A stretch of DNA of 64,000 nucleotides from Ascidiella aspersa. Taxonomy: Eukaryota. Below, one piece after another: positions 1 to 64,000 of this stretch (within the stretch, counting starts at the first letter, position 1; every line of letters begins with the position of its first letter). The translations under genes were made by a program, and so were the position numbers. Where the stretch lies: NCBI GenBank assembly GCA_963924565.1, contig OZ004611.1:21514001-21578000 (forward strand), in the 5' to 3' direction. Below the pieces are notes generated by a model. The model ran no database searches. It had not been told where the DNA came from and was given only the letters and a program-made list of their open reading frames with translations.

Positions 1-193
1 ATTAAAAATAAATAAAAAAGCAACATCTGTAAAATTTCAACGTAAAACACCCAATTCGAAATGAACATTCGTTTTCATTTAAAGTTTACTTTATCTAAAT
101 TGTTCGAAAAGAATGTGCGTGTCTAGTTCAAGCATTTATATTTTGTACGTCATTGCATCAACATGAAATTCGACACACTAAGTTTTTTCTCAC

Positions 194-271
194 CATGAAC
201 CACCTTCCATCCGATTCTCACGCTGGTCGTCGTAGTTTCCAAAACAGAAGGTTGCGGTGGACTATCCGGCA
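194..271 (-). CDS. Exon 38: FN3-18 first half (LPDSPPQPSVLETTTTSVRIGWKVVH), 78 nt; gene continues beyond window
   Basis: Phase 1-1, AG/GTGAG. Confidence 0.88.
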
Positions 272-3200
272 CTATTGAAGATATACACAGATGTGATGTT
301 ATAACTCAAATCTTAACTCATGGCATTAAGAGTGGTTAGAATGGCAACTACTAAACGCTAAAATGTGGTCTTGAATAAAATCGTGTACACATTTTTTGCG
401 TAAATGGGAAAAGATAGAAAAAACGTCTCGTTGTCTAACGTGAAAATGCACCTAGACATAACAAAATACTACAACTGCAGTATCAATGAAACCTGAACAC
501 ACATATGTGTGTTTACAACTGAAATCTAGCCCTTCTGAAGCTACTTTTTGACCAACGATTACGGCTTACATATCATTAGTATACCGAAAGCCATTGCAGA
601 CTCTTCACCGAATCTGTCGATCAATGATGCAAGCAGGGCAGACTAGAAAAACAACTAGCTGCAGTGAGGTTCGAACTCACGACCTCCGGTCAAGCCGGGA
701 CCGTCGCTATACCAACTAAACTATGTAGGCTCAGAAGGGAACGAGTCGAGAAACAACCATACGCCAATGCTTGCTCAATCTGTTAGTACAAGCAACTTCA
801 AAAGTAGTTGCACATTCGGTAAAGAGTCTGCAATGGCTTTCGGTATACTGCAGTATCACCTTTTTATTTCTCGAATTGAAATCGTTGGTTCCACGGTGAC
901 TTGAATGAATTTCGATATTGAAAACGAAACATGTTCTTACATGCCTTAATCTAAAGTAAAACCATACTTTCTCCAAATTACAACCCCCTTAAACTTTGAT
1001 GTCTATCAATCTCATATATATAAAAAATGCCGCATAAGTTTAATATTCGACTTACGCGTTGACTCCGTGATGACGACATTTTCGTCGCTTTCCCGGCCCT
1101 CCTGAATTCCCACCGATTTCATTCGGATGACGTAAGAGGTCCCGGGTCGCAGTGACGTCACAATCAGGGACTTGCCGGTCGTGGTAAGCTGCAATTCGTC
1201 ACTCGTGGAACCGTCTTCATTTTGGAAAGTGACGTCGCTCTCGGGTGAGGTGACGCGGAACGCGTAGTGTGACGTACCTAACAAGATGCAGTTGGGATTA
1301 AAACAAAAAATACAATAATTTTATTAAAATTCAAAATAAGTTGTTTACTACAAACATTAGACCCGTTTATAAGTAAAGAAAATGGCAAATATACCCGAAT
1401 CCGGAAAGAATAAACCCTTTTTAATCACACACAGTTCAACTGTCTGTGCCTTGATTTTTTGGGACGCACAAACAATTTTTTTCGGAGAAGACGTTACAAA
1501 AATGTGACATAACCTGACGTCATAAAACAAGTAATTGAAACCCTCTGTGCCCGGTGTAACTTGCGCGCACATATTTAACTGAAATTAATAATGAAATAGA
1601 GTCTATTGATTCGCTAAACTCGAAAATATGTTGCGTTATCCGGTTTAAGTTGGCATCTTTTCACCCTTGGTAAAGGGGTTACTTGTATAACGCCGGGTTT
1701 AAGATAAAAAAAACTTTAATCACCCCTGAAAATTGGTGGCGATCTTATTCACATAATAACCACTGGTCTGCCTGTTTTGACACTGAAAGCACAACAATGC
1801 TAATACCGTGCGACAAATTTTATACAATTTTTTTGGTCATTTTTTTAGTGTAGGAATAACTGACATGTTGCTGAGAAGTTCAACATACCGTAAGAACGCT
1901 TCCACTGAAATCCAATAGCGCTTGTCGTAATGTTGTCCACTTTGATCTGTGTTGCTTCTTTGGGAACTGTAAGACGGTTGGCATTAAATTGGAAGCACGA
2001 AATAGAGATAAATAAATCTTAGTGTAATAAAGTAACAGTAAGGAAAAATAATCTTAAACAAGTTAACGAGCCACATTTGTTAAATCTAAAAAATAGAATT
2101 GTCTACGACCTACGTAATGTGTATATGTGTTAATGTGTTGGTAATAATAGACAAAAAAAACTTACTGCTGCAAGATGTTAAATCAAACAAACTAAAATTT
2201 ATATATATTACAGACGTCGGCCAAGAAACCGGCTGAATTATCATATATATTTAAAATACTTTGTATGTGTTATAAATTTTTGCAGTGACAATGGCAATGT
2301 AGTGTTATTCCAGAATATGATATCCCCTTTTTCGTAACTATATAGCTCATGAAAAACCTGTTGGCGAACATTTTATGAAGGGTTGCTCAGTTTAAAAGAC
2401 CCTCGAGTTTCGAAGAAAAAGTAAGTAAGGAAACGGCACAAAGCGACGTGGTTAAACAAACACTACATAATAGGTAACCCTACTTGTTTGTATCGACAAA
2501 ACTTGGCTCCCTTGCGCGTTGATACGATCTTCTTCGCCGATTGAAAACACGGTGAAGTTGTAAAAGGCTCCGCGTCGAAGAGACCGAACGGTCACTTCCG
2601 GTTGGCTGACGTCATCAACTTTCGGATAGCTATCGCTCGATGCGATTGCGATTCGGTATCGTACAGCGCCTAAAAAAAAAACACGGCACGTAGTATGCTA
2701 TAGAATAGATAGTTGAGTCAAATATCAAAGCTCATACAGAAGTAGGTAGCATTTTGAACGTTTCGAATAACTCTTTATTCATTTTCATCTTTTTTGGAAC
2801 ATTTTTTCGATGTTCAAAATAAATAAAGAGTTATCGAAACGTTCAAAATGATACCTACTTCTGTATGGGCTTTAATATTCTTATAGTTGAGTCTGTTTTG
2901 TATGCTCAATAAATGCAATCACTCACAAACAAACAGTTCAAGTGGTTCGTACAGTTTGAAGTTCTTAACGAAATGTCTCCGTATTCGAGCAAACAATATC
3001 CCCAAAAGTCAACATAATAGTTTATTTTTATTTAAAACATAAAAATTTAACTGAAACATCTGGTTTTAATATGGAATTGTTTGAGATATCAAGAATTCTT
3101 ATAGGCGTTTATTGGCAAGAAATTTAACTTACTTTAGGTGACACACTAAATTAGTGAGCTAATTACATAAGCGGGAAAAAATGTAACAACTGCTCTATTC

Positions 3201-6200
3201 CAAATGAGTGTTTTACAGAGTAAGGGGGTCAAGTCCGTTATATAACATAACCTATTTTTTAACCGAGTAAGGCGTTTTTTTAGGTAACGAAAGTGCAGCA
3301 ATCAATTAAAAATCGATTAAAAGTGGCAAGGTTAAGTTTCTCTTAAGGCAGCAGCTTTACCTTTCACCGCTTGCCAACGTAGTGATACTCTATTGCCAAA
3401 AACGCCGCTGGCTTCAACTCCAGCTGGGGTAGCGGGAACTGCAAACACAAAAAGTTTAAATGGAAAAACAAAATGTAACAATGTACAAATGTACCTTGTG
3501 GGTTATCAAATGTACGTTATTAATATTTCGGGACTTTAAAATATAACTTAGTTAATAGCGGTGTATTAGGAATTTTCAGAAAATACCCCAAAAAATTACC
3601 ATTTCTTGTAAAGCGGTAATAAAACATGTCCTCACATTCGTTTCAATTATATCAGGAAAAATATTTTCTCTTTCTGAAAACGTCACCAATTTAAAGTCAA
3701 CGCGGGTCCTTAAACATGGCGTAAAATGCATATAAATAAAAAATCATACTTCCTTCAAAACGTTACGACCAAAAAAATAAAGCATAATTTCTTTTCTCAT
3801 AAATTATATCGGCAAAACAAAAAATATGGACACTTTTCCACAAACCAACTTACCAGTCGCTGTTGAAAACTGGGCGTCTTGAATGCTTTTCACTCGATCG
3901 TCGCCTATCGAACGGATTGCGAAGTTGTACCTGGTGCCGGCAAGAAGTGACGTCACCGTTTCGGTCATTCCGGTGACCTCAAGGGTCGTGACGTCTCCCG
4001 TGTCCGACGTAACGGTTATTTCGTACGACGACGCACCTAAACATGGTAAAGTTCAGTTAAGTTTATCACGTTTCGTATAAACAACATATTATTACGGTTT
4101 CAATCGCAAAAAAAGTACAGCTGAAAATTCTACTGACTTAAACACAAAAACTAGGCGTACTACTTCAAAAACTCTTAATTGGACCAAACAAACACCTCGT
4201 AAATAAATTACTACATATTTTACAAAACTCGATTTTTTTTTTACAAAACTCGATAAACTTCGTACGTCTAAATAGGGTAATGACATTTCATACAACTTTT
4301 GAATTTAAAACGTTTAATATAACAAAGAGTTGTATTAATTCGGGAAACCCTATAATTGGAATTTTATTGTTGTTTCAAATTTGCCTAATATAGTGGATAC
4401 TATATTTATTGTATCAGAATCTATTTACGTTTAAACAAATAACGAGCACAGTTTTGTGTTTTAAATTCTAAATTAAATTTGTTTGTCGCTTTCGAAAATA
4501 TTCCTAGATGCAAGCAACCTTAAGTCGTGTATGGCCACAAAAAGACAAAAAGTTAATACAAATTATTCTACAAAAAACATTGCTAAAGTTTATATGCAAT
4601 CCCCTTACCAACGGCCTGGTTCCAGCTAAGGTCGATGCTATCCGTATTAATCGCGGTGTAATCGAACTCGCCCGGCGGCAGCGTCACGGTCTGCTGCACT
4701 ACGGCTTCCGACAGCCCTGACGTTTTCTTGCCCTCCCCTAAAGTTTGAAGTCGTATCGTGTAGCGGGTTCCCGGTTCAAGTCCGTCCCTGACCAACGAAG
4801 TTTCCGTGGTTCGATCGGTGAACACGTTTCCGGTGCCTTGCTGCTCAAAGGTAACGATGTACTCGACAACAGTACCTATCAGAGAAAGGAAAACCTTTAA
4901 CAAAAAATGTATGTCGCATAGGGATGTTCTATAAACCTATAATATCGGATCGGAACCTTTACCCGATGTCAAAGCTATTATCGGTAGTCGACCGATACTA
5001 GGGTAGTATCGGTGCCGGAATTTTAGCCATGTTTGGCAGTCCTATACACTTCGATTTCTAATGAGAATGGTTTATTTATTAATAAAAAATCAAGTTAACA
5101 ACTGGGTTGACTAAACTTTTTAACGCTAAAATAAATTTTGACCCTATAAACTGAAAAAAAATAACGTTTACCGTATTCATTTTATCTAGGTTGCTTGTGA
5201 GCTTTGCAATGACGTATTTCGCTGTCGGATCTGATCTCGATAGGTTTTGTCAAATATTTGGGGTATCGGAATAGAAATAAAAAAGTATAATTCATCCCTA
5301 AAGTCTAAAATAGACAACTATAACAACACGCTTTTCAAAAGTGGAACAATAGAAACTTTCAGTTCAGTTATCTGATGAAATTGTTAATCAAAATGTCGGT
5401 CTATGATTTTTAAGAAACAAGAAACATTGACGTTTACCTCTTACAGCTTCCCAAGTGATTGAGATGGAATCTTCAGTAAATGCAGACACGACGGCCGAAG
5501 CGGGTGTATCAGGAACTGTAAAAGAAAAAAAGAGTTTAACTGGTTATTGGACAATCTTTGTAAATGGCTGTAGTTGTCTAATTGTAAATATGGTAATCAG
5601 GTGGCACTATATAAAGACAAATGGTATATGGATTCTCGACAAGTTTTTGCACAACCGTGCTTTACAGCAGAATTAACACAATTTATCTTTTAAAGTGTCA
5701 CCTGATTACCGCGGTTAATGGACAGACGAACTTATCCCAAAGCACGAAGACACACGCCATTATGCACAAACGTACGAACACACGGACCTACGCAAGCACC
5801 TGACACACACACATATACACGCGCGTATACAAAGCACAAGGACGGCGCAGATACGCACTTAAGACCGTATCTACACACATACACGACACTATGCACAGAT
5901 GAAACGTACGTACACACGGACCCACGCACGTATCAAGGCACACACACACGCGTGCGCGTGCTGCTACTGCATAACGCAGGAACACAGATCTATACACACA
6001 CATCACGTTACACAGACTCACGAAGAAAATCGTATTACATGATTACAAAATAACTCTCCCGAAAAGGAAAACAATATTAAAGTAACTAAATGAGTACCTG
6101 TTGATTCGAAGTAGTTGATCGTTTCTTCTCCCTTTCTGTCCTGCTCGCCGACAGCCAAGACGTCGAAGGTGTAAGTCGTTCCAGGGATAAGGTCGTCAAT

Positions 6201-9200
6201 TTGCAGCTGGGTTGTGGCGGACGGGAGAATCTTTATTGTCGATTCTCCTCGCTTTACCTCCACCAGGTACGACCGGGCCCCTTAAAATACAAATTTTTAT
6301 AAGTTTCTGTTTTCTTTTTGTATTTACCGTTATCTTTGATATTTGTTTTTAGCGCTAATTACATATCTTTTGTTAGTTTTTTAGTTTAGCTGTTTCGTTT
6401 CGCCTGAAAACGAAAATCACGCTGGGATAACCGAGTTCTAGTGTTTTCCTAGATTACAATATATTTTGGTAATACAGAAAAACACAAAGTAGTTTATATA
6501 CGACGTACTGAACACATGTCTATTAAGGCTTCATTGATATAATCCAAACCCCAAGGACAATGCTACTTGCGGTTAATACCGGCAATGCGTGAATGTGTAT
6601 GGACAAACAAACTCTCTTACCTATAGTTTCGTCCCAGGCAAGTTCCACGTGGTTTGTGCTCACGGAAGTTGTTCGCACATTTTCGGGCGGTGAGGGCGCT
6701 GAAACATGAATACAAAAAAATGTAAACTGATATTTTATTGACCTTTGAAAGCTCTAAAACAGTGTTTCTCAACCAATGAGTCGCGAACCAAAATTTGGTC
6801 GCCGTTTGATTTGGTTGGGTCGCCGACTGCACTAGTTCACATGGTTAGATTTATTTAATAGGAGTTGTGAGCCGGATTACTCCGAAATTTAGGAAACTTG
6901 CAGAAGCAATAGAAAGACATGGCTCATATTTAGTAAATTAGAATTTGTTTATGCTATAGTCTTATTGGTCTTCTTTCTTTTAAGCCTACAAAAAGTTTAA
7001 TCAAGTTAATTGGGTCGCCAAAGTGTCGCTGTTTTACTTACGCTTAGTATTTGGGTCGCTGCGACAAAAGGTTGTGAAGCACTGCTTTAGAATGGTTTTG
7101 ATACGTAGTTAATTCAATAAAATATATAACTCAATCTTATATCCGTGTTTTTTAGATTTTGGTATGGAACAGACATTCACACACATGTGTGTACCCTGTA
7201 CAACTGTGGTCCAGCCCTTCTGAAGTCGTGGTGACCGATGCTATTTTGTTTTTTTTGCGTAACAAAACTATAAAAATCTGGCCTGCAATGAATTTTAACT
7301 CACCAACTCGGCCACACCAGGCGCTCTACCGATTAAGCAAAGAGGGAGAGTCAGGTGAGAAACAACCATTGCGCGTTGCATCCCAAAGAGAAGAAACAAC
7401 AAACGTCTGGCTTATAGTTCACGTCGCTAAAATAGATTACCGGTGTTTAAATTCAACGAACCTGTGTACACAACCAGCTCCTGACTTCCATCAGTATTTC
7501 GACGACTCTGCTTTCCCACCGAGTAAACTCGAAACGTGTATTGAGTACCCGCGACCAAGTCGGTCACGACTCCTGAGTTCGACGTGAACTCGCTTGATTT
7601 CACCTCCCCACTCGGGTCCCGAGAAGTTACAATATAGCGACGGGCACCTGGTACAAAGTATACAAAATACGTTAGACGATATGGAGTTATACAGCAGTGG
7701 CTCTAGGTTCACTCTATAGCAGTAAGTTCAGCTTTTAGATATGAAATTCGGCTAGAACTTAAAATTATTGCAATGTTGGCAACTTCAAGTACAAATGTTT
7801 CTTTGTAGATGTTTGGGTACAATTGTAAGGTTATATCACAAATGGAATATGTAATTGCAAGATAGCTCAGCGTTACAAGTCAGAAACTGGATTACATTCT
7901 GTAGAATTCGCAATCCAGTAACGTCAAGTAAAATATGTTGATGCCCAAATATGCACATGCTCGACCAGTGGTTCTCAACCTTTTTTCTTTCGTGGCCCAT
8001 TTTCGTTGTACAAAAATTCTGTGGCCCAATAAATGTTTATGAAAAAACAATTATGAAATCGATTTAGAACAAAAAATAGCAGAACATGTTTCAAAACATA
8101 TTATTTCTTTAACCGTGCATTAGTGAGCTGCTGAACAATAAATTTACATTTCTTCTCAATTCTTTCCCAAGCCATTATTTCTGTAAAATTAAGTGTAGTG
8201 ACACAAATAAAACCTAATTCTTCATTAAATCTAGCTTTATAAAATTGGTCTGTGGCCCGCTCAAAATGTTCCCATGGCCCACTAATGAGCCATGGCCCAC
8301 TGGTTGAGAACCGCTGTGCTCGACCACGGTATTTGGGTATATTTGAAGAGTTAGACAGCACGCTAAATACGGCGTAGAAACGGCGCAACTAAACCAAGTT
8401 CCATGCGTTGTAAGCATTGTTAAGAGTAATAAAAGCTGTACCCTGTGAAGAGTTGATATTGGCCCGTTGTTCATCACTTTGCACTGTTCGCCAAATTTCG
8501 TTATGAACACTGGAGATTCTTTACGACGTTATTAGTACGTGACAACGATACAAAAACTTGTCGGTCGAATTGCAAACGGGCCTTGAAATGCCAACGACCA
8601 ACACTTACCTTTAATTTTGTTCCAGTTAAGTTCTACAGATTGAGCGGTGGCGGCTAAAACACTTGGTTGGTCGGGTGAAGCAGGAACTAAAAGTTTAAAA
8701 TAAGTTAACTCACATGTATGTTGAACACATAAATGCAGAATAGTAAGCACATTGGTTGGTCGATATACATATTAAAGTTTGGATTATTTCTTCTCGAGAG
8801 TAAATAAACGGCACCCCGGTCGTGAACCACTGTCGTATATATATAAAAAAGCTTGGGAAGTGCCAATTACCGTTTTTTCGCGACAAAACAAAACATAACT
8901 CCCGGCCAGAGTTCAACCAATTACATTAATTCAGTTCAATTGCAATTACAATTATATTAACTGTAATTAATTACATCAATTGTAGTTTTCGGCATTAAAA
9001 CTTCAGTTTTCTCAATAAAAATGTATTGAGCCTAACTTTAAGCAAATTACAATTAGAATTAGAACTACACAAAATGAAAATGCCTCAATTACATTACAAT
9101 TACAATTTCGTTAAAACCTGTAATTAATTACTACAATTACAAATGACAATTGATCCAACTCTGCAATCCGAAACCCGTTTTTTTCGCTCTGGTTTCTCAC

Positions 9201-12200
9201 ACTGCGACTCATTTCACGTCGCTACTCCTGCACTCACCGGTTTCCTCCGTCACCGGCAGACTCCTCTTGCTTTTCCTTTTAGAGTCTTCTCCCACGCTGG
9301 TGACCTGGAACACGTACTCGGTGCCGCTCTTCAAGTCCTCCACCCTCACGTTTGTGTCCTCCGTTTGGATGTCTGGCAGTGACGTCGAACCTTCGCGAAT
9401 GGCGATGACGTAGTATGCGGCGCCTGGAGAAAAATATTGGCAGGGATTTTAAGGGTGTGTCTTTGGTGTTGTGAGGAAACTTCGCTTTATCTGGCTCGCT
9501 TATGATTCTTAACATTATGCAGATTTGTAATAAGTTTTAAGTGCAATGTTTAAGTCACTGTTTTTAAATAATTTGACTTGAGTGAAGTCTTTCGGGCAAA
9601 ATTACTTGAATTGACGAAAGTCTTTACAACAAATGACTTTACTTTACTAAAGTCTTTCGGACGAATGACTTAGGTTAAAATTAAGTGTTTTTATTAGGTA
9701 TTTTTTTTTAATAAAATTGAGTTATCTATCTTAATTGTTGCACATAAAATAATTTGCTTGTTATATATGGCGTTTATCTTGACTGAGACTTGTGAAGTAA
9801 ATTCACAGACTAAAACCCTTTTTAAAGTTGTCAGATCGGTTGGGCAGAAATCACAAATAAGATTCTTAAAGACCGAACGAGTGAAACCAGCAGAAACACA
9901 TGTTTGACAAAAATGTTTTTGTAGGAAGCTATATACTGTTCCATAACTTAACTTTAAAAACTTTATAACAGTGAAACTGCCAGGGTTGATATTGTGTACA
10001 TAAAGATAAGGAAAACAGAAAGTGAAAAATGATATAATTTGTAACGTTCAATATTGTACTGCGCAAATGCGCTAAGCGATCCTGTCGGAAATTTGGGTTT
10101 GCATCATAGTTTACCAGCTACTAATGTCGCAGAATATTTCGCGTTACTTCTGTGTACAGAAAATATATTATTTATTTCAACGTAAAAAAACATAAATTAA
10201 GAAAACAAACAGAGAGTACTCAACAAAAAATTGTTTTGTGAATTTTTTAAACATACAACAATGACAGAACAGAGCTGGAACTTTTCAAAAAAGTAATATG
10301 AACATAGTCAGAACATACCGACGACAAAGTTCCAGTTGAGAAACATCGTACTCGTAGTAATTTCGGTGATGTCGATGTTAATTGGAGCAAGAGGAACTGA
10401 AAACGGGATAAAAAGCAAGAATATTTCTTAAATGGTAAATACGCAATCAAAGTCTATCAGGCTTATATATTAACCATTAGGCTTTGCGCGACCATTGGTG
10501 CCGTATTTTAAACCATCTTCGCGAATTTTGTTCTATACCCGTTCAAATAAAGTAAGTTCAATAATCACTTAACAGGTGAAAACCGTGCTGTTTGCAATGA
10601 AAGGTGGATGGCTCAAGCAGTGTTTTTTGTGTTTTGGGATTTCTCCAGCGGTTTCCCAAATTTTGGACTTTTCCCAAATTTTCAACTTTTTGGTATTTAA
10701 ATGAAACACTTGCGGTCTCTTAAAACTACTTAGCGGTCAACCAAACCAAACCTTAAAAAAAAACCGGATGGCTGTATTAAAATGCACAGTGTACTATCCT
10801 TTTAACTGAACAACAACGTTTTTTTTTTTTTATGATCTAAATCTTAAAAAAGTGACACTTTTTTCACGGTCACTTCAGGTGTCACTATAAGTAAAATCTA
10901 CGTATAGGCACAAAAACTGCCAAAAAGAACTTTTGGCAAAGTTTCGCACAACAAAGTACTATACGTTTAAATACGTTTTTCGCGGCAAGTATCAATGAAG
11001 GGAAAGCAAGACTTCAAACCTGTTTGCGCGGTCAGGACAGGGCTTGCGACCAAGTTTCGTCTGCGCCTTGTTCCGACGGAAAGAACGCTCATGTTGTACC
11101 AGGCGCCGGGCACCAGGTCATAGACGGTGCTGGCCGAACCGACCGATTCAACCTCCCAGTCGGAATAGTTGCTCGGAGTAAACTGAACCACTTTGATCAC
11201 ATAGTGCTGGGCGCCTGCGCGACACAAAAATAAAAATACGCATTTTTAAACAGCGTTATACCGTACGAATTTCAGGTACCGTCAAGGTTCACTAGAGATG
11301 GCGGCGGCGAATCTAGATATGAGCATTAGAATTTAGTCGGGAAGAAGTACTTGGCATTTTTTCAACGACTCGGCAAATTCAAAGTTTAAAATTGGGATTA
11401 TTGGTAGGTTAGGTCATTTTTTTCGTAGTGTTTCAAGGATTTAGGCCTGGTGTCATTACAATTCCGCTTATTAAATGAAATTAAATAGTAAAACACCTAA
11501 GCTAGATCAGTTTAAAATGATAGATAACTAATAATCCTTTTGTGTTTGTAACTCCGATATATAATATCTAATATATATTTTCTTTTAATGTTTTTTTATT
11601 TAACGCTAGGTAACATTATTATCAACAACATGTCAAATAGGTTACTGTTTTTCAACCCAAAGGTTCGCCGTTTGAATTGGCTGGGACGCGATGTATTAAG
11701 ATTTAGGAAAAGCGCATTAAGAATACGGAGGCAAGGTTCATTTTAACGGAATTCTTTATTTATTATTTCTTCGCTTACAGAACGATCGATGAAGAGATTC
11801 ACCCATAAGCATTGCCGTTAATTTACGTCTATTATTTGGGTGGCCGGAACAAAAGGTTTAGAAGTACTGAAAAATAAGGACATACCTTTCACATCATTCC
11901 ACTCCATTGCGATACTTGTGGTGGTCACTCCATCCAAAATCGGCCTTTCAGGAGTCACGGGAACTACACAAAATATGTGACGTTTAGGCGTTTACTGTAA
12001 CAGAATTATTAATCCTCCCAAAAATATAAAATGTTATATTAACAGCATATTTGTTAAATTTTTTCTTTGTACGTTCGTTGATGACGAAACAAAGTATACT
12101 GCACGTTTATATAAACGTGTGCTATGCACACTGTGGTACGATGTATTCACACTTACTGCGGATCGGCTTAATATGTTCAGTATTTTCCGGGGACGGCTTT

Positions 12201-15200
12201 CAATGTTTGGCAGTGACAGGCCGAAACAGTGGTTGGGGAAACATAAATAGTATACTACACTACTACAAACAATATGCTGCCAGGCATTGTATCAAGTATA
12301 AAGGGGTTCGTCTGACAAATATATATTTAGCGCCGACGTTTCGATTACCTATACGGATAATCTTCTTCAGGGCAATAAACTTGTGACTTTACAGAAGGGT
12401 ATATGTGAGTCAAAAGACAAAACAACGTGGCTTCGCCTCGTTTTGCCACCTTGTTTTTTGTCTTTTGACATATTTGTCAAAATAACCCTTTTATAATTAA
12501 TACACTGCTACAAGCCGCGATTATATGGGTTAAATACATGCTCTAGAGTCGGAGCCGGACTCTTTAATTATACCCGACTCCGTAGACCTGGTTGTAAGGC
12601 TGATACATGTGACTGGGAACGACTAATATAGCCGCGATTACTCAGCGAGACAGATACTCACGGGTTTGATCGGAGACCCGCGGCGTCACGAAGCTGACTT
12701 GCTCCTGGAAGCCGATGGAGCTGAGGTAGAAGTTGTAGCGAGTGCCGGGGTCCAGTCCACGCACCTGGGCCCGAAGGGTCTTGTTCACCCGAATTTGCAT
12801 CTGCTTGACGGTGGCCGTTTCATCGTCGGTGTCGATTTGTACCAAGTAGGCTGTAGCGCCTGTGGATGGAAGCGTTAGAAAATGCTTAAGAACGGTGGAG
12901 GTAGGTTAGTGACAGGGAATTCAACCATCAATGTAGCAGTCCTTTATGTGTTAAAGCTGTAAAGCAATTTAAATTTTTTAGAGATTAATTTTGTCATTCA
13001 CTGGACAGTAATGTTGTATCGTATCAGTTGAACCGGGTCGAGTAAAGCAGTAACGTCGAAATCCTAAATTCAACATTCATTGCTTTCGAGAAAATATATA
13101 AAATAAGTTTTTATGTCGAAACTTAACCAATCATCTGTTCCTGAGTTTTACTCGGGTAGTTCTAACGAAGAATAGGATACATACATACATACATACAGTC
13201 TTGTTCAAAATCAGGTTGAAAACATAGACAAAATGCTAAAACGGTTTTCATTATTTCAACGAACCACTGTCGACCCCAAAACACTTTCTGTGGAACAAGG
13301 CAAATAGCGAAGTCGCTATAGTAGAAGAACAAAACTAAGTATCGAAGAGAAGTTACACGATACTCGTGTATAAAAATGTCCGATAACAATAAATCGGAGC
13401 CGATATGCGATGCTATAAGTGTCGTCCGATACAAGAGTAGTATCGGTGCCGATCAAATACCAAAATAATTAAAGCACTTTCGCCTTGGCTTGCAATCTAA
13501 TTGAGCATTTTCCGTTTTAGTATTTATTTTAAAAGGTAGCATAATAAATAAAGGTACCTGATGCTTGTGTTTTTTGTTCAACAATTCGAAAAACTATTTT
13601 TAAAACATTTCAACTTAATTAATTTTCATTTTAGGGTATAGGTATGACGTCAGTTGGTGTCAAATCGTGTGTACTTTTAACTGCAATGCCGGGTATGGGA
13701 CTGAAATACCGTTTTTTTTGCGATACCGATTGCTAAGCTAAATTTTGATTTAGTGTTTAAAATATTGGTTACTTTGATTGATATTTAAAAAAAAATATTA
13801 AAGGTGAAAACTGCTGCTTACTCGCTACTTGCTACTCGCGTTCGCTAACTCACCCCACATTTCGTCCCACAGCACAAGAAAGGCGTCCGTCTCGGCGTTG
13901 CGCACTCGCGCGTTGGCCGGGGGCAGCGGGGTCGTCTGCAGGTTGAGGGGAAAAGTCCCATTGGGGTTCAGGCGGCCCTTGACGTCCTTGGAGTAGACGG
14001 TGAAGTTGTACCAGGTGCCGGCCTGGAGTTCGGTCGTGATGGACACAGGCCTGTTCACTTCCAGCATTAAAGAGTGGCCCAGCCCGGTCTGGACCAGCAC
14101 CTCGTAGTGTGTTGCGCCTGAGTGGACGATACACGTTTATCGTACGATATACATATCGGAACCGGGAGGTGGATTTATCACTATCGGGTAGTACGGAAGG
14201 TAAAACCTAGTGAAAGTTTTGATGTCTGATGTTTTCAAGTTTAATATGTGTAAGCATCGGATTCTAGCAGATGTCATAAATGTTAGAAAGTCTACAATAA
14301 AATAAAACTTATACCAAATTGATGTTGGTATCAGACATTTTCTGAACTAAAATCAATTTTTCAGACGGCTACAGTATAAACTGTATATTCGTACGAATTT
14401 AACTTTGGTGTGTTACAGCTGCTACCTGTTGTATCGAGATCTGGAAAGCTATGAGTTGGTGCGATAAATGTGGCACGAAAAATTTTAGCCATTAATCCAA
14501 ACAGATTCGACTTGATTTAACGATTGAATGTTACCCTTTGCTCTATCCCAGTTGAGTTTGATGGTTGACACGGTGACACCAGCCTCTCGTACGTTCAACG
14601 GAGCCACCGGAACTGAAAAAGCAATCAGTTATTAGTTTAAAAACTGATCTTTTTTCCACAACTGCTCCTGCCAATTGGAGTAAAATCATCAAGACGAAAA
14701 ATCAAAATCGGACACTTTGGCGGAGGCTGTATATAAAATAATGACGAGAAAGTGTACATTAATTAAAGGAGAGGAGATGCATCGTAATTTGCAACTTAAC
14801 GATTCGGAGGTTTAAAAAACGATTTAATTTTAGTCATGATTAGGTTAACCAAAGTATTTAACCTTCAATCGGAGCAATACCGAAACGTTTGGGAACGCTT
14901 TTCTCGTTTTTTTATTTCAAATAATCAGAGCCAATTTTTTTATAAATCATCAGCGCAAAATTTCCAATGGCAAACTTCAAACATGCTGCATTAAAGCAAT
15001 ATTCTTTAACTGGGGTCCAATCCCTTGTAGTTAGGCGGATTAGTGTTAGCGAGTCCTCGAGAGCATAACAAAAGCTTGGTAGTAAATTTAGAAATATTCA
15101 GTTTCATATTTGCGCGCATGTTCGGCCTAAATCAGTATGTTTCATTAGTATACTTGTTTCACGACGTCATCTGCAAAATGTCAAGCCAAACCTTGTCAGT

Positions 15201-18200
15201 CCAAACCATGCAAAAACGTTTTTTTAGGAAACCGTATAGTAAAAAAAAATTGCCCCTGCTTTAAAAGGACTCGGTCTCTAAAAAAGCAACGTCAAATTTT
15301 CGACTTTTTTACTTACTGCTTCGTTCGTAGCCGATCTCTCCAAGGCTACTGGTGCGGTCGCTGTGGCCGATGCTCTGCGCTCTAAAGCCGTATATGGTAC
15401 CCGGCCTGAGCCCGAACACATGTAACTCGGTGTCGTTGGAGTGGTAATGCGCATGATAAGGTTCCGTAAAGCTTTCGTCGAAGTCGTTGCTCGATACGTA
15501 GACGTTGTACGATATGGCACCTGTGTAGAAAGTAAGTTTAAAGGCCTATTTACACTATACAGCTGCGCTGAGCTGAGCTGGGCGTGAAACTCGCTCCAAA
15601 ACGTAACGTTTTTCAATAGCTGCACGGGGCTTAAGTTTAGCAAAGCATGAAAAGCTCAAAACAATAGAATTTAAGTGCAAATTACGCTTTGCTCGGCTCA
15701 GTGCATCTGTATAGTGTAAACGGGCCTTTACCGATTGAAATCTAAGGCGGCAGTAGGTATTTGTATATTAGTTGTAAATACTTTGGCCGGTGTGATTTAA
15801 ACTGTGGGCAGTTACTCCCGAATGGGTTGGAAGGGGTTACGGAATGCCTACGGATTTGATAAACCTTGAATGTGTATTGTGAACTATACAACCGCTTCCA
15901 ATACAAAACCGATCAGAATTTGTAAGCAGCATCTTTTAAGTATGCGTGAGACTGCATAAGCGCATACATGTAATTTTAATGTTCTAAAGTTTCCAACCAC
16001 GATTCTCACCGAACACTTCAGGCCACCGGAAAAGCATTGACGATGACGTCACCTCCCAGAAAGATCCGACTCTCGGTGGGGCGGGAACTGTCGCAATAAA
16101 TGAGGAATTGTTATAAAGCGGTAGAGCAGTTTTAAAGTAAGCAATGTCGTTTTAGTTAAGTACGAGCGCGTCTTATGTAAACGCAAACGCAAGAAGTAGC
16201 ATTTCATGATTTCAATTACTTAAAAGAGACTCAAGATGAGCACAGATTGAAGCTAAATAGCTTACCGTACAGAGACATTTTCGCAAAATTCTTAATTTTT
16301 AAACAACACAAAATTTGCTTGCTAATCAAAAAGCTACATTACACGATGTTAACCGCTAATTTTTTTTCCATTTTCGTAAAATTTCAAAACAAACTTCCCG
16401 TATAAAAGGCACCCTTCTCACACAACGCACGCGTCTGTTTACGTTCAAAAACGACAAGTGTTACGTCACAAGAGCGAAATGCAGAAATCAAATGAAACCT
16501 GACTGCTCGGCGAGCGGCGGGCTGCCGACTTCGTTGACCTTGCCGAACGCGTTGACGGACTTGGCCACGATCGAGTACCACGTGCCCGGGAAGAGGACCT
16601 CGATACGAACGTCGCTGACGTCACGGAACGTACGTCGACGCATCATATCCGGGTCGTCCGAGTCCAGTGGCATCATCTCGACGATGTAACTCTGAGCACC
16701 TGTAAATTTTTGGTTTTGAAAAATGTTTTTGAGCATAATGGTTGAAGGTTGTAGTAAGACATCAAAGCACATACAGAAGTGGGTTAAAAACATCGATATT
16801 GAACATAAATAAAGAGTTATCAGAAACGTTCAAAATTATGCCTACTTCTGTTCGATCGTAACTTATTGCAAAATTAAATCGTAAATATATTGCAAAATAA
16901 TAGTGTAACCTTAACTTTATGTCATTTACTGTACATTTTGTATATTAAATCTAAATTCAAGACCTTAGTCTCTAGTTTTTTGCACTTACTAATAACAAAA
17001 AACAACATCACCATCAGAAAAATGTGCTGAGACAAAAAGTTTGCTTACTTCCAAACAACTATAGTTTTTAAACTTTATTGGTTTTTATGGCAATATTACG
17101 TTTATCGGGAAAAAAATGTAATGTAATTGTTCGTAGGTAGGTGACTTACCAGCAGCTGGTTGCAGTTCGAAAGTCATCATGGTCATGTTCACCCAGGCGG
17201 CTCGCAGTTTTTCCGGCGTCGAAGCAACTGCGTACATGAGAAGGCAAAACAACGGAATATAATCTTAATTTTTTTAATTTAAACTGAAGTTACAAACAAA
17301 CACACGCGATATCCGCTTAAACTTGGAAAAAAGGCTATATCTATTATTTTGTTTTTTTGTTTGTTCACAAAATAATTTTTAGGCAGTTTGGCGCTGTGGT
17401 ATAATAAAGGTATTGTCTGAAAAAAACTTTTCTAGATAATTGAATTTAACTTGTAAAGTTCTATAAACGCCATTTTAACTTGAAGGCGAATTTAAGGCCT
17501 AAGTTTTATTAAATGAATATTTCCCTTGGTAAATCCGTGACACTTGTATGTAACAGGTGGCACTGTTTAACTACAAATTATATTAAAAACTTGACACCTG
17601 ATTTACAGGTTTAGATTGAAACAAATACGGCTACCAACAAGGTTCTGTATGTAACAATGTTCTGACAAGTTACATTATCACAGGGCTTGTCTCTAAAAAA
17701 ATGGCGTACAAAATTTTTAGTTCAACAACTCAACAAGTTAAGAGAGCGACTAATATCAGTAACGTATAATAAAACTTACGCGTGGAATCGATAAAGGTCT
17801 CGCTCGGTTTGCTGAGTTCGCCTTGGTAGCCCTCCGTCCTTAGGCTCATCCGATATTCCATTCCCGGCTCGAGACCGCCCACTAGCGCCGAGAGTTCGGT
17901 GTTGTTGACCGCCATTGTAATGTTACCGGTCGGAACGCCCTTGTCCAGTTTTTCCGCGTACACGTGGTAGATGTAAGCACCTGCCGAGAAAAGGCGGATG
18001 CATCATTTGAAATTTCGTTTAAAACTCAAGTATTGTTGCGTCATAATTAAGTCGGTAAGTGCTAAGTTTGAAATGGGATATATCTTTCACAAGCGTGTAT
18101 TAGCAACAGTTTTTCGCCCTGTATCACTGTTCAACGATGACTGTGCTATATTGTTTCAGTGTACAGCGACTTGAAATAAACTATAAGGTACTGTTTTTCG

Positions 18201-21200
18201 TAGTTTGAACTTTTACTTTATTGGCTATGCAGGAACAAAGTATGGTAGAACGATTTTTGCAGAAAAAAATATAAATCGTTCCAAAAAAGGTATAAGTATT
18301 TTTGGACAATTTTCACGCGGATAAGTGTAGCTTGTTGTTTCGACACTTACCGACTGAGGCGTTCCAATGCAGTTCGAAGAAAGTGTCTCCAGTTTTGTTA
18401 ACAGTTACAGCATCAGGGGGACTTGGAACTGCGATGACAAAAAACATGTTTCATTCATATTTAAAAAATATTTTTTTAACTATTATTGTTAAGAAGTTTT
18501 ATAATTATATCAATAAAAAGACGATTATAAAAGACTGATAAAATGCCAGACATAACGTATAACGAAAAATAAAATAAATAAGTGGAAGCGTTGAGATGTG
18601 GAACAAGATATGTATTCAATCGTTCATGGAGCGAAATGAGTTGAATTGCACCTGACACAAAGCCTATTAAATAAGAAGCACGCGTGTCCGCTGTACAAAT
18701 AACTGTTCCCGACTATTCTTCATAGAGAATTATTTGAAACCAACCAAATTTAAATACAGCATTTCGCAGGGTTAAATGGACGTAATACCCATTGGTCATT
18801 GTTTTAGCATTGAAATTTAAGTTCTGAAACACAAGCTTTTTTAAACTTAGGCTTAGTCATGTTAGAGATACTTTTGAAACATTTTCTCTTTTAAAATAAA
18901 CAAAATTTCAGGTCGCGTCTAATAGTATTTGCGGACCCCTGCCCTATGAAACATCACATAACCAGCACTCAGCCGGCATAAAATTCTGTCAACAGTGTTT
19001 TTTAAGGTGTTTTTTTTCTTCAGCGGTTTCCCAAATTTTGGACTTGCAACGTTTTGGTATTTAAATGAAACACTTGCGGTCTCTTAAAACTACTTAGCGG
19101 TCACCCAAACCAAACCTTAAAAAAAACCTGCCTGTCAACATTAAAAAAATAGTCTTACCTGTCTGCACGCGCAGGGGGTGAACGACGTTGTAGTCGATGA
19201 CCTCACCGGCGCCCCTGGAATAAACCGAGAAGACGTACGTCTCGCCGCTGGCCATTCCCCCGACCCAGAATGTGGTGCTGGAGATGTTTCGGTCCCTGTA
19301 GAAGGTTCGATCCAGCGACCTCGCGATCACGCGATAACCGATGGCGGCTGAATTTTAGATGGAAAGAGTAAATAGTTAGAAACGAGCGCCACTAAAGAAA
19401 GTAATATCTGTTCAGCCAGGAGTTATAACACAATTTTTTTTAAGGAAATGGTAGGTTTTGACTTATTTCCCTTTCACAGAAATTTCAATGCTTTTCTGCT
19501 AAAACCTAGAGGTCAGAAATAAAAGTGAAAATCGAAGAAGGCTACTTCTGCGCGACAACAAGTAGAAAAATTAAATGGGTTATTTCGTTTTAACTTGGTA
19601 AATGCATCCGTTAGCTCAATTGGCTGGAACGTCGTGCTAATAACAAATGTCCGGTGTTCTTGCTGGCCACACTGTCTTCATATCTGTCAGGGGAGCGTTA
19701 GACTGAAGCTAAAGTTCCCTGGCTGGATCCCGGGTCACCATAACACAATATGTGTTTCAATATGTTTTTAATATGATAAAATTTAAAATATATGATGTTT
19801 CAAATATGATAAAATTGACCTTGACCAGAAATTAAAATGAAGAGTAACAAAAGCTATACTTTTGAAAATGAATGCCTTTACCTTGTTTGAAAAACATTAT
19901 TCTATTGTGTGGTAATTACTGCGTTTTGTCGTTAGTATACTGTAGCTTTTTCGCATAGGAAAATGGTTGTTTTTCAGTGGGATTTCCTTCAGAGGGCATG
20001 CTTTCACTTTCGCAGTAATTACTGAGTGTTCTTGATTAAATTCAATGGTTTGAAATAAAAAGATCTACGGGAGAAGCTACTCCTCTACGTCGAGCATTTA
20101 AAACATGTATTTTTTTGAGCGGGATGTTTAAGTTTAAACTCATTTTAGAAGACATAGTTTTCATTATGTTACAATTATTGCATATTATAGTTGGAATTTA
20201 ATCGGATAGGCTCGAGAGTAAAATGCAGAGCTAAAAAAGCTATTATGCAACAGGTAAAAAATGGTTGATTTGGACGTCTTTTAGAAGACGTTTATTATTT
20301 TATATGTTTTTTACTGTGCTTTTGGTTGGTAATTACTGTGCTGTTTTCCCATAAAACGGAAAACGGTTGTTTTCGAGTGGGATTTCTTTAGAATACTTGA
20401 TTTACGTCTTTTGTCCTTGAAAATCAAAGCTTTATAGTCAGGAATCATAATAGGAAATGAAATACTGTTGTTACATTGCATAAAAACACAAAGCCATGTT
20501 GATTTATATAGGGACTGCCTTGTTTTAACTTCCTTTAAACAACACGTTTCCTGCTTTTTTATCATTTCATTTGTGGTTGAAACGTCATCTGTGTGCTGCA
20601 ACCCCAATATTAATAAACCTATATTACTTTGAAATAGCACGTAAATGGGGAATGTGTAATGGCTACACCACTTACTTCAATATTAAACAACTTTACCCCA
20701 AAAATGTTTACGCTATATTTACCAGGTTGCGGCGGCCATTCGATCTGTGCCGTTGTTTCGGTGACGTATTGCAGTGTGATGTTTTTGGGATTGGAAGGCG
20801 CTGTGAAACAAAACAAAGTGTTAAATAAATTAAATGATTTATAGACTTTCAATCAGTAGCCTACAAAGACAACGAACAAACTGAAAGTGGTAACACAAGA
20901 ATAGCTGTGCATCTTGTTAACTATAATTATATTTTGTCTTGAAATAAAATGAAATTATTTACGTAAACATAATAGTATATAAAACATCATCAATCCTATT
21001 GCAAGTATTTTACCTTTTGCATACAAAACATGAAAAATAGCCTTTTTTGTTGTGTCTAAGCATTCCATTGTTTTTACACTAAAACCGCATGAACTACAAT
21101 TTGAGTTTTTTATTTAATCATTAACAATCCTAATGATCAATGTCAAAGCCAAATAAGTCGAGTAAATCGACAAAATTAAGACGTTTACATATGCACTTCA

Positions 21201-24200
21201 TCATCAGTTAATGATACAAGTAGGCATATAAACGTCTTTATCAAGATGATGTCGATTTACCCTTATTTGACTTTGACATTCATTATTAAGCTACATTAAA
21301 GATCCGAGCACAGTTAACCTAATTATCAGTCTTATACATTAACAAATGTAAGGTAGTTATTTTACCAAAAGAAAAACCTTACCAGTAAAAGCAACAATAA
21401 CTCGACTGTCCCTGCTTATGAGTCCCGTACGGCCGATCGTGTACGCCTTGATTGCGTACCTCTTCGACGGCGTCAAGTCCGACATTTTCAGTGACGTACC
21501 GGTGACGTCATCGAACGTGGTCGTCACGTCCGTGCTTAAGTCGGTGATGGTGAAAACGAACTTGCGGGCGCCTGAACGAAAAGAATGTTGCAGATGAATT
21601 GTTAAACCTAAAAAGGTCATCTAAACCAGCGCTTTTCCAACCAGTGGGTCACGAACGATTCACGAAAGCTTTTCTAAATGTTACAGCTTTCTATTAGATC
21701 GGGAAATTATTGCATTTATCATTATCTAACATTTATGTAATAATGTAAGAAATACGTAACAATTAGATGCGTTTTGTCGCATTGACTATTTCAGTACGTA
21801 CGCCAGTGGTAAAGATGCAGGTTTATGTAACTTTTTTGTTTGGTAATATCTCTTGTGGGTCGCACATTGAAACTTGCATTAAAAGTGGGTCGCAAACTGA
21901 AAAATGTTGGGAAGCACCGACTTAAACCCAATAATAAAAAAACGAAAAACTGAAATTCGATCCTAGATAAAACCAGTATATAAATCGAAACATGCTTTAC
22001 TTTATTCTGGGTTACTGGGGTGGTGATTTTTAGGTTAGTTTTATAAATTTAAATGGTAAGAAAATTGCAGTTCTGCCGCAATCCAAAGGAAGCACAAACC
22101 TTTCACTCGCTTCCACTTAAGTTCAATCGAAATATGACGCACTTGTTCCACTTCCAACATGGGAGGATTTGGAACTGCAAAAGCATTTATGAGTTTTTAA
22201 AGATCTTTGAAATAATTTGCATAGAAAGTTAGTTAATGGGGATAGATCCCCATGACCTTTGATCACTTCTAACAAATAACAGAGTTTAATTTCCTAAAAA
22301 TCAAACTTTACTCATACTTTAAACCTCGTTTGATTTTAGTTTAAATACAGACATTCAGACCACTTGGCAGCAAAATTGCCGTTATTTTTACGTCGCGTTT
22401 TTTGTTATTCTTTTATTGGTTCGATCTACATTTATGTTAGGTATGTTTTTTACTTTTAAATAATATTTTAAAGTCGAGCCACATAATTTTAGTTTTAGAA
22501 CTAAAAAATTATTCTTAATACAAATTAGGAAAACGATTTAAAGGATATAAACACGGCGGTTGCAAATACTCTAACTGGATATGTATAAGCACTTTCAAAA
22601 TATAAAAGTATTTTTTCTGGGCCGTTGTCCAGAAATAGATCAAAAGTTTTATTTACTTCTGTGGACAGACGGTTGTCCGAAAATAACTTCGCATAAATAC
22701 CCTAAATAGCTTTATATAACTTGATATTTAAAAGAAACCAGCGAAAATATAAAACTCGCTGTCAATCGCTTACGGCCGTTCAGACCAAACTCACCGGTGG
22801 TGAAGAACTTCGGCTCGCTAGGGTCGCTGATGATACCGGAATATATTGATGACACCGTCGCTCCGTACCTCGTACCGGCGGTCAGCCCTGTGGCTTTGAG
22901 GAAGCCTTTCCAAGAAGTAAAGGTGTCTGCGTTCTGGACAACGGGTTACCAGGATGTTGATTTTTTTGAACGAACTTTTTATTTTGTAAAAAGTATCAAC
23001 GCAATAAAAAAATTCACTTTTTACAAAATTAAAAGTCAAATTTATAAACTGCTCAATGTGATGGGTGTGTCTGTTTGGCAAAACATATAAGTGTTACTGA
23101 AAGCGGTAAAACTTTCACTTGGTTAAAAGCATCGAAGCAGGATTTAAAGCTTTGCCGAAAACGGAAATTTTGGTTCAACTGAATCAACAGATTGCGTTTT
23201 AAAGGGGTTTTTGGACGTTCGCGCCAAAATCCATTAGTTGTACTTAGTAAAACAGCTTGAACGGTTCGAAACAGATTGTACCAACTGCCTAACTTTACAT
23301 TTTGGCCGCGATATTGCAACATGGGGTTTATAAAACCGACAAAGTGTAAAAAAACTTTGTCTGTCGATACACGAAACTGACAAATCTCAATAAACATGCG
23401 GTTCGCAAAGCATCGAAACGAAATGTTAGGTTTCGAAGGTTTATTTAATTATGACAGCGTGATAATTGTATAACGAAATTCCACGTTTTATATTTGGACA
23501 ACTCATTGCTGTTATTACTAGGGCGATTATTTTTTGACTTATCAAAAAAGTCAAAATTATTTCATGCCAAAATCGAATAAAAATGCACATCAATCGTTTA
23601 CAAAATTCAAAAAAGGACTATAGTCAGCTGTTTGAAATTGGTCGTTCGTTTTTTTTAATTTATTGTTTTGTTTTATCAAAAAAAAAATTAGTTTTGATTT
23701 ATATTTAAATCATTTTAAGCGTATTATATCTTCATTAGAGTAATATACGATATAAAAAACGTGTGAATAACGCGCCTAGGTTATTTAAATCAAAGTATTT
23801 CTAACAGGTCAAAATTTGTCAAAATTTTAATTTTTCAGGTCAAAATTTCTTAATTTTTTAGGTCAAAAAATAATCGCCCTAGTTATTACTAATATTAAGG
23901 GAAATGACATTGAAAAATAAAGTTACCGAGGCGTTGTTAACTTCTTGAAACCTGACGGCGTATTTGGCTGTAACGCCTTCGTTCACGTCCCAAGTGACGT
24001 TGACAGTTGACGTCGTCACCGAAGTTTCATCGACGACAAGGTCCGGCTTCTTGATGCCTGAACATATTCGGGAGTTGTTAATACACATAAAAGCAAGTCG
24101 ACTAGAGTTTCTATCAATCGGGTGCAAGAGCAATTAAGAAAGAGGAATTTACACATAATGCATAATTTTGACAAAAATATACTTCATTTTTATTCTGGAG

Positions 24201-27200
24201 CATAATGGTTGGAGGTTGTAGTAAGACGTAATAAGAATATCAAAGCCCATACAGAGGTAGGTATCATTTTTATTTTAGATACGAACGTTTTGCGTGTAAC
24301 CGAAAACAATCATTTAAGTTTAAATTAATTAAAAAAACATCTTTAACTGAAGGGCAAAAACTTTTGCTTAAGTTCTAACCTAATCCATGCATAAATCATT
24401 TGTTTTTTATTTTTGTCACAGAGTATCAGAATTGTAAAAAACATACATGTTGTCGTGTTTTGTTGTATATAAAGATTAATTATTTTCTATACCAGCTTTA
24501 AAACCAATATTTGATTTCGTGTATATAACTGGATTAGCGCAACTTTAAAATTAATATAAGTTATACCATTTTTACTTATAGTCATTTTATCTGATCACAT
24601 ATGTTGACCTAGAAAAATACATATCATTCTACTTACACACAGGCGAGGTATCACGCATATTGTAACGTGTGTACGTACGGCAATAACAAAAAAAAAACAA
24701 ATAACTAACTCGTCGTGAGGAGAATCGATCTGCGAGGCCCCAACTTGTTGGAGCGGTCGATGGCCCAAATCAAGGCCCCGTAGGTGGTGGCCTGCGTCAG
24801 GCCCCGAAACACCACTCGGTCCTGCGTTTTTGGGATGTTCATGAAGCTCTGGATAACCGACGAGTTGCTGAGCCATCGGAGCTGTTGAGAAAACACAAAC
24901 AATCATCAGACTGGAACTTTTCTGGTTTTTTTTTACATCAGATTGGAACTTTGACAAAAACGTCAGATTCGAACTTTGCTGTTCTGTTTTTTTTTTTTTT
25001 TCAGAACATACGCCACAAAGTTATGGCGTTAGAAAAGGAACACCTCGCCAAGCAGCGTCATAGGAAAAACAGTCCTCTAAATAAAGGTTCACACACAAGG
25101 AAATATTGTTAAAATCAAAAAACAGAAACATGTTAAATATGCTTTTCCGTTAGTTAAGTACATTTCTACGCGAACATCAAAATAAATACCGTTTTTCTTT
25201 AACGTTTGCTAAACAAAGTAATACAATATGCCAATATCTTAGTTGCTTTATTTGTCATCTGGCCTAATAGCAATAGGTGTAGGAAAAACTTACCTGTGCT
25301 TGGTACTTTGAAGCGAATGCTTGAAGCCTCCATTTCAGTCCGACAGAGTTGGGAGTGTTTTCAAATATTTCCACTCTTGGTGCTCCGATCGCTACGGAAA
25401 CAAAATTCGTGATCGGCATCGGAACGTGAGAATAACTTAAAATAATAGCCACAAAAAATACCCTGCTCGTAATTTTGGTAGTATTTTCGTCAAACTTAAC
25501 GCCAAATGAACCTTGTCTACCTGTGGATTTCAAACTTTGCATATTTTCTATTTAAGTGTTTATCCAAAGCGTAAAAGGTATTCGGCATATTCGACATGCC
25601 ATATAATAGGCATTTGTATATTTTTTTTAAGAAACAACGGAACAAAATGACTGGTTGTATAGATCAGATGTAATTTTTACGAAACCTGATTATAAGTTGT
25701 CTAAAATAGGTTGTGTGTCGTGATAAAAACATTAACATGAACTGAAGATGATACAAGCTCGTATCGAAACGTCTTAATCAAGATGCTGTCGATTAACTTG
25801 ATCTTTTTGGCTTTGCAATTTATTATCAAGCTACATTACAGATCCGTGCATAGTACCCAAAGTAGGTTGTGTGTCGTTTTTTAAAACCTGCTGGCAATGT
25901 TGATGCCTGACCCTTAGTCACCCTCATCAAACATTGGAATTTTCACAACAAAACTTAGGGCGATTTGGGATTTACATTGATAGTCTGACATGTTTGATTT
26001 GCTTTGAAACAAATTTGTCGGCAATTTTTCTACAGTTAGGTCAGTGTTTCTCTATCGCGGTTTATTTTGGTTGGGTGGCCGACTGCAGTAGTTCCAATGG
26101 TTATATTTATTGATACCGATTCTAAGCAAGATTTCTTCAAAAATTAGAAAAAACGCGAAAGCAATGCAAAGACATTCGTCATTCCAGTATGTTTGTACTA
26201 ATGTCTTATGTTTTGTACGCTTACAACACGTTCAGTGAAGATAATTGGGACGCCAATGCTTCGTTGTTATACTAAACGCTAAGTAAGGTGGCGGTCCTGA
26301 TTTACACGTTTGCTAAATATCGGGCGGACGTTTGTAGAAGCTGTGCGAACAAAGCACAATTATGCCCTTAAAAGTTTTCATCTGAACGGGCCTCCAGTCA
26401 CGACGGAAGGAGTTTGGCTGCAGATCAACGAAACGTTTTACTTTTGACATTTTTGGAAAGTACTTTCACTTGATTTGACTCAGTTGAAAAAATAATGACC
26501 CAAAACAACTGATTTGGCGATTTCACTTGCGTATCATTAACACTCAAACCAAAGCAATCTTTTTTATAAACCTGGACAGGCAACGAATTTTTTTTATAAA
26601 CCTGGACAGGCAACGAATAAAGTATATTTTAAATTTATTCAACAGAAATAGCGTTATTGGGATTTTAGTTTGTGGCATGTTTAATACACTTTCTACAAAA
26701 TTCTCGACAGGGAAGTGCTTCTTAACATATGGATCGCCGCCTATTTTGGTTTGTTTTGGTCTGCAGTAGTTCAAATGGTTAGATTTATTAAAATTGGTTC
26801 TGAGCAAGATTTCTTTTAAATTACAAAATTGCAATAGCACTGCTAAATCATAGCCCATTCCAATTTGTTTTTGCCAATATCTTACGTTTTGGACGCTTAT
26901 AAAACGTTCTGTAAAGATAATTGGGATTGTTTTACTAAACACCAAGTAAGGGGGCGGTCATGATTTACACGTACGCCAAATATCGGGCGGACGTTTGTAG
27001 AAGCTGTGCGAACAAAACACAATTTTGCCCTCAAAAGCTTTCATCTGAACGGGCCTCCAGTCACGACGGACGGCGTTCGGGCGCAGATTAAGATTCCTTG
27101 GCGAGACAATTACGGCGTAATTGTCGCATTGGAGCGGGTTGCAAGTTCGGGTTGTCACAAACGAGGCTTAACGAGAATCGATAACTGTAATTGGCCGCTC

Positions 27201-30200
27201 TTGCGCCAAGTTTGTTTTGAAAACATCGGCGACGCTCGCTTACGTTTCGAGTGAACTGCAAACAAGTTTAAGCTGGTTCATTTTCGATAAGGTTCAATCA
27301 ATTTTCCGCTGTTTTATTAAGTGCGTCCGGTCGGTGGGTTAAGGCCTACTAACAATACGTTTTTTTCGCCAGCAATTATTGGAGTCTAAAGCAGGGGTTT
27401 CCTACCTTTTTTTACATCGTGGCCCCTTTTTAAAATTTTAACAAATCAATGGCTCCCTATATTTTTGCCATGGCCCCCAGGTTGGGAACCTTTGGTCTAA
27501 ACACTGCTTTACACGCTCCTTGATCGTATGTTCAACTTTAACATATTTTAGGAAGAAAATAACAGACAAAAATGTGTGGACGCAGCCAATTTGAAAACCT
27601 CGTCCTTATTTAACATTGTAACATTGACCCAGAGGTGGAGAATAATTAATTGTCCTACTGAACGCTTTAAGTTTTCAGAGAAGACGACACAAAGGTACGT
27701 CTTAACGTGACGTCATAAAAGCATTTGCGCGACGGTTATATTTGTTTAATCTAGGTCTACTCAACTCGCGGACTTTGGTCTGTATCTTGACCTTTGAAGT
27801 GGTGAACATGGACCTTGAAGATGTCTATAGCTTACTGAAAATCTGTTAATTACTTTGCGGTACGATTAGGTTACGTTTAGGATTTTAACAAGAGAAAGAT
27901 ACCCTCAAGAGCTGACAAAGCAGAACAATAATTTATCGTCTTGAGCTTCCGAGATTTTTGTATTGGCAACATTTTTAAATATTTATCTGTCTTTGCAGGA
28001 CCTAAAAAAAAGGTAAAGCAAAAAAGGCTAATAATTTTTGCCATTACATGATTAACAAAGGCGAAATATAAAGTTTGGAGTCATCGCCTTGTAAAAAATA
28101 AAAAATTAGTTTATCGGTGCGCTTTTTGGCAATAATAATTGTTTTACCGCGAAGCCGTTCAGGTACCAATATGTTGACAATTTTTAATCGCGTATTTTTT
28201 ATACATTACAGGCTTTCGACGAAAAAATAGTACGCTTTTATGCTTTAGCTACAGAAAGACTAAAAATTATAAAACTCAGCTTCCTACAAAACAAGCGTGT
28301 ATCAATTTTGTTTATGCCAAATAGCATTCATGGTGGTAAGATTTATTTTGAGATTCAACACTTGCACTGTTGTGTATGATTATACAGAACTGAAATACAA
28401 TTTTTATGGCGTATTTTTGGAGTCGTCCTGGTAAAACGTTTTATAAAACAACTCTCTAAAAAGACTAATTTCTCAAAAGAAAGACGGTGAACACATAAGC
28501 AATGTTTCATTACTGTTTAGTTGTCTTAATCAATTTGGTCAAAATGGACTTTAGCAGTCTTTTTCTCAATGCTAAATAAATGATTTGAAAATTTGGTAAA
28601 GTTCCGGGCGAAATAAAACGATGCGGTCTTGTCTTTTTTGGCACTTACGTTGGGTGCAGATGCTCTTCAGCAGTTGATTTACTCTGATGCCCAGGTCCTT
28701 GTATCTGCTGATCACAATGTGTTTTGACGATGGGGCGCTGGCAAGTTTGGAGATCTGTCTGTAAATCGCATCTGAAAAACGCGAAGTATACAAACGTTGA
28801 AAGTCATGCGAGTCATTCTTATAAAGGCCTTTCCGTTTTATCGCCTTCTCGAAACATTTAGTACTCTAACTAAAGGAAGTGTTACACAGGTCGCTTTAAA
28901 ATGACTAAAGTCAAAGTAAGCCTATTTGCAAAAAAATTTCACAAATATCAGGTTCAAGTCAAGTAATTTGTAACGAGACCATACGTAACTCGTGCCATAA
29001 ATTTAGCAAAAAAATATACCAACAACTAAACTAAATTAAGAAAAACATTTTAATCAGAAATTTGGCGAAAAATATGTACTCTTACTAAAAGGTATTTAAT
29101 GAAAGAGTCTAGTCATTGGAAGGTTACTGAAGTCAACGTTAAGTTACTTGTTTAAAAAACGTCGGTCAAGTCAGGTCGTTTAAAAACAGGGAGTTAATTG
29201 CACTCAAAGCCTAATCATTAAAATAAGCCATTACAACACTGGTGACCAGATATTGTTGGCGAGTTTTTCTGGAAAGTGATCACCCTAACAATTGATCAAC
29301 TACGAATGGATTTTTAGAGGAGTTAACTACCGCCGAAACCTTTTAATTACTGTAAATCTTGATACCATAGCTCTTCTGGGACTCCACATACAAACAAGTT
29401 TTGCATCTGTACGGTTGTTACTCTTCGCGTACCAATCGGCACAATTCAAAGAACTGTTGTATGTGACCAAATTCGTATTGCACCCTTGTCAACAAGGTTA
29501 AATTTAAAATAATACAAAAAGAGGTACTCTTTCGAGGAATTTAAACGCCACAGCCCTTCCGAACCCCCGAAATTGCTAGCCGAAACCGCACGGCTTGCAC
29601 AAACAGGATTACAAACATTTATGCAAGCTTACCTTTCGTCTGGTATAGCAAGCAATCGTAAACAAGTCGTGCCCCCCCCCCCCCCTACTCTCAATAAACC
29701 TTACCGAAACTCTGCGGTTATTAATACACCGCAATATAACCAATTTTGTCACCAAATTCCAATGAGTAAAAAGTATAGAGTTCTAAGCAGGACAAAAGTT
29801 TTTTGGATTTTTTTTTGCAAAAATCTGTTTTTCTATAACGTTGGCCAACCGTTTTACATTATACAAACATGTCTCATCAAGACGGTGGAAGGTTATAGGA
29901 TGTGTCAAGTTCACGTGAATCAAACGATTTGTGAAACTATTTACGACGTTATACGTTTGTTCCGAAACTGTTAAGCTGATTTGCGCTTTACGAGTATTAC
30001 GACTTCCTTTTTGCAGAGCAGTAGTCGTTTTACAGCTCTTCAAAGTGACCGAAACGAACTAAAATCGCAATTTGCAGGCAACACGTATAAACAGTTGACG
30101 ATGTGCTTTTCAACTTTGCGGCATTGCTTGTTGCAGTGTTTACGTCTCGGCTTGCGCTGGCGTCGGTTTAAAAGTGCTGAACAGCAAGCCATTCCGCGAA

Positions 30201-33200
30201 ATACGCCGACCTAACGACAGCAACACTTCGCGATCTGATATAATACGACTGATGGCTGGGTGAGAGGCGTTTGACAGACGATTAAGATGAAACATGTGGC
30301 TTACTGTTGATGTTGATGTTTGGACACGCCCATTTTGCTAGACATGCCTCGCAACGGCGAACACTTGCCACAAATCTTGATAAATCACTCTTTTCAAAAG
30401 TGTTTCGAAGACATTTGGAACCTGGAAAATCGTTGTGTGCTGCCACAGGGCACTTTTAAGCATTAGCTCCATAAATAACGAAAGTTGGTAACACCTATTC
30501 TTTCGACTTTTCTGTCCCAATCAAGTCGGTAATTTAATAAGATGTTAATATAAAAGCATTTCGCCAAAAAGGCATATTCAGCCATCTATTCTTCGACTTT
30601 TCTGTCCGATTTAAAGTCAGTAATTGATAAGATTGTGAAGATAAATACATCTCGCTAAAAAAACGTATTCAGTTTCTCATTCAAATCGAAAAATAAATGG
30701 CTTGAACCGGTAAGAACAATGCAAAAGTTTGTCCGTTGCCTACCTTATTATAAATCAGAAATGCATGCGAAGTTTTGTCGGAAAAGTCTGCACTATAATT
30801 GGACATTGATTCCGATCTACAGTAAATGTTTTTTAATGGTTATATACCTTTTATAATATTTCATATAAAACGCAAGTCGATAAATTTGCCCAAATTTTGT
30901 AGCACAAATATAAATACTCCATGGATTTGTTTATTAAACGCAAAAGCGTTGTTTATTTGCTTTGGCTAGTTTGTCCACTGTGATACCCCAATAGGCAGAT
31001 CCCCAATTAACTGTGCTTAAAGGAAAAGTGAAAAATTGCCGGAAGCAGAAAAAACATTGTGACAAAAAATCCAGGCACGCAACAAAAACTAATTGAACTA
31101 CTTCAATGTTAAAGAATTACCCTAGAGCAATTAACCGACAAAAAGAGGTTACTGAGGCCTTCCACATTCCTTAAATTAGAGTTCCTATACATAACGCGGT
31201 TTCTTGACATTGAGAACCCGAAAATTGCCGGGTGTTAGGTTGGTTATTTAGAGAGGCGCGCCTCTTGAATTTCCAAGATGTTATAGCCCACTTCCGAGCC
31301 TTCTAAATCGCACCAAGGCTTGCCAAACCCAACCGCTAGCGTCAGACTATAGAGCAAACTTTGCACTTTGTACAGTTCTTAAGTTGAAATGCGAATGGTT
31401 AGTTGCCAAGTTTTACATTTTAACTTTAATTTATAGGCTTCTGAAAGTAGCATAAATCTATGAAAATTTGTTGGTATACCAGATACAAGCCATCTGAATG
31501 ATACACCTATAAACAAGATGGATTCAAAAATGTATTGATCTGATAAATATCCCATATGCAAGATCAAGGTTCGCATTAATAGTAAATTGCAGGTGTATAT
31601 ATTGTTTCTTTTCTCATTGTTTTTCATTCGTTTGGTCATCTCTCATTGTTGGTCGCACAATACAACTTGCATTAAAAGTGGGTCGCGAACTAAAAAAGGT
31701 TGGAAGCACAAAACGAAAATAATAAAGAAAGAATGCTCACATCCGGCTCCCAGCATCACGACCCTGCACTTGGCCTGGAACTCCTTGACCAACGCTTCGA
31801 CATCGCCGTTGATGCGTGACCCGATGAAGATCAAGCATATCGCTTCGTTGTCAGGGTTACGTCCTAGAATCGAAATACCACCTTATAATGCTGCAGTAAT
31901 GTTTCATGAATAATGTAGCATAATTAATGCTTTACGGTCGGTAGGTATCATTCCTTTTTTGTCGTTAAAACTAAAAGTACATCATGAAACCCTGAGCAAA
32001 AACAAGCATGTATAAAATCGCCCTTAATATGTTTTCATTGTGATTTACGTAGGAAACAATACAGTAACTTATTTTCCAAAACCTTATTTTAAGACTAAAA
32101 TAAACGCATACTGTTCGTTTATAAAATTTGATAAACAATTTTTTTCTCACAAAGGTAATAATTTGGGATGTCGTATACAAACACATCTGTTAAAAGCAAA
32201 AATGTACACCAGACACCACCATGTAAATCAGCCCTTCTTAACCTGGTGTAAATTTCCTGGGGTAAAGGTAAAATCCTCAGGAGTAGAATTCCTTACAGGG
32301 GGTTAATCCAAGGATATTCAAGCTTTGAATATTTTGGTTCCGTTTCTTCAACTAACCTATGTGAAGTGGCTTCTCGGCATTGCCTACTATAAAATCTGAA
32401 GCACGAAACCGACTTGAAAATGATATTCGTTGTGCATTACCCACTAACTTTACCAGACATTGAACAGCGGATTGCCAAAATGCAAGGGCGGCCGTCGCAC
32501 TGAATATAACTGATGTAATTTGTTACTTATGTTTTTCTTTAAATGAGCATCACTTTATATACTGGGGGTAAATCTGATATTCATCTTGGTTAAAATGGTA
32601 AAACATTAACTTGTGCTCATTGTCGTTATCCACCTGTAAGGAAGGGCGAGGAGATTTCTTCACTCTCTTTTTACACATTTAGTTTGCCAATGACCCCCTT
32701 GCTTACCGTGCGATTCGTTGAACAGGCTTTCGTTGAGCATGAAACGCATTGCGTTTTGAACGACGGCTCCTCTCCGCCCGGTTGTGATCCCATCAATTGC
32801 CGCGTTAAGCTTCGGACGAGTGGTCAGGTCGTTAAGGCTGGCCACATTGGTCACCGTTCCTCCGAAGCTGTGCGAGGCATACGAAGAATTATGTTAACTC
32901 GCCCATGTGCAAAAATCGACGGTTTGAAATCGAATAGACTTTTTTGGTAAAATTTAGCAAACAAGTCTGTTTTAAATTATTTCAATTACGACTTCTGAGT
33001 TGTTATAACACTACTTCAATACAATGTCCAACAACTTTAATAGGCCACAACAATAAGAGTGATGATCCTTATGAATAGCCACTAAAACAAGTTCCGACAG
33101 TAGTCGCAAAATAAACAAGTCTCATGTTGAATAGCAAATAATTTGTAACATTTTCAACAAGACTCAGCTAAGGCGTAAATGTGACAGCCGTAAGTACAAA

Positions 33201-36200
33201 GAACAACTACTGAGAAGTACTTTTGTAAACGCTGATAAATTGACTATAGACAAAATTAAGCAATCAGCGAGACATTTCGAAGCACAAAAAAATGTGGTAA
33301 CCGCAACTTTAACGTTCCTAATATTTTGTAAATGTATATTTCTAAACCGCCTGCCAAACGTAAAACGACATGTGTAGAGATAGCAGCGGTCTTAACGCAA
33401 TCGGTGTGTTTGTAGGCGTAATGTTAGAGTTTTTTGCCCGTACAAGAAGACATATAGTGATGCAAATATCACCAAAACCAACAATACTCACGTGGTGAGC
33501 GAGAATCTCGTCTTGTCGGGAGCTATACGCAAGCTTCCGAAGACGGTCTTCAGGTAAGTTTTTACGGCCTTGATGTTGGATCCGACCAGCCGCGAGTTGT
33601 CGACCACCAAGTACAAATCAACTGTGGCTTGACGACAATCTGGAAAAAAACATCTAGGTTGTAGTTTTATCAAAGCGACCAAGGGTGATTTAAAAGAATG
33701 TTTGGAAGAAGACTCTGTGGTTTCACTAGGACAAGGTAATGCAGTCGGGTTCGATTGTGGACATACTGCTCACTAAAATCAATCCTGTTTAACATCTTTT
33801 TCAGCAGGTTCAATAAACTACGACCCACAACCTAGATTTGGTCCGCAGGGTGTGTTACCAGAATTTAACTATAAAGCTTTTACATTTCCTTATTTTTTTA
33901 TAAATATGTTATAAAGCTCGATACAAAATCGTCAGGCCTTATAGTTATTCAGCGCTGTATTAAAAAAAGTTCTCGGCCCCCTGCTTTACAGGATAGCTCT
34001 TAGTTTGTTTGCGCGTCCCTATGATTTGTTTCTAGAACAAAGATAAATGGACTTTATTTCATGTGCGAAATATTAGAAGCACATTGATAAAAGTTTGCAA
34101 TCTTTGAGCATTAGTTTTTAGTTTGGGGGTTAAGGTTTTAAATAAACGTTTTTCTAATTCTTTGCTTTTTGAAACGGGCGGTGTAATACTTAAAGGGGGG
34201 TTGCAGACGTACACGTCTATTTAAACGGGTGCAGATAGAAGTTCATTACGCCAAACTGCGTAACGTACTGTTTAGTGGTGGAGTGGCGTAGATTCTATGA
34301 GGGTTCGGGTGCGAATTACTTTTATACAACAAACTTCATATTTCAGTAATATAAACTATATCTTTTTTGTTAAAAGAGTAAAGTATAATGTTGCAAAACT
34401 AAATTGTTGTGTGAGGCTTAAGCTGGCACAGGCGTTTTATTGGAAAGAACTTGTTTTATACCGAATTGATATCGAATTCCACATTGAACTATATGGACCA
34501 ATATTGTGTACCGTTATCGTTGATCACTACGATATAAGTAGGGTTATATTACAAATATATACAATCATGTAATCAATCATTCAGCTGATTTAGAAAACAC
34601 AAAACAATCTTGCATAAAAATAGGAAAAAAATCCCCAGAAAACGTGCAGTTTTGGCGACTGTCCGCGGTACAGGTTCTTCAGACAACGTGACGACGCAAA
34701 AGCACGTGCTGGCGCAAAAAAACGCGATAGGTCATCAGTTCCGTTTTGACGTATTTCCGCAGCCTCGCGCCAGGCTTTGTCGCTAACTTGTTCAATGGCG
34801 TTTTTGGACTTCCCGACCGACGCAACGCGTGAGATTGGCAACGCGGTGTAACAGCGAGATACAGCAAAGCTTACTGATAATCGATATACTAAAAACCTGA
34901 ATCGATATAATAAAAAAACCCGCATCGAATATTAAACTGTGGACAATCAGCTATTGTACACCCAGCTTCTTTGGACGGTTAGAAGGGAAAAAAGTATCAC
35001 TATCTGATTGCCTAAACCAGATACTCTTCGTTTAGGATTTTCGAGAGCATAGCACAATGATTGCGTTTGGTTCCTAATTCAATTGCGGGCAATAAAGGCT
35101 AAATATAATATCACTATTCCATGACATATAAGCATTCGAAAATATTGCTTCGAAAAATATAGATCGGTTAATTTGATGTTCTGCTACAAACGAATAAATA
35201 AAAGTATTACACCGAAAGAAGATTGCCCGAATAGGTAATCGAAACGTTGGCACTTTAATAAAAGTTTGCCGGAAGAACAATTTTACAATTGAAATTAATA
35301 AAAAAATAGTTTTCTACTTTGACCTTATATATAGTACGGTTGTGCGAAACTGGTGAAGATTGAATACAATTTGTCGTTGAAGAGTGCCACCAGATTTTCA
35401 CATTACAAATATGTAAGTTGCGTTGCAAGTCCAACAAACAAGTTCAAAGACGTTGCAAGAAAAAAAAGTTTAAGAACCACCGGCCTGAAGATTTAATACT
35501 TAAATATACGCAAACAATTGCGTTTTAAGCTGGATACTGGACAACAAAACAAATCTATTTAATTAGGATAAATATCAAACATTGAGCTGTCCATATTTTG
35601 ACTTGAAGAAACCGCAATACCCAAACAGTATACGCAATGAATTTCTCAAGCGAATCAATCGGAGCCCTGGGCGTTACGATTCAGTGAGAACGCGTGGCTG
35701 GCAGCGCCCGCGCCGTTCCATATTTAAAAATAAACAAATTGCGAAACAGGCATTTTGGCGGGTGGTTTTCGAAGCGATCGACTGGAGGCGTTTTATAGGT
35801 GAGCTAAAAGTTTACATCTCAACCGGTCAATCTTTTAACTAAAGTCGAAACCGTGTCAGAGTGTATTGTAAGATGCAATTTTTGGTTGTTTTTGCGAGTT
35901 TGTGAAAATACAACCACAGAAAAGTAAGGATATCAAAGCCCATACAGAAGTAGGTATAATGTTGAACGTTTCGAATAACTCTTTATTTATTTTCGACATC
36001 TTTAAATAAAATGATGCCTATAGAACTTCTGTAAGGGCTTTGATATTCTTACTTCGTCTTACTCCAACCTACAACCATTATGCTCCAAAACCACTTCCGG
36101 GAGGTGTAATAAGTGCTATGCCAATGGCGCCGGCAAATTAATCTATTAAATCAGCGGTTCTTGAACTTTTTTCCAATTGCGACCCACTTAGGTTGATAGT

Positions 36201-38330
36201 TTTTGTACGACCCATAATGAGACGACAACATATGTGTAAAACAATGTATACACGTGCAATTAATGTTAATGCGAAACTTTTAGTAGCGACACAACACAAA
36301 ATTCTATTGTTGGTCACAAAATGCAACCATTCCCAATTTAATAGAAAACCACCGCATTTATAAATGAGCTCACTGGCTGCGAAGCGTTACATCTCAAAAA
36401 CGTTTAAAGATTACACCAGGTTTCAAACGTTTTGCTAAAATAGACTTTGATATCTAAAGATAGTTTTTAGATGCTTACATAACACTTAACAGTCAACACC
36501 TTATGTTAAAGAAAACGTGACTTCTTAAAAAATGTGCGAAAAATCGTAAAAGCAGTTTACCACAAATCGGTGTGTTTGTTGATATTTCCTTCATTTTATT
36601 TATAGCTCGCTGACGTGACATATTTTTTGCGGGCTCCATGCACAGAATCCAAACTTCGTGTCGTTTTGGTGGCATCCATGCAATTTGCACAAGAAAAATT
36701 GCGCGGACATTACGTCAGGGAAGTATTGCAAACCTGGACACACCGGCAATTGAACAGAAAAGAAACGCTTTCGCGTGGCAAATTGCAGTTTGTCGAATTG
36801 AGTGGCGTCGTTTTCGCCGAAATGCGAAGTGGTAGATGTTTGCGAGAGCGCCCACCTATCAGATCTTCTCAGCCCACACCGTATTTACATGGAATCAAGG
36901 CGACACGGGCAAACTGTTTGTCGTGTAAAGATGAAAGTGCATCGAACTCACGCCTGGGCGCGTCGCTTACGGTGGAATGCCGCTCGTCGACATTTTGCGG
37001 TAAAAATTCCGGGCAATGTGTATCAGCTGCAGCGTTTTATTTATGTTTCAGCCGTGCCATAGCGCGCGTTGCTTTGAAAGTCGAATACCTGGCAGTACGT
37101 GGGGTTCAAATGCTGCTGCAAAATCGGCGCCCAACCGTTTACCTGCGCTATTATTATTCGTCAGTATAAATTTTCGGAAAAGGAAAAAATTATTACACTA
37201 GCCCTTAATACAACAGTAAAAGATTGCCGAAAAGTTTGATTTTAAAAAGGTATTTAGTCGTTTATAACCACCCATATATTCTTTAATATCTAGTCAGATT
37301 GAGTATTTTTAATTTTTGTGTTCGAGGTTTTAAGTTTTCGCTTGATGCAACCTAAAAATTCTCTTTCGTGTTATTTCCCTATTTTAATTCATAAAACGTA
37401 TGCTTTAAAGCCATTCGCTCTACTTCGATGGTATAGCTCTGTTTCGGTACCGGTTTAATCGCACAGTTGGTTAACGTGACCTTGGTAACACGTGCTTTTG
37501 GGTCTAATGCGAGTTGGCACGGGCCCCCCAAAAATGTAAGTTCAAATTCGCAAATTAGACTTCGGTCTCAGTGCCAACAAGCCCAACATTACCATTGCCA
37601 GGTCCAGATTTAAAGGTGTGACGGAACGATTAATCTGTCTGGCACAGTCATATCCTGGACCCAGGCCGAACGTACCGGCGCCGGCTCGGCCTGGGTTCAC
37701 CCGGTGTCGCGACGCCACCCTTTCACGATTTTGGCCCAAAACCTGGTTTCGGGCGCTTGTGACAACCGGGACGCCGGGGTCAGTACGCGGGTCGCGAGGT
37801 CGAGCGGGGGTCAGGGGAATTGTGCAATAATTTGAGCCGGCTGTCTGACATTGACGTAAGGACTTTAAACGGCTATTTTGGCTGATGGAAAACGAAGTAT
37901 CGCATGTTTTGTTGGGAACAACATTCAAGTTAAACGATTTGCAAAACGAACTATATCCTTGTAAGCCAGTGGTTCTCAACCGGGGTGGCGCGGCGCCCTG
38001 GTGTGTCATTTCTGATGCTCAAGGGCGTCGATGAGTATTTGAGAATTTTTAAGAATCTGATTTTCGCTCAATTGGTGAGTTTCTTAATACAACTATTTGT
38101 ATACGATTAGAGACCATTATATCAAATGACATTTTCCGACATGTTTTGCGTTGATTGTGTTGTTCCAGTTCCATTTATAGTGACATTTCAGTAAAATACT
38201 AAAAAAAATCTCACTCACCGTCTTTCAGGGCCCTCCTCCTCCGACTCAAAATCTGTCCGCCGTCGCTTTGCGCATGCGCGGCGTGAAGCAGCGCCGTCGC
38301 CACGACAACGACGAAAAAGTGCGACCGCAT
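194..38330 (-). CDS. Multi-exon gene (38 exons in window, 3' part beyond left edge): secreted signal peptide + VWA + >=18 FN3 repeat extracellular-matrix-type protein (collagen VII/XII/XIV-like N-terminal architecture)
   Basis: Manual splicing of GT-AG exons gives one uninterrupted frame of 5350 nt with matching phases; hallmark VWA motifs (DLYLVVDNS...IC) and FN3 motifs (P..P...W.....GA..Y...L.PGT.Y) recur. Confidence 0.9.
495..730 (-). mobile_element. tRNA-derived SINE-like element
   Basis: Pol III A box TAGTTTAGTTGG (723-712) and B box GAGTTCGAACC (678-668); 3' body recurs at ~57100-57203 and ~7180-7225; head recurs at ~61622-61712. Confidence 0.7.
1056..1277 (-). CDS. Exon 37: FN3-17 second half (GTSHYAFRVTSP...SLRPGTSYVIRMKSVGIQEGRESDENVVITEST)
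   Basis: Phase 1-1, AG/GT. Confidence 0.9.
1889..1966 (-). CDS. Exon 36: FN3-17 first half (IPKEATQIKVDNITTSAIGFQWKRSY), 78 nt
   Basis: Phase 1-1, AG/GT. Confidence 0.88.
2484..2669 (-). CDS. Exon 35: FN3-16 second half (GAVRYRIAIASS...SLRRGAFYNFTVFSIGEEDRINAQGSQVLSIQT)
   Basis: Phase 1-1, AG/GT. Confidence 0.88.
2720..2882. mobile_element. Foldback element with ~60-bp inverted arms, flanked by 11-bp direct repeat ATAGTTGAGTC; relatives at ~16730-16850, ~24197-24270, ~35923-36086
   Basis: Arms and flanking duplication (2709-2719, 2883-2893) read directly; arms contain the hammerhead 3'-half-like GAAACGTT. Confidence 0.75.
3361..3438 (-). CDS. Exon 34: FN3-16 first half (VPATPAGVEASGVFGNRVSLRWQAVK), 78 nt
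   Basis: Phase 1-1, AG/GT. Confidence 0.88.
3854..4036 (-). CDS. Exon 33: FN3-15 second half (GASSYEITVTSD...SLLAGTRYNFAIRSIGDDRVKSIQDAQFSTAT)
   Basis: Phase 1-1, AG/GT. Confidence 0.9.
4609..4875 (-). CDS. Exon 32: FN3-14 second half fused with FN3-15 first half (GTVVEYIVTFEQ...GLEPGTRY...QQTVTLPPGEFDYTAINTDSIDLSWNQAV)
   Basis: Phase 1-1, AG/GT; 267 nt = 189 + 78. Confidence 0.9.
4919..5300. mobile_element. hAT-type MITE (TAGGGATG...CATCCCTA, CCGATA-rich); relatives ~13370-13730 and ~45560-45957
   Basis: Terminal inverted 8-mers and repeated CCGATAC/GTATCGG subterminal motifs. Confidence 0.6.
5438..5515 (-). CDS. Exon 31: FN3-14 first half (VPDTPASAVVSAFTEDSISITWEAVR), 78 nt
   Basis: Phase 1-1, AG/GT. 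Confidence 0.88.
5740..6020. repeat. Degenerate CA-rich low-complexity tract
   Basis: ACAC/ACGC-rich; explains spurious HT/VC ORFs. Confidence 0.8.
6098..6280 (-). CDS. Exon 30: FN3-13 second half (GARSYLVEVKRGES...DLIPGTTYTFDVLAVGEQDRKGEETINYFEST)
   Basis: Phase 1-1, AG/GT. Confidence 0.9.
6621..6698 (-). CDS. Exon 29: FN3-13 first half (APSPPENVRTTSVSTNHVELAWDETI), 78 nt
   Basis: Phase 1-1, AG/GT. Confidence 0.88.
6760..7084. mobile_element. hAT (Charlie-like) MITE; degenerate relatives at ~11645-11868, ~26042-26285, ~26740-26945
   Basis: TIR CAGTGTTTCTCAACC / GGTTGTGAAGCACTG; TSD CTCTAAAA/CTTTAGAA (6/8). Confidence 0.75.
7462..7647 (-). CDS. Exon 28: FN3-12 second half (GARRYIVTSRDP...DLVAGTQYTFRVYSVGKQSRRNTDGSQELVVYT)
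   Basis: Phase 1-1, AG/GT. Confidence 0.88.
7966..8316. mobile_element. hAT (Charlie-like) MITE
   Basis: TIR CAGTGGTTCTCAACC / GGTTGAGAACCGCTG; perfect 8-bp TSD TGCTCGAC. Confidence 0.9.
8609..8686 (-). CDS. Exon 27: FN3-12 first half (VPASPDQPSVLAATAQSVELNWNKIK), 78 nt
   Basis: Phase 1-1, AG/GT. Confidence 0.88.
8907..9163. mobile_element. AATTAC-rich MITE-like element
   Basis: CAGAGTT..CAATT / AATTG..AACTCTG termini with internal AATTAC repeats. Confidence 0.55.
9238..9423 (-). CDS. Exon 26: FN3-11 second half (GAAYYVIAIREG...DLKSGTEYVFQVTSVGEDSKRKSKRSLPVTEET)
   Basis: Phase 1-1, AG/GT. Confidence 0.9.
10319..10396 (-). CDS. Exon 25: FN3-11 first half (VPLAPINIDITEITTSTMFLNWNFVV), 78 nt
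   Basis: Phase 1-1, AG/GT. Confidence 0.88.
11020..11214 (-). CDS. Exon 24: FN3-10 second half (GAQHYVIKVVQF...DLVPGAWYNMSVLSVGTRRRRNLVASPVLTAQT)
   Basis: Phase 1-1, AG/GT. Confidence 0.9.
11886..11963 (-). CDS. Exon 23: FN3-10 first half (LPVTPERPILDGVTTTSIAMEWNDVK), 78 nt
   Basis: Phase 1-1, AG/GT. Confidence 0.88.
12326..12379 (-). ncRNA. Type-I minimal hammerhead ribozyme motif (family A), core intact
   Basis: Minus strand GCC-CUGAAGA-A-GAUUAUC(cguaua)GGUAAUC-GAAA-CGUC-GGC; stem I extends to UUUA..GCC/GGC..UAAA. Confidence 0.75.
12395..12490. repeat. Palindromic element (gtcaaaagacaaaacaacgtggc / gccaccttgttttttgtcttttgac)
   Basis: Inverted arms read directly; adjacent to the family-A hammerhead. 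Confidence 0.65.
12662..12859 (-). CDS. Exon 22: FN3-9 second half (GATAYLVQIDTD...GLDPGTRYNFYLSSIGFQEQVSFVTPRVSDQT)
   Basis: Phase 1-1, AG/GT. Confidence 0.9.
13854..14117 (-). CDS. Exon 21: FN3-8 second half fused with FN3-9 first half (GATHYEVLVQ...LQAGTWYNFTVYS...LQTTPLPPANARVRNAETDAFLVLWDEMW)
   Basis: Phase 1-1, AG/GT; 264 nt = 186 + 78. Confidence 0.9.
14535..14612 (-). CDS. Exon 20: FN3-8 first half (IPVAPLNVREAGVTVSTIKLNWDRAK), 78 nt
   Basis: Phase 1-1, AG/GT. Confidence 0.88.
15317..15520 (-). CDS. Exon 19: FN3-7 second half (GAISYNVYVSSNDF...GLRPGTIYGFRAQSIGHSDRTSSLGEIGYERS)
   Basis: Phase 1-1, AG/GT. Confidence 0.9.
15542..15727. mobile_element. PIF/Harbinger-like MITE
   Basis: TIR AGGCCTATTTACACTATACAG / CTGTATAGTGTAAACGGGCCT; TAA/TTA flanks. 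Confidence 0.7.
16010..16087 (-). CDS. Exon 18: FN3-7 first half (VPAPPRVGSFWEVTSSSMLFRWPEVF), 78 nt
   Basis: Phase 1-1, AG/GT. Confidence 0.88.
16499..16699 (-). CDS. Exon 17: FN3-6 second half (GAQSYIVEMMPL...LFPGTWYSIVAKSVNAFGKVNEVGSPPLAEQS)
   Basis: Phase 1-1, AG/GT. Confidence 0.9.
17150..17227 (-). CDS. Exon 16: FN3-6 first half (LASTPEKLRAAWVNMTMMTFELQPAA), 78 nt
   Basis: Phase 1-1, AG/GT; same length as sister exons though the canonical Trp is Leu. Confidence 0.83.
17780..17980 (-). CDS. Exon 15: FN3-5 second half (GAYIYHVYAEKL...GLEPGMEYRMSLRTEGYQGELSKPSETFIDST)
   Basis: Phase 1-1, AG/GT. Confidence 0.9.
18351..18428 (-). CDS. Exon 14: FN3-5 first half (VPSPPDAVTVNKTGDTFFELHWNASV), 78 nt
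   Basis: Phase 1-1, AG/GT. Confidence 0.88.
18991..19130. mobile_element. MITE; near-identical copy at ~10618-10767
   Basis: TIR CAGTGTTTTTTTAAGG / CCTTAAAAAAAACCTG; TSD TCTGTCAA/CCTGTCAA. Confidence 0.7.
19159..19347 (-). CDS. Exon 13: FN3-4 second half (AAIGYRVIARSL...GMASGETYVFSVYSRGAGEVIDYNVVHPLRVQT)
   Basis: Phase 1-1, AG/GT. Confidence 0.9.
19604..19669 (+). pseudogene. tRNA-Ile(AAT)-like pseudogene / SINE head with collapsed T arm
   Basis: GTTAGCTCAATTGG...CGT.GTGCTAATAAC...GGCCA matches the eukaryotic tRNA-Ile(AAT) 5' half; no GTTCGA. Confidence 0.55.
20723..20800 (-). CDS. Exon 12: FN3-4 first half (APSNPKNITLQYVTETTAQIEWPPQP), 78 nt
   Basis: Phase 1-1, AG/GT. Confidence 0.88.
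21130..21315. mobile_element. Head-to-head (foldback) remnant of family-B hammerhead repeat, Penelope-like
   Basis: Arms aatgtcaaagccaaataag..gtaaatcgaca / tgtcgatttac..cttatttgactttgacatt; degenerate CTGATGA...TAAACGTC inside. Confidence 0.6.
21383..21571 (-). CDS. Exon 11: FN3-3 second half (GARKFVFTITDL...DLTPSKRYAIKAYTIGRTGLISRDSRVIVAFT)
   Basis: Phase 1-1, AG/GT. Confidence 0.9.
21627..21919. mobile_element. hAT (Charlie-like) MITE
   Basis: Degenerate TIRs; TSD ATCTAAAC/ACTTAAAC. Confidence 0.65.
22100..22174 (-). CDS. Exon 10: FN3-3 first half (VPNPPMLEVEQVRHISIELKWKRVK), 75 nt
   Basis: Phase 1-1, AG/GT. Confidence 0.87.
22795..22933 (-). CDS. Exon 9: FN3-2 second half (NADTFTSWKGFLKATGLTAGTRYGATVSSIYSGIISDPSEPKFFTT)
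   Basis: AG/GT boundaries; GL.AGT.Y motif. Confidence 0.88.
23519..23881. mobile_element. hAT MITE (TAGGG termini)
   Basis: TIR TAGGGCGATTATTTTTTGAC / GTCAAAAAATAATCGCCCTA; perfect TSD GTTATTAC. Confidence 0.9.
23927..24057 (-). CDS. Exon 8: FN3-2 first half (SIKKPDLVVDETSVTTSTVNVTWDVNEGVTAKYAVRFQEVNNAS)
   Basis: AG/GT boundaries; FN3 motif; ends phase 0. Confidence 0.88.
24710..24881 (-). CDS. Exon 7: FN3-1 second half (LRWLSNSS...GLTQATTYGALIWAIDRSNKLGPRRSILLTT)
   Basis: AG/GT boundaries; GL...T.Y motif. Confidence 0.88.
25294..25391 (-). CDS. Exon 6: FN3-1 first half (PIGAPRVEIFENTPNSVGLKWRLQAFASKYQAQ)
   Basis: AG/GT boundaries; FN3 Trp and Tyr; ends phase 0. Confidence 0.87.
25737..25778 (+). 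ncRNA. Type-I minimal hammerhead ribozyme motif (family B), core intact, at the head of a ~120-bp dispersed repeat
   Basis: CUGAAGA-U-GAUAC(aagcuc)GUAUC-GAAA-CGUC-UUAAU; downstream sequence shared with 21230-21315 and, inverted, with 57483-57573. Confidence 0.7.
26042..27088. repeat. Local tandem duplication, ~663-bp offset (26281-26425 vs 26944-27088, plus flanking MITE remnant)
   Basis: Direct alignment of aagtaagg..ggcggtc..aaatatcgggcggacgtttgtagaagctgtgcgaacaaa..gcagat. Confidence 0.85.
27392..27494. mobile_element. Short hAT (Charlie-like) MITE
   Basis: TIR CAGGGGTTTCCTACC / GGTTGGGAACCTTTG; TSD GTCTAAAG/GTCTAAAC. Confidence 0.75.
28649..28771 (-). CDS. Exon 5: VWA end (YAIYRQISKLASAPSSKHIVISRYKDLGIRVNQLLKSICTQ)
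   Basis: ttttcAG acceptor, GTAAGT donor; typical IAS.P..H....DL.......IC ending. Confidence 0.88.
30490..30675. repeat. Two diverged tandem copies of a ~90-bp unit
   Basis: ctattct(t)tcgacttttctgtcc...tattcag repeated. Confidence 0.7.
31741..31863 (-). CDS. Exon 4: VWA part 3 (GRNPDNEAICLIFIGSRINGDVEALVKEFQAKCRVVMLGAG)
   Basis: ttctAG acceptor, GTGAGC donor; aligns to the VWA GR...vlvvitdG region. Confidence 0.88.
32707..32867 (-). CDS. Exon 3: VWA part 2 (FGGTVTNVASLNDLTTRPKLNAAIDGITTGRRGAVVQNAMRFMLNESLFNESH)
   Basis: cacAG acceptor, GTAAGC donor; phase 2 to phase 1 fits neighbours. Confidence 0.88.
33492..33639 (-). CDS. Exon 2: VWA part 1 (DCRQATVDLYLVVDNSRLVGSNIKAVKTYLKTVFGSLRIAPDKTRFSLT)
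   Basis: ttttccAG acceptor, GTGAGT donor; VWA beta-A motif. Confidence 0.9.
35205..35256 (+). ncRNA. Degenerate hammerhead motif (family A)
   Basis: Same stem II (agattgcccgaataggtaatc) + GAAACGTTGGC, but CUGAAGA is mutated to CGAAAGA. Confidence 0.55.
38219..38330 (-). CDS. Exon 1: signal peptide + basic propeptide (MRSHFFVVVVATALLHAAHAQSDGGQILSRRRRALKD)
   Basis: ATG in GAAAATG context, hydrophobic core, AHA-Q cleavage-like site; GTGAGT donor, phase 1 matching exon 2. Confidence 0.85.
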
Positions 38331-38399
38331 TTTCCTCGTCGGACCAGTCGCGGCTTGTGAGTAGCTCCGTCTCTCGGTCGAAGAACGTAATCGCGGTAT

Positions 38400-38450
38400 C
38401 AGTCGCAAGTTTGGAAACCTAATCTCGTTTAACTGCTATATATGGAAAGG
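38400..38450 (-). promoter_or_regulatory. Putative core promoter (TATA-like CCATATATAG) of the VWA-FN3 gene
   Basis: TATATA about 110 nt upstream of the ATG, followed by an ATG-free GC-richer leader; TSS not verifiable. Confidence 0.45.
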
Positions 38451-38857
38451 CGTCGGTCTGTGTTGGTTGAAGGCAACCTCAGCTTAATGCGTTTTTTTCT
38501 GGAAATGCCGCACGTGGAGGACAACGACACGACCTGGGTTACAGTAAACAAACAGAGTTATCAAAAACGGTCCTGTTTGGGCAGTTTAGCCGGTAGTGCC
38601 GCAAACCAAAGGGCCGATTTTAAACTATGAAATAATGGCTCCGAGTGTTAGATTTAACCCGAGACTGAAATTGCTTGATTTTGTACCTCTACCTTCGTAA
38701 ATGCGTCTGGTGTTTTAAAACTTGCTGAATTTTGCACTTAAACCAAAATTGATGTTATCCAATGAGTAAGGTTTACGAAAGCATAAACAAATCTATTAAA
38801 AACACCTGACATAAACTGAAACTAAGTCTCATAATTTTAGACCTAGACAATCTAAAC

Positions 38858-39616
38858 CAGTGGTTCCCAACCTTTTTGTTGTCACGGACCCCTTTGCCAT
38901 TGGCATAAAAGTTAAATAAACAATTGACATGAAATAAAGAAACTAGAAAGAAGTGGGAAAAATATATAAATAAAGACAACATAGACTGACGACCAACCCG
39001 CTACATCTGCACAGCAGGGGAAAAGAGCAAAATGTTTTTCGCGGGAGTTGCGCCTCGCACTGTTAGGACTTAGTCGCCCTTCTCCAAGCGGTTTTCCTCG
39101 GGGATATAATTTTAAAAAGGTGACCGCCATGCCTTCAACGTCCTCTGCCTTATTCCTCATATCTATTTAACCACATCCTGGTGTTTTCATTCAAATATTG
39201 ACTATGACTATGCATACCACTCGCCTATATGCTTACCGGTACACTACTGGCCTACCAGTACAGCGTAGTCTCCAACTGCAAGCAGTGGTGTCGTTACCGC
39301 CACTATGAGGTAAACTTTGGTTACACCGCATGCTTTCTATTACGTACTAGACGAGCCAATCCTGATTTGACTGTAATCAACATGCATTGTGCTAAGCGTA
39401 GTATTGTAGTGTAAGGTCTATGTACACACTGTAGGGAGCAACAAAGATTTATTTTATTGCATACCAGCACAGTTTATTCTCGCGGGCTTGAGCTTGTTGA
39501 TACATTTGCATTTAAAGAGAGAAATGAAAGTAAAAAGATCGCTTTTCGTTTTTTCCCCAAAATTTATCAAGGTAATCACGGACCCCCAAATGCTTTCCCC
39601 AGGTTGGGATCCACTG
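38858..39616. mobile_element. hAT (Charlie-like) element, 759 bp, just upstream of the VWA-FN3 promoter
   Basis: TIR CAGTGGTTCCCAACC / GGTTGGGATCCACTG; perfect TSD ATCTAAAC. Confidence 0.8.
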
Positions 39617-42600
39617 ATCTAAACTATGGCATGTCTAAATCATGGGAACCCAAAGCTGTATTATAACATTTCACTTTAAACAAAACGCCTATGTTTGTCC
39701 TCATAAAAGCATATAAGAAACTAAATATTTATGCAATGTTCGCTTAAAAAATAAGTCTTGTTGACTTTGCACTACATCTAAAAATTAACACTTTTTGTCT
39801 ATGTACTAATCGCACATTTTACTGTGATATTTACTAACTGATGATGCTTAGAAAATTCGCATTTAAGTTACGAATTGTGCGTTAGTTGAAAAAAAAATCA
39901 ATTTAAAACAGTTCGATGTAATACGTAATTTAATTAGAAATGGTCGGCATTTTCCTTTTTCAGGTGTCGCTTTGGGGCATCATTTGAGATAAAGGAGGTC
40001 GGAGATGGCTATCTTCTAAATTTAGTTTTACACGACTGGTCGATTATCGGGTAATCTGTTTTTTATTGCTATCCAAACTAGTTGGTTCTTAGTAATGACG
40101 CTGTTGGCCTAACCATGAACGCCAGTACAGTGTTATCTCATTGAAATTAGCAAAACTATAACGGGATATTAAAAAAGCATGACAGTACTCTCGTGGAGAA
40201 AATATGCCAGACAAAAACCTTGGATTAAATAAAAACGAAGAGAAGGAACACCTCCACTCGTCTAGGGCATGAAACCGACGTTGCTGTGGTAAAAGTGTGC
40301 ACTGTACAGGTATTTCGAAATTCCTATTTTCGAAAAAACAGCCTTATCACAGCAATCATGATAGAGAGAAGGGGCCGCGACAATGTAGGGCAGGCGCCTA
40401 AGCCATCGACATTTTTCTAACACCCACCCACACACCAAACACAAAGCTAATTGCAGCGCCTTGAGCGATTGTGGAAAGTGGAATTGTAAATTGCGCAGCC
40501 GCAAAACAATGAACAGTATGTAACAGCTAGAAAGCGATTAAAAGTCTGCCAAGGCGTTGACAATAGTTTTAGTTGAGCTTTGTTTTGAAATCCTCTCCGC
40601 AACGATTTGCTCTGGTTTATTTTCCAAACGTCACCGTAGACTTTGACACAAAAGTTTAGGCATTGTTCAAAACAAACACATACAACAAGGATTATTGTTG
40701 TAACTGACGTACCAAATTCGAACAATTTAACATAAATTTGATACAGATTCTAATTCAACAAAATCACATTTACGTATAGCTGTCGTATAGTAATCGATTC
40801 AAATGTACAACTCGCACGTGCTGTCATAGTAGCTAATACCACGCTGTAAAAACCCTGATCCATTAAAACCGCGGCACAGTAAAAGGATTTTTTCGCCTCT
40901 ATTATGGTTAAAGCCACACGCCCTGGGTTTGCCTGATAACATCGGCGCAGTTTGTTACACAGTTCACAGAATCCACTCTTAATCCGTCTTAAAGATCGTA
41001 TAATACAGCAGAGTCATAGCAGCGCGCACTCAAATGCGATTAACTTCCAAATAAAAAATATATCCTACCGCTTAGTCGAAATAATATTTCCACGTTCTCA
41101 CGATCCAAAAAGTACCGTTTCTACTGAGACAGGGCCGCGATTGCTGTGACATTTAAACGCGGCCAGTTCCGGAGGCGAAATTAACGCTTATTTCGAATTG
41201 CCGTGCATTTAACGCTGTACCGCGGTGTCTTCAGGGTTTGGCACAAGCTCGCGGTTCTATAAATAAAGTGCACGGTTCATAAAGTAGCGAATGAGGACCG
41301 CAAGTCATTTTTAGACCTCCCTTTTACATAGTTTTGAATTCAATAATACATTATGCTATATTACAGCGCGATTCGCAACTGTTTATCAAATTTTCGATTT
41401 TTGTCTTGCCTAAGCTATACGGAAACTGCATGTGATAACGATCATGAAAGGCGAAATAAACTTACGCCGGAGCATTCTCTTTTTTGCGTCGCTTGTTAAT
41501 CTGAGAGTGCGAGTCAAAAGTGTTCGGCGCTTACTGCACTTTTGCAGCACTGATTGCCTTTCGTAAATTCGGCACGTTCTTGTCGTTTTCTGTCTTTTTG
41601 CGAACGACAAGAAACCTGCGTTTTAACGTTTTAACTAACTAAACGGAATTTATCAATCATTATAAAATATACACCGAGCTAGAATATAATCTGCACAACA
41701 TCGCTCAATTACAGTTAGTCTGTAAAGTAGCTCTGTAAGCTAAGTAATTGTTGCTCTTTTAACTGCAATTGTGACCTTTTCTATCACTCGAAAACGCCGC
41801 TGCCACTTAAAATTATAAACAGTGCCACTCAACAGACAACAATGACAGGCTAAAAAATCTTTGTAATATCAACAATCCTGCATTACTTACACCTGCTTAA
41901 CTTTTTCAACTTAAAACTCCTATAGACGTATTTCTATTTAGTGGCAAAGCAATTTCAGCCCTAAACAGTTCAATCTATTCCTGAACGTACTGGGTTGGAC
42001 AACAGAACGAAAGCCCTCCTTTATCAATTTCTAACGAAACTTTTGAAGGCGCTCAAATCTTTCTAGGTGCGCAGCTCGCGCGAGAATGCGGGCAAAACTC
42101 GGACAGCCTTCGTTTTCTGACCTTCTCCCTTTTTCCCGTCGAAACGCGCCGGCTCGGCGAAGTTTCAAAGCGCAACGGGCCCCGGCACAGTTTTGCCTAA
42201 CACGCGCCCGCCTCCTTGGCATTGTTCAAGGGCACAGTGCGTCAAACTTGTTACATCACAGGCCACTTTTATTGGGAACTAATGTGTAAGCCTATAAAAC
42301 GGTGTACCGGCAAATTGCTAACCCCCCAAACTCTGAGGGACCCGAGGCCTCAAAAATACCCTGAAAAATAAACGTATTTGCTGACCAAAATATTTCCGCA
42401 AATAGCAAATGTAATTTACTTTTAATTCGGTCACACTAATAATAAGACATTTGAAATGTGGTATAGATTCACTTTAAGTCATCATTCCATAATAATCGAA
42501 GGGGTTTATAGCTTCCATTTGTCTAAATCTAAATTAAAATAGCTCAGTTAATTTACACGACTCACTTAAAAGAGCTTCGCGGCTTTACAGATAAGAAGTG

Positions 42601-43529
42601 CTGTTTTGGCAGGCTTAGTAACTTATTTCCCTTTTTTAATCAAGCCACCATGTTTTTTTTTACTTTTGACAAGTTACAATTGTCCGCCATTAATATATTG
42701 GTGCGAAAAGGGCACGGTAAACGGCAGCGAAAGGAGTTTGTCTGTGATCTCATTAGCCATGAATGCCTCGTTTGCAACTATTCAATTTGGCTCACTTTCG
42801 CTTCTTTTAATTGTCGACATATAAACCGCTTTCTACTTTGTCACAAGTTCGCCAAATCGCTGCGACTTTCTGTCTAACTCGACTTTAGAAAGTTTAGATT
42901 GAAACGCCTAACACAAGAAAACAATACCAGTTTTACAAAAAAATGTTTAACAGTATCAAAATACAATGCTGCTTCAGTTAAGGTAATGTTGACACGTTAC
43001 TTCAAACGGTTACTTATCTTTCCGGCTAAGCAGTTAAACTGCCCACTCGCAGTGCCACACCTCAAACAAGCAACAGGCGGCATCTAATGCCCAGTTAGAA
43101 CGCTAAAATGACCGTGCCGATAATGTTACTAAGCATAGCTGTATCGCAAGTAACAAGATAATAGCGCGGAAAAGCGATACCTAGTTCTAACTTCCAATAT
43201 ATACTGTTCGGCAGGGAACTACTGCACAAATGTTTATTTCAATGAGTAAGAACAGGATTGAATTGACTGCAGTGCAATGAATAAAATAATGCAATTTCGT
43301 GCATTATTCCCCAAATTAATCAAAATACGAAAACAAACATTTCACTTGCAAAGTTTCTTTTTGTGATTATACACTTTGTCTTGATTTCGGTCTAAATCAC
43401 TGATATTAATATTAATATGTGTGTTAAATTTGTGAAATTAAAAACATAACCTGTATAAAAATACATCACAAATTCCAAGTCAAACAAAAAGACATAAAGG
43501 CTTTTAGACAAGCTTTCTATACTACAAGT

Positions 43530-43755
43530 TATGGCACTGGTCTTCTATCCTACCACATTTTTACAGTAACATAACGACTTGTCAAAATTGAATTACAAGG
43601 AAAAAACAAATATGGGTGAATAAACATAATAATGATACATTACCCACCCAAACGTAAAACCTAATGATAATACTTGACACACCCTAACCCAAATAATGTC
43701 TTGCAATATAACCACACCGACAAAAAAGGTTGTAGAATTCTAGACAAGCGCCCAT
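43530..43755. repeat. Dispersed repeat shared with ~48233-48440
   Basis: Shared ttacagtaac...ttgtcaaaattga...caccctaacccaaataat...attctagac. Confidence 0.65.
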
Positions 43756-46700
43756 AACTGAAGTTACTTAAATACAAACCACGTTATTGGTTTCCGTTTT
43801 AAAAACAAGAAACCCTTTGTTATTAAACAAATCTAGCTTTGCGATCCTAACACACAAATTACGAAAAGAAGCCAAACAACTTCATTTAAAAAATGTTTAA
43901 GCGACGAGGTGGCATTTCATGTATTGTGACGTAACAGAGATAGGGAACACGTGCGGAGCACCGACCACTCTTCTCTCACCTTTCGCGCTGCTTATTGCGT
44001 CATAAAGGTCAGCGCGGAATGATGGTTAATTCTGTTTCTTATCCTTTGCGGCGAACGGATTTGCAGTTCTAGCCTTTTAACTACAGCTGTATAAATCTTA
44101 GCCCCTGTATACAGCAGTTTATGCTTGCAAGCGAAAACGCTTTCTGCCTTTAGGATTGCGGAACTCTACAATATTAAAGACTGTTTTTTTACTTATGCTA
44201 GCATTTGTGTCTGATTGAATTAGTAGAAACAAGCATCTTACTAGCATTGTTTTCAAAATCCGTTAAATTATTTTCAAAATAAATAGTAGAAGTCAAATAT
44301 TTTAACATATGGTTAACACGGATTATTGAGCCTATAGTTGTCCAATTATTCCGAAATCCAAAGGCTTTTTCGCTAGTCCGAATCAAACGTGAAGTCGGAT
44401 AATATTCAAAAACAGTAAATAGGGGCTTAAGTCAATTCCCAACCTAATCAAGTCATTTCATTACGACACTGCCGCTAAGGGACTCACACCTCAAGCAGAT
44501 TAAATAAAATTAGTGGATGGACTTAAGCACGCACTACCTGGATTTAGACCGAGAGTCTTTACTCGATTCTTTTAAACACTTTATGCATTTTAAACCAAAG
44601 TGTAAGACTTTATTTGAGCGATTAATGCTAAAATGCGCTGGGGTTTAATTAAATAACGCTGAAATGAACTTGGGTTTATTAAGCGGTAAAATGTGATAAC
44701 TGAAAAGCGTTCCCTTAAAGCCGAAAAAGGCCGGAAACCTTCAAGTTGAAAGTCGTATAGCGCTTGCTTTTTTCACCATTGCAGTGCAAATTTCGCGGAA
44801 AGTGTAGCGCGATACACAACACGTCAGTTTGCGGGAACTACCGCTAAATCCGCTGGGCCAACAAATAAAGGTAATTTTTTTAACGCCAGCCTTTAACGAT
44901 TTCTTGCCACCACCAACCTCACTTATTGCTGCTTCAATTAAGAACGGATCTGCGGAGGTATTGTTTACTTTCAAAAAAGGCGCAGGAAATATTGTAAACC
45001 TGGCCGGCAGGGAAATTGTTACGTCACAAGCGGGATGGGCCAACCGAATATTGATGCGGATTTAACAGGCGCAAGAGGAAATGTACAATTAGCCGGCGCC
45101 TGAGGTAATTAAAATTCTCGTACATTGTAATGTTTAAAAGGAAGCAAAGATGCCCTTTTTGTGTTTGGGTCACACGCTGGAGAGTCGCGTTTTCTCTGAA
45201 AGAAATTTTTTTAACAAACTTTACTCACAAAAAGTTTTACTATGCGGCCATTGTTATGTATAGGTTAATTCAATTTAACGGTTTTGGTAAATTAAACGAA
45301 TCCTACGTTTTCGTGAGCAAATCAACATTCGCCCGTTTTTTTATTTTAAGTTCATTGCAATCCTGAAAAAAAAAATCTTCGAGCCAACGCAAAAGGCGTT
45401 TCTAGAGTAATTCAAAATTGGTAAATGCCCCGATTTTTTCGTTGCGCCTAAAGTCCGCAGAGTTATTCAAAAATGCGTCGTGGAAAGACATCAAGAAAAA
45501 CGTTAATTGGGCCATTTTTTTCTAGAAGAAAAATTGTGGTTTTGACTTAACAGTATATAGGTAATAGGTATGTCTTTCGACATTTAATTCCGATAACCTA
45601 AATTTTAGAAAAAAAAATATATCGCGATCCGGACCGATACCAAATGACGTCATTATTGTGCTCAAACAAGTAAAACAGATGCAAGTAATACGTTTAAAGG
45701 TATTTTATCAAGTTATTAGTCCTAAATGTGCTTCAGCGTTAACAATTTTAGTTACCTCCAGTTGTTAACCTGTACTATTGTTGACATGTTTACCTTTTAA
45801 AGTGGAATTACTGCGGTTAATGGCAAATCACGACTGATATTCCTATATTAACTTGGTGTCGTGTCAGTCCCGATACACCTTACAGCAACGAACGAAAACC
45901 GATACTACCAGTTGATATCGGGTATCGGTTCCAAACCGATATTATCGGACATCCCTACTCAGCAATGGATTAAAGTGCGCAATATAAATAAAGGCGCCCT
46001 ATCGATGGTAAACATCCTTAAACTCCGTTACGCGCAGCAATACAAAACGCTTTGCCCATATTCGCGCAAGTATCTCGTTATTGGTCTATAATCACACGAA
46101 AATAACTTTTCGTCGAGCCGGTGATTTCCGAAGATCGCAATCGCTCTGGTTTCCAGCTAAAGCGCGGCTAATTGCCGGTGACGCAAGCGCTCTACCCTTG
46201 GCCGAATAAACTCACCTTAACGTCAGGTCGCCGATGGAGAAGGGCCGCTCGAATTAGCGAGAGAGCCGTAAGTAAAACACCATGGGAGCCGGATTAACTG
46301 GTTTGAGGCTTTCGACTGGATGCCGAAAAATATCAACACAGAAGCGACCGAAAATAAAATATCGTGAGTGGACTCGTCGGAAATAGGGCCGGCATTTCCA
46401 GCGGAGACGATCTGATAAGAAGCGATGATGATCCCGTTGTTAGGATCACCGAAAAGCGAGCAATCAGTTCTATTGGCGTGTGTCTTTGAGGCACTGGTGA
46501 CTGGTGTTTAAATTCTTTAGAATAGGGATTCTTACACTATAGCACGGTGAACCCCTCAATGGTGCGTGGACTATTTTATTAGGGAAGGCCTATTTCATAT
46601 CTTATACTGTGTAACTTAAAATAAGATAATTTTTTTAAAAAAAGGGAACTTCATTTTAGAAACACTTTACCCTTTGCTTGATTAGTTTACGCCCGATTTT

Positions 46701-48895
46701 TAGTTTGCACCGAATTCGACAGGAAAAGAGCAAGTTTCTTAACTCTATTTGTTTTACACCGTTATCTCTCAAAACTTTATGTTTCTTGTCGACTCTGGTA
46801 TATGCGAAATAAAGCTATTTTTATGGGTCTGTGTTGAAAAAGTTTAAGAACCTCTGCTTTTTTTAATAAACCAGGGATGATTTTGGATATTTGTCGTCAG
46901 GATGTCGCATTTTCCATATTTAATTTTCCGCTTGATTTTTTCAAGGCTAATGGAAGAGCTTGTGCCGAAATGGTTTTAAATAGGGAAATACGTTGATTTT
47001 ATCGAAAAATGTTGCGTTATTTTGAAACTATTAAGAAGAACCCCCATTTTAACTTTATAAATTGCCTGTGCCTATTAAGGTAATAGCTAATGGGTGTTAG
47101 CAAACGTTGTCGCGGCCTTTATTTCTAAACAACACTTTACGAACGCTTTCAGCAGGCAGCGGCTTTCGCAAAAGCGGAATTTCCCGCCAAACGACCACCG
47201 AGCTGTGCTAAAAAAATTAACAATCGCGAAAATCTGCGGCTCAGGCGAATTTTCGCGCTTTTTGTTCTTGAGCGTCTAGGCCGCGACCTAACAATTGCAG
47301 TCGACAATAGTCGCGAGTTTTAAAAACAGCGATTCATGCGATTAAGGCACGCTTTGCGGATAAACTCCGTCAAGTGTTTGTTTGGTTTTGTCATAATACG
47401 GTTCTTGGAAAGTTTTTTTCGCTCTGACCTTTGTCTGGCTATCGTGACCTTGAAGAGTTTTTGAGGAAAACAACATTTTTGTTATTCCGATTTGCGTTGA
47501 AGTACCAACCGAAACCGTTTTATTTGTATTCAAATTCTTTTTTACTAGTTTGGTTGTCATACTGTGACTTCAAAATAATTTCTCCACGAAAGAACCATTT
47601 CACTGAAGTATATGTCCAATGTCCATTCTTTGTCACAAAATAAAACAACCGACTTTTGCACTTTAGAGATGAGTAGTGGGTCGAATAACTTGTTTAGGCG
47701 GACATATTAGCATATCGATTACGATTTAACAAAACATTCGCGGTGATCAACAACACAACCTTTCCGAAGTGCAATTCTTTCAGCAAAATCACAGCAATGT
47801 AATGCACACACGCGATTAATCACGTTGATTACTCAGGCAAACCGCCGGCACCGTGCGTCATGGGCGCCTTGGGCGCAACAAGCAAGACGACCGCGTTTTG
47901 TTTATTAACATTTTGTGGCGCCTTCGTCTGGGCAACGAGGTAAAGGAGAGCAAATTACACCAGCGTTCCTTTGACCGTTTTGCTGCGAACCTTCGTTTTA
48001 CATGAATTTTTTAGTGCCTATAAGTTGTAACTTTAAACGCGGTCCGTTTATTTCAACGTTCTGGTGGTAGCGCCTTTTCCAAGCTGATGGCCAATATAGT
48101 TTTTTCGTAAAACACCACTGTTTTTTCTTAATAAATGTAAAAGAAAAAGCCTTTAAAATACAAAAAACGCAGCGAATTGTAATTAGCCGTAGCAAATTTC
48201 CCTATTTTAGAGATGTTTTTAACAAGTTATTTTGCGCTGATCTAGAATCCTCCCACTTTTTCTTACAGTAACGACACGAGTTGTCAAAATTGAAATTTCA
48301 AGGAAGAAATAAATATGGGAGAATCGATATAATTTTATTACTTGGCCAGTCCAAACCCAAACACTCGCACCCTAACCCAAATAATCTCAGCAATAGAAAC
48401 GTCCGGACGAAAATGTGGTATGATTCTAGACCAACGCCCCGAATTTTGACTGCGTAGATGTTTTTCACCGATTGATTTTCAAAGATTTCTAGGTTTATCG
48501 TCGTACTTAAGGAACTAGGATTCCTTCACACCAATCTCGCCGTTAAAAAATGAAGTCTCGAAGAGCGCCGCCGCTTTCCGTTCGACGCTCGTAAAAGCTT
48601 AAGCAACAAATGTTCGCGCCCGGGTTTACCGCCGGTCGTAAAGCGCACCCGGCAATGCAGTTCGGGCCATAACAACGCCAAGCGGGCCTGGCGAATTGTT
48701 ACGGAAATCCCGAAACCGCTGTTACGACCGCTTTCGAGTGATGCCGACTGTCATTGTATACCGGCTCCTTGAATTATCACCGGAGCTTTTTACGGTGGGT
48801 GGATTAGATTTCGTAAGACAGGCACCTGGTGGCCTTTCGACTGCCCGTTTTCACTACTGCATTACAAATTTTTAAGTGAGTTTTGTATATTTATG

Positions 48896-49374
48896 CAGTG
48901 TTGTGAACAAGTCAAATGACTTAAGTCCCAGTCAAGTCATTTGTAAAATAACAAGTCCAAGTTAAGTCTTTAGCAAAAATACCAAGTCACGTCAATTACC
49001 AGTCCTCGGTTGCCAAGTTAAGTGCCAGTCAAGTCATTATGAGAGCAAGTCAATTTTAAGTCATGTCATTGACATAAAAATAAACTGTTGAACTATTAAA
49101 ATTGGTAAACTCGTCCGATTACGATCAATAATTCCACTAAAAAAAAACACAAACGCAATATACAGCAATAAAAGTGTTTAATGTCAAAAATTTGATTAAA
49201 TGAAAAACACGTAATTTAATCCCTAGTTATTTGACAAAATGACTTAAGTCCAAGGCAAGTCCTTTGTCCAAAAGATATAAATCAAGTCAAGTCATTTTGG
49301 TCTAAGGACTTAAGTCAAGTCAAGTCATTTGAAAACAGTGCGTCAAGTCAATGACTTAAGTCATCACAACACTG
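48896..49374. mobile_element. AAGTC-rich MITE
   Basis: CAGTGTTGTGA / TCACAACACTG termini. Confidence 0.75.
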
Positions 49375-51772
49375 TGTAGCGTTAAAAAATACAAAGTGTG
49401 AATGGCGTTTTTGGTTATTGCTGAAAATTTAATATGCGGACAATGTTAACGCATAGTATTGGGCATTCGGCGTTCTCTCACTGATTTTACAATGAGCGTA
49501 AGTAATTTAACTTTGACCAAAGAGCGCCATAGAGTGTTTATCTCGCTCAGCTAATTTTAAACTCACAGCTTATTATACCTTCGTGGTCCAGCTTTTCTGA
49601 GATTAATTGTCGCTATTTGGTGGAACCCATTTCGTTAATTTGCAGTGACGTGTAAAATTTATAAAACAAAAAACGACACATACGGCACTAACACGCAGGG
49701 GTCTTTTCCCTTTTCTCTTGCGAACAAATCTGTCAAAAAAAACAACACAAAATTGCGACTGAACCGTTTATATTGCGGCGAAAGTCGACACGGATAAATA
49801 TTGCAAGGTTTCCGTTCTGAAGAAGAGTCATACTTTATTTTCACGAAAAGCAACAAAGTGAGACGGTGTGCCAAAGTGTTTTGAGTGAGACGGTGTGCCA
49901 GGACACTAAAAACACCAAAAGATCAAAATGTCAGTGCTTGCAAACCACGTTTTCTATGTTTTGAAGCATTTATACCAAAACGCCTTGAGAAATGACATGA
50001 TTTAATAACTTATGATGTTATTAAAACACTTCCCTAACTTGGCAAAAAAACAGTACAAAACTATCAAAGCCGACGTGTTTTGGTTGTGACTAAACGAATT
50101 CGAAAACCCAAGTTAACACGTAGACTTTAAACGGCGATGTATTCAACATATTAAACTGCCAGCAAAGAGAAACGTTTGCTTTTGCAAGTTTGTGTCCCTC
50201 TGCTAACGAAAAGACAAGCACGACACAGGTACGCTTGAAAAATAAAGACTGCACCTTGGCGGGAAATAGTGAGAGACGTCCCAGACATATAGGAACTGTG
50301 CGAGACACACCATTACACAAACATATATAAACCTATAGCATTGTCGGGCTATTGCACGTCCAAGACACACACATGCGAAAATCGACACATTAACACGACA
50401 AGAAAAATGATCTTAAAAAACAAACTACACGAGACAATACAGCTGTATCACCATGTGAACAATTTTGCCGTGATTTGTCCATTAGGTTTGTGTTGGAATA
50501 CACTTACATCTGGAATTTTCCTGACAACTTCTCGAAATATTGTTTACCTATTTACCTGTTGTAGTTTAGTGTCAGAATTGATCATGCTTGTATTCGAATA
50601 AACTATATAAAACTTTTTAGGATTTAATGAAATTCCATTCTCCCGTTTGCCGAAATTAAAATACAACAAACCTTCTAATTGAACAAGCCCGTGTAATATA
50701 AGACCCTACAACAGCAATATTTATCCTCAAAAAACTTAGATTCGGATATAAAATAATCAAGAAAAAATAAACAATATAGACTAGATTTACCACCGCGATT
50801 GATGTAATAAATAAATTTAGTTCACAGTTTACTTACGGCTTTTCGAGAAATTTGAAAAAAAAAATTTTCGAAAAAGAATTGGCCAAACGTTTTAAAGCCA
50901 AGGCCGGGTTGAAGACTTTGATGCCAATCACGAAATAAATTGTAGCGAATGCATCCAACGTGAATAACAGTTCTTGGTAACGGCACCTTTCAACGATTTT
51001 CTAGTTTTTGAGGCATAAGAGTGTATGAGCTACGGGTGCTTAGCCGACTTTGCTTAAAGGCAAATTACAGACAAACGTGAGAAAATAGAGTTATTGTTTT
51101 GCGGTCGTTGAGCAAAAATTAACGTTGGACAGGTGGAACATTAAGAGATGTAACACACCTACAAAAAAGAATTTACATTTTAAACTGCAAGTGAACCCTT
51201 TTAAAACCTCATGCACAGCCTAGTTATATTTGGCCTGTATTTTAATGAGGGTCCACAAGTTCGGCACTGTACAAGTTTAGTTCGGTAAAGTACAATTTTG
51301 TCAACGAAAACGCGGTTTAAATGCAACTATTCCGTGGCGACTAAAAGGAATCATAATCAGTTCAACGATTTTGTGCAACGTCAAATCAAACGTTCGAAGT
51401 CCTATTTTGTTGTTTTGTGGTGGATTTCGTGTTCGCCAGTTTTGCCAATTTTTTTAAAACAAACACTAAAGTTACCTCAAGGTGAAATGGTTCGCTAGCT
51501 TATCTATCGTTTTTATAACTGTGACGTATACTCCAACGTCGTCGTTATGTGCAACGGCAAACTTATCAGACAAACTCGCAATGTCAAGTACTAACTAAAC
51601 TAAACGATTATTTGACGTTGGACAATTGAAAAACAAATCTGGAATTCGTAAAAGATAAAGGGCCTTACACGAAATCATTGTTTCTTCGTTATGGCCCTTA
51701 TTTATGCAGTGTTGGACCTCAAACCATACACTGCAATTCTAGTTCAGCAGGTTTTTACGAGTCGTCCACTGG

Positions 51773-52001
51773 TCATGAAGTGTCCCTTTGCGACGAGCTG
51801 GCACCGTCCGTGGTTTCGACTCCCGTGTGCCCACTGGCGGACTGCGTATCGCCGTTTGGAGGCGCTTTTAAGTGGTGCCAGCGAGCCTGCGGCTTGTTGC
51901 TCATCAGGTCCCGCCAATGTTCGAATTCTGCGCCGCTCGAGTGGGGGCCGATCTCCAAGTAGCCAATCGCCTCCTTGCGTTCCGCGCGACTGATTTTAAC
52001 C
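51773..52001 (-). CDS. Synaptotagmin last coding exon (VKISRAERKEAIGYLEIGPHSSGAEFEHWRDLMSNKPQARWHHLK...QRDTS*)
   Basis: ccAG acceptor, phase 2; HW...WH.L terminal motif; TGA at 51775-51773. Confidence 0.9.
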
Positions 52002-55000
52002 CTGGTAAAATACATTTAAAGAATAAAAACTTAAAAAGACGATTAAGGACACGGTATAAGCGACTCGCCGTTACACCCTCTATAAAAGCTCCTATAAAAG
52101 AAAAAAATACCTTTCCAAGTAAATTGTAAAAAACTAGTTTGCCACCAAAGTTCGCCAATTGGAAATAATTTTGTATCAGTATTATTTTGAAAAGGTCGCA
52201 ACACTTTTAATTAAATAAACATAACGAAATACACCGAAACGGGTATGAACATTTTGTGTTGCGAGTAATAGTTGTCCTTCGGAAAATGTTCATTTTCTAA
52301 CATATCACTGCCAGCAGCGTTAACCTTCCCTATCCCCAACTTAAGAGATTATATTACGAAACAAAAAACATAGTGGTAATAGTAGGCGTGTTTTTTAATG
52401 ATAGTGTAGAAGTATGGGGGGCATTTAAAGCATGTCCCCCAGACCTTTTACTAATTTTCAAAATAATTCCCTAAGTTATTTATTAGTCATTGTTTTGTTT
52501 AATTATGAGAAGATTAACTAACGTATAAACAAAAATAGTTAAACCTAACAGGTTTAAAGAACCGGTTACAGTTACTGCCGTGTAAGTGTCTGATGTACAA
52601 CTCATTTTAACGTATGACCTTGAGCCGACCTTGTTTCGTCTAGCCCAGGGGTTCTTAAACTTTTTTCACCGCGGACCCCTAAAATTTTGTTTTGTTTCGC
52701 GTCGACCACGGTAAGCAAGAATTTTTGAAAAATGACGTCATAAATTGATGTCACAGTACAAATCGACTTAAGAAATCAGTTTTCGGTCCACAAAATGTGA
52801 AAAAATAGTTTAAATACATTCAGTGTAAAATCGAATTACTAAATTTTTTATTTAGAAAAAATGATTACTTTCTAAAATATACATTAATATTTCACTTTGG
52901 CTTTCACGGACCCCCTAATACTAGTTCACGGACCCCCAAGGGGTCCATGGACCCCAGTTTAAGAACCACTGGTCTAGCCACATGGATACCCTGTCACGGA
53001 TGCCATATGGATTCCATGACTTAGTTGCCCGATCCATTAACGATTACATAGGCACTCACCCGGTTTCATGAACCACGCTGAACTGGATCTCGACTTGGGG
53101 CAGAACATCAAGGGGCACGGCGAAGTTAATCGCTTGGTTGTAGGTGGGATTAAGTGTCCGCTTCTTTGTGGAGGTTTTCTTCTTCTTGAGCAGCGTCCCC
53201 TCGTGGTAGATGGACACCCGGATGTAGGGATCTTTTAAGAAGAAATGCGGTTCAATTATTTATTTTTGAAGATGAACATGCTAAGAACAGTTACTGAGCT
53301 GCTCAGTTTCGTACTTCAGGGCTTTAGTTAGGAGTAATTTGTTTTGGTAAAAATGTGTCTTAACCAACAGTAGTGTTTTTAGTAAAGACGGTTATTTGCT
53401 TTGAGATAATATTATTTCTAAGAACAGTATTCGGTTTTGAAGTTATTAATGAGAGTAAAAAAGTTGATAATTTTTTTGATTGTAATGGAACAACAGAATC
53501 TGAATACATCGAATACCATGCCAATTATTACCTTGACTTTGTATTTCAATAATTCTTCTATGAAACCAAACGCTATTCCTCCAGGTGTAAGTCAGGGCAT
53601 AATTGACAATTTACTATTGTGTATAGGCTATTCACATAAGAAAAGCCATATATAAATATCATTTTTACATTTAGGTCAAATATTTTATATTTCGTTGAGG
53701 TAATTCAATGTTGTAAACAAGTCATTTTGAAATGACTTAAGTCCAAGTCAAGTTTTTTCGAATAAATAATAGTCAAGTCCCAGTCAAGTCATAATTAGAC
53801 GAAGTCGACCTTAAGTCAAGTACTTGTCATAAAAATACAAAGTCAACTGATAAACTTGTCCAACTATGAGCAAATAACTCACAAAAAAGATACCATAAAC
53901 GCAACGTAAAGCAATCAAATCGTTTTATGTGCAAAAATTAAGATAAATAACCAATTTAAAACAAATAAACTCAATGAAAATTTTTCTTTCAACCATAGCC
54001 ATTTGTCCAAAAGACTGAAGTCAAGTTATTTGCTCAGAAGATTAAGTCAAGTCAAGTCATTTGAAAACAGTGACTTAAGTGCACTTAAGTCAAGTCATTA
54101 CAACACTGATGTAATTTTATCGAACTAAATTTACCTGGGGGTTTCTGTTCCAAGTCGATTCCGACTTCTGAAAGGTTTCGCGCTTTCAGCAAAACGACTG
54201 TGAGCTTTTCCGCGCTTGGTAGATAGCCTATTCGGAGAAGCATGTCCCCGAAAGTTTCGATGCCCTCCTGTGAATGTAAAGACGAGCTATTTTTTATTAA
54301 ATAAAACCAATGTTAACGAAATACATATTTAGAAAAACTATAGTTTTGAAAATTTTATAGCAAATTTAGCGAAAAATATATTTAGTTGCAAAACATTTTT
54401 TATATAGCTTTTTCCTCATGAAAATAGTTTGATTTTCACCTATAGAACGATATATTTAATACATTAATAGTCAATATTCATATGATATAGATAAATGTAC
54501 CATCGGCACCAATTCGACGCATAACTTAATGTAGTTTAGAAACAGACGGACTTAGTACGTAATTTTTACGATAAGCTTCATTATGAAAAATAAATTTAGT
54601 TGGTTTATGTCAAAAAATGTTGTGTTTTTATCTAAAGTTTCCTGTGTGAAGCATTGCTGGCCAATATCGCGCAATTTTATTGATTTCTTCAATTGACGCA
54701 AGTAAACTCCCAAGAGGTCACCAACATAGGTGGCAAAATAATTAGGGTCTTGCTGACGTTATTTAACAGACGTGGCAATATAGCGTAACTGCAAAACTTG
54801 CATCATAATTGCCTATTTATCTCACGAGAAAAAGATCACCGCATAATAATTAATGCGAACTGAATATGTAAAAAAGAATATATCTCCTCGCCCTAAAGCA
54901 CGTTAATGACGACAATGACTTCGAATGCAATATACTTTAGACTTTTCTTGTCTCAGTCAAAAAAATCAAATAGAATCTATTTGAATAAGAGACTGATGAT

Positions 55001-58000
55001 GCCGTGATTGGCGTAATATATTTCTCTTTTATAAACTAGAACCTATAGTGACTGATTTTGACTGAGACAATAAAGTCTAAAGTATATACGCATAATAATT
55101 ATTTAGGATTAAAAAAAACTATTATCTTAGCCAGCAAACTGGCAAATTTACGATTAGACTGCATATTTTCGTTAACATAATTTGACTCGGTCGAATTACT
55201 TGTCGATCACTCGTTTGACTAATAAGACATAATTTTAAGAACGTATCAGCTAAAAAAACTGGCTGTTGAATGGGTTTTACCAAAATCAGTTTGCATAATC
55301 AAAATTCGGTTTAAAGTTGCAAACTGTATACGTTTAGTGAAATATCAAACATTTGAACACAATACATACGACTCCGAGGCACAACTTTTAGGCTGACTGA
55401 CAAAAATCCTGACGTCACCTGCTCGTGCGCCTCCAACTTGTGGATTTTCCGCCAGAGGTCGATCCTGGTGTCGAGGTGAAACTCGTCCAGTCGCTGCACC
55501 ACGGTGCCCATGCACTCGTCACGTGAGTGGGGGTCAAAGTTGAAGAACTTGATCTGCGCAAAAAGGGTGGAAAAAAGGCGTTTATAGGTCATTAAAAAAT
55601 GTAAGAAATTTACTTCATATTGAAAAATGTTTCTGAGCTTAACTTATTATGCATGATTTATATAGGTTTAGGTTAAACAATATCGGTTAATGGTAAATAT
55701 CAGAGAAATCAGGTGGCACTATATAAAGACAAATTCGAATCAAATACAATTTGTCTTTATACAGTGCCACCTGATTTCTCTATTTAGAATTAGGATAAAT
55801 ACGGCCATATACAAAGATTGTTAAATATCAGTTAACCATAAAAATAGGACAACCACATGTTCATTATTGAAAAAGGCTGTTACTTTTGCTGTTATAAATT
55901 ATTTAAACTTAAAAAGCTCTTAAAACTGTTTATTTATAAAAACAGATAAAACATAAAATCATTTCTTAAAATCTTTCAGAAATATATATTACGCCTATAA
56001 GGCATCGTCAGTTTCTGCACAAAAACAAACATGTAAAAATGCCAATATTAGTAATTAAAAAGTAAAATACATAAAATAAATGGTAGGATTGCGTATAGGT
56101 CTAAAATCATTAAACACCTGCAGATGTCAGATGCAAAAGCAGCAACTAGCGAAAGGCATCAAAACGACAACGTGAAAAAAACGGAAAGAAAGAGAAAAAG
56201 CAGAAAGAAAGAGAAAAAGCACGCAACTGATAAGCATGTTATCAAACGGTGTCGCAGAGCTATCATTAATGGAAAGCAATAAAACGGGACATAAACAAGC
56301 CCCGGGCCAAAAATTACCTTACGCGTGGTAGTGTCATTTTTTGGATATTTTTAAGATCTTTGGATACGAAGACAAGAATCTTTCTTTTACATTTTATTGT
56401 CCGCGGGAGATCCTTACTTTCTAAAGTGTTTCAACTTAAAAAGCTCTTTGAATTTAACTTCCCAAACTTGCTTCAGCATTAAGAAAGCTACGTCACAAGA
56501 CGCAGCCACTTGTATAAGCAAACAGGTACCAATAGTTGCTGGGATTGCGTGTAGGCGTATAAGGAAAACGTATAAGGAAAGTTATAACTCAAAATATTTC
56601 TTTCTATACACTTTAAAATATTGCCTTAGATTATAACATACCCCCAAATATGTACAAGTATGGCAAAAAATGTACAAATAATTTTAGTATTAGACGAGTA
56701 CCTACACTACACTACCACTCTAATCCCTATTTCGGAATGCACAAATCCCTATTTCGAAATGACGTCATACCTGCACTGTCTTTTCGCGCAGTTCCTCTTT
56801 GGCAACCTCGAATGAGAAGTTCTCTTGGAAGAGGGGGTCCACCGTTTTCCGGTGCTTCTGGCTCTGTTTTTCGTTGCCCCCGGGCAGCACGGTTACCGTG
56901 CAATAAGGGTCGCACAGATCTGCATAAAGCGTTTGATTTTTAATTTGTGTTTTTTGTTAATTAGGTTTTTATGTGCTAGGTATGGACATTGATAGGATAG
57001 AAACGAGGCAGATACCCCATAACCGAGCAATAGTATCGGTACCCGCGTGGGTGGTACAAAAATATTATGTATATTATTATCCAACGTAATATGAATGATA
57101 CACACACATAACAACTGTGATCTAGCCCTTCTGAAGCTGCTTTTTGACCAACGATTACGGCTTATGTATCATTAGTACACCGAAGCCATCACAGACTCAC
57201 CGACCATTTCAAATGACCAAAACGGTATGCATGTCTCCAATAACGTATATACCTGCAAGTATTTTTAATGTCCAGATAGGAGTACCTAAAATATGCCTTT
57301 ATCTGGCCATTAAATATGCTTGTAGTACCACCTAACGTACATGGTAGTCATAAACAAATGGAAAAGCAATGCAATTATTTTTTTCTAAATTTGCAAAAAA
57401 GACGGCTCTGCGTGCGTCTACGCCTAATTAAAACGGAAAAGCCAAGTTAACAAACCAACAACGAAGAAGAACTTTAAAATGGGTGTCAAAGTCAAATCCG
57501 TCGAGTAAATCGACTCATTTAAAAAAGACTGTTCGATACGTACTAACGTACTTGTATCATCAACAGTTAATGTGACGAAAAATGTCTTCAAACTTCACTT
57601 ATAAAAGGTGGGGCGCACTTTTTATCATTAGGAGTTTCTAAACGTTCGGTGCAGCGAAAAGACGCCTGATTTGGTTGTTTAGGCAAAACTTCCCCATTTA
57701 AATCAACAGCTCATCCCTAGAAAGGCGTTGTCAAACCAACTAGATAAGCGGTTTTCAAACTTTTCTAAACATCTTGCCTGGCGGAACCCTTTGCAATTAT
57801 TTTGATATTTTTTAAGGGTCAGTTGATCATGTTTATTGTAGTAACTATAGTGCGCTCACATTTCTTTCTACTGTAACAACTTTCTAACTAATGCGAACGA
57901 TATGTTGAGAGCAGGCAGTAAGCAACAATAGAAACTTTATGAAGTCACAAGAGACATTCCATAAAACGCTATATTATCGATTGATAAAGCATAAATAAAG

Positions 58001-61000
58001 ACTAATAATGATGACAGATAATGTTTAAATACATTCGATAAAGCCTTATCTTTAAAACGTAAACACTAATTCTCATTGCGGGCCCTCTGAAACTGCTGCA
58101 CGGACCACAGTTGGTTCGCGGACCCCAGTTTGGGAACCGCTGGTGTAGATGCTATTCTATCACGAACAACAATCTATGTCGATTGGCAAAACTTACGCGA
58201 CTGCTCTTTGGGACGCAAAAAGCGCGCCTGGTCGACGTAGACACGCAGGATGTTGAGCACGTGATCGAACTCGACCGAGAAGAAGACCTGGGGTGGACGT
58301 CGCCCACTGGAGGGCGATGACGGGTCCTAAAATTAAAAAACATACGATTCAAATAATATTGCGCTATATTTAAAAAAACGCACGCAAGGATTTGCCATGT
58401 TGGAGTCGCAAACTTTAGGTTAGCGATTTTTAACTTGCGAGTAGAGCGCTTGTTTGACGGTTTTAAATGGGTTAATATTGACAACGGTATTCAATAGTCA
58501 GTTTAAAGATTAATATGAGTGCAAATTGTTATGTCATTTTATTTTTATTATTTATCAATTAAATTTCTGCCATTACGTACTAATTTATTGAAAGATTTAA
58601 CTAAAACCTATTTAGGTAAAATTGATAAGATCCGCTGCTTTAATATTAAGATAAACAGAGAAAATGTGGAAACAACACATAGGTTGTGATGAAGTAAAGA
58701 TAGCTTTCTCTTATTGGCTTCTTCAAAATTATAAAGTTTAGCTTCTTTTTGGACTTGAAAAATTAAATAAGAAAATAAAATTCATTTCATTTTTTATAAT
58801 TTATGCAATTGGGCCTTTAAAAATCTCGTTGTCCAGAGCGCATAACAAGTCCAACCAGCAACATCACACAATTGAAACCAACTGCCTTTGTTTTAACCTT
58901 GTAAAGTTTGCACAACGTGCAAAAGCGTTAGGGTTTATCGACATTACCGAAACGATGCAACATCGTCAGTTAGGCAGAGCTTTTGACAAGCTAAATAGCT
59001 AGTTAGAGAGGAAGCAATGGTTTAGGCCGGGCTGATTAATCGTTTCTGGAAACGGTTAGGATGCTGCACTTTTCCGCCCTTAAACAATGTCGAACAGGAG
59101 CGTATTGGGGGCGGGGCGCTCGTGCCGTAAGTGTTATTTCGACATGACAGTTTAACGCACTGACTTTCGCCTGCCAAAATCGAAGTTTAGGCAAGGCCAA
59201 ATATATACTGTTATTTCGTTCAACGGAAAAATTGTACCACGCTAACATGCTTTTTTGATATATACAATTAACAGTGTTGGGCCAATGCATGTTAAAATAG
59301 ATGGTTATCGTCCCACTAAAAAAAAAAGAAACAAGTTGGTAAAATAACGTGATGGTTTTTCAACTATAAAAATACGCGTCAAAAGTGGAATCTGCACTGG
59401 TAGCGCCAACGACCTTTCTAATTTGGCCTTGTTCTTGCAATACACAGAAAAAAATAAAATTCTAGGGCGGAGAAAAATTTGAAAGCAAACGAATACGTAT
59501 CTTCGGACGGCAGCCAAATATAGGTGCCGCTTCCAAAGTGATTATTTTCTCCTAATTTCCAAATTCAAATACCGAGTTTTTCGTCAAAGCGTGTCAAACC
59601 CTGTTGTTTCGTGCTAAGCCTTTGGTGACTCGTTTTCGGCAAAGGTTATAAAAAAAAGGTGACTCGTTTTCGGCAAAGGTTATCAAAGGTTATTCGAGGT
59701 CAAAAAAAAAAGGATTGCACGTTTTTTTGTTATAACTTGTTTGAGATCAGTCAGAGGCCGGAAAGGTTGATGGATTGACGCAACAATAGTTATCTAGTAT
59801 AAACAACGGCCAGTGTGGGTTCCAGAGATGTCGCATTACAAAAGGTAAAAGACTTGACAAACCCGTTTTTAGAAATGCTAGAAAATAAGTTTGTATGGAG
59901 AAACATCTGCATCTCTATTTTAACTTGACAACACCATCCAGGTGTATAATTAATCACAATCCCTAGGCCTAGACAATGCGTGCTGTAGTCTAAAACAGAC
60001 ATACACAAGCATAAAACAGACAGGTGATGCTCATCCTACTAAAATTGTATATTTGACTCGTTAGCATTGCGCGCCTGAAGGATTGTGGTTTCAAACCCAT
60101 GCGTTTTAAAAAAATTAGCTACCCGAGGGGCCTGAAGTTGATCGCAATTATATAAGCCTGTCGCCCATGTCTAAATAACTAATAAAACCGACCCTTTTAT
60201 CAACTTTATGGGCCGGGCAGAATATCAAGAAACATTTAAGTGACGGAAACTAAACGGGTTTATCAACCTTGGCGCTCGCGAAAAATTGCTGTTTTATTAC
60301 TATGTTATATATGGCTTATGTACATGCCAGTGATATAAAGGCAATAATTAAAGCAATCATACAGAGGCAAATAAAAACAGCTGTCCAATTCTGGTCGTGC
60401 AATGAATCCGCATTCTGAAAACATGCTTGATTGTTTGCAGTCACGTTTATTCTGCAGAAATGGCAAACTTGTTGTGTAAACCAATGACTTTAAAAGAGCA
60501 ATGTGTCCTAACAATTAACCAGGCCCCACTTTTGATTTAAAATAAATGTCAGGCTTAACTTGGTCTGCCATTACACAAGCATTCATGCTACACCGATGGG
60601 TCGTACGCCCCACATTATAAACCATTTCTTTATATAGAACTGACACGAATCACAAGAAAAAATACTTCATGTCTTTTTATGCCAAAATTATTTGTTTCTA
60701 CAAACATCCTAAATTAGTCCTCTTCAACTAGGATTTAGTTCACTTTTGAAGACCTAATATTTTTGATTTGAAGTCATATAAATCTTATTTTATTAAATCG
60801 AGGTCGCGATTATTTCGACAAACATCCAATTCAAAATCGCGCAAGGAGTTTGCTTCGATTTTCGATTTCAAATGACTTTACTGTCAGACCGTATATGCTA
60901 AATAGGGATTGCGAACCACTGACCCGGCATAGATCGTCAGTGACCCATTTGTAAGTATTTCTAATAATACCGAAATATAATCAAATATTTCATCACATAT

Positions 61001-61444
61001 TTGTTATACGGCCCTGCTGTCAAAAAACAAACAATATAATCCATATAAAGTGCAATTATCTATAGTTTTAAACCACGACAAGGTTCACAAAGCATGGTTA
61101 ACATTGTTTGTTCTTCATCTAAGTGAGATTCCTACTTGCGCACATGAATATTTAATTATCAACCAGGACAAAACAAATTAAATAGATTAAATAGAGCATG
61201 CAATAGGCAAGTTTGTCATCAATATTAACATTAAATTTGCTCTTATACCCATTTGTGTCCTTTAAACTAAGATTAAGGTATATTTTGTGCGATAAAACGG
61301 TTCGTCATCCCTGCACTAAATAATCAACCCCAAAAATGACAAGAATGAATACCTGGTCAAGAAACTCCGGCGAGTAGAGTCGTGGGTCTATGGATCCTGG
61401 ATCAATTGGCTTGTTCATGGAAACCAGCTGTTTTCGTTCAGCTT
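51773..61444 (-). CDS. Synaptotagmin-family gene (tandem C2A-C2B), last 7 exons; N-terminus/TM exon not identified in window
   Basis: Spliced frame of 1040 nt to TGA; motifs GSIDPRLY, DPYC...LP, NFDPHSRDE, YLPSAEKLTVVLLKARNL, DPYIRV...KKKKT...LNPTYN, WHHL. Subfamily (SYT12/15/17-like) unresolved. Confidence 0.9.
52646..52971. mobile_element. hAT (Charlie-like) MITE
   Basis: TIR CAGGGGTTCTTAAAC / GTTTAAGAACCACTG; perfect TSD GTCTAGCC. Confidence 0.9.
53060..53231 (-). CDS. Synaptotagmin C2B exon 2 (DPYIRVSIYHEGTLLKKKKTSTKKRTLNPTYNQAINFAVPLDVLPQVEIQFSVVHET)
   Basis: AG/GTGAGT; polybasic KKKKT strand. Confidence 0.92.
53706..54108. mobile_element. AAGTC-rich hAT-type MITE; copies at 48896-49374, 63027-63479, ~28880-29241, ~9530-9800
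   Basis: Termini CA(G/A)TGTTGT...ACAACACTG, many AAGTC/GACTT subterminal motifs; TSD AGGTAATT/ATGTAATT. Confidence 0.75.
54135..54267 (-). CDS. Synaptotagmin C2B exon 1 (EGIETFGDMLLRIGYLPSAEKLTVVLLKARNLSEVGIDLEQKPP)
   Basis: AG/GT; C2B start motif. Confidence 0.9.
54927..55091. mobile_element. Foldback element with a family-C hammerhead-like motif (54987-55027, + strand) in its loop
   Basis: ~30-bp arms tatactttagactt..ttgtctcagtcaa / ttgactgagacaa..aagtctaaagtata; loop holds CTGATGA-T-GCC(gtgatt)GGC-GTAA-TATA. Confidence 0.6.
55419..55553 (-). CDS. Synaptotagmin C2A exon 3 (IKFFNFDPHSRDECMGTVVQRLDEFHLDTRIDLWRKIHKLEAHEQ)
   Basis: AG/GT, phase 0-0. Confidence 0.9.
55702..55781. repeat. Hairpin element AATCAGGTGGCACTATATAAAGACAAAT...; copies at 5593-5709 and ~17553-17603
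   Basis: ~30-bp near-perfect inverted arms; same arms found at three loci. Confidence 0.75.
55977..56017 (-). ncRNA. Hammerhead-like motif (family C, GUAA variant)
   Basis: CAGAAA-CUGACGA-U-GCCU(uau)AGGC-GUAA-UAUAUA-UUUCUG; perfect 6-bp stem I. Confidence 0.6.
56771..56919 (-). CDS. Synaptotagmin C2A exon 2 (HLCDPYCTVTVLPGGNEKQSQKHRKTVDPLFQENFSFEVAKEELREKTVQ)
   Basis: AG/GTATG; DPY...LP...KT.DP.F.E.F.F motif. Confidence 0.9.
57100..57203 (-). mobile_element. SINE 3' body fragment
   Basis: tctagcccttctgaagct.ctttttgaccaacgattacggctta near-identical to 525-570. Confidence 0.65.
57483..57573 (-). mobile_element. Degenerate family-B hammerhead repeat
   Basis: Minus: attaa-CTGTTGA-T-GATAC...GTATC-GAAC-AGTC, then the family-B tail. 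Confidence 0.55.
58197..58326 (-). CDS. Synaptotagmin C2A exon 1 (DPSSPSSGRRPPQVFFSVEFDHVLNILRVYVDQARFLRPKEQS)
   Basis: AG/GTAAGT; C2 strands 1-2. Confidence 0.88.
61353..61444 (-). CDS. Synaptotagmin linker exon (EAERKQLVSMNKPIDPGSIDPRLYSPEFLDQ)
   Basis: tttgtAG/GTATT; G.I.P.LY linker motif; ends phase 0 matching next exon. Confidence 0.8.
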
Positions 61445-61621
61445 CTACAAAAAACTTAACGTTAAAATTCGACCAAGTCATGGAACCCAAATTGGTAGAT
61501 ACTGTAATCTAGCCCTGCAAGAATATTACTGTTCTTGAGAAACCACCACGGCACCGTTGCCTTCTACATCTTGATCGTGCATACAAATAATGTGGCATGC
61601 AGCGGTGCAATGGCTGTTTCT

Positions 61622-61712
61622 TGCGTTGCTCATTCGGTAGAAAAACGGTCGCGGAGGGCGTGAGTTCGAACCGCACCGCAGGCTACTTTTTGTTAGCCTT
61701 GTCTTTCTTGCA
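61622..61712 (+). mobile_element. SINE tRNA-like head fragment
   Basis: A-box-like TTGCTCATTCGG and B box GAGTTCGAACC; similar to reverse complement of 630-720. Confidence 0.6.
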
Positions 61713-63026
61713 CTACAATCCTGTTAAGTTTAACTGATCTCAGTAATAATACCTTTCCGAAGCCACCCTGTTAACATTTAAAATTGACTGCAATTTGTTT
61801 TCACCCTATTAAAAAGGTACTTTAAAATAACGGATTGATTAAAACTGATTTAATTTTAAACGGTTAATAGTAAATAAGGCCAATAACGACCTGAAAACTC
61901 TTTTGCAGTGATTTTTGCCAATTTGTTTTCAATCAGTCGTATACAATGTAAATTTGGCGCAGGTTTTGAACTGGGATTATAAATACCATAACACCATTGA
62001 AATCGATATAGGAAACCGGCCAAAACGTTAAACCACATTGATTTCGAGGATTATTTCAAGGATGAGATCGCTATGGGGCAACCAATTCATATTCAGGACT
62101 AGTCCCCATATCTCTGTTTCCAGCATTCAACCACGCATATGTGACTAATTTACTGGTTCCCACTTATACATTGCCGCCTTTAGTACTCGAGTATTTCGAA
62201 CTAGAACAATTATTTCGAACTAGAATTTTGCTCTTTTACTGGATTTTCCACCCATAGCCCATTGGTAAGCTTCTTAATTGAAGTGTTTTGTGGACGATCA
62301 GACTTAGAGTGCCACAAAATTAGTTTTTCCCACACTATGTACAGTTGACGCGATTTTTTCAATTTCGATTGTGACATGACAATAAACTACCTAGATTAAG
62401 TTACAAAAAGTGCAATATTTTCTCTAGAATTCCATGTGACAAAAGTTTTTGAACCACTGTTTAATTGATGAAAAATCCAAAAAATCAACCCGCTGAAAGG
62501 TTTCACATAATTAAATAATGCCAACGCTTAAGCTCAAGAAAAACAAATCCGATTTATGCGAGTGTCATCCATAATTCAGCAATACGAAATCGATTCTTTG
62601 GTTGATACGAGCAATCGTTTTCGATTAAGGTTTCTTTACTTTATCTCAGTCAGTCGCTATTATTTTTGACGTTCTAATTATAACGTATTGGAAAAACGGC
62701 GATTAAAGCAAGTTACAGCTTTTTTCTTTCGCTAATAGCTTTTTGTTAAGCAGGCTAACTTGAATCACGTAGTTCTCAATCTATCATAGATTAATTATTT
62801 TAGTTATAAAATATAAAAATGTACTATATTTGATTAAATGTTTTATGTTAAAATAACTATAACTACTAGGCAAGCAACTTTCTAGAATTAACTCTTTGAC
62901 CCTTTAAACCCTGTTGTTTTTTTTTTTGTTTTTTTGCAGCGGTGTAATGTGGTTGTACTCAACGTGGAAGTAATTTTCAATAACTGCTTTTATACAATGC
63001 GATTTATTTACAATGGCAATAAAAAA

Positions 63027-63479
63027 CAGTGTTGTTATGACTTAAGTCAGTGACTCGACTTAAGTGCACTTACGGCACTAGTTTTAAATGAGTTGACTTG
63101 ATAAGTCTTTTCGGCTAAATGACCTGATTTTACTTAAGTCTTTCGGACAAATAAGGACATTTTGAAAGTATTTGGGAAAAAAGACTTGGGTTGAAATAAA
63201 GTGTTTTCATTAAGAATTTTTATGGTAACATTAGGTTATCTATCTTAATTTGTGCTCGTAAATTTCGCGTTTTTGTTATTTTCTATTTGAGTTATTGCTC
63301 ATAATCGGGCGAGACCAATTGTTAAAGTTTATCGTTTAATATTGATGAAAAGGACTGGAATTGCTTTACTAGTGACTTGACTGGGACTTGACTTGCTATT
63401 TATTCGAAAAGATTATTTTACAAATGACTTCAGTTCGATAGGACTGGAGTAATTTTAAAACGACATGTTTGCAACACTG
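63027..63479. mobile_element. AAGTC-rich MITE (opposite orientation)
   Basis: CAGTGTTG / CAACACTG termini; GACTT repeats. Confidence 0.7.
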
Positions 63480-63550
63480 AAAAATTCTGATTATTGTACA
63501 GTTAGGTTTGAGCAGTGTTCATGTTTTATGTGCATGGCACCAGAAATCAG

Positions 63551-63997
63551 CAGGGTTGCCAGATGAAAAAAATAAAAAAAGCTTACTCTAAAAAAAGGCC
63601 AAAAAAAGCCAAATCTACTGCAAACTCTAACAAGTCTATTTTTTCCTCAAATAAATAAAAAATGCAATAAATGGTCATGCTGGTACATTGAATTTCTCTT
63701 TTTGTGGCAAATTTTCTTAATTTTGTTTTCTTTTTGGAATTTTTCTTGGCAATTTTTTTTTGTTTTCGCAAATTTTTCTTAGCAATTTTTCTCTTTTTGT
63801 GATATTTTTTGGAAATTTTTTCTCTTTTTGTGCTAGTTTGATCTCTTCTTAACATAACACTCATGACATTTTGGAATAAAACGAAAAAAGCCTAAAAAAG
63901 CCAAATTTCATTTGTTTGAAAAAATAAAATCCAAAGAGGTTCAAAAAAAGCCTAAATTTTCAAATTTGGCTTTAAAAAATCCTAACTGGCAACCCTG
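63551..63997. mobile_element. hAT MITE (CAGGGTTGCCAG termini)
   Basis: 12-bp TIR; left flank GAAATCAG, right flank begins GAA at window edge. Confidence 0.8.
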
Positions 63998-64000
63998 GAA

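Follow-up and report, generated by a model that had tools for sequence, protein, structure and literature searches.

The two hammerhead-like motifs of the 64,000-nucleotide stretch of Ascidiella aspersa DNA analysed here (the window) are minimal hammerheads (min-HHR) from the pseudo-LTRs (pLTRs) of two different families of Penelope-like elements (PLE), and both carry U in place of A at position 13 (A13U, i.e., GUAA instead of GAAA). In copy 1 (family A), judged from the sequences of its family, this change is a private one-off mutation within a GAAA family, and the GUAA common to both copies is a coincidence in this window, the pair itself being partly coincidental. The family-level variant is wider than first thought, being fixed in a young lineage of family B, to which copy 2 belongs, and in a separate family C. 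The change was likely tolerated since host spliced-leader trans-splicing would supply the 5' end of the element RNA.

Two variant hammerheads beside a synaptotagmin-like exon

Both motifs (Table 1) read as described in the initial annotation and, when compared with the consensus core C3 U4 G5 A6 N7 G8 A9 / G12 A13 A14 A15.1 / U16.1 H17 taken from Perreault (2011; PMC3088659), differed only at position 13. In both copies stems I and II pair and form a type I junction; stem III is palindromic and made of A and U only (AUAU in copy 1, AUAUAU in copy 2), and the folds scored z -3.14 (copy 1) and z -1.68 (copy 2, with 11 of 200 shuffles equally good) against shuffled sequences. The metazoan PLE min-HHR, as described by Cervera and De la Pena (2014; PMC4209133), have the same type I layout with a short stem I, the same additional residue separating position 9 from 10.1 and G10.1-C11.1 pair (both present in the two window copies), a stem III palindrome for dimerisation, copies occurring solo or inverted, and a splice acceptor that falls in stem I, as it does in the Penelope of D. 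virilis. The core variant named in that description is U3-A8, whereas here U13 is fixed in two families; likewise, those elements have a 5' exon in cis, whereas the present ones receive a trans-spliced host leader. Both window motifs are variants, not canonical members of the PLE min-HHR. Rfam covariance models gave no match within the window, nor, at E up to 5, in four loci that include two GAAA copies; Rfam is blind to hammerheads of this kind altogether.

Table 1. Features of the two insertions and of the exon between them, in window coordinates.
Feature	Position	Strand	Remarks
Insertion 1, family A PLE stub	54853..55088		inverted tail piece 54853-54962(-), then leader, hammerhead and tail (+); antisense to host gene
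Spliced leader 1 in insertion 1	54974..54989	+	one mismatch to the 16-nt Ciona spliced leader; joined at acceptor inside stem I
Copy 1, minimal type I hammerhead, family A	54987..55027	+	private A13U at 55014 (judged from sequence); predicted cut 55020/55021
Exon of synaptotagmin-like host gene	55419..55553	-	continues C2-domain frame
Insertion 2, family B PLE 3' stub	55906..56448		16-nt direct repeat 55906-55921, 56433-56448; borders +/- ~6 nt
Copy 2, family B minimal hammerhead of type I, in the older GUAA subfamily (N7=C)	55977..56017	-	family-level A13U at 55991; predicted cut 55983/55982; splice acceptor AG 56016-56015; sense to host gene
End of family B ORF (last codons) and U-rich spacer/intron-like region up to acceptor	56018..56350	-	stop 56316-56314; 85% identical to L126 along 455 nt
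Inverted 5' piece of insertion 2	56351..56438	+	family B tail downstream of hammerhead; 99% to L012 and L132

Insertion 1 is flanked by 13-nt direct repeats (54840-54852 and 55089-55101), a likely target-site duplication, and both insertions are 5' truncated with an inverted 5' piece and a tail, many inverted pairs being found elsewhere. The same 5' truncation, inverted 5' piece and variable-length tail have been described for EN+ PLEs of the Neptune/Nematis type (PMC8557442). The synaptotagmin exon that the initial annotation placed between the motifs stands: although this exon alone has no Pfam match, its adjoining exons match Pfam C2, one of them matching synaptotagmins (best E 3e-20).

Position 13 across three Penelope-like families

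The Penelope-like origin proposed for the motifs was corroborated, as hammerheads sit in the pLTRs of elements with RT and GIY-YIG in family A (L142) and family B (L126 and L127), and also in family C (L139). The GUAA hammerheads stand after RT + GIY-YIG frames of 679 aa (family B) and 713 aa (family C), with a CX2-5CxxC linker between RT and EN (CGKCALC in both families) and the endonuclease motif FIDD in family C and YIDE in the single long family B copy. An RT followed by a C-terminal GIY-YIG, with a CxxCxxC linker, is also described for Neptune/Nematis elements (PMC8557442), a likeness in described features. The Pfam matches of the present elements to RVT_1 and GIY-YIG are weak (E 5e-6 to 2e-3), mostly just under the curated cut-offs.

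Family A carried GAAA in 98 of the 100 copies listed, as well as in all 43 readable cores among the 69 copies found via the tail alone; consequently, a single GUAA family holding both window copies was ruled out. The shared change amid structural divergence had been taken as the sign of such a family, an argument that does not hold, since N7, loop II and stem I differ between families A and B, whose proteins share 44% identity. A GAAA consensus, the outcome named beforehand as contrary to a family variant, was thus found for copy 1, whereas the family of copy 2 carries GUAA. Genome-wide, the search for the GUAA hammerhead pattern that had been proposed returned 82 matches, against 0 for the reversed control, a frequency well beyond chance.

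For copy 2, the claim of a family-level variant was borne out: 100 matches of family B comprised 74 GUAA, 24 GAAA, 1 GCAA and 1 GUAU (tallied by eye, with at least one GAAA row belonging to another family). Independent WGS reads showed T at position 13 in about three quarters (A in 245 of 1001), and therefore an assembly artefact was ruled out. The GUAA lineage of family B is younger than its GAAA copies and is the source of the youngest burst; after removal of position 13, and of 12 of 82 rows that were short or from other families, the mean pairwise distance was 11.3% among GAAA copies (n=21), 5.5% among GUAA copies with N7=C (n=18) and 1.6% among those with N7=U (n=29), the two GUAA subfamilies being only ~2% net apart. 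In a tree whose root was placed by hand, all 49 U13-derived copies fell on one branch together with 3 GAAA copies (support 99/93), and the monophyly test of U13 copies as one clade gave p-AU 0.37. The lineage of copy 2 went on transposing after fixing A13U.

Family C, with 51% protein identity to family B, has GUAA throughout five subfamilies; of 216 matches, 100 were listed, and C-type GUAA was read in 75 of these (tallied by eye); C-type GAAA in 1 among the 100 listed of 233 matches. Its stem III palindrome is ACUAUAGU, and the minimum-energy dimer pairs via stem III for a family C copy, but not for the two window copies. U13 likely arose twice, separately in B and C, a statement kept at that strength because the family B root was placed by hand and the two families may be sisters (B+C grouping test, p-AU 0.315). 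Among 41 endonuclease-linked hammerheads from ~8 families, sampled regardless of hammerhead sequence, A13U was the sole family-level core change, occurring twice; of the 56 hits, 15 lacked a hammerhead by the strict pattern and were excluded from the tree, 6 of these showing decayed motifs of known families. The hammerhead in row L134 of this sample carries a deletion.

Host spliced leaders at the 5' ends of insertions

The commonest defined 5' end of the insertions, in both GAAA and GUAA families, was not the cut site but a host spliced leader attached a little upstream of the hammerhead. Among the copies found via the tail alone, 16 of 69 in family A and 11 of 93 in family C were leader-led, while 4 and 2, respectively, began within ~3 nt of the cut. 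The 5' ends did not pile up at the cut site in either of these sets, almost no insertion beginning there; this lack of pile-up is uninformative on activity because the GAAA control also shows none.

In families A, B, C and others, the leader is joined precisely at the AG that serves as acceptor in the unspliced form. Leader 1 is identical to the 16-mer spliced leader of Ciona (Satou, 2006; PMC1488885, Table 1), and both leaders form tandem gene arrays, with 357 leader 1-GT matches at a 584-bp period and 2305 leader 2-GT matches at a 429-bp period. Unlike the Ciona case as described there, a second leader-like class occurs here in much larger arrays, along with hundreds of leader-led retrocopies. 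A cis-spliced first exon of the element was ruled out, as the two leaders precede many unrelated families and form gene arrays. In DNA run X14 the leader-hammerhead junction showed up in the form of loose ends; one shallow RNA (cDNA) run, X15 (75 reads, 6% of the run), listed neither this junction nor a pile-up of read ends.

Cleaving and non-cleaving readings of the GUAA core

Changes at A13 are strongly harmful in minimal hammerheads. In the predicted folds, U13 would pair with A9 atop a U9a-G12 wobble, lengthening stem II and sequestering the catalytic G12: P(A9-U13) was 0.94-0.97 in 4/4 GUAA copies and 0 in 3/3 GAAA copies, and P(U9a-G12) was 0.98-0.99 and 0.60-0.80, respectively, under a model that disregards non-canonical pairs and predicts U9a-G12 in GAAA families too. 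Since U13 is predicted to draw G12 into stem II, A13U likely weakens or abolishes self-cleavage, and between an active and a non-cleaving core the evidence leans to the latter. In a viroid hammerhead, a U inserted between G12 and A13 was reported to abolish cleavage (PMC3907566).

Neither an A13U hammerhead nor a cleavage rate for one was found in the literature searched (Lünse 2017 lying outside that scope), and GUAA, hammerhead and Penelope together had no literature match; the five listings for A13U in hammerheads have abstracts on other RNAs. In supplement file 2 of PMC4209133, in a text form from which the GAAA column is absent, 0 of 12 GUAA strings lay in a core; the text and supplement of a mutational scan (PMC9901934), as searched, contained no A13 value, and the searched portions of PMC11014351, PMC6257768, PMC6765202 and bioRxiv 2026.07.22.740005 contained nothing on A13U. 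The text of PMC3088659 describes natural hammerheads that likewise deviate at one place in the core, some of them retaining low activity, naming U3-A8, A6C, A6a, U13a (an insertion) and U15.1-A16.1, with no A13 substitution there.

The reading that we favour, and to which we give an even chance, is that a non-cleaving fold has been retained while trans-splicing supplies the 5' end. Element RNA would be trans-spliced at an acceptor that lies within stem I or immediately ahead of it, and then copied uncut, with reverse transcription starting ~70-150 nt downstream and giving rise to short leader-hammerhead-tail stubs, and the remaining fold would be kept as a structural signal for protein binding, palindrome dimerisation or acceptor context. 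In PAc (Poseidon of Anolis), as described in PMC11167929, a hammerhead likewise fronts the ORF region, a downstream RT start fits the stub ends found here, and hammerhead catalytic mutants had no effect on insertion in vitro; its core is canonical and its ORF runs from stem II, whereas here that AUG opens only short frames and natural lineages bear the core change. Naiads are described as proliferating without a canonical hammerhead, and the role of PLE hammerheads as unclear (PMC8557442). Two observations sit less easily with a retained non-cleaving fold: leader-led ends also occur in GAAA families, so the leader cannot explain their perfect core, and the conservation of all 12 core positions in family C fits continued catalysis. 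The matched GAAA and GUAA forms within family B, together with a second family fixed for A13U, constitute a natural experiment; if GUAA is dead, they provide in vivo evidence for PLE transposition without ribozyme cleavage, in whose place spliced-leader trans-splicing probably makes the 5' end. That two families kept spreading after the core change suggests that these elements may not need self-cutting.

It is possible, albeit doubtful, that GUAA is instead a functional core variant which cleaves as dimers, perhaps only with an element protein, and whose cleavage is still selected. Across the five family C subfamilies, core changes affected 0/12 positions vs 17/54 free columns (p 0.027), and 0/31 vs 17/54 when both stems were added (p 0.0002), the variation lying at N7, in loop II, in the letters close to the acceptor and in the tail; however, this test is partly circular, the subfamilies having been defined from free columns and 45 of 94 tail hits kept by a fuzzy motif match, and core against tail only is not significant (0/12 vs 8/41, p 0.17). 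Stem III varies by whole AU units and remains palindromic in the canonical A15.1-U16.1 register; a shifted register with the U as an insertion would require C15.1-G16.1 in family C, and was ruled out for that family on sequence grounds. Further points in favour of activity are that A13U stands alone as a family-level core change in the endonuclease-linked set, that low activity persists in some naturally occurring core variants (PMC3088659), and that the anole hammerhead is reported to need its protein for cleavage (PMC11167929); against activity speak the A9-U13 and U9a-G12 pairs of the predicted folds and the near absence of insertions starting at the cut site. GUAA would then tentatively represent a second working core, in which U replaced A13, counted as invariant, twice in active lineages that still cleave, as dimers or aided by protein. 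If GUAA does cleave, the hammerhead consensus is to be widened, and an entire class of natural ribozymes escapes searches that require GAAA.

We regard it as unlikely that master copies carry A13U as a neutral knockout, the motif being unselected and its core intact only through shortness of time. The core-against-tail p value, the small net distance between the GUAA subfamilies of family B, and the decay of single copies at all positions, including 13 in other families, would agree with this; nevertheless, the same base was fixed at the same position in two families, the endonuclease sample holding no further family-level change of the core, stems I and II do not vary between the subfamilies of family C, in which the tails of the oldest copies deviate by 16%, and U is the only letter at 13 able to extend stem II. 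Finally, a coding constraint, by which the A9-U9a-G10.1 AUG would start the element ORF as in the anole PLE, where it begins at stem II (PMC11167929), is highly improbable and was rejected: in family B, position 13 is indeed the third letter of an Arg codon, where the change is silent, but the frames that this AUG opens are as short as 2 codons (family A), 4-7 codons (C) and 9-13 codons (B), and the codon position on which the letter at 13 falls differs between families.

Two GUAA hammerheads in Penelope-like insertions

Both hammerhead motifs in which the canonical GAAA (G12-A13-A14-A15.1) reads GUAA (A13U) are present where the initial annotation placed them. Each comprises C3-U4-G5-A6-N7-G8-A9 plus an extra U (9a) as the 5' core half, G10.1-C11.1 opening stem II, G12-U13-A14-A15.1, a palindromic AU stem III, U16.1-A17 and stem I. 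Their intronic location in a synaptotagmin gene was likewise borne out: the gene is synaptotagmin-like and on the minus strand, with copy 1 antisense and copy 2 sense to it. Rfam gave no match to either window motif, nor to their GAAA relatives.

Hammerhead motifs with U at position 13 in the window
Feature	U13 position	Strand	Basis
Copy 1 hammerhead	55014	+	Direct sequence reading
Copy 2 hammerhead	55991	-	Direct sequence reading

The suggested Penelope-like element (PLE) origin is confirmed by frames with RT, a CxxCxxC linker and, C-terminally, GIY-YIG upstream of the hammerheads of three families (A, B and C), by the insertion layout and by min-HHR features. At L127 a family B pLTR is followed by the ORF. 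In both window insertions the 5' piece is inverted and direct repeats lie on either side, matching the PLE layout described in PMC8557442, and their hammerhead features, including an acceptor at stem I, agree with the min-HHRs of PMC4209133. Elsewhere (G000:C2:30.627-30.640 Mb, L144), PLE copies that share one frameshift are arranged head-to-tail, repeating every 3422 bp.

The second insertion, sense in the synaptotagmin intron, has a strong acceptor at 56016-56015(-) and a possible donor at 56317-56316(-), sites at which the host transcript might undergo cryptic splicing or trans-splicing. A near-perfect inverted repeat (34 nt, spacer 12 nt) occupies 55702-55781; similar sequence adjoins another hammerhead family (L191, L196, L338), and the segment is therefore probably a further PLE stub. 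A MITE-like element (52640-52977, related copy 58113-58148) has terminal inverted repeats of 22 nt with 294 nt between them, and 656-730(-) weakly resembles a tRNA (match of 35.7 bits) and may be the head of a tRNA-derived SINE.

Position 13 across families

A pattern spanning both motifs had 82 matches genome-wide versus 0 in the control, the loop of copy 1 being unique to it among these 82; with A, C or G at position 13 there were 1219 matches, and all 100 listed read GAAA. By sequence match, the flanks of copy 1 belong to family A, for which leaving position 13 open gave 104 matches: among the 100 listed, 98 read GAAA, one GGAA and one GUAA, the last being copy 1 itself. Since A also occupies position 13 in 43/43 readable copies of the 69 retrieved by tail alone, U13 of copy 1 is private. 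Copy 2 falls in family B, whose 100 matches, counted by eye, comprise 74 GUAA, 24 GAAA (including one copy from another family and one short stub), one GCAA and one GUAU. The argument pairing the two window copies as one GUAA family thus fails; the GUAA motifs are a real feature, and the proposed core variant does exist at family level in the case of copy 2, as it does in a second family, C, but not for copy 1.

Family C, first met at a locus starting with a spliced leader, has a two-pair stem II and the stem III ACUAUAGU. Its GUAA type accounts for 75 of 100 listed among 216 matches (by eye), and its GAAA type for one of 100 listed among 233. Tail-only matches numbered 94; in the 45 with both halves kept, chosen by fuzzy motif match, position 13 is U in 43, C in one and a gap in one, while L336, an additional diverged copy, has GAAA. 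A local duplication at G000:C1:5.96-6.18 Mb (L274-L280) contains a family C copy, with A6G in most duplicates and A6 in one. The B and C proteins share 51% identity over 586 aa. Supported branches of an endonuclease tree built from 41 HHR-linked copies (56 matches, 15 without a strict HHR excluded; backbone unresolved) require position 13 to have changed at least twice, and B and C as sister families were not rejected by a tree test. No other family-level core change was found in this HHR-linked sample.

GUAA is the younger state in family B. With position 13 removed, divergence was 11.3% for GAAA, 5.5% for GUAA with N7=C and 1.6% for GUAA with N7=U (70/82 rows kept). All U13-derived copies (49/49) and three GAAA copies share a tail indel on one 99/93 branch, in a tree rooted by hand and with unsettled bootstrap. 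From the measured ages we infer the order GAAA, GAAA with indel, GUAA and a young GUAA burst. Among reads mapped to family B at 82% likeness, A occupies position 13 in 245/1001 WGS and 9/19 RNA reads of organism A, 33/97 depth units of organism B and ~95% in organism C.

Spliced leaders at 5' ends

Many short copies of many families begin with one of two 16-nt leaders, the junction coinciding exactly with the AG acceptor that the unspliced form carries; judging from these junctions, spliced leaders are the apparent source of their 5' ends. Leader 1 is identical to the Ciona SL given in Table 1 of PMC1488885 and precedes GT at 357 genome occurrences, in 584-bp arrays with varied intron parts; leader 2 occurs 2860 times, 2305 preceding GT, in larger arrays of 429-bp period. 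Arrays of these two spliced-leader-like classes lie at G000:C7:14.77-14.82 Mb and C3:5.22-5.45 Mb. Some 555 leader 2 matches genome-wide have no GT after them, and most of the first 12 such loci precede a PLE hammerhead, L148, L150 and L157 preceding other sequence. Leader-led retrocopies are thus common in the genome.

Window copy 1 starts with leader 1. As leader-led copies retain all of the hammerhead that lies upstream of the cut, their templates were uncut. By a strict rule, 16 of 69 tail-found family A copies are leader-led and four start within ~3 nt of the cut; for family C (n=93) these counts are 11 and two. The leader-HHR junction was not seen among 75 mapped reads of one RNA run.

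Fold and possible roles of the GUAA core

In minimal hammerheads A13 substitutions are strongly harmful, and trans-splicing is known from rotifer Athena elements. A folding model without non-canonical pairs predicted a U13-A9 pair (0.94-0.97) over a U9a-G12 wobble (0.98-0.99), which would extend stem II and tie up G12, discussed as a catalytic base in PMC6257768; a U inserted after G12 abolished cleavage in a viroid hammerhead (PMC3907566). In GUAA lineages cleavage would be poor or absent and transposition would go on regardless, because trans-splicing would make the 5' end of the element RNA. Anole PLE insertion was unimpaired by HHR mutants, with RT starting downstream of the HHR (PMC11167929), and Naiads have no canonical HHRs (PMC8557442).

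Across five family C subfamilies (40/45 copies, author-assigned, making the column test partly circular), changed columns numbered 0/12 in the core, 0/19 in stem/9a, 17/54 in free positions and 8/41 in the tail (core versus free columns, p 0.027; core and stems together versus free columns, p 0.0002; core versus tail, p 0.17). Such conservation speaks for selection acting on the fold, with or without catalysis. We give roughly even odds to a retained, non-cleaving fold. An active hammerhead variant, with which the conserved core would also be compatible, seems rather unlikely given the predicted capture of G12; a neutral knockout, against which the unchanged stems count, is less probable still. 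Neither an A13U hammerhead nor PLE retrocopies headed by a leader were found in the literature searched; either may be described in Lünse 2017, which deals with small hammerhead variants of PLEs, or in supplements made up of figures, both outside that search. In the GAAA families, whose proteins are 42-61% identical, the core stays perfect although these families are leader-led too; something therefore still selects it there.
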